Origin: Camelus dromedarius | Lineage: Eukaryota | Assembly: GCF_036321535.1 (NCBI RefSeq) | Contig: NC_087457.1 | Span: 31,930,001-31,994,000, forward strand | Reading direction: 5' to 3' | DNA: 64,000 bases | In this document: positions 1 to 64,000 of the stretch, piece after piece | Position numbering within the stretch: the stretch's first letter is position 1 | How the letters are laid out: every line of letters starts with the position of its first letter | The notes under the pieces: generated by a model | Told to the model about the DNA's origin: nothing | The model's input: the letters and a program-made list of their open reading frames with translations, nothing else | Database searches by the model: none | Program-made: the position numbers and the translations under genes

Positions 1-386
1 GTCCAGCAAATGGAAACAAGCATTTTTAAATACCCTCTTGTAGAGACTGTACACGGTTGGTGTTTTGCAGGAACTTCCATGGCTAAATGGGTTCCAATTA
101 GTTTTGGAGGGTGGACCGCAAGTTAGCGACGCCTCCTCCCACTGACAGGATTCTGCTTATTGGAAGCTCCTGATAAAACCACTGCCATTTCCCCTACTGG
201 CATATTCTTGCCGGATATGCAAGTAAGAGTGTAAAATCAAAGAAACTGAGAGAAAATGGCATCTGAAAAGTACTCTGCGTGGCCACATTGGTTGGAAGAG
301 TATGTGAATGATTCCCTCACACAGAAAGGGACTGAGGCAAGCCGGGGAGACGCAGGGGGGAGAAGAGTGGGACCAGGAGGGCTCAC

Positions 387-1687
387 CCCCACACAGCCAC
401 AGGGCTCCGACGCTTCCTTCCCGCGCTGCTGCGGCTGGGGTCCCTGGGGAAATCGCTGGAGGGGCTTCCTCTGCTGCTCTTGTCTGCAGAGCAAACCATG
501 TTCAGTGGCAGAAACCCACATTCCTCATCACAGTTGGGACAGACAACCCTGTGGCCCAGCCCTTTCCCAGTTTGGGGGTGACCCAGGGAGGGGACCCCGT
601 GCCTTGTGAAGACTGCCCCCTGCCTCATCTCTGTCCTCCCCCAACTCCAAGGGTCCCGCCAGGTTGTCCCAGGAGATCCTTTCTGTTCGTCTCTCCTGCT
701 TTGTGTCTCCCTGTGCAAAGCTGCAGGTGTGCTCCACGCCCTTAGTGACCTCAGGGCGCGGAATGAACCCCTGAGTGTGGCCCCGAGGAGGCAGCTCCTT
801 CCTCTGTCTCTCCAGGCTCTCTGTCTTTGCCTGGAGATGGCTCAGCACAGCGCAGAGGAAGAGCGGGACAGACTCCAATGTTTTCAGCCAGAGACGGGCC
901 ACCCCCCCCCCCCACACTGCTCACCTTGGCCTTTGACCCTCCTCCCTCGCGGCCGTGCTCGAGGTCCGCGGGGTCCACAGGCCCTGCAGCTTCCGTGGCT
1001 CCAGGTTCTCTTTCCCGCGTGTGGAGCCCAGGGGCTGGGGGGCTTGGGCCCCTTGCCAGCGCTTCATGGGGCACCTGAGGCTGCTTGCTCTGTGCCCAAA
1101 GGCTCCGCAGTCCTTGCACTTCACCTGTGGGTGGAGGAGAGGACGGTCAGCGCGTCCGCAGGAGTGACAGGCACGTTTCAGAAGTGCACATCAGGGCTCA
1201 GGGAGCTGAGCGCCGCTTCTGGAGAAAGGACAGCGCGCACGCCTCCCAGGTGCCGGGACACTCACGACCCCGTGGGGCAGCCTGAGCCTTAGTTAGGGAG
1301 CATCCAAGGGGGGAGGCCTGGAGGCCTAAGTGTGAACAGAAGGGCCCAGATGGAAACTCCTGGGAAAATACAGACTGGACAGGATATAGGTAGGAGCGGG
1401 GTGCTTCGTCCCAGGCTCCGAATGGCCCAGTCTGCCTGGGGGTGAGGCCCCGGGGCAGCTGGCTGTGGGTGGAATGGACAGGCGAGTCGTGGACCCAGAG
1501 CGGTCCAGGTCCACACCCTGTCTCTGGAGGCCGTGCCCTCCCTGCCGCCGCGCAGGCGCAGGCTTCCACTTACGCGGCAGTCCTCGCCCTGTGGCGGGGG
1601 CGGCGTCTCCTGCACCGGCTGGTACTTCTTCACTTCCTGGGCTTGAAAGGGTGTGCAAGGCCCACGCTGTGCGTGCCGACTGGCCAT
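387..1687 (-). CDS. FAM90A: FAM90A-family protein, 5' part. Coding exons 1687-1574, 1124-925, 483-387 (137 aa in window); last exon lies beyond the left edge
   Basis: Spliced frame MASRHAQ...PPPPQGEDCR|VKCKDCGAFGHRASSLRCPMKRW...GKENLEP...RPR|QEQQRKPLQRFP...EPCGCVG matches the FAM90A zinc-knuckle exon (KCKxCGAFGHxxxSxRCPMK) and its exon phases (0,2,0). All introns are GT-AG. An acceptor at 1736 precedes the ATG, implying upstream non-coding exon(s). Confidence 0.85.
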
Positions 1688-2039
1688 CTCCACACCTCCC
1701 TGGGGCCTCAAGTCAGTTGGAACCCTTGGTTTCCTCTGTAAAAGAAAGAGAAACCTTCATATCCAACCAGAAGCTCAAGCGGCTCAAACCCCCTCCTCCC
1801 CAAATGAGGGTCTGAGGACACCTTGCCCAGTAAGCGAATCCAGGTTTCTGCCGATTCGATTTCTCCCCCCGCACACTTCCCCGTTCTCTCATGATGATCG
1901 CCCTTCAGACCAGGACTCTGACTTCGTTAGCCCTTCCAGGCAGAGCTGTGGATTTAAATTTGCATCCTTGAAAGAGTAATTTTAGAGTCTTTGGCCATTT
2001 GTATCGCAATGCAGTCTAATAGAAAGGATTAACACAACA

Positions 2040-2390
2040 TTTTCCCACACATCCACAAATTGTGCCATGAAGGGTGACATTTAGTCTTGGGCACACACAT
2101 TTGAAAACCAAATATAAGTATGCTGACTTCTTAAAAACTGGACTTTCCCATTTGCCATCAGAGGAGGCAATTTTCAAATACAAATTCACTTAAGAAAGAT
2201 ATTTTCTTCTCTACTAGACTTGAAGTTTCACAGCTGGGGTGAAAGATTTTCTGAATCTTTCAATTTCAGTGGCTCACTTTTGCCTAGTTAATAATGTGAA
2301 ACACATGTTTCAACTAAGAATGAACAAAAAGTACTTTTTTAGGCTTTCGGTGCCTATAGACAATTCCACCAAGTTTTCAAAACGGCTCAC
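2040..2390. repeat. FAM90A-upstream element, copy A
   Basis: Direct similarity to 5670-6010 (e.g. cacacatttgaaaaccaaa...tttcccatttg.catcagaggagg.ca.ttttcaaat) and inverted similarity to 12690-12990. Confidence 0.75.
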
Positions 2391-2539
2391 CCAGTGGCCC
2401 ACGTTAATCAGATTGCTCCAGTGTGTTTCCTAGAATTTGAATCTTCCCCTAATAGCATCCAGAAGGATGTGTGCTACCACCCTGCCTTCTAAGAATTCAG
2501 ACTGAAATAAATGATCTAGATCAAGTGATCACTAACTGG

Positions 2540-3100
2540 CACCAGACCTAAAACTCAAGCCAAAATGGATTAAAAATGCAAAGCTAAGACTTGAAACTAA
2601 AACTCCCAGAAGAAAGCAGAGGCCGGCTGCTCCCCGAAACAGTTCCCAGACAATGGGAAAATGGGTGCGGAAAATAGTGTCCCTACTCAAGGGAAATCTA
2701 ATCAGCCAGAAAGAAGTGGAAATCTTTTTATCTTCCACAACGTGGATGGGCCTTATTGTGATTAGGTTAGTGAGGTAAGTCAGTCATGGAAGAAAAATAC
2801 CAAAAGATTTCACTCTTACATAGAATAATACTAAGAACAAACAGCAGAAAATAAACCAAAAAATCAAGAACAAACCAAAGAACAGAGGCAAACGCACAGA
2901 CACACAGACCAGAGTCGCAGCTACCAGAGTTCAGGGGCAAAGGCGCCAGGGTAAAGGTGTTTGGATGTGTGGTGACAGAGGACAAGGAAAATTGTGGCGA
3001 CCGTGTGAATGCTGTACGAAGTGTGAAATGTAAAAGTGTACAAGTGAAACTTACCGAATATTAACTCCCAGTGATACCTCTATTAAAGAAAACCATAAAA
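2540..3100 (+). mobile_element. Old L1 3' fragment (ORF2 end plus 3' UTR), first L1 tail of the array
   Basis: Degenerate L1-like motifs (gatttcactc..., gttgtac/gtgaaac...tattaaag A-rich end). Confidence 0.55.
2759..2769 (-). promoter_or_regulatory. DUX-type double-homeodomain motif TAACCTAATCA
   Basis: Plus strand TGATTAGGTTA is an exact match to the DUX4 consensus TAAYBBAATCA, ~1.07 kb upstream of the FAM90A ATG. Motif match only. Confidence 0.35.
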
Positions 3101-5350
3101 TTAAAGAAACGTTACTCTGTTTGCAAGCCAAACCACAACATATCTTCAGTTGGTCTTTTTTTCCAAGAGATATGCTGAACACCAAATTTAAGGCAAGCTA
3201 TCCTAAAACCCAGCTGTGCACGTCCCATCTGCCAGCAGATTATCAGAGAGACGGGGGCTGGAATAGCCCCGGAAGAGGGGCAGCTTTGAGGTGGCTGAAG
3301 AAGGCCAGTGGGGGAACTGCCCTTTCCTGGCTAACTTGGCTGCCTCTCCAAAGTCAGATGGCCTGTTCAGCTTTGCTTAACCAGTCCGTGTCATGTATCA
3401 CCTTTAGTCAAACCATGTCCTGAAGATACGTTTAGAAAAGATAAACACCTTAGACTTTACTCATGTGGGACACACAACACACACACAAAAAGCAAACAGT
3501 AAAAAAGAAAAAAAGGAAGAAAGCAAGTGACACAAAGCAAACACATATATTCACAGGGGTGTCGGGGGAGCAGAAAGGGGCGTTTGAGTGAAATGGATCA
3601 ACAGGGTGGTAACAGAAAAAAAAGCAAGTTTTTGGTGCTGAGCAGTTTTATGGTATACTGGAGTTGAAATATATTATTATATACTTAAAACTAATATTGT
3701 AGCCAAATGATACCCTAGGAAAAATAATTCAATTTTAAAAATCAAAGAACCCATGCCCCATTGCTTATACGTCACTACATGTTTTGTTTACTGTCCTATT
3801 TCCCTGAGGGATAAGCTGAACCCCAAATTTCAGTCAAACAATCTGAAATCCATCTGGGTACCTTCTGTCAGTAGTTTCTCAGAAAGGTGGGTGCTGGACA
3901 CACGCCACTGGGCAAGATGCAGATGTGAAGGTGGCTGAGTCAACGGGTGAGTTTCCCTTCCCCCACTGACTGTTATCCTGATCCAGGGTCACGTGACCTT
4001 GTTAAGTTTTCCTGAACCAATCAGTGTCATGTATCACCTCTGATCTAACTGTCTTGTTTGAAGACACCTTTAGAATACACAGGTGCCTAATAGCTTCACT
4101 CATGTGTGGAACACAAAATAGAAAAAGACAAAAGGTAAGTTTTAAAAATTTAAGAGGAAAGCAAATGACACAAAAACAAGCACATACATTCACAGAACAC
4201 AGTAGCGGAGACCAAAGGGGAAGTGGCGGGGAACGCGCCAGCAGGTGAAATGGGTCAGCTGTATAGTAACTGAGGGAAACGGAGTTTTTGGTGCTGATCG
4301 GATGTACGGTACACAGCAGTTGAAGTAGATTGTTGTGCACATAAAGATTGTCTAATATTAGAAGCAAATGATACCTCAGTAAAAGAAATAAAACAGTAAA
4401 GAAATGGAAGATTCCATGCCCCAGTGCCTGACGTCACTTCAGTATATATTTTGTTTACTGTCCTGTTTCTCTGAGGGATAAGCTGAACTGCAACTTTTCA
4501 GCAAACCAACCTGAAATCCAGCTGTGTTCCCGCTGGCCAGACTCCACTGGAAGAGATGCAGCTCCCAGGGTGGCTGCGGAAGGGTCTGTGGGGAAGTGTC
4601 CCTTTCCTCCCTGACTTTTATACTGATCCAGATCACGTGACCTTGTTAAGCCTTTCTTATCCAATCACGGTCACCTGTCAACTTTCCTCTAACCATGTCT
4701 TCAAGACGCGTTTAGGAAAGTCAACTATACTATGATTCCACTCGTATGAGGAACACAAAATACAAACAAACAAAAAAAGCCAAAAAATTGAGGAAAGCAA
4801 ATGACACAAAAACAAACACGGAGATAAACAGAAACAGTAGTGGCTACCCAAGGGGAAAGGTGGGGGCAGGGCCCAGTGGGCAGAATGTGTCAACGGTTGG
4901 TAACAGAGAGAAATTAAGTTTTTGGTGCTAGCCGTTGCCTGCTACACAGGAGTGGAGCTGTATAGTTCCAATTGTTTACTGTGCACGTAAAACTTATCTA
5001 ATATTATAACGGAGTGATACCTAAGTAAAAAATAATAATAATAATTAATTCTTTTAAATGAAAGTGTCCACACCCTGTTGTGAAAAGCCACATCACTGTA
5101 TATTTTGACTACTATCCTATTACTCTAAGGAAGAAACTGAACATCAAATCCAGCTGGGTACCTCCTGTCTGTCCATAGGTTGTCAGAAAGGTGGGTTCTG
5201 GACACACTCTGCAGGATCAGATGAGCTTCCAAGGGGCCTAAAGAAGGGCCAGTGGAGAGGTGGCCTTTTCCCCACTGACTTTTATTCACGTGACCCGGTT
5301 AAGGCATCCACCCCCAAGGAAATGTCTGTCACCTTTGTTCTCACTCTGTC
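2800..5350. repeat. Diverged tandem array, ~650-bp period, about 4 units (L1 3' tail plus ~300-bp non-L1 segment)
   Basis: Anchor gata(a/t)gctgaac recurs at ~3167, ~3808, ~4475, with gaaactgaac at ~5129. L1-like tails at ~2800-3100, 3440-3740, 4090-4400 and 4730-5050. Confidence 0.8.
3987..4021. promoter_or_regulatory. Palindromic E-box/CLEAR-type site GGTCACGTGACC plus CCAAT within an array unit
   Basis: 12-bp palindrome at 3987-3998 and CCAAT at 4017-4021. TCACGTGAC recurs at 4633 and 5286, CCAAT at 4661. Confidence 0.35.
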
Positions 5351-5669
5351 TCAGGAGAAGGACTGTACTTTGGAATTTAGCATTTTCATTATTTTACACT
5401 TTTTGAGAGACACCTGCACATACTTTTAAGAGTCTGTCTTTTCCAAAAGAAAAATCAGCATTTTTCCTTATGCCCATTACTTTCTGAACTCACAATTCTT
5501 GTTGTGGTAAAATATACGTAAGATAAAATTTACAGTTTAAGCACGTTAAATTGTCAAGTCCTGTGGCCTCAAGTATATTCATACTGTCCGGCAGCCATCC
5601 ACATCTTCCACGGCTTGAGCTTGACCCTCCCCACTGAGTCTCCGCAGACGGGAAAAAGAGAGACAGCCT

Positions 5670-6010
5670 TTTCCCACACACGCAGCTGTCTCTATGCTAT
5701 GGGAAGGCTACGGTGCGTATTGTGGTACACACATTTGAAAACCAAAAGGAAAGTCTGCTTGCTTCTTGAAATTTGACTTTCCCATTTGACATCAGAGGAG
5801 GCCATTTTCAAATGCAAATTTACTTAGGAAAAATATATCTCTTCCCCTAGACTGGAGGCTTCACAGCTGAGCATCTGTTTTATTTATATCTTTTATCTTT
5901 GGCGTGCAATTTTATATAGTTTATAATACTGTGAAATAAAGAGGTTTCAGCGAAGAATGAACACATAAATGGTTGAGGCTTCAGTGCCTATAGAAATCCC
6001 CACCAGAACC
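5670..6010. repeat. FAM90A-upstream element, copy B
   Basis: Direct repeat of 2040-2390, offset ~3.63 kb. Confidence 0.75.
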
Positions 6011-7050
6011 TCACATTTGCCATTATCCTTCTTCCCTGGGCCATCTGAACAATGATTTTTCTCCTGAACGTAAGAGATTGACCAGTTTTTCCTTTCTTTA
6101 TCTGAATGTATTCTCACAAGTGAAAAGTGTATTTTTTAAGTAATACATGATTTTAGTTTAAACTAATGAAAAAATAAATGTTCACTGTTGTTAGGCATAT
6201 GGGAGAGAGGTGCCTGGTTTCTCACATGAAACTTCAAAAATACAGGAAAACTTCATTTTCATTTCAATACTGTCATTCATACCTTAAATAGTTTATAATG
6301 TGACATATGTGAGTGTTTCCTTTTCTACTTTCTTTTGAAATTCTGCAGTTCACACTGGCTCGATTTTGGAAAGACCAAATCCCACATGGTCTTTTTGCTG
6401 AAATTTCCCAAAGACTATTCCAAATAAAGACTCTCCTTGTGTGTCCTTAACAAATATCAGTTTACCCAACATTCTCCCTGTACTGATGGTAATCGTCTTG
6501 ACTGAGATGGATTAATTGTGGAAGAGAGCTTCTCCTTAGGCAGGGAACAGAAGCGCCCCTGGGGTTCACGCGGAGGGGGTCGAGCCCTAACCACTGCTGC
6601 TCCAGGGCTCCAGCACTGAGGTCACGTCCCCCGAATCCAGCTCCATCCTCTCAGACCTGCAGGGAAGCAGACATACAGAAAGGAGTCAGGACTGTGAAGT
6701 TTGACAGTCAAGGCTCCTGCAACTCTGAATCCTCCTGTTTAGATTTCTGCAGCCCTCTCAGTGTTTACACACAAATCCAGGGATAGCATTTTGCAGGTGT
6801 AAACCACCCAGCCACCAACTGACTTTCTCCATCACACCTTCTGTGCTCAGGTTTATACCTGGCGGATGTCTGAGTAACCAAGGCTTCTCCATCACATCTC
6901 TGAATCTCAGTGTCCTTGGCTTCAAATTAGATCCAGTGAAAGCTGAGGAGTAAAAAAAATAGAACAGAGTGACAACCTATGGAATGGGAGAAAATTTTTG
7001 CAAATGAAACCGACAAAGGCTTGATCTCCAGAATATATAAGCAGCTCATA

Positions 7051-7246
7051 NNNNNNNNNNNNNNNNNNNNNNNNNNNNNNNNNNNNNNNNNNNNNNNNNN
7101 NNNNNNNNNNNNNNNNNNNNNNNNNNNNNNNNNNNNNNNNNNNNNNNNNNNNNNNNNNNNNNNNNNNNNNNNNNNNNNNNNNNNNNNNNNNNNNNNNNNN
7201 NNNNNNNNNNNNNNNNNNNNNNNNNNNNNNNNNNNNNNNNNNNNNN
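7051..7246. other. N-run (196 nt) inside L1
   Basis: Seen directly. Confidence 0.99.
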
Positions 7247-7615
7247 GTCCACAAATGACAAATGCTGGAGAGGCTGTGGAGAAAAGGGAACCTCCTACAC
7301 TGCTGGTGGGAATGCAGTTTGGTGCAGCCACTGTGGAAAACAGTATGGAGATTCCTCAAAAGACTAGGAGTAGACTTACCATATGACCCAGGAATCCCGC
7401 TCCTGGGCATATATCCAGAAGGAACCCTACTTCAAAAAGACACCTGCACCCCAGTGTTCATAGTAGCTCTATTTACAATAGCTAAGACATGGAAGCAGCC
7501 TAGATGTGCATCAACAGATGACTGGATAAAGAAGTGGTATATTTATACAATGGAATACTATTCAGCCATAAAAAATGACAACAGAATGCCACTTGCAGCA
7601 ACATGGATGTTCCTG

Positions 7616-7750
7616 NNNNNNNNNNNNNNNNNNNNNNNNNNNNNNNNNNNNNNNNNNNNNNNNNNNNNNNNNNNNNNNNNNNNNNNNNNNNNNNNNNNNN
7701 NNNNNNNNNNNNNNNNNNNNNNNNNNNNNNNNNNNNNNNNNNNNNNNNNN
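7616..7750. other. N-run (135 nt) inside L1
   Basis: Seen directly. Confidence 0.99.
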
Positions 7751-8187
7751 TAGACATAGAATACAAACTTGTGGATGCCAAGGGTGCGGGGGGTGGGAAG
7801 GGACAGACTGGGATTTCAAAATGTAGAATAGATAAACAAGATTATACTGTGTAGCACAGGGAAATATATAAAGGATCTTGTGGTAGCTCACAGCGAAAAA
7901 CAATGTGACAATGAATGTATGTATGTTCATGTATAACTGAAACATTGTGCTCTACACTGGAATTTGACACAACATTGTAAAATGACTATAACTCAATTTA
8001 AAAAATGTTAAAAAAAAAAAAAAAAAGATGTCGGCTCTAAAATGGACAGTTGTTACACAAATCAGGACAGTTATCGCTGTGGGGACATGAAAGCCCAGAG
8101 CTGCCAGCTCTTCCAGTTTTCTCAAGAGAAGTTGGAACTCTGGATTTGTTTCTTTTTAGGAGGTGGAGTGGAGGGGAGGTAACTGGG

Positions 8188-8278
8188 TTTGTTTGTTTGT
8201 TTAATGGAGGTGCTGGGGATTGGACCCGGGGCCTCGTGCGTGCTGAGCACGCTCTCTACCCCTGAGCTGTACTCTCCC
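8188..8278 (-). mobile_element. tRNA-derived SINE, camelid Vic-1-like
   Basis: Reverse strand gggagagtacagctcaggggtagag...gggtccaatccccagcacctccatt(aaac)n, with A/B-box-like motifs and an A-rich tail. Confidence 0.8.
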
Positions 8279-9304
8279 TGCTGCATTTGTTTCTTAATAT
8301 GAAGTTTCTCCAGTTTTAAATATGGCAGCGAATTAGAAATGTAAAAAGCTGGGCCTCCGCTTGGCCCCTTCTCACCTGCAGTTTTTATCTGAACTTGGGA
8401 TTTGTACCGCACTCTCAAAATACCATGTCGTCTCTTCTGAGTTTCCTCCCTCACTCTTTTACTACCAAGCCCATTTATTATAAGCAAAAAATAAATATAA
8501 CATTCACCAAACATTAAAAAAAAAAAAAAAAAGAACAGTGCATGCGAGGATACTTCCTTAGGTTTCCTTTACTGTTATTACAATGGAAAAAGGTTTCCCA
8601 GACATTCATTCAAAAAGCTTCTTGAATAAAAGTCTAGCCAATTAATCGAAGAGAAAGTGTAGCTTGTCTAATCACAATGATAGCATCAGATTTTGAACAG
8701 GGCCTCCAAGAGGACCTGATGAGGACCTGGTCTCTCGCTGGAATATGGCACAGTGTGTGTAAGAGAACCAGGGATGCTCAGCCTGGCGGCTCAGAGGAGA
8801 AACAGAGGTAGCACATAAAATCTGGCTAAATAGAACCCAGGATTTGGCATAGGTACGCTTATTGGGGTGATGTATTAACAGGGGGGAAAAAAGGCTATAC
8901 AACAAAAATAAAACCAGACACAGGATTTATGTTGTTAGCCTTTTTACACCTTCACCCAGGTAGACAAACATACTTTTAAATACCTTCATGCTCATTATAA
9001 ATACAAAACAAAATAGACTGAGATCTGAAAGTTTAGGAGCAAAAGCATTGGATAGTAATTTTTTAAATTACAGTTCTACATAAACTCTGGTTTGTAACTA
9101 ACTGAAGAGTTCTGCTTACAAAACATGGGAGCTTGCTTTGGAAAATTAGCATACAGATCATGAAGAAGTGAATGTCCCACACCAACCGGAATCACTTGAT
9201 AAGACTCTGGAAGCCAGTGGCTAAAATCTGTCAGGAGGCTAAAATATTTGTTTTTCCTTTGGGTGGAGGTGGCCTGAAGGGCAAAAATCTTTTTAACAAG
9301 TTTC

Positions 9305-9390
9305 TTATGAAATGAATTGTGTTCCCCCACCCCCAAATTCACAGGTTGAAGTTTTAAACCACCTGATGAAGGTATCTGGGGAGGCTAAGG
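9305..9390 (+). mobile_element. MaLR (MLT1-like) LTR fragment upstream of USP17
   Basis: tgaattgtgttccccc...caaattcacaggttgaagttttaaacc resembles the recalled MLT1 5' end. Confidence 0.4.
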
Positions 9391-9424
9391 CAAGTGTCGC
9401 CTTCAGGCCGACTCATTACCATTC

Positions 9425-9608
9425 TAATCCTATCAAAGGTGTTTTCCAGTCTTTTGTAAACAGAAATCCTTGAAAGGTGACCATTGTTCTAACCCGGGGG
9501 TTGAGATGACCACGCCCTCAGTCCTTAATCCAATTAAGCGCTTGCAGCGGATTGGTGGATCTCCCGCCAGTGGGGGCGGGGTGGGGGCGCGGGTGGTGGG
9601 CTATAAAA
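9425..9608 (+). promoter_or_regulatory. USP17 promoter: homeodomain dimer sites, inverted CCAAT, GC boxes, TATA
   Basis: TAATCCTATCA 9425-9435, TAATCCAATTA 9526-9536, ATTGG ~9551, GGGGCGGGG ~9573, TATAAAA 9602-9608; ATG in strong Kozak context (gacATGG) at 9721. Confidence 0.7.
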
Positions 9609-9720
9609 GGGCTGGTGGGCTGGCCCAGGCTGGCCCTCGCTGTCTGCCCCGGGGATAGAAGCATCGCTGTGCAGCTTGAGCTCCCAGACGCAAAACCCTG
9701 TAGACATTATTCACAGCGAC

Positions 9721-11310
9721 ATGGAGGCTGCTTCTCTCAACTGGGGTGATGCGTATCAGTTCAACGTCTTTCCAAAACTCAAATCTTCTCAGTCAGGTGC
9801 AGCTGGTGGTGATGTCCAGTGGGGACCCTCTCGACCTGAGAAGTCGTCCGCATCATCAGAGACAGCTTGCAACCAGCGCAGTGATCTTGCTCCTGTGTCA
9901 GCAGGGCTGGCTCCCGCCAAGAAACGTCTGAGTTGGAAGACCCCTTCCGTGGCGGGGGCTGGACTGCAGAACACGGGGAACACTTGCTACGTGAATGCAG
10001 CGCTGCAGTGTCTGACACACACGCCACCCCTGGCCAGCTCTATGCTGTCCCGGCAGCACTGGAAAGTCTGTCAGAAGCGGGCCTTCTGCATGGTGTGTGC
10101 TGTGCAAGCTCACGTGACCCGAGCCCTCCTTCATCCTGGAGAGGTGATCAAGCCCCGGCAGGACCTGGTCACCAGCTTCCACAGAGACCAGCAAGAAGAC
10201 GCCCATGAGTTTCTGATGTTCATGCTGAATGCCATGCAGCAGGTGTGCCTGAGCGGGTATGAGCTGTCAGATCGTCACTCTGAGGACACCTCCCTCGTCC
10301 CTCGCATCTTTGGAGGCTCCTGGAGATCTCAAATCCAGTGTCTCCACTGCCTAGGTGTTTCAGACACTTTTGACCCTTATCTAGACATCACCCTGGACAT
10401 CTCTGCAGCTCAGAGTGTGAACCAAGCTTTGAGAGAGTTGGTGAAGCCCGAACAGCTGGATGGTGAAAATTCCTACCACTGTAGTGTTTGTCTCAGGAAG
10501 GTGCCTGCTACCAAGAGGCTGACTTTGCACAGAGCCTCCAAGGTCCTCATCCTCGTGCTGAAAAGGTTCACAGATTTTACAGGCGGCAAAGTGGGTAAGA
10601 AAGTGTGCTACCCCGAGTGCCTTGACCTGAGCCCCTACATGTCTGAGCAGGAGGCAGGGCCCCTTGACTACGTGCTCTACGCCGTGCTGGTCCACTCGGG
10701 GTGGAGCTGTCACAGAGGACATTATTTCTGTTACGTCAAAGCTGGAAACGGCCAGTGGTACAGAATGGACGATGCCAAGGTAACCGCCTGTGACGGTACT
10801 TCTGCCCTGAGCCAAAGTGCCTATGTCCTCTTCTACGTCCAGAAGAGTGAGCTGGAGGGAGACAGCAAGGGAGTGTCCACAGGTCAGGAAGCAGCCTCCC
10901 TGGGGGCTGAGCCCACAGGCATGGCCGCCACCCACCAGGAGCCTGACAGAGACTCCAGTGTCAGAGTTCCTGGGTCAGAGGAGCAACTGGAGGACACAGA
11001 AACCCCAGAAGTCACCTTAGAGCAGTGGAGGTGCCTCCAAGAACTCAGCCGCCCTAAGCCTGAATTCACCCTCAGGAAGGTCGACTCTGACGTGCCCGCA
11101 GATGCAGTGGTGATTCACCAGTCGAAATATGGAGATAGGATGAGAATGAAACAGCCCGAACAGGACACCTACCAGCCCAGTCCTTCAGGCAGGGAGGCCT
11201 CAGCTCAGGGGCCAATAGTTATTGGCAGCATCCCTTGTCTCAGAGGGAAGCCCAGAGCCTCCAAGAAAAAGGGCAAGAAGAAGCAGAGGTCTGCGGGTGC
11301 CCTGCAGTAA
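9721..11310 (+). CDS. USP17L: Ubiquitin-specific peptidase 17-like (DUB/USP17L), single exon, 529 aa, catalytically intact
   Basis: Cys box GLQNTGNTCYVNAALQCL, QQEDAHEFL, His box VLVHSGWSCHRGHYF and WYRMDD are all present. The N-terminus (MEAASL...QFNVFPKL) and basic C-terminus fit USP17. The true start is the ATG at 9721, not the TTG at 9676. Confidence 0.95.
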   Translation: MEAASLNWGDAYQFNVFPKLKSSQSGAAGGDVQWGPSRPEKSSASSETACNQRSDLAPVSAGLAPAKKRLSWKTPSVAGAGLQNTGNTCYVNAALQCLTHTPPLASSMLSRQHWKVCQKRAFCMVCAVQAHVTRALLHPGEVIKPRQDLVTSFHRDQQEDAHEFLMFMLNAMQQVCLSGYELSDRHSEDTSLVPRIFGGSWRSQIQCLHCLGVSDTFDPYLDITLDISAAQSVNQALRELVKPEQLDGENSYHCSVCLRKVPATKRLTLHRASKVLILVLKRFTDFTGGKVGKKVCYPECLDLSPYMSEQEAGPLDYVLYAVLVHSGWSCHRGHYFCYVKAGNGQWYRMDDAKVTACDGTSALSQSAYVLFYVQKSELEGDSKGVSTGQEAASLGAEPTGMAATHQEPDRDSSVRVPGSEEQLEDTETPEVTLEQWRCLQELSRPKPEFTLRKVDSDVPADAVVIHQSKYGDRMRMKQPEQDTYQPSPSGREASAQGPIVIGSIPCLRGKPRASKKKGKKKQRSAGALQ

Positions 11311-11331
11311 GCTCTGAGGCGCATCCCTGCA

Positions 11332-11332
<1 letters not shown>

Positions 11333-11372
<40 letters not shown>
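11333..11372 (+). repeat. (AC)20 microsatellite just 3' of the USP17 stop
   Basis: Seen directly. Confidence 0.95.
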
Positions 11373-11376
<4 letters not shown>

Positions 11377-12689
11377 TTAGGGGTGAATAATCTGGACAGG
11401 GGAAGGGACTGTCTATCTGGAGTGTTCACGGGACGGGGTGTTCGGTGTCAACTTGTGACTGCTGAGCTCTGAGATGTGACTGTCCAGGCTGATGTCGCTG
11501 GGGAGGGTGAGATTCATTTCTGGGTCTGAGAAACCTCTGAGGACTTTCCACTTGTGCTGTGTTTGAAGAGTCATTTGCTGATGGGGTGTCTGTTTTTTGC
11601 AATTTTGATTCTCGTGAATCGTGCAGCCTGGAGGCGCCTCAGGTGCGCTCACGTCCACCCAGGCAAGGACAGTGTTTTCTTACCAGTTCTGGAAGCCCAG
11701 GCACCTCCCCTGCCTGCTGGCGCCCGCCTCCCCTGGGTCAGGCTCGCACAGAGAAGTCCACACATTCTGGGGACTGAGAGCTTTAGGTGGGAAATGGGCC
11801 ACCAGGTTTTGCAGGGTGGAAATCGTTCTGAGGATTTGGACCACCTGAGAACATGCCTGACAGTAATGACCAGGTTATCCATTCCTCACTTGACCTTTAC
11901 AATAACAAGGACACTTGTCCAAAGATATCTGTGGCTTGACTTCCATTAGACAAGATGTGTTGAAAACTATACAGATGCCAAACAACAGGAAAAAGGATTA
12001 AACACATCTGCAGGAATAAACCGCAAAGCACCTTGGACCTGATGAGCAGAGGACAGGTGTCAGCGGGGAGACTTTTCAAGAAGCTTGATTTGAGTCCCAA
12101 GGTAAAATGCAGAATGAAAGTGTTTATTGATAAATGTGCATGTTTTTACTCCCAGAAAATATAAATTGTTGAAAGTATGTATGTGTATTAAAATCCGTAA
12201 TTGCTTGGAAATGTGATTAACAGAGTACTACGTGTTTTTCAGGATGAGACTGGATCCAGTGTGATAGATCGCGTTGATGACCTGACATTGCTTAAGGGTG
12301 GCCTGCCCTGGAGAAGGAACTGGGAAGGAAAGTTTCCTGCAGTCGAAGCCTCAGGCTTCCTGGAAGCTGCATCGTGTCCAGCAGAGCTGGGAAGCACCCA
12401 CCTATCTGAGATCTGCTGACACCCAGAAGGATGGCTGAGAGGTTTCAGGTTGGTTTCCACTAAATTTTGGTCCTTGATTCTTACCTGAGAAAGGTAGTCT
12501 AACTGGAGAAATAGTTCGCGATGTGGCTTTACATGTCGAGTACGGATTCTTTAACTTGCAGTCATGTTTCTTAGGAGAGAGGATGATAAAACCCACCCTG
12601 TCAATTACTAAATGGTGGTTCAAATTCGTCTGGTTTGTAAGGGGCAGTGTCTGAGCGGTTATGGAACCTGGTGGTTTGCCAAATGCATT

Positions 12690-12990
12690 TAGAGGCTAAA
12701 TAATTTATTTTTCATGCTTTGTTCAAACATAGAAATTTCACACTTATTAGAAAATATTTAAAAAGTGGGTGTTGAAGAAAACTGATTAAAACAGTCCACA
12801 CCCTCAACAGTGTAGCCCCCAGGCTCAGAGAAAGAAAACAGTTTTCTAGGTTAAGTTGTAGTTGAAAATTGCCTCTCCTCATGTCAAATGGGATTCTTTG
12901 AATTTTGAGGAGGAAACATTTTTTATTTCAGATTTTCAAATATCATAACCAGAGGTTAGATGTCGAATTCTCACATCACCCTTTTATTTT
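12690..12990. repeat. FAM90A-upstream element, copy C (inverted relative to A and B)
   Basis: ttgaaaattgcctctcctcatgtcaaatggga matches the reverse complement of ~2150-2180 (ttgaaaattgcctcctctgatggcaaatggga); ttttcaaat follows in register. Confidence 0.65.
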
Positions 12991-13311
12991 GTGTGTCACA
13001 TGACCGGTTATCCATCTTTCTCTGATACTGCCTGTTGTGATAACCTTCACAGAGCCTCAAAATCCAGTCTTCCATGAGTGAAAATTGACATTCAGCCTTA
13101 ATAGACAGTCATCTGTCTTGTCTTTGCGGGGTTCCACTCTGGGAAGGGTACCCTTGCAGAGCATGGTAAATGTCTCATCATGTGACACCACTGGGTGTAA
13201 AGAAGGAAATGGTTATTGGTTTGATCAGTGGTCACTATCTCCACTTGGAGGAGAGGGTGCAGAAGGGACAGTCTGTGTGTTTATGTGACATCATTTTCCT
13301 TTTCATGATTC

Positions 13312-15560
13312 AGGATCTCTGAGATGAATGCCTGAGGCAGCCTGCCCTCGCGCTCCCAGGAGATGAGGCAGATGGCAGGCGGATACAGCAGACCTGCAGG
13401 TGAGGATGCCACATAGGGGCAGCAGGGGCCCTTGGGGGAGGGAGGCCCCTGGGTGGGCAGAGGCACGACTCCGCCCTGCAGGTCCCCTGGGGGAGCCGAC
13501 TGTAGTTCCTGCTGATTCACTGAGCGCCTGTTCTTCCAAGCACAGGGGCAGGCGAGGACTGGACCTGCGAAGTCCCCGATGGGGCCCTCCTCCCCCAGCC
13601 CTCGGGTCCAGTAAAGAGGAGACCCAAGGCCATAAGGTCATCGGAATGCAGGATCCTTTAACCAGACTGGAAGGAGGAACTCAGCAACGGTGAGCAGTGT
13701 GGAAGGGTTAGCATGTCCTAGTTTACTAAGACCCCAGAGAGGTGCCCTGTCTCTCCACCCCTATGCCACATGCACGGCCATCTCCAGGTAAGGACAGGCA
13801 GCCACGAGAGAAACATGCAAGGCATCTTGGTGCTCCCTGGGTCCACATCCTACCCTTGGAGAACCCCTAAGGGGAGAGAGCTGTTTCCATCTGGGAACTT
13901 GGCGCAGGACAGCAACAAAAACAATAGAACTAATGAATGGGGAAACCTGGGGAACTACCCGGAGTTGACGGGTGGATCTGAGATGAGGGGAGGGCAGTTG
14001 GGGCAAAGTTCACAGCACTTCAGTGTCCCCACACCCTAAACACCGAGTAAGACTGAGCCCCGGGATGCTTATCCGTACTGGGGACAGGGCACTGGGGCAC
14101 ATCCACTCATGGTGCTTTTTTTTTGCAGGCAGGAAAAGCAGCTGAGGAGGCCTTGTGATCCAGAAATAGACACAAGGAGACGCCGAGGGAGAAGGCAACA
14201 GAGCTGAAGGAGCCGACGGCATCAGGCGACTCTGACGGTGGGTCTCTGCTCGGTACCGGAGCCGTGTCCCCTCTGGGGAGCCTGCAATTGCTTCACCCAA
14301 ATGTGCATTTCCTAACGTTTCCTTCTGTCCCAGTGACTCCAGATTATTCGTGATCTTCAGCTGCCAACTTTCCTTCAATTATGTGTGTTCATGTGGTTAC
14401 TCGCAGGTCTGTCAATAGCCTGCTATTGGGGGCATATGGAATTGATTTAATCCGATGCCTCCACAACTGAGACTCAAAGGCAAGAATATCGTTTAAATTG
14501 TAATGAATATTCCCAAATCGTCCATCACACACATTAGCCATTAAACTGCCTTAAGAACAGCATTCGCTCCGACACTCCCCGAGGACTGAATGAAAATGCT
14601 CATTTCCCTTTAATTAACAAGAGACTGTATTTTAAAACATTTTATTTTCCAGTTTGGTGAGAATTATAAGAAGTTGATACTGTAATCTATTGTTTCCTCC
14701 TCATCACTGGGTTGGGTTTCTTTTCATATTACAATGAATTAAAACATACTAATTTTACTGTTAAATTTATTTTTTATGCTCCAAGCCCTTTAATTCGACT
14801 GATTTCCATTTTCCATTTGGTTGAGACCAATCTTAACACATATTCTGTGTGTGGTGTCCTGTCTTACAGCGCCCGCAGACCAGTGCCCATGCAAACACCG
14901 AGGAGACACTGTCCCAGACTGTGCTCACAGGCCGGCCACCTCCCACGGAATCTGCCCTGGGGTGGTCGTGGAGTGGAAATCACTGACTCCCCAGCCCACC
15001 GTCCTGTGCTTTGTCCAGGACCCTCCCTCACTGTCCAGCCCACAGACAGCAGACCTGATGTTGGCTCCCATGATTTCCCCAGACTGCCACCAACATACTT
15101 GGCCCCAGCCCTGCCCTCACACCCCAGGTCCAAGCCAAGTACCTGATTTGAAGTCAAAGCCAAGCCCCCATCTTGCCCCCGCCAGACTGAGCCAGGACTC
15201 CAAGCTCTGCATCCTGGCACCAGGTGAGGGATCTGCCTGGGTCCCCATCCACAATGCCAGAATCCCTCAAAAGGCCCTTTCCAGACCCTCAGAAAAGCAC
15301 TCAGAGGCCAGTTCAGGGAGGCTGTCCAGACTTTGTGGTCTCTGCTCAGCAGATGGACGTGGACGCAGGACATTGCCAGGTGACCTGAAGGATGCCTGCT
15401 CAGATGGCCAGCACTGACCTCCAGTGAGCGGACCTGATGACTGCCCAGGCCGGCGGGCTCCCCATCCTCCCCACCACCCAGCCTCGTTCCAGGCGAGCCC
15501 CTAGTGGTCTGTGCTAGGTTGACTCAAATGACTCTGAAGGACACTGTCTCTGTCCCATCG
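13312..15560 (+). pseudogene. Degenerate FAM90A paralog: exon remnants ~13312-13412, 13546-13689, 14129-14237, 14870-~15560
   Basis: Donor gtgagcagtgtgg (13690) is identical to the FAM90A donor at 924. Intron 13690-14128 (439 nt) is colinear with FAM90A intron 924-484 (441 nt). The 109-nt exon reads QEKQLRR...RRQQS* (TGA 14205). The last exon has RPVPMQTPRR and LSQDSKL...PG...PI...PQK. The zinc knuckle is deleted and there are frameshifts. Confidence 0.75.
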
Positions 15561-15755
15561 CTTTTCTCTGGGATGACTTTGTGCAGTCACTGGAGTGAGA
15601 AACTCTCCAGTAGCTGAGGCTCGACGTTCAGTCTCAAATACCTGGAGGAGACAGCGGACTGAGCAGGCGGAAGCACGGCAGCAGGCTCCGTCGGATGAAC
15701 AGGACTCCCCAGCCCCGGTGCACATGCAGAGAAGGACCCCTGTGCCACCCTGGGA

Positions 15756-15756
<1 letters not shown>

Positions 15757-15792
<36 letters not shown>
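15757..15792 (+). repeat. (AC)18 microsatellite
   Basis: Seen directly. Confidence 0.95.
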
Positions 15793-15794
<2 letters not shown>

Positions 15795-17099
15795 CCTGTT
15801 CTGACTACGTCCCTTTCGGGTGAATTCAAGATGGAATGTATGAAACTGGCATAGGGGAGGTTTTTAATTCAGTTAATTGTGTAATAAGCTGAGTAAAACT
15901 GGCATAAGTATTTAATTATAACTAAGGAGCTGTGAAATTAATCTGAACTTTGGGAAACTCTGGTTAAACTGAGCTCCGGGCTCTGTATCTTCTGAGAACT
16001 GCCCTGTCCTGACACAGAGTTCTGTTTCTGTGTGTTTTATAGAAACCAGTGCTTTTTAAAATTCAGTCTCACTGTAGAGTTGTGTTTTTAAAGCGTCTTT
16101 CAATGTTAATAAACCCTCAAAATATGACATATTGTGCCTACTTTTATTTCTAGACACCACTGGTCAATTTTATATTACTTTAATTTCTAAAGCCGCTACT
16201 CCTGATGTAAAGGTGGAACTCGGCCCTGAGGCTTACTAGAAATGCAGTCCCTTGGGTATCCAGAGCTCAACTGTCAGACACAGGGCTGGAGTCTCCCTGG
16301 TGGATTACACTAGATACCTGATCCTGTCCCCGTGACCCACTGGGCCAGTCAAGGTCCCTGCTGTGTCACCACCAGGCGTGGATGGAGACAGCCGGTTGGT
16401 GGGAAGCTGCGATGAGCCGTGTGGGAGGAGCTGCCGAGGAAGGCGAGACCCAGAGCACGGCTGCATCTCACCCACACGCCGTGGACTGCAGACTCAGATC
16501 TGTGTTCACAGCCACAGAAGGAAAACCAGAACTTCAGCAATGTACGAGATGTTTCAGCAACAGGGTTTACTGTTGAAGTATTTACAATTAATCATCCATC
16601 GACAAAGTTTTAATTTCTTAACAAAATTCTGCATTCAGTATTCCTACATCTTCACTATCTTGCATTCATAGGTCAGATTTTCCCTGTTAATAGTTTTCTC
16701 AAAATTCTCATTTGCTGAATTTTATGTTAAAAGGCTCTTTTAACATATTGATCACCCACTGTGGATCGGGTGCCCCTGAGGAAACCCAACTGTCACCCAG
16801 ATTTGGGTGACATGGTGACCAATGCTACAGGTTTCCCCCTTCCCCTGGCCCCTCAAACTTAATTTTCTAAACGTGGAATCTAGAGGTTTTCTCCACTTTA
16901 ATTTTAGGATCACTGTCTGCTCGCTGTGAGAACCTTAAAGTTGATTATGAAAAGAGAGATCACCAAAGACTTCCCTTCCTTCATGACGCGCGTACGGGGA
17001 ATCCACACGCGCACCACCCAGGCACGGGCACCCCCGGTGCTGCTCTGGGAACTAAGGGCTTCTCATGGACTCACTTCTCCAGGACGAGTTACCTGGTAC

Positions 17100-17624
17100 T
17101 CCGCAAGAGCCTTCGTCCTCACAGCCTGTTTCAGTCGTTGTTAAACTCAGCGGTTATTCCTCCACCGAGTTTCTTGCGCACGTCAAGCCCGTGCCTGGCT
17201 GAATGCTGGCCCCAGTGAGTACAGACCTAGGTTCTCCCAAGTGGAGCTTGCTCAAGCTGTTTAACTGCGAGTTGTACATGAAAGCACGTCCACCGTGATT
17301 GCAGGCCTGGGTTCTCCACGGCGCAAGCCCTCCAGCGTGTTTTCAGCTTAGAGCGCTCGCTAGAGGCTTCTACTTCCTCACATTTTCAGCATGAGTTCTC
17401 TCGCGTCATCTCTGCTCAGAACACCGACTGAAGGCTTCACCACACCGATGTCATACGTATGGATTCTCTCTCACATACACTTGCACACGTCAAATTCAGT
17501 AAGGATGACTGAAGCCTCTTCCACATTGATTAGTGTTTCTTCGATGTGTGAGTCCTCCGGTGCATTTAAATGTTAAAGCTATGGTGGCAGTCTTGTCCAC
17601 ATTCACTACCTTTATGACAGCACG
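17100..17624 (-). other. Decayed C2H2 zinc-finger repeats downstream of the ZNF stop codon
   Basis: Reverse strand reads ECGQDCHHSFNI*MHRRTHT, QCGRGFS, ENPYV*HRCGEAFSRCSEQR*RERTH, with stops and frameshifts. Confidence 0.6.
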
Positions 17625-21850
<4,226 letters not shown>

Positions 21851-24439
21851 CGTCAGTAACTCGGCTACCAGCGGTCTTTCTCCAGGTTTTCACTCGCAGA
21901 CAGTCCAAGCATTAAGCAGGCAAAGCTGAGGACAGTGAAAGAAGCCATGAGACTCCTGCCTTGCGCACAACTTGCAGACCAACATTCCGTGAAGCTCCAG
22001 CCTTCACCTGGGCATGGCGCCCGGCCTAACCAGCAAGCACGCGGTGCGCTCCAGGAGAAGCGCACAGAGGGCTCTCCTCCTCTCCCGGGGTCCAAAGTAG
22101 GACGGCGGTAACTACAGCCGCTAACAAAACACAGGAATACAGGCAGCTTACGGGCAGCAACACCGAGCGCGCTGAGCTTTACACCGCAGGTGGACTGGCC
22201 CACGGCGCCTGGAGCCACTCAGGTCCCTCCCTGATTCGGAACCGTAGTGATGCCGGGCGCGTGCCACGGGTAGGCTCTGGCTCCCTCCTGTAGGTAACCA
22301 CGGAATTCCTCAGACCACTTCTCCTGCCCTAGGTAAGAACTTCAGAGAGGCCACCACTAGCCCCTTGTCAGACGCTAGACTGCCCATCAGCTCCAGGAAC
22401 CACAGAGCCGTCAGCCTGGACAGGTTCACCCTCTGTCTGCCACTGAAGGCAGGACCAGGTCCAGGTCAAGGTTGTGCTAGAACAGCAGTGGAGAGAAGTC
22501 ACATTCCTCAAAGAGCCACGACTTTGAAATTTCAGGGTTGTGCAGCCCCAGACTTGCAGGGGTTGGGGAAGTCTGGAGACTGGGCTTCCTCAAGGATATA
22601 ACACGCAGCTGGAGTTTAGTCTGGTGAGGGCACCTCTCCCCAGCTTCCTTGACTAAAGCTAGAATGATCTCAGAACTCTTCATGCTTCCGATCAGGCATC
22701 GCCCCCTCCACTCAAGGATGGAAACCAGATCCCAAGTATCTTTGAAAGAGATGCCTTACAACAGTGGCCTCTCTCTGCAACACCCAGACATTCCAGTGAG
22801 CAAAGGACCAAAATCAACTGCCTTCAACTTGAATCAGGGAGTGGAATGATTCATATTCAAGGCCCTTAGGCAATATCAAAGCTCCACTAAGCCATTATAT
22901 ATGCCCCCTCCAAGGTCCTCAGTGTGCGTTCTGTGTAGGAACTGGTTTACAGTAGAGAACCTGACACATCTATGCAAACAGAATCCATACGTACCCTGCA
23001 AAGTGTCAGGCATACGTCTCCACAGTGCACCATGTTCAGCTAGCATCTTCCAAAGCTTACAAACCCTGCAGAGGGAGAAAACTGACTTTCATCTCCAAAC
23101 CCGAGGCCAGCCCACGGTTTCAGCTCTGAGCCCTTGCTCGCCTCCTCCATGACCACAAGGCCAGAAGATGGTTGGATGTCCTGCTTCAGCTGTGCCCTAA
23201 GCCCTTATCCCAGTGTTTTCCCTGTTAGGGCGCTTGGACTGAGCCCTGTGCCCCACACCCCTCAAACATCTGCCTCTACCTTGAGCTTGGAGGGACCCGA
23301 GGTACCTGCTCTTCAGAAAGTGAGAACAGCCCTCCCCCGGACACGGGCCCATACCTGGAGATTTGAATCCCCTCTGTAAAACACGAGAAGGAGGCTGTCT
23401 TCGGCATCACAGAGACAGGCGGTGACAGGGTGGTCCTCAAGCTCTGCTCTCTGCCTGTTGTGTGCGTGCACCGTGAGGAGGAGCTGGAATCCTCTAGGGT
23501 GAGTGGAGGGGGCTGAGGATCTAGAGGGTGATTTAAATGTCTGGGGCGTGATAGCTGGATTCTGGGCCCTGTTTCCTTTTGTGAGTTTCCTCTGGGAGTC
23601 ACAATAATCTCAAGTATTTAACTCGTATTTTCCAGAACATCACATTAAACTATCAAAATACATATTAAGAAGACCTAATTAGTAGCACTGGAAAACATGA
23701 GGTGGTCAGTAATGCAAAAGGTTCAGCAATTTATTCACGAAGAACAGCAGGGTTCTCTTCCAACTAATTCTGAGGACAGTCCAGCTCACCCTGGATCATT
23801 TTCAGAGACACCGTAAAGGGAATATATACTTGGTTGGAAACTTCAGTTCACAGCCCACTCAGTTAAGAGATCATATAAGGGCAGAAAGATGTTGAATATC
23901 GGACTGGTTTATCTAGGTTTTGATTGTTAATATAAAAAATTACCAATATCCTTACCAAGAACACACTGAAATAGTGTAAAATTATTTACTAAGCACTAAA
24001 GAATATTTTCAATACTTGATAAAGACTGGAAAACCACTGAGACCTCATCAGAATCTGCCACAATACAAGTAAAAGGGAATGTAAGCTGGAAATTTACAAA
24101 CAAAACTAATGAATCTGGGACCCACCCTTCCTTTGCCGGCAGCTCCTGCCGCTCATACCCCCTCCTCCTACTCTGTCCTGCTCCCCTCTCTGCTGATCCT
24201 CCTTCTATTTTCATTTACACCCCTGCTTCTTGCCCAGGTCACTCTCCTTCACTCTCACTGTCTTTCCAAGCCCATGGGATCCACTTCCCCATCTTCAATT
24301 TACCCCTGCTTTCTCTGTCTCACTCTGTCTCCCTGGTTCTCCCTTGACCTCTCTTTCCCCTTCCACCCCTGCCCCACCTCCGCATTCACAGGCCTAGAAT
24401 GAATACGCTCCAGCCCTGGAAGAGCACACTTCCCAGTGG

Positions 24440-25240
24440 GACGTCACTGGGAAGGTAAACACACCCTGGCAGGCACAGCCGTGACAGGGGATTTGGGGCC
24501 CTGGAGTGTCGCAGGACGCGGGCGGGTAAACGCCCCAGCACGGGGCTCGGGGGCCTCTCTGAGGGCGCGACTGGGAAGGGGAGGCCGGCGGGCAGCAGGG
24601 CTGGCTCAGGAATGACGCGAGGATGGGCGGGAGACTCAGGACAGGACTGGGGTCGGCAGAGCCGGAGGAGGAGGCGGCGCGGCGACCCGACGCCGCCCCC
24701 AAGGGTCGGAGAATACACCGCTCTGGGAGAGGGGGCCTGACGCGGCGCGGGGTGGGGAGCGGAGACGGTGAGAAGAACCAGGGCGGGAAGGTGGGAGCGG
24801 GGACCGGCCACGCAGCGATTTTACCGGAGACAGACGCGGGTCCGGGCCCGGCAGCACAGCGCCTCCCGACTAGGCGGGGATCCCCATGGGCGGGGCTGGC
24901 GCGGGCGGGGGCTGTAAGGTCCCCGGGGCCGCGGACGCCGGGGGTGGAGGACGCGGGGCTGGGGGCATCGACGCGCGACTCTGAAGGAGAAATACTGAAA
25001 CTCACTCCCGGAGACGGGACTCACTCCCGGAAACTGCTTCCGGGTAGGCAGGAAACGGAGAGCTCGAGTGGGGCGGGGCCTGGTGGGTGTGGGCGTGGCA
25101 CCCCCGCCCCACCCCCGGGGCGTTTCCGGTCCGGAAGTGCCGCCGCCCGTGGAAGTGGAGTCTCCCGTCTCCCGCCGCGCCCGCGGGAGCCTGTTGGGCG
25201 TCCGCCCTCCTTCAGGTTAAACGTTGACGCTGCTTTAATG
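24440..25240. promoter_or_regulatory. CpG island, probable promoter and first non-coding exon of the KRAB-ZNF
   Basis: High GC and CpG density; ETS/GABP motif CCGGAAGT at 25131-25138 with neighbouring TTCCGG motifs; minus-strand GTGAGT donors at 25005 and 25024. Confidence 0.75.
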
Positions 25241-25800
25241 TAAAAGCTTGGAGTTGTGAGGCCACTTATATTGAATGCGGAGATCTTTCCTTCTCAAAAC
25301 ATGGAAAAGATTTAAGTCCAAAACCCTTTTGAGGAGCGTGTCACACGGGTCCTGTGACACCGTTAGGACAAGTGTGAGGGACGCCCTGCGCCTTGTGAGA
25401 CGAGGAAGAGGGAGCTCGGCGTCTGTCTGTCCAGGCAGGACGAAGAAGCGCGGCTTGCTCACGGCGGGACAGAGCGCCTGCAAGTCCGAAGGCCTCAGAA
25501 TGAAGCCTGCCCTGCCAGCACCTCGGCCCTGGACCTCCCCGACTCCAGGGCTGAGCCGCCTGGTCTGTGGTATTTGGCTGTGGCAGCACGAACTAAGACA
25601 GATTTCCATAGTGAATAAAGACCTGGGTCATTCCACCAGGTGAGGAACCACGACCAGGTGCTGGCTGACGGGAAAGGATCGTAGAGCCAACAGCGGAAGA
25701 GGTAGGTTTACATCCCAGCTGTGGCCCTGTGACCAGTTACAGCCGTGACTGTGTGGTTGTTACGAGTGCTTCCTCCTTATTCCGTTATGATGTGTGTGTA

Positions 25801-25998
25801 CAGTTGACCCCTAAACATCGTGGGGGTGAGGGGCGCCAACCCCCTGCACAGTCAGAAATCGCTCCTCCAAGTCTAGGGTTCCACATCAGAGGTTTTAGCC
25901 AATCGCGGGTCGCGTAGTACTGTAGTATGTATTTATTGGGAAAAAAATCTGCATGTAAGTGGACTTGCTCAGTTCAAATGCTGTTCAGGGGTCAGTTG
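25801..25998. mobile_element. Tigger2-type (TcMar) non-autonomous DNA transposon
   Basis: Terminal inverted repeats cagttgacccctaaaca ... tgttcaggggtcagttg, preceded by TA. Confidence 0.75.
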
Positions 25999-26179
25999 TT
26001 TATGGCGAGTGACTGTTTTCTTCAGTCTCTTCCCTCATGTAATTTAAGATGTATTGACTTTATGTCATAGTACTTAAGCACTGTTAATTTTACATCATAA
26101 TATTTAAATCATAGGATGTCAAGGAGAAGAGTAAACCTCACTCAAGGATTTCACATCCGCTGCAGAGGGAGCTTGTGTG

Positions 26180-26570
26180 TTTTCCGTTGTATGAAGGACA
26201 GGTGCATCATTTTAGGGGGAATTGTGGCCTGGTTACTGTCTTTATTTGGACACTGAGCATTAAGGTTTAAGGAGATGTGTGTAGGCGCCAAGTTGACGGG
26301 GGCAAACTAATGATGGCTGGTTTTATTTCTCAACTTGCTTGGGCCACAGGGTACCCAGATACTTGGTTGAATATTGTTCTGGGCGTATCCCTGAATGTGA
26401 TTCTGGGTGGAACAAACATTTGCGGCAGTGAACTGAGCGAAGCCTATTGCCTTTCCCGAGTGGTGGTCTCACCAAGTCCGGTAAAAGCCTGCCTAGATCG
26501 AAAGGCTGAGCAAGAGGGAATTGGCTCTCTCTCTCTCTGCCTTTTTGTCTTCAAGCCGGGACATGCATTA
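26180..26570 (+). mobile_element. ERVL internal 3' end plus MLT2-type LTR fragment
   Basis: ggtttaaggagatg...gccaagttgacggggg (ERVL-int end and PPT) is followed by tgatggctggttttatttctcaacttgcttgggccacagggtacccagat, resembling the recalled MLT2 5' end. Confidence 0.7.
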
Positions 26571-26685
26571 AGCCCCCACGTTGCTGCGCCTTTCGCCGCC
26601 TATTCCATCCAGGCCTGCGGAGGTCCAGACACCTGGGTTTGCTCTTGGTTAGAGAAGGTCCGGGAGGAGTAGCGCGTGGTGCTTC

Positions 26686-26704
26686 TGACCAGCAGGGGGC
26701 GCCA
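26686..26704 (+). promoter_or_regulatory. CTCF-like motif
   Basis: TGACCAGCAGGGGGCGCCA versus consensus TGGCCACCAGGGGGCGCTA. Confidence 0.55.
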
Positions 26705-27963
26705 CCGGCCTGCACAAGCATTTCACATGCCTCTTGGAGAATGGAAAATTACTCAGGCTGTCAGGTCTCCATCTCTGTGCCTTGCGGTGCAGCATGGGTG
26801 TTTCTTGGCCCATAAGGGGACAGTGAGTATTTCTAGAGGCTTAGGTAGGCCCAGATCTCCCTCGTTGTGCCTCTATTTTTGGCAACAGTAGATCCTGGGC
26901 TCTGAGCTATGGTGGAAAATTCTCAGGATTCGTAGGCAGTCACTGACACATTTTCCAGCCTTTCCAGGATGCCAAGAGCAAGGGTGGGGCACCCAAGTGG
27001 CATTAGAAATCTCAGGGTGGCTCTAGTGAGCCAAGGAGGCTTCCTGGGTCCTCCAGGTCTGCACCGGACAGTGCTGATCCCTGGAGGATATCCATTTCTA
27101 GAAGCTCAGCTAACCTAGGGACATCCTCTCCTGGGCTCCCTGCCAGCACCGGTGGGCACGTGCCTCAGGAGCATTTAAGGAGGCTAGTGCCACCAGAGGA
27201 GACCAAGTGGTGAAGCTGGAGAGATGCCGCCTCGGTGTGAACATCGGTCCTTTGGGGAAACAGCAGTAGAGGTCGCCAGTAAACAGGACCCCTCCTGTGA
27301 ATAGAGAAACTGTATTCAATGTTACACAGTAACAACTGCCAAAATAATCCACAATAAGAAACATAATAAAAATTGTGATGAAAACAAGTGTGACAGGATG
27401 ATGATCACAATGACATTTACACTAATGATACTAATTTAAAAAAACCTAAGGGGATGAGAGATTAGAGTACAGACCCCACCCCCACCCCCGAAGTAAATGA
27501 CTAGGTACCCATCCATCCTCATGGGGTATTTTAGACCTAGACTAGATTTTCACAAGTTATTCCATAAGGCAAGACCAAGTAGCCTGATGACGTAGGAAAC
27601 CAACCAGGTCAAGGGTAAGGCTGAACTTGGGACTCACGTGCACATTCCTGGAGGGGAGCCCCAAGGAATGGGGGCAGAAGAACTGTGATCGGAGCCTGCC
27701 AATCACATGACACCCATGGAATTTCAGAACTTTGGCCGGGTGGGTGTCAGCCCTGAGTGCCACGCAAGGAAGGCAGGCAGGAGCCAGATCCACACCATGT
27801 TCAGAAGCCACGCCTGCCACGTACATTAAGCCCCCAGCATTTTCTCAGCCCTCAGCACCTGGCTGTCCTGCTGTCCCTTCCATCTGACTCAGGGGGGCCA
27901 GTTGGCTTCACTTGCATATCCTGGGGTTTGAGCTATTGGTATGAGGCACCCTGTCTGTCTCCC

Positions 27964-27982
27964 AGTCCAGCAGGGGGCGGCA
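27964..27982 (+). promoter_or_regulatory. CTCF-like motif (second, same orientation)
   Basis: AGTCCAGCAGGGGGCGGCA. Confidence 0.45.
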
Positions 27983-30010
27983 GAGGATAGCACAGGAGAC
28001 TTTCTCTGCTTTTAGGAGAACCTAGGTAACTCTGAGGTCCCTAAGATACGTGAGTGGTCACCATCCCGTGCCTTCCAGTGCAGCACCAGCCTTTCCTGCA
28101 ATAAGGAGGGGACTTTAAACATTTAATGCCCCATGGTGGGTCCCCAGCTCTGGGTTGAGGTAGAAAATTCCAAGTAACTTTTTCTCCAACCTCTTCAAGA
28201 AGGCAGGAGCTGTTCCTTGGACCCCAAGTAAACTTAGAAAATATTTTGGTGACTATCGCCAGCCAAAGACTTACTCCCAGTGTCTCCCAGCTCGCCGCAA
28301 GGGTGATATGGGTCTTCGAGGAAGCTTGTAATGTCATTAAAGTTTCAGTCAGGTCACTGGGATCCTAGTTTCATCTCAGTTTTCAAGACCTCTAGATCCT
28401 GTTCCTCCCCTGAATGTGGAAGGGCACACTCAGGTGAGCCTCTGCGTGTTGGTGCTATTTTAGAAGAGTGGGGGTTGAAAGGAAGAAGGAGAAGCCAGGG
28501 TTGGGGATAAAGCCACAGGGACAAAGTCAAGCCCCAGTGATGACTAGCGCTGGGTTTGTTTTCTGAGAGTAACACAGAAATCCTTCTGGGTTGGTCCCCA
28601 TCACTTCCCTTTGCTGGGTCCTCAGAGCTGTGTCATAGCCCACTCTGTTGCCAGTGTCTTAAAACCACTAATTCTTGGAGAACATGAACAGAGTTTTAGA
28701 GGCAAAGAAGTGTTAGGAAAATGTGGTGTTTTCTGTTACCCTGTTCATTTTCAGTGAGGAGGCAGAGATGGTTCTGGAAGGCCTGTCTGGCTCACAGTCA
28801 GGAGATGTGCAGGGTCAGATGACTGCAGCTCCCCGGTCACTGGCTTCCCACGGGGCTCCTTCTCAGTGTGTAGATCCTGGGCGTTTTGTCTTGGTGCAGG
28901 ATTCTCTCAAACCCTCATGTTCTCAAAACTTGCCAAGGCTTTTATAAATTAGTTTTGCTACCTGGTGAGACTTGGTTCAGAAAAGAATAAAATGGCAAAG
29001 GAGAATGACAGTGGATCCCATGGGTGAGGGGTTTATAGAGAAGGCAGATGTGGCTTTGTGTCAGTCAGCAGCTCCTAGGGCCAGTGGAGTGTCTTTGTTT
29101 AGGTGATGAGGACATTTTAATACCCCAGTAAGGATATCCAGGGACACAGGTGTCCCATGAGAGCAGATGGGCTCAGAGGACAGAGAGTCCTTCCTATTTT
29201 GGGTGCTCAGTTCCCCAGAACAAAGGCAGTGGGCAGTTTGGAATGGAAATGACCATCAAATGGGAACATAAGCTGCTGTTACATTGGCAATAGATTGGAA
29301 GTTTATCGACAACAGTCCCCCAGTTTCAGTTAAAGTGATTTAGGCTGGGATGATAAACCCACTGGTTTAAAGAGTGACAGGGCGTTTTGTCTGTGAACCC
29401 TCCCCAGACTCAGGTAATGCCAGTCACAGTCGGTCAGCCTGTCCTGTTCTGAACTCCCACGGGTCTCCCATCAGCTTACAGAACTTGCCACGGTGTGTGT
29501 CGGTTGCTCACTAAAATGGAGCTTCCGTCCCATAAGCTGAGAAAGAAAGTGAGCTGTTTGTTCATTTCCTCTCGGCATCTCCTTTTCTGGTGGAAAAGCA
29601 CAGGAGAGTGAAGTATCCACCTGTGGGTGCGCAGCCGAGGCTTTGGGTCTGAGTTCTGCCTCTTGATTCTGCGGCTCGCTGGCGGTGAGGGACAAGAGCA
29701 GTGGACCACCTTAAATCTCAGGCGCTCCTCCGATCAGTGATCAGATATTATCGTGCGGGAGACTTGATGGGAAAACTTGTTTTAAAAATTCATTTTCTTA
29801 GCTTGGGAGTTCCCAAGACAAAAGCATTAGAGTGGGCACTGAGCTCTGATTTTATAATATTTTAGGTGATTGGAATCAACTTGGTTCTGGAAACACTGAC
29901 CTGGATGATGTCCAGGGTACTTCCAGCTCCAGTATCGTAGTGTTCCAAGTTCTCTCGTAAATCTCAGTGTGACCTTATACTTGGTCTCCGTGATGGAACA
30001 GCTCACGTGA

Positions 30011-30033
30011 TGTGTGTGTGTGTGTGCGCGCGC
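30011..30033 (+). repeat. (TG)8(CG)n alternating purine-pyrimidine tract
   Basis: tgtgtgtgtgtgtgtgcgcgcgc seen directly. Confidence 0.85.
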
Positions 30034-31984
30034 TTGTGTGCACTCATGCACCTACGTGCAGCATGGAAAGCGAAAACTAGTCCTTATTCTATACAAAGTC
30101 CAATCCCCAAGTTGTAAGTAAACCTTAGGTGACTGCCAGGATTAGCGGCTGAGGATGACGAGGCCATAACCTAACACAGTGTTAGTGAGGGGAGAGGCAG
30201 GGTAATAACTGAAATACCATTTTCAGGTATTAATGAGGAGTTTATGTAGACGGGCTTAAGGAGCAAATTGTGTGGTTTCGGAGGCAAAGTAAGCATTCCT
30301 GTGTGAACCATTTTTAACCTGAGTGTCTGAGTAAAGGACAATATTGACCAAGATGTAGAAAATTAAATGAAGATCAGTTTTGGAAAGAAAGTAATACATT
30401 CAAATACAGTCAGGCTCCTTCTGAGTTTCCTGTCAGAAATCCGTCTAGAGGAGACCAGCAGCCTAATAAACTCTAGCGAGAAGCTAGAGCTGGAAATGCA
30501 GAGGGGGGTTGTGATCAGACAGGCTCCGCTCAGGTAACAGAAGCCACACTGGGTATTGTACACAAGGAATTTCGTGCAAGGAATTGAATTACTGGAAGGT
30601 TGAAAAGGCTCAGGAGTTCGCAAGTACAGGATGGAGTTACCACCTCCAGGCCCAGAGGAGCAGAAGGAAAGCGGAGCTGTCAGGGGCCAGTGCTGGGCAT
30701 GCTGGGTCTGGCTGCTTGCAGCCGAGGCTGCACCTGAGGGGACGGGGCATGGTGCAGCTGGGGCTCGGACCTCCGGGTCGGGTGCATTCCGCATGAATGA
30801 AGCCTAACGTTTTAAGGAAGGAGCGCTCTCTAACTGGGCTCAAACAAATGAGGTGCAGCGAGTTTTAAGACTTTGAAGAGGAGACGTGGCCAGACAGGTG
30901 TGTGGGCAGCCAAGGTGCACAGCAAGCAGCTCAGAGCCCAGCTAGTCCTCTTACTGCCGAGGGAGAAGAGCCTGGATGCTGCTGGTTCCTTTAGGGACAC
31001 TTGTGAGGCTGCTGAGAAAGTCAAAAGAAGATGGAGCCAGAGGGATCTGGCGAAGGGCCCACTTCTTTTGCAGCTAGTTTCAACTTCTTGCTCAATCTAA
31101 CTGCTTACTTGAGCTGCTAAAAAATGTTCCGTCTTTAGGGTTGGCCCTGTTGCTCTCTGCTCACCCAGCACGGTTTTCTGTGGACGTGCTGAGAACACAA
31201 GACCAAAAACCACAAGTCTGACGAAAGGGGTAACCAAGCCCCTGAGTGTATGGCCATGGGCTTGGGTGTCCTCACCTGCACTGAGCGTGTTGAGTTAAGC
31301 GATCTCTGGGGACCTTGCTGCTTGCATGGGCCACGAGCTGATCAACTCTCACTCCGAGTGGCCGGAATGAAGATGCTACTCACCCAACAGCCAGCGTGAA
31401 TTTAGACAGAGTCCAGTTTCTTTGTGGAACTCGACGTTCTAGGTCAGACAGGGAACAGGAGACATTCTACACAATTCCTGCCTATAAAGGAGAGCGAGGA
31501 GGAGGGTGGGACAGTGGTCCTGCTGGGGCAGCCACAGCTAGTGTCCAGCAGGGAGTCCAGTTACCATGTGGCTGAATCTCCTCACATTGTAAGTAGAATC
31601 TCCTGACATTTGGTAAGAACGGCCCCAGGTCACACGTCTGTTTGAGGCCAGGACTATAAGGTTAGAATGCAGTTCATTAGACTCGCACTCCAGCCTTTCC
31701 ACTCCTCCTGTTTTATTTATTAATTCATTCACTTTATCCATCAGTAAATTAATTAATAAGCCCTATACCAGGAATGGGGGATGCAAAATAAACAAGTTAT
31801 AGAGCCTTCCCTCAGAAAGCTCATAGCCTAGAAAGGGGACTTTCTGCGGCATCAGAAGCTGGACTGCCAACTTCAGAGAATCCAGAATTTGGAGGCCCAG
31901 GAGAGAAGACCCAGAGAGGACTGCTGCCCTGAGAGCCCAGCCGGCGTCCCCACCTCCTCCCTGTGTGTAGTCGCGGCTTAGCTT

Positions 31985-34896
31985 TTAATTATTCTCTCTT
32001 TTTTTGCAGCAAAATGGTGTCAGTTCAGCTCGGCAGCCTCCAATCTTATCTTCAAAGGAAAGGCATTCGACTTCGCAGCGACCATCCATTCTCTGACAGT
32101 GTAGTTGTCTTTGAAATCCTCCTCTGGCTAAGTGAAGAAAACAGTCGGTCTTCAGTTATCCAGTACTGAATTACTGGAAGGCAAAATTCCACCACTCAGG
32201 CCAAGCCAGAACTCCACACTACCGAATCTCATGGCGACACAGAGTGTAAGTGTAGACAGCAGAAAAGCAGATGTGACCTGAACAGCTGTGTCTGAGCTCG
32301 GATCCCTGGTTCAGTATATACAGGGTGCTTCCTTTGTACTCAAGTAGAAAAACCAAGAAAGGGTTCCCTCTGCTATAATCTTTGTTGGACATAGAGAAAC
32401 AGTGTTTCTTCCTGGGGCGGGGGGAGACAATATCCTTTCTAATTCCAATAAGCAGTCTTTTGCAATAAAAGATTTTTTTCCTGTCTCCAAAATAATAGTC
32501 TCTTGTATATAACAAAAGGTACAGAGTGTGCTATTTACAGTGGAGGCAGGGCAATGGCAGCCGTGTGCCTTGGGCATGTGGTTGTGGAGTGTCACAGTTT
32601 GGGGGTAAAGCTTCAGTATTTTCTTTGGTATTAAAAGAAGCACAGTACGAACCTGCTCTGCCAGTGACGTCTGCAGAATAACGTGTTTAGCTCTGACAAG
32701 CCGTGTGAGAGAGGCATAGACACTGTGCATTCATTCAGGACAAAGAAACTAAGCTGAAGAGAGTAAAATACTTTAAGAGACAATGACTAGGGAAAATGGT
32801 GATGTGTATTCCCTGGAGAAATCATAGGAAGAACTGGCAGTTGCTCTCAAAAGGTGTAATACTTATTCTCGGAGAGAACGGCTCTGGGGCGGGGAATGTG
32901 TGCACATTAGCCGTCGTCTGTCTCAGACACTACCACACTGAAGGCTCATTAATGCCCAAGGTGGGGCTAATCAGTGGGAAAAAAATCACAGGAACTGAGA
33001 TTTCTGCTCGGAGTAAAGGGAAACATTTTAAACAGTCCAAAGTTGAACGCAGGATACTGTGAGTAACAGATCACTGAAATTTATCCAGCATCAGGGCAAT
33101 CAATCAACATCTTCAGGGAAAAAAAAGATCAGTCTTCAGAAAAAGCCCTATTATTATTTCCATTTATTGGAAATAAGTTGAAACCCAGAGTTCATACATC
33201 TTACAAGGTTTGAAACTGAGGTTCAGCCTCAGATATTTTGGCATAATAGTCTGTGTTCATTTCCTCTTTTATTGATCATGAAACTCACTTCCAGCACTGA
33301 GAGTGTCTGTGGTTGTGGTGGTGGTGGTCCTAACGTGTGTCCACTCTGTGCTGCTTACTGAGTCAGACGGGCCTGAGCTGAGTTTTGGGGACAGGGAGCC
33401 CCTAAGTATCTGCTTCCCTACATTGGTTTGAATCACTTGGAGTCCTGATGAAAGGAGATGGAGAGGACAGATAAAATTTCTTTCTCTACTCTGGATCCAT
33501 TGTCTGACCTCCCAGGAAACAGACTGAGGGCAAAAGTTATTTTACAAGAGAGGCTGTGAAACACGAGGGCAGTATTCCTCAGGTCTGTTCCTTCTTTCTA
33601 TTCCTGCCTGTTTTCAAAAGTGCAATGGAAATGACCACCTCCCAGGAAGTCCTTCTTGTTCCCCCAGTTAGAACCGAACTTCTATTTCCATGGCTTCTCT
33701 TATTTTTCACCTTCATCGCACGTATGAGAACTGTTTTGTATCATAGTTCTTTGTCCATCTGTCTGTCTCATCCATTCACTATATACACTTTAAATTATCA
33801 AGTGCCTGTTTATTATTATAGGCAACCTATTTTTGACCAACACAGAAATAAAAGACTAATAAACTTTAAGCAAATTAAGAGCAAAGACCATGATCTAATG
33901 TTCACCTCCACTTTACCTCCCTTTATTATAGGATGTTTATATATAATTATATTATATATCATTACATTCCAGAACAATTTCTCGTTAAGTGATAAGCACA
34001 CATTCAATAGCTATTGACCGGCTAGCCTTCTGCAGCAAGATTGTGTAATAAATAAGTGTAGAAATTCAGAAACCATAAGGAAGAAATAGACAGGATACCT
34101 CATGGTGCATGGACAGTCCCATCGGGAAAGGCTTCATAACAGGAGGAATGAAGGATAGTTGAGGAGGGAATGGAGGTAAAAGTTTATTAGAGATGGGTTC
34201 TTGGCTGAATTGAGCAAAGACAGCCCAGTTCAAAGGACTTAAAAGAAAACTAATCAAGATGTTAATGTTTGAAGTGATGTGATTTTCCAGCAGTATATGA
34301 GAGCTAGAAAGTCCAAGATCATCTAAGGTTAAGAGATTCATGAGATTCATTTAAGAGATTCATTTACCAATTAGTGGAACATGAAAAAATAGACTGGTAA
34401 GAACCTGTTATTGTAAGTTTGATTTCATTTAGGCTGTAAATGCTGTTCTTCTCTGAATTAGCAAGTGTCGTCTGCCTCTTGAGATTTTTTTCTCATTTTA
34501 AAACAATCATTTTGTCATACACTGAAGCTGGGTCAAAGATTACAGAATGAGGAAACAGATCTAAATGAAAAGGGAAATCTGAACCCGTTGGTAGAGCTTT
34601 TAGGGAAATTAACTAGATATTCTTCTGGTTGGAGGTGGTCTGGATCAGGGTGGTCCCATTAATATGTGTCCAAACTTAGGAAAAGATTTCCTGTAACTAG
34701 TTTGTTTCTGAGAACTTTTTAGGATATAGGACTGAATCAAGTACTTTTCTGAAAGATGAGCTTTCTTCTCAAAAGACAGACCCTGAATAGATTTTGCCTC
34801 AAAAGACATCCTTATATCTATCAAGATTTCTCTCTTACCTGAGAAGATTTGAGCAAGAAGGATGATGGCAGCAAGAATAAAGGAAAAGATTTTCAT
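31985..34896 (-). CDS. DEFB107: Beta-defensin 107, 66 aa. Exons 34896-34839 and 32127-31985
   Basis: MKIFSFILAAIILLAQIFS|ARGGFQRQLHCQRMDGRCEVECLSFEDKIGGCRAELTPFCCKKRENN*; phase-1 GT-AG intron, six Cys. Confidence 0.93.
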
Positions 34897-35659
34897 GGCT
34901 CCGGGAATCAGTGGGGAGAGGCTGAAGGAGGCACGGTCACTGGAGTCTGACTCTTATCAAGGGAAATTGATTAAAGCAAGTTCTACAGCTCTGAAAAAGC
35001 CAGGAGTTATTTTTGGTTTTTAATGCTCACTAAGAATGAATTATTTTCCATGCTCCATTGCATAGTGTGTAGGCTGATGGGTCAGATTTTACCTAAATAA
35101 ACGCTGATGAGACAGTAAGGAAAATAACCCGGCTCCTTGCCTGGAATTCTCTAGTCTGCACCTCCATCCAGGCTGCTCCTGTGTTCCCTCAGTTCCGTCT
35201 CAAGTACCACCACTTCCGTAACGTCCGTAACCGCCGTCTCTTCTTCTTCTCTGAGATTGTGTATGTCACTTACTCTTCTCTAAGAGTCACTCAAACATTA
35301 TTGATTGGTGCCTGTATAATTGGTTTTTTAAGATTATACTCTATGACAAATTTTCATCTCCCAATTATACTGTAAGCTCCATAAAGGAAAATAACTTTCT
35401 TCTCATCTGTTTTCTTTCCGTTTATGCCCTGCAACAGTGCTTTGTAACAGTAGGTGCTCAAAATATATGTATTTGACTTATTGATAGTTGTCCAGTTAGA
35501 GGAACCCATGAATAATCAAGCAATTAATATGGGAATAGTAATGAAATGTTCAAAGGTTTTGCATATTAAGGATAATCATGTTATTATTAAATATGACCAC
35601 ATTTTGTATTTTATGGGAATAGCATTTTTTTGACAAATGTGTGTTGGACAATAAATACC

Positions 35660-36720
35660 ATGTGTACTTATGTTAACAAGAAATTAATTAATGTTAATGG
35701 ACTGGAAATTCTCATTAAAGGCAGGATTAATCATCAGGTGGATTAAGTGGGAAGATGAATCCGTGTGTTGTCTATAAAGGATGCATTTCTCCAAGAAACT
35801 TTTTGTCTCTTGAGTTAATTATAAGCTCACAATAAATTGCAAAAATGGTACAGAGAGTTCTTGTGTACCCATCACTCAGCCTGTTCCCATGGTGACATCA
35901 GCCATTATGTGAATTATCAAAGGTTGGAAATAAATTGGCACAGTAAAATTAACTAGACCACAAATTATGAGGAAAGTATTTAAAATATAAAGACAGAGAG
36001 GTTGAAAGTAAATGATGGAAAAACATAAACTATGAAAATATCAAGAGTAAGAAGGCTGGAGTGGCACTTTTGCTTCAGATGAAATAGAATATTATCAGAT
36101 GGAAAGTAGAATGTTGCATAAGGAAAATAGGAATAATTCATTAAAAAAAAGAACAAACTTTGGGTTTTATTGATTTTTTCCTATTGTTTTTCTTAGCCTT
36201 TATTTTCACTCTAATATTCATTATTTTCTTCCTTCTGCTTGCTTTGGGTTTAACTGGTTCTTCATTTTTAGCTTCTTAAGGTGAAAAATGAGTTTATTGA
36301 TCTGATACCTTTCTTCTTTTTAAATATAGGCATTTACAACTGTAATTGTTTCTCTAAGCATTGGTTTAACTGTATCCCATAAGTGTCTTTTTTTAAAAAT
36401 TTCATTCACTTTAAAGTGTTTTCTAGTTTTTCATGTGATTTCTTCTTTGACTCATTATTTATTTGGGGGGGGGGGGTGTTTAATTTTCTTACATGTACGT
36501 CTTTCCCAAATGTCCTCTGTTATTTCCTTGTGTTGGACGCTTGTTTTGTGGCCTAACGTGTGGCCTGTCCTGGAGGACAGTTCATGACAGCTTGAGAAAA
36601 TGTGTGTTTTGCTGTTGCTGAGTGGGCTGTGCCGTCGATGGCAGTGAGGTCTGACTGGTTTACAGTGTTCTTCAAATCTTACATTTTCTTGCTGATCTTC
36701 TTTCTTAGTTGTTCTGTCCA
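35660..36720. mobile_element. Nested and fragmented old L1 pieces (both orientations)
   Basis: Endonuclease-region-like sequence (aatgttaatggactgg...; ataaagacagagaggttgaaagtaaatgatggaaaa), an L1MC-type 3' piece at ~35800-35960, and T-rich minus-strand ORF2 at 36150-36720. Confidence 0.6.
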
Positions 36721-38299
36721 TTTCTGGTTGATTTCTTATGAATTTCCTCAACCCCTCTCCTTCCAAAGCTGCCTCCTAAAGCCACTTCCTGCTGGATCCC
36801 TTTCCCCTAGCAAGCCACGTTATTGGGGATTTCCCCTTTAAGGTGTTCTCAGTCCAGTCACCTTGTACGGCCTTCACTTGGTCCGTGGGAATCACGCTTA
36901 TCTCCCTGCCTAATACCATCAGTGCAGTCACTCCCCTGCTGCTCTTTTCTTGTCCTGCCATCATGGGTAACTCCATCCAGAGCTCTTTCCCTGTAGACAG
37001 TTTCAGGTGTGAGTCAGGCATGAGCACCATAGGATGGCCATCCAGTTCTCCAGGTAACCTTCTTAAAGCCAACCTCATAAGGATTGGTGTGAAAACGATG
37101 TTTTCCTCACCTTTCCCTCTTGAGAGGCAGCGTGAAGTCCCAATCACAGCCCCCTAACACATTGTCCAAAGAAACCCTGTGCCCTGACCTTTTTTTTTTT
37201 TTGGTCAATCTCTTCGTGGCTTAGTACCTCGATGGGGCGTGTGGAAATTAATGATACTTAGTGTTTTATCCTCTGCCTTTGGGGAATTCAGCCCAAATTG
37301 ATCAGTCTTGCTCTATAGTTATGGTCATTCCCTTTCAGTTACTGTGAGGGAATCAAGAAGAGGTAATAGATGGTTAGCATGATAAGACCTACAATTGCTA
37401 CAATTTCAAAATTAATGAAATTAAAGTCACACTAAACAGGAGCAATATGTAGACCAACTAAAGTGGAGATTCTTCAGGAGGAATCCAGCTCCACCAGTGT
37501 CTCTTCTTGCTTTCCCTTTCCCTCTGACCCACCCATCATTCAGGAGACCGTCCCTTGCAGAAGATCCGGCAGACGCTGATGTCAGAGATCTCCATCAGTT
37601 ACCATGGAATCAGCAGAAGCCTGTCTGAGAGAGTCATGGGCATCCACCTGACATCTGAACGGACTACATTTTCAAGTAACAAGAAATTAGTATGAGTTGA
37701 GACTTTGTTTTTCTATAGGAAGGACTGGATGTCTCAGGATAAAGGAGCTAATTGGATGGGAAGGTTCTAGAAAAGAGCCTAGTACAGAAGAGAGAAGAGA
37801 GCAAGAAGAAGAAGGGAAATTTGTGAACAGGGGAGCATCTGTGGGAGGTGCCCTCTGGGACCACAAGCCACGTGACTCTGGATGCTAGGTGAGGGAATTG
37901 CTATGGTGATATCAGGGCACAGCCCCTGGCCCAGTGCTCTGTGTGACGCTGTGAGACATGCACATGAGTTCCTATGAAAGAGACATTGGTTAGGGTCTAG
38001 AACATTTTCGATGTTCGGAATCAAGCAATGTGGTATTTGGAATAAGTAGGGAATATCCTGGTTTCATGATGTTCTGTAAACCATCAGCTGCGCTCTTGGA
38101 GATCTGGGGAGAAGCATCATCCACCAAATGGTCACTCAGCTGTAGGTTCTTAAGACCAAGTCCCCCACTTACCACTTCCCTGGGTTTAATTCCTGTGAAA
38201 ATGCAGGAAACATTATAGAGTTCACAAGGGTTATGTCTCAGATCTCTTTTGGAGGACAGTTGATAAATCGATCTGACAGTAGAGCCAACCTAAAAGCCA

Positions 38300-38810
38300 A
38301 ATCAGTCAGGCTCCAGGCATGAAAACAGTTCCCACACCAGATGGTTCAATAGAGAATTTAATGTGGAAAGCTGATGAAGTGTTGGGAAAGCTGAACATGC
38401 AAATGGGAGCTAACATTATACACAGCTGGAATCCTCCACTGCCGAATGGTTTGTGGGAAAACAGGAGGCTATGGTGTGAGCCCAGGAGCAAGGACCAGCG
38501 GGCAGAAGCCGGGCGTGCAGGGGGGCTGCCGGGTGAGCAGTGAGGGTACACAAGCTTGGGCTTCATTGTTGGAGATGGAGCCACTGCTGGAGCGGAGAGA
38601 GAGACTGAGGGAGGAGAGCCCCGAGGTCTCCTGTTCTCTCGTCTGCCATTCTTCTTTCTGCCAGGCACTTGCACGGACTGAAACCTGCCAGAAAAGCCAG
38701 GAAGCTCAGAGAATGTGGTTTGCAGAGAATAGTGCCCACTGTACAGAGCAGAGCAGGGAAAGGACAGGAAGTGGATCTCAGTGCAGAAGGACACACGACA
38801 CAACAGTACA
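38300..38810 (+). mobile_element. Old MaLR-type LTR remnant
   Basis: ctgccagaaaagccaggaag...cagagcagggaaaggacaggaagtggatctc resembles a recalled MLT1 3' region; low certainty. Confidence 0.35.
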
Positions 38811-39087
38811 TTCTCACACGTTGAGCAAAATACTGTTCATTCTCACATGTTAACCCTGAGTGATTAAGTTTGAGACACTACTCAAAGGACTGGCAATCTT
38901 GACCTTTATTTTGTGAAGCTACAAATTTTATTTCATAAGGCAAAGTTATACAGTCAACCATTTATGTATATTCCATGCTGAGCATATGAAATTAATCTAA
39001 CATTTTCATCCACTGGCAGGAAGAGACATGCAGAGCTGGTGCCCTAGACCTTAACTGAGTAAATGCTGAGATGTTTAAAAAAAAAAT

Positions 39088-39701
39088 CGCGTATCCTCTG
39101 ACACCTGATGTCTTTTGTCTTCTTGATGATGGCCATTCTAAGGGATGTGGGTTGGCACCTCGCTGTGGGTTTGCGTTGCATTTCCCTGGTGCATAGTGGT
39201 GTTGGGCATCTTTTCTTGAACCTGTTGGCCATTTTGATGCCATTTACGACCATATGGATGGATCGTGAGCGCACTGTGCTAAGTGAGATAAGTCAGACAA
39301 AGACAAGTACTGTATGGAATCTAGTATATGTGGAATCTAAGAAAGTCAAACTTGTTAAAAAGAAAAAAAAACAGAATAAATGATGCTTACCAGGGGACGG
39401 GAGGTAGAGGGATGAAAGTGATGTTTAAGGGAACAAACTTGCAACAGGTAGTAGATAAGCCATAGCGATCTAACGCACAGGGTGCTGAATGCAGACAACA
39501 GCACTGTGCTGTAATCATCGAACTGGCTAAGAGACTGACATGTAATTATCCCGACGGCTAAAGAAAAAGTATAATTGTGTATTATGATGGAGGTGCTAGA
39601 TTGTCACTACAGCAGCAATCATATTATAAAATATAAATGTATCCAATTAACACGTACGTCTTAAATTTACGCAGTTTTATGTCAAATGTAGTCAATAAAA
39701 A
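39088..39701 (+). mobile_element. L1 with 5' inversion (inverted piece ~39088-39236, sense 3' end ~39237-39701)
   Basis: Minus-strand MANRFKKRCPTP...REMQ...RMAIIKKTKD abuts plus-strand PFTTIWMD...LSEISQT..., an L1 3' UTR and aataaaa. Confidence 0.75.
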
Positions 39702-39894
39702 TACACCGTAAGTACTAGAATCAAGAGTGACAATATATTGGTACGCCAAGAAATGACGCGGAGAAGATAACTTCTTATACCCTGTAGAATCGTATCTCCA
39801 TTGACAGACGTGGGTGCCATTTCTGTTTATCTGTTCTGTGAGAATTAGTACTTACAGATACACAGAAATGAGAGTGATGTGAACATCCTTTACT

Positions 39895-40050
39895 GCTGTC
39901 CAGTTATGAGCTTGAGGAATAGATATTCTCTCTAGGTCTCAATTTCTTTGAATATAAATGGGGATAATAAAATCTACCTTATAAGGTGATCTTGAGTCAT
40001 ATAAGAAAAGTATGGGGAAAAGATTCATAAATTGTAAGGTATTCCATACA
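39895..40050 (+). mobile_element. MIR fragment
   Basis: ctcaatttctttgaatataaatggggataataaaatctaccttataagg core. Confidence 0.6.
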
Positions 40051-40106
40051 TGTAGTTACAGTATCTGATTAAGTGAGTAGCTATTAGGTAACCATTCATG
40101 ACTTGA

Positions 40107-40345
40107 TTTTTTTTTAAATTGAATTAGAGTTGATTTACAACATTATGCTAGTTTCCAGTGTACAACATAATGATTCAATATTTTATAGATTATACTCTAT
40201 TTAAAGTTATTATAAAATATTGGCTTATTCCCTATGCTGTGTGATACATCCTTGTAGCTTATTTATTTTATACATAGTCATTGGTACCCCTTAATTCTCT
40301 ACCCCTACCTTGCCCCTCCCCACTTCCCTCTGCCCACTGGCAACC
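40107..40345 (-). mobile_element. L1 3' end
   Basis: T-tract followed by aattgaattagagttgatttacaacattatgctagtttcc...ccctctgcccactggcaacc. Confidence 0.75.
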
Positions 40346-40380
40346 TTTTTAAAGATCACCTTTAAAAATAAGCAAAGAAG

Positions 40381-40500
40381 GGGGAGGGGTAGAGCTCAGT
40401 GGCAGAGCGCGTGCTCAGCATGCACAAGGTCCTGGGGTCAATCCCCAGTGCCCCCATTAACGAAAGAGCAAACAAAAAAAGCAAAGAAACAAAGCAAAGG
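40381..40500 (+). mobile_element. tRNA-derived SINE, Vic-1-like
   Basis: agagctcagtggcagagcgcgtgctcagcatgcacaaggtcctggggtcaatccccag plus an A-rich tail. Confidence 0.8.
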
Positions 40501-40624
40501 GAGAAGGAGATGAGAATGATCTTGACACCCGCTCACTGGGTGACTTGGTTAAGCTGCATAACTTCTCTTGACCTTCCTTGAATATCCGGTCCTGCTTCTG
40601 AGGCCAGAAGAGCGCCGGTCTGGC

Positions 40625-43012
40625 TCACCCCATCCTCCGCCGGCAACACACAAAGTTCAGCTTGCAGCGTCCAACGACCTTCTCCTCCTCAGTGCACATC
40701 TTCCTGCATTTGCCCCGCCCGAGCCTGCACGGCTCGCAAACAGCGAACTCACCTATGGCAGGAAAGAGCTGCTGACCCGCCTTTCCTGGGACTCTCTGGA
40801 AAAGGGGGGAGGGCAAAGGCCGCGAAAGAAGCGAGGGTTTGTGATTACGGTTGTAAAGAGCGTTTTCCAAAAGCAGCCTGGATCTTTCCAGAGAGCTCCA
40901 CTTTTTCCCACCAGGTACGTATCTTCAAAGGCCGTAGTAGACAGGACACCTGGTCCGACTGCGCGCACTTCTGAGCCACACAAATTGATAAACGCATGGA
41001 GGTCAGGATCGCACTGACCTCTTCTTAAACATGAACTCTCCCCACTCAAAAGCTCAATCTCAAGCTTCTCAACTCCTTGTTCATGCCCAGTTTCTAGTTT
41101 TATTATTTTCTCCTAAATTCCAGTCTCCTTCCTCCCTGAGACCTTCTGCGTTAGCATCCGCCTGGCTTTCCCAGCTCGCGCAACAAGTGCCACCTCTCTT
41201 CACACGGATTTGCTAACTGCTGTGCTCTGCTGCCTCCGCCTGGCCCATTTCCTGAGCCCTTTGTTACTGAGGCAGGGGAGCATTTTCAGCCTTAGAATCA
41301 GATAGGATATGGAATGTTCTTGTGTTTCTAATCTGACTGACTCTTTGGAATGCGGGGGGTTATCCCTAGGTGACCATTTGCTGCAGGAGTGGGGCACGCA
41401 TTCCCCCACCCATCATCCTTATAACCCTCCCTGGTGACGTTTGTACGCAGGGCTTATATGCCGCTGGACTCCCTGGCGCTGACCAAGTGGCTGTTTAAGA
41501 CAACACCTGCTCTTTTCCAGGCAGCGTGTGGCCCGACTGTCCAGTGCTCACGCTGCACAGTGTGTTGAAGGTTTTGTGCACCGCTTCTGCTTAAGAGCAT
41601 TGCTGGGCATTGCTACCTGGTTGAGAATCACAGAATTAAAACTTGTGACTCTGGTGTCCTGAGTTGGAAGCCTACCTCACCACTTATTCTTCATGTCCCC
41701 TGGGCAGAATTATTCGACATCGCATCTTGGCTCTGCCTCGTCTTCTGTAAAGTGGTGGTTATACAGTGCCTTCCTCAGAGGGACGTTTTGAAGGTTACAT
41801 GACATAATCCACATGAAGTTGTTAATAGACTGCGTGGTACATAGTAAGCACTCAGTGACTTAGGGGCACCTTATTCTTTCTCACTCTGAAATTCTGTCTA
41901 AACATTAAAAAAAAATTGTTTACAAGTGCCCAGGAGTATTTATTTCAATTCTGTTTATAATACGCTTTCTTCCTGTATAGGGTGAGTCCCCCAGAAAAGG
42001 TCAGCCGGCTGTTCATTATAACAGCTCCTCTGTCGTGACGGTTCGCTGAACCATGCCGACTCCTTTATTTGTGGCATACGTGTGTGACACGCTTTACTGG
42101 ATTTAGGAGCAGAGGCTGGAGAGATGGAGAAGCATGTTCATACAGCAGCGCTACCTGGCTGGTACAAGCCTGGTCCTGTGACCTTGGTTTAGTTAGTACC
42201 ATGAGCTAACGACAGTAGCCACCAGGTTCAAATCTCTGTGGCCAAAAGCACAGTCCAGTAGCAAAGAGGTTTCTCTGTGAAATGGGAAGTCCAAATATGA
42301 TGTTGGGAACAAAAGGGAGAGAGGAAGGTAGGGTTAGCAGACTGGGGTTTCAGCAGTTCTGTTTTCACTACGGTCCCCATCGCTCCCTTGTCTCCAGGAA
42401 CCAGAGCTCCCGGGCAGGGCCAGGGTTCCTAAAGGGGAAATCCTACACAAGGGTTTAACTTACCCGCTGGAAATGGCTGGACGTATTCGAGTCCTGCCTG
42501 GCACCCTAATTTCAAAACAAAGCACATTTGCGATATTAAAACCAATGCAGGAAACAGCACTATGTAAAACAGTGTTCTCAACTTCACACACCTGCCGTCA
42601 AGGGGCAGCTGGCCACAGAGGGCGCATTGTTATTCTGTGTTTGAAAGCTCGAACTCCTGGTATCCAGTAAGAGCAAGTTGTTTTAAAAGGACAGAGAGAA
42701 AGAAAAAGAAGAAAGAAAGAAAAGGAAGGAAGGAAGGGAAGGAAGAAAGAAAGAAAAGGAAGGAAGGGAGGGAGGGAGAGTAGCTTGCTCTTAGAAAATG
42801 CTACTGCAGGTTTAAGAATTCCCGTGAAACGCGCAGTGAGGCGCTGCCTGTTGCCCTCAGTTCTGGAGTTACCCTCAGGTACGTAGAAGAATCGTCAAGC
42901 TTTATGATCGGCCCCATCAAAATCCCATCAGTTCACATTTACCTGGTGGAAACTGAGCCAGAATGAGGAAAAAGGCAAAGACAAAATAAAACATCTTCCT
43001 GCTCGGGGCCAT
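40625..43012 (-). CDS. DEFB105: Beta-defensin 105, 79 aa, three exons: 43012-42943, 42505-42464, 40752-40625
   Basis: MAPSRKMFYFVFAFFLILAQFPP|GCQAGLEYVQPFPA|GEFAVCEPCRLGRGKCRKMCTEEEKVVGRCKLNFVCCRRRMG*; has the characteristic 42-nt middle exon and extra CxxC. Confidence 0.93.
41640..41860 (+). mobile_element. MIR fragment
   Basis: ctcgtcttctgtaaagtggtggttatacagtgccttcctcagaggg...ggtacatagtaagcactca. Confidence 0.6.
42692..42780 (+). repeat. Purine-rich (GAAA/GGAA/GGGA)n tract in DEFB105 intron 1
   Basis: Seen directly. Confidence 0.85.
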
Positions 43013-43199
43013 CTCGGAGGGAGGACTCTTCAGAACAGAGGTTTGGGATTCCTTCAAGAGGACGGGCCGCTCGCTTATTTACATTTGAAGGTAATGGGAA
43101 ATGCTCGTGGTCAGTGAAGTGAACCAATAAAGAAAGCACCTCTATGCTCAGTTTCCCAAGATCAAGGACTGGTGTGACGCGTAATAACCCTTGGCCTCC

Positions 43200-43700
43200 A
43201 AAGAGCCTTGGATTTGGGCGGTTCCGACGGGGAAAGAGGAGGAGCGGCGGGCGGGGAGGGGGAGCCCGGGGCAGCCGCGCGCCAGTGCGGGGGGAGGCGC
43301 AGGCCCGTCCTGCCGGCCCCCAGGCAGGCCGGCTCGCTGTGACGGTGACGCGGAGGTGTTTTGAACGTGAGGCATGCTCAGAAGGAGGTCGTGCCCCGTA
43401 AGAGCCCAGTCACTGTGGACTGCCGCTTTCCTGGCTTCCATACGTACTGTCCCCAAGTGTCCCAAGGAGAAAGGGAGGGTAGCAGTCACTTTGCCAAGGT
43501 CGCTCTGAATCCCTGAGCCTGTAACAGCGCCACCGAGGAGACCAAAGTCACTACTGCCACATCCTTTTCCTTCACGAAGACCACGGGCATTAAAAGCTAT
43601 AATGCATCACCGCGCCCCCAGAGCAGCCCCGTCCCGTCGCCCGTGGCCGGGCAAGGCTCGGCTCTCCGGTTTTGAAACGGAAGACGGGGCCGTGGTCGTA
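43200..43700. promoter_or_regulatory. GC/CpG-rich region upstream of DEFB105
   Basis: gcggcgggcggggagggggg...gccgcgcgcc..., many CpGs. Confidence 0.45.
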
Positions 43701-43776
43701 TGTGGGTAGTACCCTGCGTCGTGAAATGACAGGTGGGATCGTTTTAAAAGGCAGACCCTAAAGTCGGATCGATTTA

Positions 43777-43950
43777 GCAAGTCTGTGACCTTGAACAGAC
43801 GGCTTAATTTTTTGAACCTCAATTTCCTCATCCTTAAAATATGGACGTGATAATGGTACCTACTTCACTGGATATTTGAGATGATGAACTGAAATCACGT
43901 ATGTAAAGTGCTTACCAGAGTGTCTGGCTATTGTTACTAGTACTAATTAA
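43777..43950 (+). mobile_element. MIR fragment
   Basis: gtgaccttgaacag...cctcaatttcctcatccttaaaatatggac...tgtaaagtgctt. Confidence 0.7.
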
Positions 43951-45348
43951 TGTGTTCTCTATCCAGATTTTCTGTAAACTCTTTTTCAAGTCCACTAATT
44001 CATAATGACCTTTCCTGGCCTATAAAACACAGCAGTGCTTTTATTTGTATGTTTACACACACTTAAGCTTCAGGAACACAAACTAATGTGCATGTGTTGG
44101 GGATACAGAGCTGAACCTAAGGCCTTTCAGCTTCGAGACATCTCTAATAACCGTAGCCAGGCCGGCTTTGTGGGCACATGACCAGGGCAGTCACACAGCC
44201 CTTCCTGTCACCTTGGGGTTTAAAGGACTGTAGTCAAAGTGCACTGAAATTCTCAGTCATTTTATCTTTGAGTATGTGCTTTGTAAATGAAGTCTGACCA
44301 CCCTCGGAGGGTTTCTGGCCCCTGACCCGTGGTCCCTAAGCCCCACCTGACCTCCTCCTTTCTGCTCCCTCCCAGCGACCACCATCCACCCTCAGCTTGG
44401 ACCGGGTGTGGACGTACCCAGAGGTGTTTGGGCTTGACTTCCTGATCCCTGAGCATCTCAGGGCACCATGTCGATCAACCCCTGTGGGGGCTACTAGTGC
44501 TGTGGTGAAGGCGGGCTGCTTGGCAGGAGTGAGCCTCTCCCCTGACCCTCGGTTTGGGACGAACTACACGTACCACAGGCATTGCTGTATCTTGGGAGTT
44601 GCTCAGTTGCCGTGGTGGAGATGGCAGGCCCGTGGGAAGGAGAGATACCTGGCTTGACCCTCTCTGGGACAAGGCACACCTACCCAGCAGCGGTTGGCAG
44701 GAGGGGGCCACAAGCATACATGGAGAGTGGCAGGGTGGGGAGCCCCGGGCACTCATGAGGGTCTGCAAGTGTCCCTGAGTATCCCTGTGCCCAAACAGCA
44801 AATAAAAAATACTATACTGGAGAACTGGGAGGACAGGAAAAAGGTTCATATTTTGGTGGCTTTAAAGGCATCTTTTTCCTGCTTTTTGAACATGGAATCA
44901 TGCATTTTCATCCTGCACGAGGCCCAGCAAATTTATGTAGCTGGCCCTGACCTGGAGTGAACTTCCAGTCTCGCAGTCACCTCTAATCATAGGGCTTGTC
45001 CTCATCACGGGGACCACGGGGTCTCCCTGTTGTACCAACCGAACAGAGATGGTGCCCGGGTACCGTTGCTGCGTTGTCTGCTTCTTCAGCACAGATTCCC
45101 CCTAGCTCCGGGCTCAAATTCTTCCGCATTCAATTGCTTTGAATGCAGCACAAATAAGCTTTTTCTAGCAGTTTGCCTCTTGTTATGGACTTTAATCTGT
45201 TTAAAGTTGGAAGGGAAAAGAGAACATATATATACTTTAAATCCATCATTCCTAACTGAATTATTCATAATATATCGCCAGTGTGCATAAAGCTACTAAC
45301 AAAAATATCACAGGGAGAGGCTAAAGTTAGGTAGGATCGCCCCCAATT

Positions 45349-45580
45349 GTTTGTTTTTAATACAATTTTTGGTTTGGAATAATTTTAGATTCACTGTAAA
45401 GTTGCAAAGATACTACAAAGGGTACCCATCTACCCTTCCCCCGGCCCCCCCAGTGCCAGCATCCATGTTAACAGTTACTGATGTTAATAACAGGGGTTCA
45501 CTTGTCAAAACTGAGGAAGAAGCGTTGGTACCCAGCTACTAACTAAACTACAGGATTCAGGTTTGTCTGATGTTTTCTCG
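45349..45580 (-). mobile_element. Old L1 (L1MB/L1MC-type) 3' fragment
   Basis: ggaataattttagattcactgtaaagttgcaaagatac...aactaaactacag. Confidence 0.6.
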
Positions 45581-46329
45581 TGATTAGACCGGGGTTTGGG
45601 GTTCGGGGGAAGAGGCACATAGGGTGGAGGGGCGCCTCATCCCGCTCCTCATGTCAGGGGCACGAGGTGCGAACATGACGACCCCTCCTGGGGTTACGCC
45701 CTTGGTGAGGTGCCTGCCAGGCGTCCCCACTCCTAGGTGACCCTTCTTCCTTTCCCACGTTCTGGTCTGTGGGAGCAAATCACTTTCATTTAAGCTGAGG
45801 CAGCTGAAGCTCTGCCTCCTGCAGGGGGGTGTTGACAAATACTATTTGGAATTCTGCTGCTGAAAATGTCCATTTTCTGGAGTTTATTTATATATTCAAT
45901 CATTGATTGATATCAGTAGGGCATGAGGAGGTAAACTTACCCAGATCTCATATGAAAACCACCTTTTCCATGACGTAGCGAGCATCTGTTGCTTTTGGGG
46001 GGTTATGGTTGTTACGACAAATGCTTCTAAGGTATTGCGACATCAGCAGCAGTCAGAGCAGCAGGGCGATGAGGATGGAAGCTTATCTCCCTAATCTTAC
46101 TTTTCCTAAAGAGAGGCATCCGACTCCCTGTCTCACAGGGGGAGGATTAAGGTGGAGAATTCGGGTCTTTCCACCCGCACACCTGTGGGCCCCGTGAGAG
46201 GGCACGGAAGCATCCTCTCCCGACACGCCTCACCGATCAAGACGCTCCTGGGGGGACAAACGCATAAATGTGGGTGTTTGCGGCTCTCTTCTCGCGGACA
46301 CTGGGCTGCTCTCTCAGGACCTGCACGTC

Positions 46330-48822
46330 ATGAGGACGTTCCTCGTTCTCTTTGCCGTCTGCCTCTTCCTGGCGCCAGGTAAAACGGGCACCTCGGCGGG
46401 CAAGCTTACTGGAGGTGGAGGCCTGGAGCGCGGGGCTGTCTCAGCGAGCCCCCGGGCGCGGCCAGCTCGGGAGCGCAGTGGTGCCCTCGGCCCAGCAGCC
46501 CTGCAGGGGTACATTTGCTCCAGGAGGTGACTTTCCTCTAATGCCTCTGCTGTAAATCCTGAGCACTGTTCGTTATTATCTAGGATGGAGTGTCACAGGT
46601 TGGGAGAAGTCGGGATATGCCAGGAAAGATGCCTTTTGGTCCCCAGTCTCGTGCTCACTAACAAGAACAAAAATTTGAAACAAAAAATTAAAAGCAAGAG
46701 TAGCCAGCTATGGATCTTTTAAAAAAAAAATAGCTGTGATAGAAATTAAGACAGGTAAGGAAGAGGGACAGAGAAAGGGAGAGATGGAAGAGAGAAGGAA
46801 TGGAGCGTGAAGACGCTGGGCACCATGCCAGTCACGGCATGACTTAAAATAGTAAAACTGAAGCTGCCATTCCTTAATCACAGGCTGCAGAGCTGGGTGC
46901 TGAGGCAAAAATGTCACATAATGAAACGCATTTAGTTCTCCAATGACAATGCCGTCTTTCCTACCTCTAATTTAGTGATATTCCGAGCAACTCTTTGGGC
47001 TTGGAAGGCCCATTTTACGTGTATTTCACAGCTGCAGAGATTAAACTTCAGCTGAGCTAAGCACTTCTCTGTCAAACAGACAAGCAAGAGGGAAGCCAGG
47101 ACTTGAGGCTGACTCTGTCCCTCCACAGTGAGAGGAAATGTCCTTCTCAGATCCGAGCTCCCATCTTTCTCTCCTGCTCCTGAGGACCCCCAGTGGCTCC
47201 ATCTGGACCTTCCCCCAAATTATAGTCTAAGACTAGACTCATCCCAGTTTCCAAATAGCTGAAGAGAGAGCTTTCCAGAACTGACAATGAGTCCAGATTT
47301 GTGCAAGACCAGCGTGATGCTCAGAATTTTCACACCAGCTGTGCATGTCTCTGGTCTGGTTTGCAATAACCCTGTGTGAGTAGATTATGCACCAAGTATA
47401 TGGGGGTCCCCCTACAGGGGCCCCTTCCTCCACTGGCTTTGATCAGCACATTGGCAACGGACCAAGGCATCCTTTTCAGATCGCTCATCCTTGTTATACA
47501 GTTAGTTAACACAACACAAGATTATATAATATAAAGTTATCTAATGTAACTAAATGAAGCTGACCTATCGATGGGCCGTCTCTGCACACACAGGCACACA
47601 CAGCTACGTTGTCCTCTAGGTAACGGTGACGGTCGGTGACCGCCCACTGGAAGCCCCTCCGGCTGGGGTGCTCCTTCTCTTTCTGGGCCATCATTGTGGA
47701 CTGGACCTAGTACAAGGACTCTTGCCAGAGTGAGGTCCAGTACCTCCAGCCTGAGCTAGCCTTGCTGCATTAGGAGGGCGGAGAGAACACAGATCCCTGT
47801 GGTGGGAGCCATGGCTCGCTGAGCTTTGGAATATTGGGGTATTTAAACTTACAAACCTATATGCTGATGCTAGGTACGACTTATGCACATGCTGCCACCA
47901 GTCCATCTGTTTTTAGCTTTATGTGTATGTGAATCAGGCATCTTCATATGTTGACACTAGTTGCAATTTGTATATGTCTGACACTTCCATTGCATACACC
48001 TAAATCATGCAGCTCTAAAATGTTGCTTCTGGTACGATGTGCTGTCTGTCTTTAAGTTGAAGCCAGCTACTCAAGTGACGGTACTAAAGGCAGAACCAGC
48101 ATTCTATGCAGAAAGACACAGCGATGTCTTGGAGAGCCGCTCCCCACGTAGTCCCCATTCTGGCTCCTGAAGACATTTGATAGAATCTGGAGGGGAAGTC
48201 AGAGTGAGCCTTTTAAAGCAATCTCTTAACTCGTGTCCTCCCCAGGAAACTTTTTTCTTTACTCGTGTGTATTCTTTTTCACTCCAGTCGTAGGGCGTCA
48301 CCCCAGTCTCAGGTGTCCCCCTGCAGTCACCAGACAGCACCTGAGAGTGTGTCAGGGAAACCACTGACTCTGGAGGTGTTTATAGGGACAAGTCAGTAAT
48401 TATCCCCAAAGAACAATAGCTCCTGTTTCCCAAAGCCCCCACGCAGCCTAAGCCAGAACGCCGGCGGACAGACCTGTCCTTCCCGGCTTCCGTCCCACAT
48501 GACAGAAAGGCAGAGCCACCACGCTGAAAGCACTGCCCACTGCCGTCTCGCCTGCTGGCGGGACAAGTCCCTGCGACGGCTCGTAGAGAAGCCTTCACTG
48601 ACTAGTGACATGACTGTGCCTGGTAACTGGGACGTATTTGAGAAGAGGATTAATCCAGATGGCTCCTTCCCTTGTGTAGCCAGGAATGGATTTTTTGATG
48701 AGAGATGCTACAGGCTTAAAGGGAGATGCGTTCGCTCTTGTCAGAAAAATGAAGAACTTGTTGGTCTCTGCCAGAAGTCTCAGCAGTGCTGTCTGATACT
48801 CCAGCCGTGCTGGAAAAGTTAA
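46330..48822 (+). CDS. DEFB106: Beta-defensin 106, 63 aa. Exons 46330-46378 and 48680-48822
   Basis: MRTFLVLFAVCLFLAP|ARNGFFDERCYRLKGRCVRSCQKNEELVGLCQKSQQCCLILQPCWKS*; GT-AG, phase 1. Confidence 0.93.
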
Positions 48823-48899
48823 GAACTAGAGACCCCAGAGCAACACGGACGACCCAGACCATCTTGTTTTCACTCCAGCCTCCAGTAAGAAGACACGTC

Positions 48900-48910
48900 A
48901 ATAAAATAAA
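48900..48910 (+). terminator. Polyadenylation signals of DEFB106
   Basis: Overlapping AATAAA hexamers ~80 nt after the stop. Confidence 0.7.
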
Positions 48911-49619
48911 TGACTATCTTTTATTCATTTGTCAAGTGCTTCACTTAGAAGGGGAACATGGGTAGCTAACCTTGATGGACCCAGACTCCTGGCTTATTTT
49001 TCTGAAATTTTTTCATAAAGGAATTGCTCCTAAACCTCCTAGTGTTTTTTTAAAAAACGGGAATAGAAATGATTATAACCAACAAACCGCTAGCTTGACT
49101 CAGGAAGTCAACCCCAACCAACCTGCTGAGATAGACAGATGATGGACAGAGAAATGAACGTATATCTAGACAGACAGTTACACTGATGATGTGTGTTGAG
49201 ATCATCTATGTGTTAAGGACCACCACGCATCATGCACCTGTCTATATAAATTAATAATCTCATCTCCCGTGCCTTTAATCGGAGACAGTTAATTAAATAT
49301 TTCCAATGAACTTGTCTCCCAGTTGTTAAGTCAAATTTGCTGAAAGCAGAGGGATCATAAATATCTCTGTAATTGCCAGTAGCTCCAGTGACCAGGATCC
49401 TGGTCCCAAATTGACTTTCTACTATTCTCCTGGGAACTGGCTAACTTCCAAATTACCTTCTCGCTCTACGCACTCATGTTACCTAGTTCAAGTAAGGATT
49501 CCCTGTCATGCTCCCTAGGCCTAAGATCCAGCCTTGGTTCCACGCGGGCTCAGAAATCTTGCCTTACCTCCTTTTTAATTGCTCAAGGTCAATATGCTTA
49601 ATCCTATCGGAATCAGTGA

Positions 49620-51100
49620 ACCTTTTTATGACATTTTTCTGGTTTGAAACAATTGTAGAGTCACATACAATTGTGAAAAATAATACCAGGACATCTTGTA
49701 TACCGTTCACCCAATTTCTCCCAATAGCAACATCTTGTAAAACTGTACTGCAGCGTCACAACTGGGGTACTGACACTGATACAGAATTATTCCCATGGCC
49801 GTAAAGACCCCCGTGTTGCCCTCCTAGGACACACCCTCCTCCCTCCAGCCTCCACCTCTTCCTTAACTCCTGGTACTACTAATTCATTCTCTGTTTTTAC
49901 AATTTTTGTCCTTTTAGGAAAGTCGTATCAATGGATTCACACAGTATGCAACTTTTGGGGGCTGGCTTTCTTGGTTTTTTATTTGTTTGGGGGAGTAATT
50001 AGATTTTTTAACGAGGGACCTGGGGATTGAACCCACCCCCTCATGCATGCTAAGCACGTGCTCTACCACTGGGCTATGCCCCTCCCTGGGGACTGGCTTT
50101 TCGCTCAGCATAATTCCCTAGAGAGTCTTCAGAGCTATTGCATGTGTCAGGAGTCCCCATTTTCATCGCTGAGTCATAGTCCATGGTATGGGTGCACTGT
50201 GGCTGCTTAACTATTCACCCCGCAAAGCATGTCTGAGTGGTTTCCTACTTGGTGCCATTGCAAATAACGCTGTTATACACATTGATGTTTGTAGGGTTTT
50301 GAGCAAACTTAAGTTTTCAATATTCTGAGATAAACTGCTGACTCTTACGGTAGTTGGGAGTGTAGTTTTTATAAGAGAACACTGAACTGTCGTCCAGAGT
50401 GGCTGCCGTTCTACTGTCCCAGCAGCAAGAGGGGTCTAGCTTTTCCACATTCTAGCCAGCCTTGGCCAAAAATAGCTGTCCCCATTTTTTTTTATTTCTT
50501 CTGTTCTGGTAACTGTGTATTGACAGCTCATTGTGATATTAAGTTGCACTTCTCTGAACATTAATAATATTTAACACCGTTCCACGTACTTATTTCTCAT
50601 CTCTGTCTCCCCTTCGGAGAAATATCTGTCATGTAATCATTTTCTAATTGGATCTTTTTGTTTGTTTTTACTGTGAAGTTTCGAGAGTCCTTGACATACT
50701 CTTGGTATTAGTTATCTGTTGCATATATGGTTTTCAGGTTTTTTTCCCAGTTCACAGCTTGTGTTTCCAACCTCGTAATTGCACCTTTTCCAGAGCAAAT
50801 TTGTCAAGTTTCGTGAGGTCTGACATATTTCCTTTTTAGGGATCATGGTTTTTGATCAAGTCTAAGAACGTTTCGTGTTGCCTGAGATACGGAAGATTTT
50901 CTCCTATATTCTTTTCTAAAAGTTTTGTAGTTTCAAATTTACATTTAAATCCATGAACTATTTAGAGTTAATGTCTCTCAAAGCTGTGCAGTGGTCCAGG
51001 GCCTTTCTTCCCCACCCGTGGATGTTCAGTTGCTCTAGCACATTTGTCCAAAAGTCTGTTTTTTCTCCATTAAGTTATTTTTGCGTCTTTCTCAAACATC
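49620..51100 (-). mobile_element. Old L1 (L1MB-type) fragments, interrupted by a SINE
   Basis: T-rich L1 3'-UTR and ORF2-like motifs (aattgtagagtcacatac..., ttaagttgcacttctctgaac..., ctaaaagttttgtagtttc). Confidence 0.65.
49970..50086 (-). mobile_element. tRNA-derived SINE, Vic-1-like, with target-site duplication
   Basis: Reverse strand gggaggggcatagcccagtggtagagcacgtgcttagcatgcatgagg...gggttcaatccccagg. Flanking direct repeats gggggctggcttt (49957-49969) and ggggactggcttt (50088-50100). Confidence 0.85.
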
Positions 51101-51129
51101 AACGTGTAGGATTTTACTCAATTGTTTTG

Positions 51130-51700
51130 AAAACTTAAATCCATAGAAACTCCTGTCCTAAATGTGAGTGGCAGCTTTATTCCTATCACCCCAAACTGGA
51201 AGCAGCCAAGCTATCCACCAACAGATGAGCTGAAAACAAACTGTGGGTCATCCATATAATGAAACACTATTTAGGGATAAAAAGCAATGAGCCATCAAAC
51301 CTCAGAAAGACATGTGTGAATATTCAATGCATATCGCTCCACGAAAGAAGCCAGTCTGAAAAGGTTACAGACTGCATGGCTCCAACTACATGGCATCCTG
51401 GAAAAGGAAGAACTGCGAGGCAGTAAAAGGGTCACGGGTTGCCGGGGTTTCCTGGGGGAAGAACAGGGAGTGGGTTTGGGCAGTGAAACCATCCTGTATG
51501 ATACTAGGCCCTTGTTAAAACTCTTAGGACTCTGCAGCACGAAGATTGAACGTGGGTTCACTATGCCAATGAAAAGAAATAATTTAGGAGAGTCAGGGCT
51601 GCCCCAGGCTGGAATGCAGAGTGTGACAAAACAGTCCAGCTGCATCGTAAGTGTATAAAACAGCTTCACTGAAGGCACTGGGCGGGAGGTGGGGGTGCTG
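51130..51700 (+). mobile_element. Old L1 ORF2-end/3' UTR fragment
   Basis: gcagctttattcctatcaccccaaactggaagcagcc...aaagaagccagtctgaaaaggttacagactgcatg. Confidence 0.65.
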
Positions 51701-52529
51701 ACTAAGTCACTTTGAAAAGCAGTGCCATCTCTAAGTCTGAAGGTGAAACAGCCTGTTCAGAAGCATCGCAGTCCAGTCAATGGCATCGTTTCTTATGAGA
51801 TACAAGGTAGAGATTCAGATCCTGCTACACACATACACTGGCACTGAACAGTCGAGCAAATGGATGGGAGATGGTGGGAGCCTGCTTTCTTACTGCTGGA
51901 GTCGGGGTTACAGATAAGCAGGAAGCGTTACCCTTGTGGGGATGGATGAGAACTGGAGACATCAGCGTGAACTCATGTTTCGCTTGGGGTCGGTACAGAT
52001 GGTGTCTGTTACAGGTCATTAGACAAACACGCATTTCCTGGCTCTGTCAGCAGGGAGGGCCAGAAGCAATGATGCTCCAGGAGCTGCGAGCACACCTGGG
52101 ACCCAGATGCGGCTTCTCCATGTCATTCTCCAGTAAAAGGGGCCGAGGACCCTTGGAGAGATGGCGATTTCTAGGGCTGGAGCAGGAAACACACATGATA
52201 AACTCAGAGCAGCTTGAAATGCCAGCACATAATGGAGTGCTCAAAGCGAAACAGAGAGACGAAAAATGGCAGGAGTGTGCCCCAGGGACGCAGAAACCAG
52301 CTGAAAGGCCTCCCAGCGGCCAACCTGGATCCGTGTGAGTGAAATAAAGAAGTAAATACACAAATAAATAGTGCTGGATTGCAACCCAGAGTGGAACATG
52401 AATGTCCACGACTCCACACTGACGTGAATAAGCAAACACACGGGAGAAGAGACAGCGCCCCTGACTCCAAGTGACTGACGTAGGCGCTCTGCCCCCAGAG
52501 AGGCGGGCATACTTGCCCGCTCCTTAAGC

Positions 52530-53110
52530 GTGGGCTGTGCACGTGGCTTCCTCCCAAAGAGTGCAGGACGTAAAGGGAGGGAAAAGAGCGAACTTACAGG
52601 GCAGAGGCCTGGCCAGACGACCTCACGACCTCAGCCAGGGCACCGGGGTCGACTTCGACCGTGGTAAGTCATGTCGATAGGACACACCCTTCACATACGA
52701 CAAGAGTGGCCTTTACTCTGTGACCTTCCTCCCCAAAACATCTAATCCCACTCCAATCACGAGAAAAATGTCAGACAAATCCCAACCGAGGGACAGTCAC
52801 ACCTGACCAGTACTCCTCAAAACCATCAAGGGGATTCATGGAAAAATAAGGCAAGTCTGAGGAGCCATCACAGCCCAGAGGGGCCTGAGGGGACGTGACG
52901 ATGAAAGGAAATGTGGTGTCCCAGGCGGATCCTGGGACAGAAAGAGCATATTGGGTGAAAACTAAGGACATTAAGTGAAGGAGGGACTTTAATGAGTAAC
53001 GACGCATCAGTCACTAGCTGTCACGCAGATGCACCGTGTGTTACCGTCGGGGCCTGGGCGTGGGGTGTGCGAGAGCCCTCAGTGCTGTCTTCACACATTC
53101 TCTGATGTCT
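52530..53110 (+). mobile_element. L1MC1/L1MB8-like 3' end
   Basis: aatcacgagaaaaatgtcagacaaatcccaaccgagggacag...cctgaccagtactcctcaaaac... matches the recalled consensus. Confidence 0.7.
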
Positions 53111-54050
53111 CTTTTAACATCTCTATCAGGTGATTCTCACATCTCTGTCATTTTGGTGTTGGCATCTATTGGCTGTGTTTTTCCATCCGGTTTGACATCT
53201 CTCTGCCTCTTGGTGGATGAGTTATTTTTAGTCGGAACTTGGACGTTTTGCTTGTGGTGCCATGAGACTCTGGATCTGAGAGGAGCCTCCTTTCCCACCG
53301 GGCAGGCCCTGAAGTCGGAGTGCAACTGCCACGTGGCACAGACGTCCAGCTTCACGGCCCCCGGAGGCCCCTCCGCTGCTGCCCTGCGGGGTGAGGGCGG
53401 GCGGAGTGCCCTCCCGTTACTGCGGTGGGTGGGGGTTCCCGCTCCCTCCGCTGATAGAAGCCCTGAGGCTCTCCATCCGAGATCACCAAGGCAGGTGGGG
53501 AGAGCCCGGGGTCCCACACCTGGCTGCTCCGGCTCGTCTGCTGTGAGGGGACGGAGCCCGGCTGAGGGCACTGCTGCCAGTCGGGAAGTAAGACCCAGCA
53601 CCCGGCCACATCTGCTGACGAGGGTGTCTTCTGAGGGGCAGCCTTGCCGCGGGGGGTCCCCGTCTGCACTGCAGTCTGAGGCTTTTCCAACCACCCCCAC
53701 CTTCTCACCCGTGTCAGGCCCACAATGTGGTCCAAGACTCTCCCTGCCGATCCTCGCTCCTCTCCGCCTGGCGCCTCCCTAGACACGGCCTGCAGGGCCC
53801 GTCTCTCTGCCTTTGATAGCTGCTCCCTGGGGGTACCTGCTGTCCCCACCCCACAGGCCTTCTTCCAGGAGTGGGCTGCGTCTCTCCCACCTCCCACACC
53901 CCTCGTCTCTTTCACGTCGTGTGCTGATCTGTTTCTGTGTGTTTGTTTCAGCGCGGTTCTGGGCCTGGTGGGCTCGGACCCCACGGGCCCATGCCGCCAT
54001 TGCAGCAAGAAGCTCCAGACTGAAGTCTACCTGGGGCAAGTTAATGCCAG
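53110..54050 (-). mobile_element. Degenerate L1M 5' region (GC-rich)
   Basis: gttggcatctattggctgtgtttttcc...catgagactctggatc resembles an antisense L1M 5' region; low certainty beyond ~53300. Confidence 0.4.
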
Positions 54051-54420
54051 CTGAACAGGAACAGAACTGAAAGTCCCTTCCTCTGAGTCAGGACTATCTC
54101 TGAGACCATCTAGTCCACTTCTTACTTCAGGTGGGGAAACAAATGAAGCGACTTGCACCAGCTTCCAAACAACTCCTCATAAAGGATCCCTGCCATATGA
54201 CAGTCCCCCTCCCCCTGCCCCCCGGGCCCGGTCTCCAGGCCACTTCGGATGTCCCTAGCGCCTCCCCTCGTGCTGTCCCCGGGGGAGGGATCGCCAGTGA
54301 GCGCGGCTTTTGATGAGCTTGGCCATCAGCGGCCGCACTCCACCCGTGGAAAGAGCCGCTCCCTCCTGCCTCCCGGTAATTCCTGCAGGCTTGCTCTGTG
54401 TCTCCAGCAACCCTTGCACC

Positions 54421-55331
54421 ATGAGGATCCTCGTCCTGCTCTTAACCACTTTTCTTCTGCTCCACCAAGGTCCTCCAGGTAAAGAGACTCTCCGCTGGAC
54501 AGACGTGCACTTGCAGAGGGCAGGAGGTGGAGGGAAAACCTGACTTAGAACAAACGTCCTTTGGCGCTCTGCAGCCTTTAATCCCTGCCCTGACTGAGGC
54601 CATGAGTAGAACGCAGTGCAAGGCAGCCCTCACGCACACCTCCTGGCCGCAGCAAGGCGTCACCGCTCGAAAGTGTGGGGCCCTTAGCCGTCCCTGGGGG
54701 ATACACTAGCCATTCTCACTGCACTGCAGGACGGCTGCCCTTGTTCATTGTTGATTTTGCAGTAAGAGATGCCTTCTCCCCTTTCCGCTGGTGACACCCA
54801 CCTGCCTCCTGAAAAGCTTTATCTGCCCAGAAGTTGACTCTGTCACCCTCCTGAATTTTACACCTTTTCATATCAAGTCAGAGGATTAGGATTAAAAGGA
54901 ATGCAGTGATTCCTCTTAATACAAAAGGAGCAGGGTGGGGAGGGCGTAGCTCAGTGGTAGAGCACATGCTTAGCATGCATGATGTCCTGGGTTCAATCCC
55001 CAGCACCACATCGCGTGTCTGTCCCACCACCACTCCCCGGCATTCTCCAGTCTGCTCCAGTCATTCCCCCGGGAAACACCACTGCGCCAAAGCCTTGCCT
55101 CTCCACCCTGGTGCAGCTAATCACACTGACTCATTCTGTTATTTAGTGAGCAGTGACCTGGACACAGGCAGGATATGTGGCTATGGGACTTCTCGCTGCC
55201 GGACGCGTTGTAAAAGTGACGAGTTCAGAATTGGAAGATGCCTCAACACCTACGCGTGCTGTTTGAAAAAGTGGAGCGTCAACAAATTGAATCCTATGAA
55301 AGACAGAAACCCGGTGGTGCCTGGTTCCTAG
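54421..55331 (+). CDS. DEFB104: Beta-defensin 104, 80 aa. Exons 54421-54478 and 55147-55331
   Basis: MRILVLLLTTFLLLHQGPP|VSSDLDTGRICGYGTSRCRTRCKSDEFRIGRCLNTYACCLKKWSVNKLNPMKDRNPVVPGS*. Confidence 0.93.
54937..55007 (+). mobile_element. tRNA-derived SINE head in the DEFB104 intron
   Basis: ggggagggcgtagctcagtggtagagcacatgcttagcatgcatgatgtcctgggttcaatccccagcacc, with A and B boxes; no A-tail. Confidence 0.8.
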
Positions 55332-58222
55332 AGTCGCCAACAGCTGGACCTCTGAGCTGTCCATTCTCGGGGCCTTACAGCCAGAAGGCCCGCAGTGGAG
55401 CCACTAATCCAGTTGCAAAGTGAGGACGTGCCGAGAGCTTTCACTCGGTGCTGAGCCAACGCGGGAGAATCAGCGGAACCCAGGGCCTCGGCCTGGTGTC
55501 GGTTATGTGTGAGTTTCGATACTTTAAAAGATGAACCAAAAAAAAAAAAACCATATCCGTTCAGCCACAAGCCTAAGTGAACATGATTTTTTCTTTGCCT
55601 GAATTATATCAATTCACCTTGGTAACTTTGGTTTTGTTTTCTGATCAGAAGTTCTGCTTAACAGTAATATACTTCTTTTGTCAATTAAAATGGAAAATGA
55701 ATCAATATTAAGTGCAATGTGCTTGGCATACGCCGTACTTCAAAACAGAGACGCCCCGGGGAGAAAAAACAAAAGAGGTGATGGGGGAAGGCTTGACCCA
55801 AGCGGACGTCTGTGGCGGGTCACATCCAGCAGGTGGCAGCAGAGAGCGGCTCTGCCACTGGGCCGCGTTGGGTGGACGTGTCCAGACTCCTGATCCTGAA
55901 AAGCGGCAAAGTAAGGGGCGCGGTAAAACACTAGACCTGGCCTTCCCGCCCGAACTGTGCTTCAGGGGAACCAAATGGTGCACGAGGGAACGCTTCTCTC
56001 CACGAGAGCCGTGCAGCCCGTAAACGGAGGGGGAGCGGCAGGATGAGAATATCGCTGCTCTGCAAACACCGGGGGAGAGGATGACCCAGCCGGTGAGGGT
56101 CAGTGGCCACTAAGGTGGACAAGAACAGCCACCGGGCACGAGTGCCTCCCAGGAGAGGCCCTCAGTGCCACCTGCGAGCTGTTAGGCTGGACTGTGTCCG
56201 TTTGCCCAAAAGAGTAAAGTGAACCTTCGCGCAGCCGGGACCCCGCTTCTGCATGAGGTCGACCTTGTTTCATCCCTTGATAAGCCCTCCCCCCCCCCCC
56301 GTTATTTCCAAGAACACTCACGATGCCCTGTCACATCACGGGGAAATACTTTGAAATGTGTAACTCAAAAGAAAGAACAATTGTCTTTTTTTACTGTAAC
56401 TGGTAGATTGTGGGAGCGCCGGGCAGACAAGTGGAGGGGAGGGAGGATGGTCCGGAAGATGGCGTTGTGCCCCCTCCAGCAAAAAGGGACTTTACTTCTA
56501 AATGATGTCAGCAAGAAACCGGATAGCACCCGACAGCCACGACTGCGTGGCAGCAGAAAGGACTTAACCAGACACAGCCCCGTGCTCATTGTATTATAAC
56601 TCACGTTGCAGCTCAGCCCCCCTCGTGGGTTTTGTGTGTGCGTCCTGGTCAAGGAAATGCGCACAGGGGCCAAACGTGACTAAGCACTCCAGGGACGAGA
56701 GCTGCCAATCAAGCAAGAGCCCACCTCTAAACTAGGATGTAGGAGACGGGAGAGGACACTGCCGCTGTCCCCCCGAATCAGCCCGCCTCCCGTTCCTGGA
56801 GGTGGCTTTTCCTTTTTTAAATAAGTCATTTAAAATCCTTCTGCTACATGGTGCTTTCCAACTCCCATCTGTAAACCTTATCTTTTGGGTAAGACAAGAA
56901 CTGGGGTCTTCACCTCTGGGGTAACCTAACCACAGCGCTATTACCATACTTGGAAGAATTTGGCACTAATTCTTTAACACCATGTAACAGCCAATCAGAG
57001 CCCAAGTGACTCTGGTTGTTTCACAGGTCAGGGTGGGTGTCTCACAGTGGGGACCCTGAGCCTCCAAACTTCTCGTCTGGATGCTATTGGCTGCTTACTA
57101 TTCCACCTGCAAGGCGCTGTGCCGGAAATCAGCACCCGGCCACCCTTCACCTCTACCAGAGGCCCCAGCCAGGGTCCTCTCGAATTGGAAAATTTCCTAA
57201 TGCCTGAAAACAAAAGGCTGTGAACGATCTTATGCTACCCCTGAGCAGCAGCACCACGCTCCCCGAGGCAGAAGCCGTCCCAGCTCCTCCGTCGGTGATT
57301 GCTGCGGTGTGATGCTGGGCACCTCCCCGAGCCTCTGCACGTGGCTCCAGGCCTCCTCCTCGGTTGCTGCTTCCCTGGACGCCAAGTCTCTGTTGTACCT
57401 GCTCCCCTTTCTCCATCCGCCCTCCCCTTTCTCCAGGCAGAACAGACCTATGTTCAGCTATGACCTTTTCTGTGGGCCAAAATGTGCACGCAAATAGAGG
57501 CACTTGGGATAAACGCTTTTCCCAGAGACACTGACGTAAGGCTGGGTGTTACGTAGTTACAAAGCTCTTGAACCAAAGCCTAGGCTTCTCCCGTTGAGTC
57601 CAGGACAGGCTGCCTGGGTTGTGCAAGCCTGAGATTGTGCAGCAAAAGGAAACCTCACACCTGCCAAGAAGAGAATGAGGGGAAGGGAGGAAGCGCCTTT
57701 TGCGTAATTATCACTAGAAGAGAAAACCCAGACTCCTTTACAGAACTTATTTTCAAAGCAGAATTGACTCGGACCCGACGGCGTCAATAGTCAGGCATCC
57801 GGGGGCGGGGGGACGAGGAGACTAGAGGCTGGGGGAGAAAAGTGAAGAAGAGCCAGATAGATTACATTCGAAGGGCAGCGAGAGAAGGGCCGGCAGCCTG
57901 AGGGGGAGAACGGGAAGGACAGTTTGGAGTTGCTTTGGCGCTGCCTCTGTCCCTCTCCAGCCTCAGGGCGCGGCCGTTTGGGAGACAGGGTGGAAGCGCT
58001 GTGGCAGCTGCGGTCATGTCACCGGATGAAGGAAGAGCAGTGCTGTAGCCAGAAGCTCCTGAAATTGGTGGCCTTCTGCCCCCCACCCCCACCCCGCTTC
58101 CCCTCCCTTCCCTCGTCCTTTCTCACTCAGCGAACCCACCCGAGGCATTCAGGCATGTCATGCGCTTCCTGAGAGAAGCGGCCCGTGTGTTACTGTGGGA
58201 CGCAGCCCTTCCCCGCTGCAGG

Positions 58223-58290
58223 CCCCCCCCCCCCCCCCGCCAGCCCGGCTATAAAGGAGCCCTGCCCGCCCGCCCGCCCGCCTGCCTGGC
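58223..58290 (+). promoter_or_regulatory. SPAG11 core promoter: C16 run, TATAAA, (CCCG)n
   Basis: C16 at 58223-58238, TATAAA at 58250-58255, ATG at 58314. Confidence 0.65.
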
Positions 58291-58313
58291 CCGGCTGCTG
58301 TCCCCTGGGTGAC

Positions 58314-61300
58314 ATGAGGCGGTTCCTCCCTCCGGTCACCCTTCTGCTCGGGGTCCTGCTGTTTCTAGGTAAGCGCAGTGGTCATTTCCAGGCTGGGGTC
58401 CAGGCTGGGAACGCAGCCCTGGGAGCCCGTTTCCCGGGGGGTTTCAGGGAGGGGTCTCGGCCGGGGTTTGTGAACGACACTGACTGCGGGTGGCATGGCC
58501 TCCCGAACCTGATTCCATTTTCTTATCCCTCCAGCACCCCCTCCCCTGACGGAGAAGGGCAGAATGTCTCAGGAGGGACCTTAAGTTTCAGGGAGTCTCA
58601 ACAGCAACATTGGTGATGCCCCCGGGGGGGGGCTCAGCTTGGCTTCCTCGGGGCGGTCAGGCTCCACTGCCCCCTCTTCCCACACCTTTCCCTCTCTGAC
58701 TGTCACACACACGCACGCACACACGCACGGACGCAAGTAACATCTGTCCCCCTTCCGACCCACCCCATCCGTCCGCCACTCTTTCTTTACAGCTTTATTG
58801 AGGTAAAATGATTCACAGTGCGCTACCCCGACTTAATGTGCACAATTTTCATGAGCTGGGACATAAGAAAACACCTGTGGTCCCATCACCACAGCCAGCA
58901 GGGTGGGCACCCCAGCACATCCCCAGGCGCCCGTGTTGGTTTGTGCTGCTGTTTTCCTGTGATAAGAACACTTAGTGTGAGGGCTCCCCTCCCAGCAAGT
59001 TGAGCAGCACACAACGCTGTGTTGTCTAGAGGCCAACGCTGGATGCAAGGTCTGGGACGTCTCCGTCCTGTGTGACTGGAGCTTTATACCCACTGGGCGA
59101 CAACCCCGTCCCCTGCCGTCTTCACTGTCACTCGTCCTGTAAGTACCTCATCCTCATGGGTCTGCGGATGGAGAGCCTTGAACGTCCTCTCCTGTGCTGA
59201 CTCCTGAACAGGGTTATCCAGGGTCACCCATGCTACCCGCCGAGGCACGGAGGGTCCCCGAGAACCCAGGGAAGAGGCCCCTGGACAAGGAGCAAACGGG
59301 TCTCACCAGCTTCACCACCACGTAAAACGCTACCTCTTACCACGCACGCCCCCTTTCCAGGGTGAGTAACAAAGCCCATGGCAGGGTCATCGACTCGGAG
59401 ACGTTTAGTGGAAGAATAGATCCCCGGAAGGTGTGCAGATGGGGGTGAGAGTGGGGGGATGTGCTTAGAAGACCCTGTGCTGGTGGCTTACGCTGTCCCT
59501 CCTGTCGGAAAGGTCATGGGGGTCTGACAGCGGGACCCCTGAAGGCCTTGTAAAACGTGGGAGCATTGAAAGGACCAGAGCAGAGGTGTCCGAGGCCACT
59601 TCTCTGACTCCCCCCAAAGCCGGTAGCCAGAAGAGAAGGCCCTGGGTCAGAATGTCCTCCCCAGGGCGGGTGGGAAGCCCGTTCCCTTGGCCTTGGGGTT
59701 GACTCACTCTGTGGGATGTACTGAGCACTTGCTAAGTGCCAGGTGGAAAGAGAGTGCTCAGGGAAAGCCTCCTGGGAGGGGGCAGAGGACGCCAGGCTGC
59801 CAGGATGGGGACTAGCCATCAGTAACTATTCTGAGTGGACCAGACTAAGCCAGGCAGCGGGCAAACTTTATCGAGAGGAGGTTTGAATTCCAACAAGAAA
59901 GGGACTCTTAACGCTGATTGCTCTGCGTCTTTGGCCGGGGTGCCTGGGAAGACGTGAAAGCTCTCAGCGGTGTTGAGATGGTCCTGGGCTCAGGGTTCAC
60001 CTGCCAGCAACGCCATTTCAGACCCCTGGAGTGTGTTGGGGCTTAGCTAGATGGATAACAGGTCTGGGGAGGTGAATCTCTCGGGAGAAGCAGAGCTCTA
60101 TATCTGGAGTTGGTTTCATAGCTTTGAACTTGAAACTATGCACTGTAATATACTATATATATTATTTAAAATGACCAAAGGTAGAGAAGTAGACAGCAGA
60201 ATGGTGTTTGCAGAGGATGGGGGTAGAGAAGTAAACGGAGTTGTTGTTCTACAGGAGAAAGTTTTGGTTATGCTGGAGGATGCATTCTAGCCGTAGGGTG
60301 CACAACACAGCACCTTTAAAAAGTTGTTAAGAGGGTGGATCTTATGCTTTTACTACGAGAAAAACAAAAGCAAAGCAAAACAAAGACAAAGGGACACAAG
60401 GCAATTTTGGGAGGTGATAAATACGTTCATCACCTTGATTGGGGGGATGGTATCATGGGAGTGCGCATATGTCCGAACTCATCACATTTCATACGTTCCA
60501 TATGTACAGGTTTTTATAGATTAAAAAAAGACTATTGATCTGAAAAGTGAAGTGATAAGAAAGTAATTTTAATGGATTGACCAGCTGATTCACTGATCTA
60601 GCCAGATGATTGTAACGTGTACTGACTGAAAGGGACCAGGACAGGAAGAGGGTAACATCGTCACACTTAATTTGTCTGAAGGTCAAATGTGAAGCCAGGG
60701 GCAGAGCCTGAGGTGACGGGTGCCGCTGGCGTGCAGCCGTCCTCCCCGCACGCGCTGCGGGCCGATTCTCTGATGCTGGGCCTCTGCTCTCGTGGTGCTC
60801 ATCAGCTTTTGCTTTTTTCTACACACGCTCCTTGCCTTCTTCCATCAGTTGTCATCAGTGAAAATTTGATGTCTGATAACCTCGGTACTTGCACTCTGGG
60901 GTAACATACCGGTTTCACGTGACTCAAGTAACCTGACACGTGTTTAAGGCATCGGCTTGCCCCCAGTGCTCCCTCATTGAGGGGGAGAAAATAAGTCTTT
61001 CAGTTCTTCAAACTCTACCCTCCGCTACCTCTGTTCACCCGGCCCCACCTAGATGTCTCACCTCGCTTTCAGGGATGGTCCTCTCCCCCAGGGACCATCG
61101 CGTCTCAGTCCGTGCTCAGTCGGGCCGTCTCACTCCACCGTTTGCCTCGGAGAGGCCTCATTTGTGCCTTTACACAACATGCTAAATTATTTAAAGTAAA
61201 ACATTTGTATCACAACACACCCCTCGCTTTCTCTTCCCAGCTGCCTCTGAATTGACAGTTCATTGTTCAGGGAATCCAGGATCTGAGTTTGCTACTACTA

Positions 61301-61581
61301 GAATGATTGCACGAAATATGACAGACACGCAGAGGAACTCTGTTTCCTATCCGTCGCCGCCCCCCACCCCTTCCCCTAGGCTGGGGTAACAGCATCTGAT
61401 TCTTGAGACAGTCTGAGGAGCCTGACATTGGGTATTTCTTTATCCAGAGCCTGAACCAGATTTCAAAGTTGTCAACTGCAAGAAAAGCGAAGGCAAGTGT
61501 CAAAAATACTGTAACTACATGGAACTACAACTAGGCTACTGCTTCAAGACCAAAGACGCCTGCTGTTTACCTCAGAACTGA
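58314..61581 (+). CDS. SPAG11: Sperm-associated antigen 11 (EP2/HE2), C-type isoform, 112 aa. Exons 58314-58368, 59212-59361, 61448-61581
   Basis: MRRFLPPVTLLLGVLLFL|GLSRVTH...APGQGANGSHQLHHHVKRYLLPRTPPFQ|EPEPDFKVVNCKKSEGKCQKYCNYMELQLGYCFKTKDACCLPQN*; VKR convertase site and six-Cys defensin motif. Confidence 0.9.
58785..59115 (-). mobile_element. Old L1 3' end in SPAG11 intron 1
   Basis: acagctttattgaggtaaaatgattcac...gtgataagaacacttagtgtgag. Confidence 0.65.
60140..60535 (+). mobile_element. Old L1 3' end in SPAG11 intron 2
   Basis: gtagagaagtagacagcagaatggtg...aaaagttgttaagagggtggatctt...ttttgggaggtgataaatacgttc. Confidence 0.65.
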
Positions 61582-61837
61582 GGTTGTTGACACAGAAGAC
61601 GAAGCTTGTCCACTGCCTCCCCCGGCCGTCAGCGCAGAAGCAGGTGTCTGGAGAAGGGACTGGGGAGGCCCTGAGCTTTGCTGTCTGTGCCAGCCGTCTG
61701 AACATTTTACTGCAGCAGAAGGAAAGATGAAAACTGGCTACACGTGGTCTTATGGATGCGATCTTAGAGAAGGTGCCTTAGCTTGAGATGTGCAGTATCT
61801 TCCAAATCACACAATTTTTGCTGATAAATGTGGGTGT

Positions 61838-61843
61838 AATAAA
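61838..61843 (+). terminator. Candidate poly(A) signal for the SPAG11 C-type transcript
   Basis: AATAAA ~260 nt after the stop. Confidence 0.5.
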
Positions 61844-64000
61844 CTTTCATAGGAAAGCATGCAAGTAATTCGGTCTTTTATTTTAAAAGTACTTTTTGAG
61901 TACCTTCTTTTGGTCTAGGCACTGAGAAATGCAATGAATTGGAGACATTACATGAAGGTAATGAATTGGAAACATGAATATTGAGAGGAAATCATCTCAA
62001 TAAGTAAAAAAACAACAAAATGCTACATATTCTACAATGTGGCTACATGTGGGGAAGATAGATATAAGAGAATTAAGAAAGGATTCCTGGGGAAATTTGA
62101 GCAGGATTTTGGAGAATGACTAGGAGTTTGTTAAGGGAAAAAGAGAAGAAGAGATATTCAGGCAAAGGGTATAGTTTGTAGGAAGTCATGGAGACACGAA
62201 AGAATGATTTGCTAAGAAAATGGGCACAAGCTTAGAACCTCAAGAGAGGGACTAATGACAAGTGTCAGATGAGGAGGGCGCAAGAAAATGGGGAGAAATT
62301 CTCAAAGAAAATAAATACTATACTAAAGACCTTGGACTGCTAAGCGAGGGAGGGTTACCAGGTGCACCAAAGGAGTGAACGTAATCATATTTCAATTTTA
62401 GAATGTTCCTCTGACAGGGGAGTTGGGGATGGACGGGGACTGCGTGAGATTGGAGGCAGGAAGGTAAGCGGTGGCGCCTGCTCTGGTTTAGGTTTAGTTT
62501 CCTCTCTCCTACATCTTTAAAGTGTGGATTCCCTGAAACTTCCAGTGAGTTTGGACCGACTTCTAACCCCTCATTTCCCAAGTAGACCAGCTGTGGCGGT
62601 CTTGGCGGGTAAACCTACGGGAAGGAGTGGTTATATTCTATGCACAAAACAAATCTGTTGTTTACCTTGGGGTTTTGCGTCAAGCATGTCTGCTCAAAAG
62701 AAGATTCAAAGACAGTCTGACAGATCAGTAAAGAAACAGCGGGATTTGCATAAACTTGCTATAAACTGTAAGTGGTGACTAGTTTTAGGCTGGAGTTAAT
62801 TATTAGCGAGCTAACTCATATCAGGAAAATCTGAGTCCCTCGTTCTTTCTACATTTTTATTTAGTTCTTATGAGTTAAGAATCCTTTCTGATACTGTCAT
62901 GTTTGAGTATCTGGGTTGCAGTCCAGCCTCCAGAGCTCACAGTGACCAAACCAGGGGTGCAGACCTCTTTCCAGGACGCTGCCTTTCCAGGTTTCTTTCT
63001 GAAGAAATGTGTTCCAGACCCAATTCACACTCGGGCACACTCCCGAGGCTGACACTTAGAACGGCGAAGCCAAGATCAAATCAGTACTTACAGACAAAAC
63101 CAGACGCATGGCCATTTTATATAACCTCTTTGTGAAGAGGCTTTTAAAATAAGTTGGCAAGACACAAAATACTTGTACTTGCTGACTCATCCTGCGTCTC
63201 AGCAACCGCTCTTCAGTGGATGTACAGTCACCAGCAGCGCACGCTGAGCAAGTCCTGCTCGTCTGCGGTACAGCCTTGTGCCTCGTCACAGCCCTGTCAT
63301 GTGCGTCTAAAACTCTCTTCAGAGGGTAAAGCTCATGTCAAGCTGTCTTACCTTTTTTTAATTAAAAAAAATCGTCCTTAGGAAATCATGAAAATATTTT
63401 GAGAAACTTTGAAAAAAATCTGAATGTTCAAAATAAAGCGAGTTGCTTAATAAACTAAGGTACATCTACTTAAAGGAATATTCCATATAAACATAAAAGT
63501 AAAAAAACCATAAAAACTCATAATATAAAAGTTTTAAGATAATTTTCTGTCTTAGAAATTATGGGATACAATTTTATATATTTTAAGTAAAATTATGAAA
63601 AATACATTCAAAACAAAAAAAATGGTTTTAGTTTCCAACATTAAGATTGTTGGTGATTTTTAATTATTTTATCTTTAAAAATACCCTGTCAAGTTATCGT
63701 GTTACTCTTCAACTTTAAATATACACTTAAGAAGACAAAAGTGACTGCCTAAGGATAAATACATATGTAGATATAAACAAAGACTGTTTTGATCGTAGGC
63801 AAAGACAGCCTATAGTAGACATAAGTTGCCTTAAGAAAGTCAAATTTAACCTAAGAAATAACATTAAGCTTATAAAACATTAAAACATGTAACCCAGAGA
63901 GATGTTGGAAACTACACTGGGGATTCATAAAAAACAGGAAAAAGCTTGATTTTTTCTACCACTCTGTGGTCATTTTTGCAGTCAGCCTGGAGACAAGGGG

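What the first reader, a model, noticed from the sequence alone, without database searches (positions are those of the whole stretch)
13312..15560. Hidden inverted FAM90A paralog with a destroyed zinc knuckle; USP17 is sandwiched between divergent FAM90A copies
Seen: although absent as a recognisable ORF, four exon remnants are colinear with FAM90A. ATGGCAGG at 13372 matches ATGGCCAG at 1687; the acceptor at 13545 matches that at 1125; the donor gtgagcagtgtgg is identical; the introns are 439 versus 441 nt. A 109-nt exon carries TGA at 14205, intron 3 resembles window 386-1, and the last exon has FAM90A-like peptides. The GAFGH core of the knuckle is deleted and the exon-1 donor appears lost, yet the downstream splice sites look intact. 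Inference: an old inverted duplication showing FAM90A birth-and-death outside primates; it may still be transcribed as a spliced lncRNA or as read-through from USP17.
Basis: partly seen in the sequence, partly recalled or inferred. Interest (0 to 1): 0.7.

Follow-up and report, generated by a model that had tools for sequence, protein, structure and literature searches.

The report
Decayed, still-spliced FAM90A pseudogene beside USP17

Summary
Window 13314 to about 15750 (+) is colinear, exon by exon and intron by intron, with the FAM90A gene on the minus strand at 1-1687. Colinearity runs from the 5'UTR acceptor and the ATG to the stop codon and 3'UTR.

Similarity is low, 58-69% DNA identity. 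It is still about twice the best score of any other stretch of the window. A FAM90A family profile hits the last exon at E = 3e-8.

The coding capacity is gone:
- Exon 2 is 144 nt instead of 200, and the zinc-knuckle core is deleted.
- Exon 3 has an in-frame TGA at 14205-14207.
- The last exon needs several frameshifts (five to nine, by guide) and has in-frame stops, one in every guide.
- The 198-aa ORF there is a chance mosaic of frames.

RNA contigs from camel reproductive-tract libraries carry the predicted GT..AG junctions 13689>14129 and 14237>14870. They also show a new upstream exon (12243-12448) spliced to 13314.

The copy is not a recent camel duplicate. Orthologous, also decayed copies lie near USP17 in white rhinoceros and pygmy sperm whale, so the duplication predates the Cetartiodactyla-Perissodactyla split. 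Between orthologues, exons are no better conserved than introns.

Verdict: an ancient, unprocessed, transcribed FAM90A pseudogene. FAM90A genes outside primates are already widely annotated. The scan's other notes on this stretch (s1-193385, s1-193397) are on this same window, not on other DNA.

The parts
12243..12448 (+). Upstream non-coding exon of the pseudogene transcript. It has an acceptor cag|G at 12242/12243 and a donor CAG|gttggt at 12448/12449.
   Evidence: An RNA contig in X15 lies on 12240-12431, and its first 2 letters do not fit the window. An X16 contig joins 12443 (+5) to 13309 (+5) across a GT..AG gap of 865 nt. Sequence read.
13314..13689 (+). Composite exon seen in RNA. It holds the 5'UTR acceptor (AG at 13312-13313), the ATG remnant at 13372, the exon-1 remnant 13372-13452, the shrunken intron 1 (13453-13545, 93 nt) and the exon-2 remnant 13546-13689 with the knuckle core deleted.
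   Evidence: Contigs 13309-13444, 13487-13637 and 13543-13688 cover it without a joint. The five-way alignment shows the ATG, the weakened donor GTGGGC at 13453, a roughly 330-nt intron-1 deletion shared with Kogia, and the camel-specific knuckle deletion. Exon 2 is 56 nt shorter than in copy 1, which shifts the frame.
13690..14128 (+). Intron 2, 439 nt, homologous to copy-1 intron 2 (441 nt).
   Evidence: GT..AG joint 13688/9>14128/9 in an X15 contig. It aligns to window 924-484 on the reverse complement.
14129..14237 (+). Exon-3 remnant, 109 nt, with TGA at 14205-14207 in the ancestral frame.
   Evidence: It reads RQEKQLRRP where copy 1 reads RQEQQRKPL, in the same frame, and then hits the stop. 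It is bounded by both RNA joints.
14238..14869 (+). Intron 3, 632 nt, homologous to copy-1 intron 3.
   Evidence: GT..AG joint 14236/7>14869/70 in X15 and X16. It aligns to window 386-8 and to L008 7658-8011.
14870..15750 (+). Last exon. The decayed FAM90A C-terminal coding region runs from 14870 to the ancestral stop at 15596-15598. Homologous 3'UTR follows. RNA continues past 15750, and the next AATAAA is at 16108.
   Evidence: Family profile E = 3.2e-8. A frameshift-aware alignment to the family consensus scores 276, with nine frameshifts and stops at 15388 and 15427; other guide proteins need fewer. Scores with real proteins are 179 and 160, against control maxima of 128 and 90. DNA pieces match the copy-1 last exon and 3'UTR. 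Long RNA contigs cover it in all four runs. AATAAA position.
1..1687 (-). Intact FAM90A gene (copy 1, cut by the window start). Exon 1 is 1687-1574, exon 2 is 1124-925 with the CCHC knuckle, and exon 3 is 483-387.
   Evidence: Pfam zf-CCHC_6 at 1.3e-22 on exon 2. The Camelus ferus orthologue, at 98.95% DNA identity, is annotated as 'putative protein FAM90A22P', 385 aa.
9721..11310 (+). USP17-like gene lying between the two FAM90A copies.
   Evidence: Pfam UCH at 2.3e-57. An identical protein is named 'ubiquitin carboxyl-terminal hydrolase 17-like protein 6 [Camelus ferus]'.

Best explanation
This is an unprocessed (intron-containing) pseudogene of the FAM90A zinc-knuckle family. It descends from a second FAM90A gene that already existed beside USP17 before camels, whales and rhinoceroses diverged.

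In the camel lineage it lost the knuckle-coding core of exon 2. It also gained a stop in exon 3 and several frameshifts and stops in the last exon, so no FAM90A protein can be made.

Its promoter region and its splice sites still work. RNA polymerase II transcripts are made in reproductive tissue and spliced at the ancestral sites, preceded by at least one non-coding upstream exon. The shrunken intron 1 is often or always retained.

Shown: the homology, the lesions, the splicing and the orthologues. Inferred: that the RNA has no function of its own and persists as a by-product of an active chromatin neighbourhood.
For: - Colinear homology to copy 1 across exons, introns, stop codon and 3'UTR, well above the window's background.
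- Family-profile hit on the last exon, E = 3.2e-8. Apart from copy 1's own exons, it is the only significant hit among 2123 six-frame pieces.
- Lesions: exon 2 is 56 nt shorter with the knuckle core gone. TGA at 14205. Several frameshifts plus stops in the last exon, with scores above controls.
- No protein in 5.8 billion clusters matches the 181-aa ORF. The newest camel annotation calls no gene there.
- The longest ATG ORFs of the spliced RNA are 120 and 119 aa, and both are frame mosaics.
- Three GT..AG joints on the + strand in RNA contigs. The last exon is held by RNA runs of two studies.
- Age. AU test rejects a sister relation with camel copy 1, p = 0.008. The candidate keeps about 74 aa that all cetartiodactyl copy-1-type proteins lack. 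Rhino and Kogia loci near USP17 match the candidate far better than copy 1. DNA trees give ((camel, Kogia), rhino) at 99-100% support, apart from the copy-1 lineage.
- Neutral decay. Camel-rhino identity is 0.66-0.75 in exons and 0.64-0.78 in introns.
Against: - All retained splice sites are still canonical and in use after a long period of apparently neutral change. The same sites are also intact in the rhino and whale copies, which could hint at selection on the transcript.
- The RNA evidence comes from assembled contigs. It gives no strand, level or transcript ends, and intronic contigs show that pre-mRNA or DNA is also present in these libraries.
- No lesion is clearly shared between camel and rhino. 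The gene may therefore have stayed functional long after the duplication, and the time of death in camels is not fixed.
Confidence: 0.78

Rival explanations
1. It is a functional long non-coding RNA derived from the dead gene. Selection would keep its promoter and splice architecture, for example to modulate the neighbouring USP17 or KRAB zinc-finger genes in germ line or early embryo.
For: It is spliced at four retained ancestral sites and is found in RNA runs of two studies of reproductive tissue. The homologous splice sites are also canonical in rhino, and for the part that survives, in Kogia.
Against: Exon sequence is no better conserved than intron sequence between orthologues. Kogia has lost intron 3 and most of the last exon. 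No expression data are available outside camels.
Confidence: 0.13
2. It still encodes a short protein without a knuckle. Candidates are the 120-aa ORF at 13406-14207 and the 119-aa ORF at 15058-15417, the latter keeping the conserved QDSKL..APG..VPI motif.
For: Both ORFs exist in the spliced RNA. The second contains about 60 codons in the ancestral frame.
Against: No homologous protein of comparable length exists in public data. The ORFs are mosaics of ancestral and shifted frames. The opposite strand has a 169-aa ORF in the same stop-poor sequence. The 119-aa ORF lies behind many upstream ATGs. Exon divergence equals intron divergence.
Confidence: 0.04
3. It is a recent camel-lineage inverted duplication of copy 1 that decayed quickly.
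For: The inverted orientation around USP17 looks like a local inverted duplication.
Against: K2P distance to copy 1 is 0.31-0.49. AU test p = 0.008 against a sister relation. It retains a segment lost in all cetartiodactyl copy-1-type proteins. Orthologues exist in rhino and whale.
Confidence: 0.02
4. The resemblance is chance, with no homology.
For: Standard blastn finds nothing.
Against: Background and shuffle controls, the family-profile hit and the colinear hits to the full gene.
Confidence: 0.01

Closest known systems
FAM90A family (Pfam PF15288 zf-CCHC_6). Many human members carry pseudogene names such as FAM90A2P-FAM90A25P (my own knowledge; Bosch et al. 2007 was not held in the library).
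   Same: Same gene structure: a 5'UTR acceptor, three introns at homologous places, and a C-terminal conserved region. It also sits in the same kind of neighbourhood, with USP17, a KRAB zinc-finger gene and beta-defensins (PMC2874809).
   Different: It has no zinc knuckle and no open reading frame. It belongs to a lineage separate from the annotated camel FAM90A (copy 1), which split off before Cetartiodactyla and Perissodactyla diverged.
Transcribed unprocessed (duplicated) pseudogenes, i.e. pseudogene-derived lncRNAs in mammals
   Same: It keeps introns and splice sites, carries disabling mutations, evolves neutrally and is still transcribed.
   Different: Nothing in kind. What stands out is its age (orthologues in three mammalian lineages) combined with continued use of the ancestral splice sites.
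Camel copy 1, annotated 'putative protein FAM90A22P [Camelus ferus]' (P0128)
   Same: Paralogue in the same window. All exons and introns can be aligned.
   Different: Copy 1 is intact: 385 aa with the knuckle present. It lacks about 85 aa in the last exon, of which the pseudogene still shows about 74 aa in decayed form.

Membership tests
FAM90A gene family (by descent) | Homology of the C-terminal region to FAM90A proteins | tested here: met
   A profile of 26 FAM90A proteins hits the six-frame piece 14803-15414 at E = 3.2e-8. The frameshift-aware alignment to the consensus scores 276, and scores with real proteins exceed the controls.
FAM90A gene family (by descent) | Conserved exon-intron structure | tested here: met
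   Acceptors and donors of exons 2, 3 and 4 and the 5'UTR acceptor are at homologous places. Intron 2 is 439 nt against 441 nt.
FAM90A protein (functional member) | CCHC zinc knuckle, Pfam PF15288 | tested here: not met
   The knuckle core is deleted, and the first two Cys codons now read G and W. The family profile gives only E = 6.9 on the exon-2 piece.
FAM90A protein (functional member) | Continuous open reading frame | tested here: not met
   There is a net 56-nt loss in exon 2, a TGA at 14205, and frameshifts plus in-frame stops in the last exon.
Unprocessed pseudogene | Introns retained and colinear with a parent or paralogue | tested here: met
Unprocessed pseudogene | No purifying selection on exons | tested here: met
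   Between the camel and rhino orthologues, exon identity is 0.66-0.75 and intron identity 0.64-0.78. The camel-Kogia comparison is similar.
Transcribed pseudogene / lncRNA | Spliced RNA from the locus | tested here: met
   Three GT..AG joints in RNA contigs of X15 and X16. The last exon is present in RNA runs of two studies.
Transcribed pseudogene / lncRNA | A function of the RNA itself | not testable with these tools
   No perturbation or cross-species expression data were available.
USP17 read-through transcript | RNA that links the USP17 3' end to the pseudogene exons | tested here: inconclusive
   Contigs cover 11400-11909 and then 12240-12448, with nothing between them. The exon at 12243 starts at an acceptor, so a further 5' exon exists, but its place is unknown.

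The most novel reading that the evidence does not exclude
The dead FAM90A copy has been kept for more than about 75 million years as a spliced non-coding transcription unit. Its splice sites are still canonical in camel and rhinoceros, and in what remains of the whale copy. It would act in the germ line or early embryo on the neighbouring USP17 / KRAB zinc-finger genes.
Probability: 0.1. Interest if true: 0.55.

Novelty: new member of a known kind. Interest (0 to 1): 0.3.

Why it matters
It adds an unannotated transcribed pseudogene to the camel USP17 / FAM90A / zinc-finger / defensin cluster. It also shows that this cluster held two FAM90A lineages before cetartiodactyls and perissodactyls split, one of which decayed in camel, whale and rhinoceros. 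This helps gene annotation: it explains a spurious 206-aa minus-strand gene model and several fused gene models in public annotation. It also helps reconstruct the birth-and-death history of the family. It does not reveal a new kind of element or mechanism.

Tried and rejected
- Standard blastn (word 9 or 11) found no similarity between the two copies. Relaxed scoring with background controls was needed.
- Pfam scans of the 198-aa ORF and of its antisense ORF gave nothing.
- A search of 5.8 billion protein clusters with the ORF gave nothing. That search only sees proteins of 0.55-1.75 times the query length.
- The 198-aa ORF as a real coding region was rejected. Only its middle part is in the ancestral frame, and the opposite strand is equally open.
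- Orthology with the 'FAM90A27P-like' clade was left open. The protein tree places the conceptual translation near Afrotheria, rabbit and fox sequences (SH-aLRT 85). The row has a long branch, and the elephant and arctic-fox loci have no USP17 or zinc-finger gene within 10 kb.
- No lesion in the last exon is shared between camel and rhino. A 4-nt gap in exon 2 that MAFFT showed in all three orthologues did not hold up when read by eye, so I do not use it.
- A bat (Sturnira) has an intact FAM90A 4.8 kb downstream of USP17 on the same strand. By sequence it groups with the copy-1 lineage, so position alone does not define orthology.
- Control segment 24550 (minus strand) scored 128 with one proline-rich guide protein, but has no profile hit and no DNA hit. 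I judged this to be base composition.
- Literature searches gave context only.
- The loci fetched from other camel assemblies cover the two masked N stretches of the window. I neither printed nor used those positions.

Full report
**Where the window comes from.** The USP17-like ORF at 9721-11307 is found letter for letter in three camel assemblies. One of them (GCA_036321535.1, locus L006) is 100% identical to the window over 20 kb. The identical protein is named 'ubiquitin carboxyl-terminal hydrolase 17-like protein 6 [Camelus ferus]'. By my recollection GCA_036321535.1 is a dromedary assembly. The fetched loci also cover the two masked N stretches of the window. I did not print or use those positions.

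**Gene order.**
- An intact FAM90A gene lies on the minus strand at 1-1687 and is cut by the window start. I call it copy 1. Exon 2 carries a zf-CCHC_6 knuckle (Pfam 1.3e-22).
- USP17 lies at 9721-11310 on the plus strand (UCH 2.3e-57).
- The candidate lies at about 13314-15750 on the plus strand.
- A KRAB C2H2 zinc-finger gene lies on the minus strand from 17391.

**Checking the observation.** Ordinary blastn finds no similarity between the candidate and copy 1.
- With +1/-1 scoring, a 980-column alignment appears: 13669-14611 against 946-8 on the reverse complement, 57% identity, 65 bits.
- The same search against every other 2.6-kb tile of the window gives at most 33 bits. One further hit, of 35 bits, is the colinear exon-2 acceptor of the candidate itself.
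- A global alignment lines up the exon-2 acceptor, the identical donor gtgagcagtgtgg, blocks inside intron 2, the exon-3 acceptor and intron 3.

I then fetched the full copy-1 gene from Camelus ferus (L008, 98.95% identical to the window; protein P0128, 'putative protein FAM90A22P', 385 aa). Used as a query against the whole window, it finds only itself and the candidate.
- The candidate matches in three colinear pieces: 13669-14959 (E = 2e-26), 15192-15423 (E = 1e-14) and 15585-15733 (E = 2e-10).
- The last piece includes the ancestral stop codon at 15596-15598 and 3'UTR.

- Exon 2 is 13546-13689 (144 nt against 200).
- Intron 2 is 439 nt against 441.
- Exon 3 is 14129-14237 (109 nt against 97).
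- Intron 3 is 632 nt.

**Protein-level evidence.** A phmmer search with copy 1's exon-2 peptide returned 75 FAM90A-like proteins. Public names confirm the family in bovids, whales, pig, camel, equids, carnivores, bats, primates, tree shrew, rabbit, rodents, shrews, Afrotheria and Xenarthra.

I built a profile from 26 of these proteins and searched all 2123 six-frame pieces of the window. It gave four significant hits:
- copy 1 exon 2, E = 5.6e-34;
- the candidate's last-exon piece 14803-15414, E = 3.2e-8;
- copy 1 exon 3, E = 4.9e-6;
- copy 1 exon 1, E = 2.8e-5.

The match in the candidate covers the family's conserved motif around QDSKL..APG..VPI.

**The lesions.**
- *Exon 2.* It is 56 nt shorter than in copy 1, which shifts the frame. 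The stretch coding for C-G-A-F-G-H-R-A-S-S-L is gone, and the first two knuckle cysteines now read G and W.
- *Exon 3.* In the ancestral frame it reads RQEKQLRRP, where copy 1 reads RQEQQRKPL. It then runs into TGA at 14205-14207.
- *Last exon.* A frameshift-aware protein-to-DNA alignment follows FAM90A homology from about 14860 to 15570 through all three frames. The guide proteins need 2 to 10 shifts and the family consensus needs nine. Recurrent shifts fall near 15076-15099, 15141, 15254-15263, about 15271-15345 and 15455-15473. Most guides also show an in-frame stop at 15388.
- *Controls.* Scores of 179 and 160 with two real proteins compare with control maxima of 128 and 90 on other GC-rich segments, and 99 and 96 on the reversed sequence.
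- *The 198-aa ORF at 14821-15417.* It is a chance mosaic. Only its middle part is in the ancestral frame, and the opposite strand carries a 169-aa ORF in the same stop-poor sequence.
- *Annotation.* No public protein of comparable length matches it. The newest camel annotation calls no gene there, while an older one has a 206-aa minus-strand model across 13281-20146.

**Transcription.** RNA libraries labelled 'reproductive system metagenome', from two studies, hold 34-73% of the sampled words of the locus.

I laid the contigs of four of these runs on 11400-15750. They gave three GT..AG joints on the plus strand:
- 13688/9 > 14128/9 in X15;
- 14236/7 > 14869/70 in X15 and X16;
- 12443 (+5) > 13309 (+5) in X16.

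The third shows a non-coding upstream exon, 12243-12448, spliced to the acceptor at 13313/13314. That acceptor is homologous to the 5'UTR acceptor of copy 1 and of the rhino and whale copies.

- The contig on the upstream exon starts at an acceptor, with two letters that do not fit the window. So at least one further 5' exon exists, and its place is unknown. Read-through from USP17 is therefore neither shown nor excluded.
- Contigs at 13309-13444, 13487-13637 and 13543-13688 run through the old intron 1 without a joint. It is retained in at least part of the RNA.
- Intronic contigs are also present, so pre-mRNA or DNA is in these libraries. Contigs give neither strand nor level.
- Several differences from the window in these contigs are the Camelus ferus alleles, so the animals sampled were probably of Bactrian type.
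- The spliced RNA has no ATG ORF longer than 120 aa.

**Age and orthology.**
- *Distance.* The K2P distance to copy 1 is 0.49 in the intron-dominated block, 0.43 in the last-exon core and 0.31 at the 3' end.
- *Protein tree.* The conceptual translation (X at each break) falls outside the well-supported cetartiodactyl clade that holds camel copy 1. An AU test rejects a sister relation with camel copy 1 (p = 0.008). It does not reject a position next to the whole cetartiodactyl clade (p = 0.086).
- *Indel.* All cetartiodactyl copy-1-type proteins have 56 residues where most other mammals have 130-144. The candidate still carries about 74 residues of the missing segment.
- *White rhinoceros (L013).* A plus-strand sequence 3 kb downstream of USP17 matches the candidate at 348 + 298 bits, but copy 1 at only 182 bits. 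A second, copy-1-like FAM90A lies further on, on the minus strand.
- *Pygmy sperm whale (L012).* An inverted remnant 7 kb downstream of USP17 matches the candidate at 332 bits, against 82 bits for copy 1. It has lost intron 3 and most of the last exon.
- *DNA trees.* They give ((camel candidate, Kogia), rhino) with 99-100% support, separate from camel copy 1, the rhino minus-strand copy and a bat gene.
- *Shared deletion.* Camel and Kogia share a roughly 330-nt deletion in intron 1.

The duplication therefore predates the split of Cetartiodactyla and Perissodactyla.

The rhino copy is also broken. It has lost the first knuckle cysteine, has a stop in exon 2, and has three frameshifts and three stops in the last exon. 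None of its lesions clearly coincides with a camel lesion. The deletion of the knuckle core happened on the camel lineage, after it split from whales.

Between the orthologues, exons are no better conserved than introns. Camel against rhino gives 0.66-0.75 in exons and 0.64-0.78 in introns. The two Camelus species differ at 16 of 3590 positions and by no indel, so all lesions are shared within the genus.

**Interpretation.** The locus is an ancient, unprocessed, transcribed FAM90A pseudogene.
- Shown: the homology, the lesions, the splicing and the orthologues.
- Inferred: that the RNA has no function of its own.
- The one feature that keeps a functional-lncRNA reading alive is the state of the splice sites. 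All retained sites are canonical and in use in camel, and canonical in rhino and in what remains of the whale copy. The lack of exon conservation and the large deletion in the whale speak against that reading.

**Novelty.** FAM90A genes outside primates, and FAM90A next to USP17 and defensins in several mammals, are already on record (PMC2874809). Two things are new. The first is this particular unannotated pseudogene and its transcript. The second is the inference that two FAM90A lineages stood beside USP17 before the two ungulate orders diverged. That makes it a new member of a known kind. Interest is modest.

Noticed in passing
window 13281-20146 (minus strand), seen as L005 13561-20426: An older camel annotation (GCA_000803125.3) carries a 206-aa gene model with no Pfam hit on the minus strand, across the pseudogene and the zinc-finger gene. 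The newest annotation has no such gene. It is probably a spurious model built on the stop-poor antisense ORF at 14864-15373.
   Followed up: partly
L008 6001-6174 (copy 1, = window about 1687-1515): The public model of copy 1 (P0128) uses a downstream exon-1 donor. This adds 19 residues (VSGSLHLRGGREGAASRDR) that are absent from the family consensus. The canonical donor CGC|gtaagt at window 1574/1573 fits the family better.
   Followed up: partly
proteins P0016, P0021, P0093 (public models): Three gene models fuse neighbouring genes of the cluster: USP17 plus a FAM90A knuckle in Sturnira, a FAM90A knuckle plus a KRAB zinc finger in Desmodus, and a knuckle plus KRAB in Budorcas. This is either co-transcription across the cluster or an annotation artefact.
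   Followed up: partly
alignment (cetartiodactyl FAM90A proteins): All copy-1-type FAM90A proteins of camel, pig, ruminants and whales share a loss of about 85 aa in the first part of the last exon, relative to most other mammals.
   Followed up: partly
L013 1-516, 14629-17436 (+) and 19363-21085 (-): White rhinoceros has a beta-defensin upstream of USP17 and two convergent FAM90A copies downstream. The nearer copy is the decayed orthologue of the camel pseudogene. The farther one is copy-1-like and looks intact in its last exon.
   Followed up: partly
L012 12988-13618: Pygmy sperm whale has a partial second USP17 copy directly downstream of the complete one.
   Followed up: no
window 11330-11376 and 15755-15793: (CA)n microsatellites lie just after the USP17 stop and in the pseudogene's 3'UTR. 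They are the only ordinary blastn match between the two regions.
   Followed up: no
window 24394-25243: A GC-rich stretch has roughly 200-aa ORFs on both strands and a raised frameshift-aware score (128) with one proline-rich FAM90A guide. It has no family-profile hit and no DNA hit, so this is probably base composition.
   Followed up: partly
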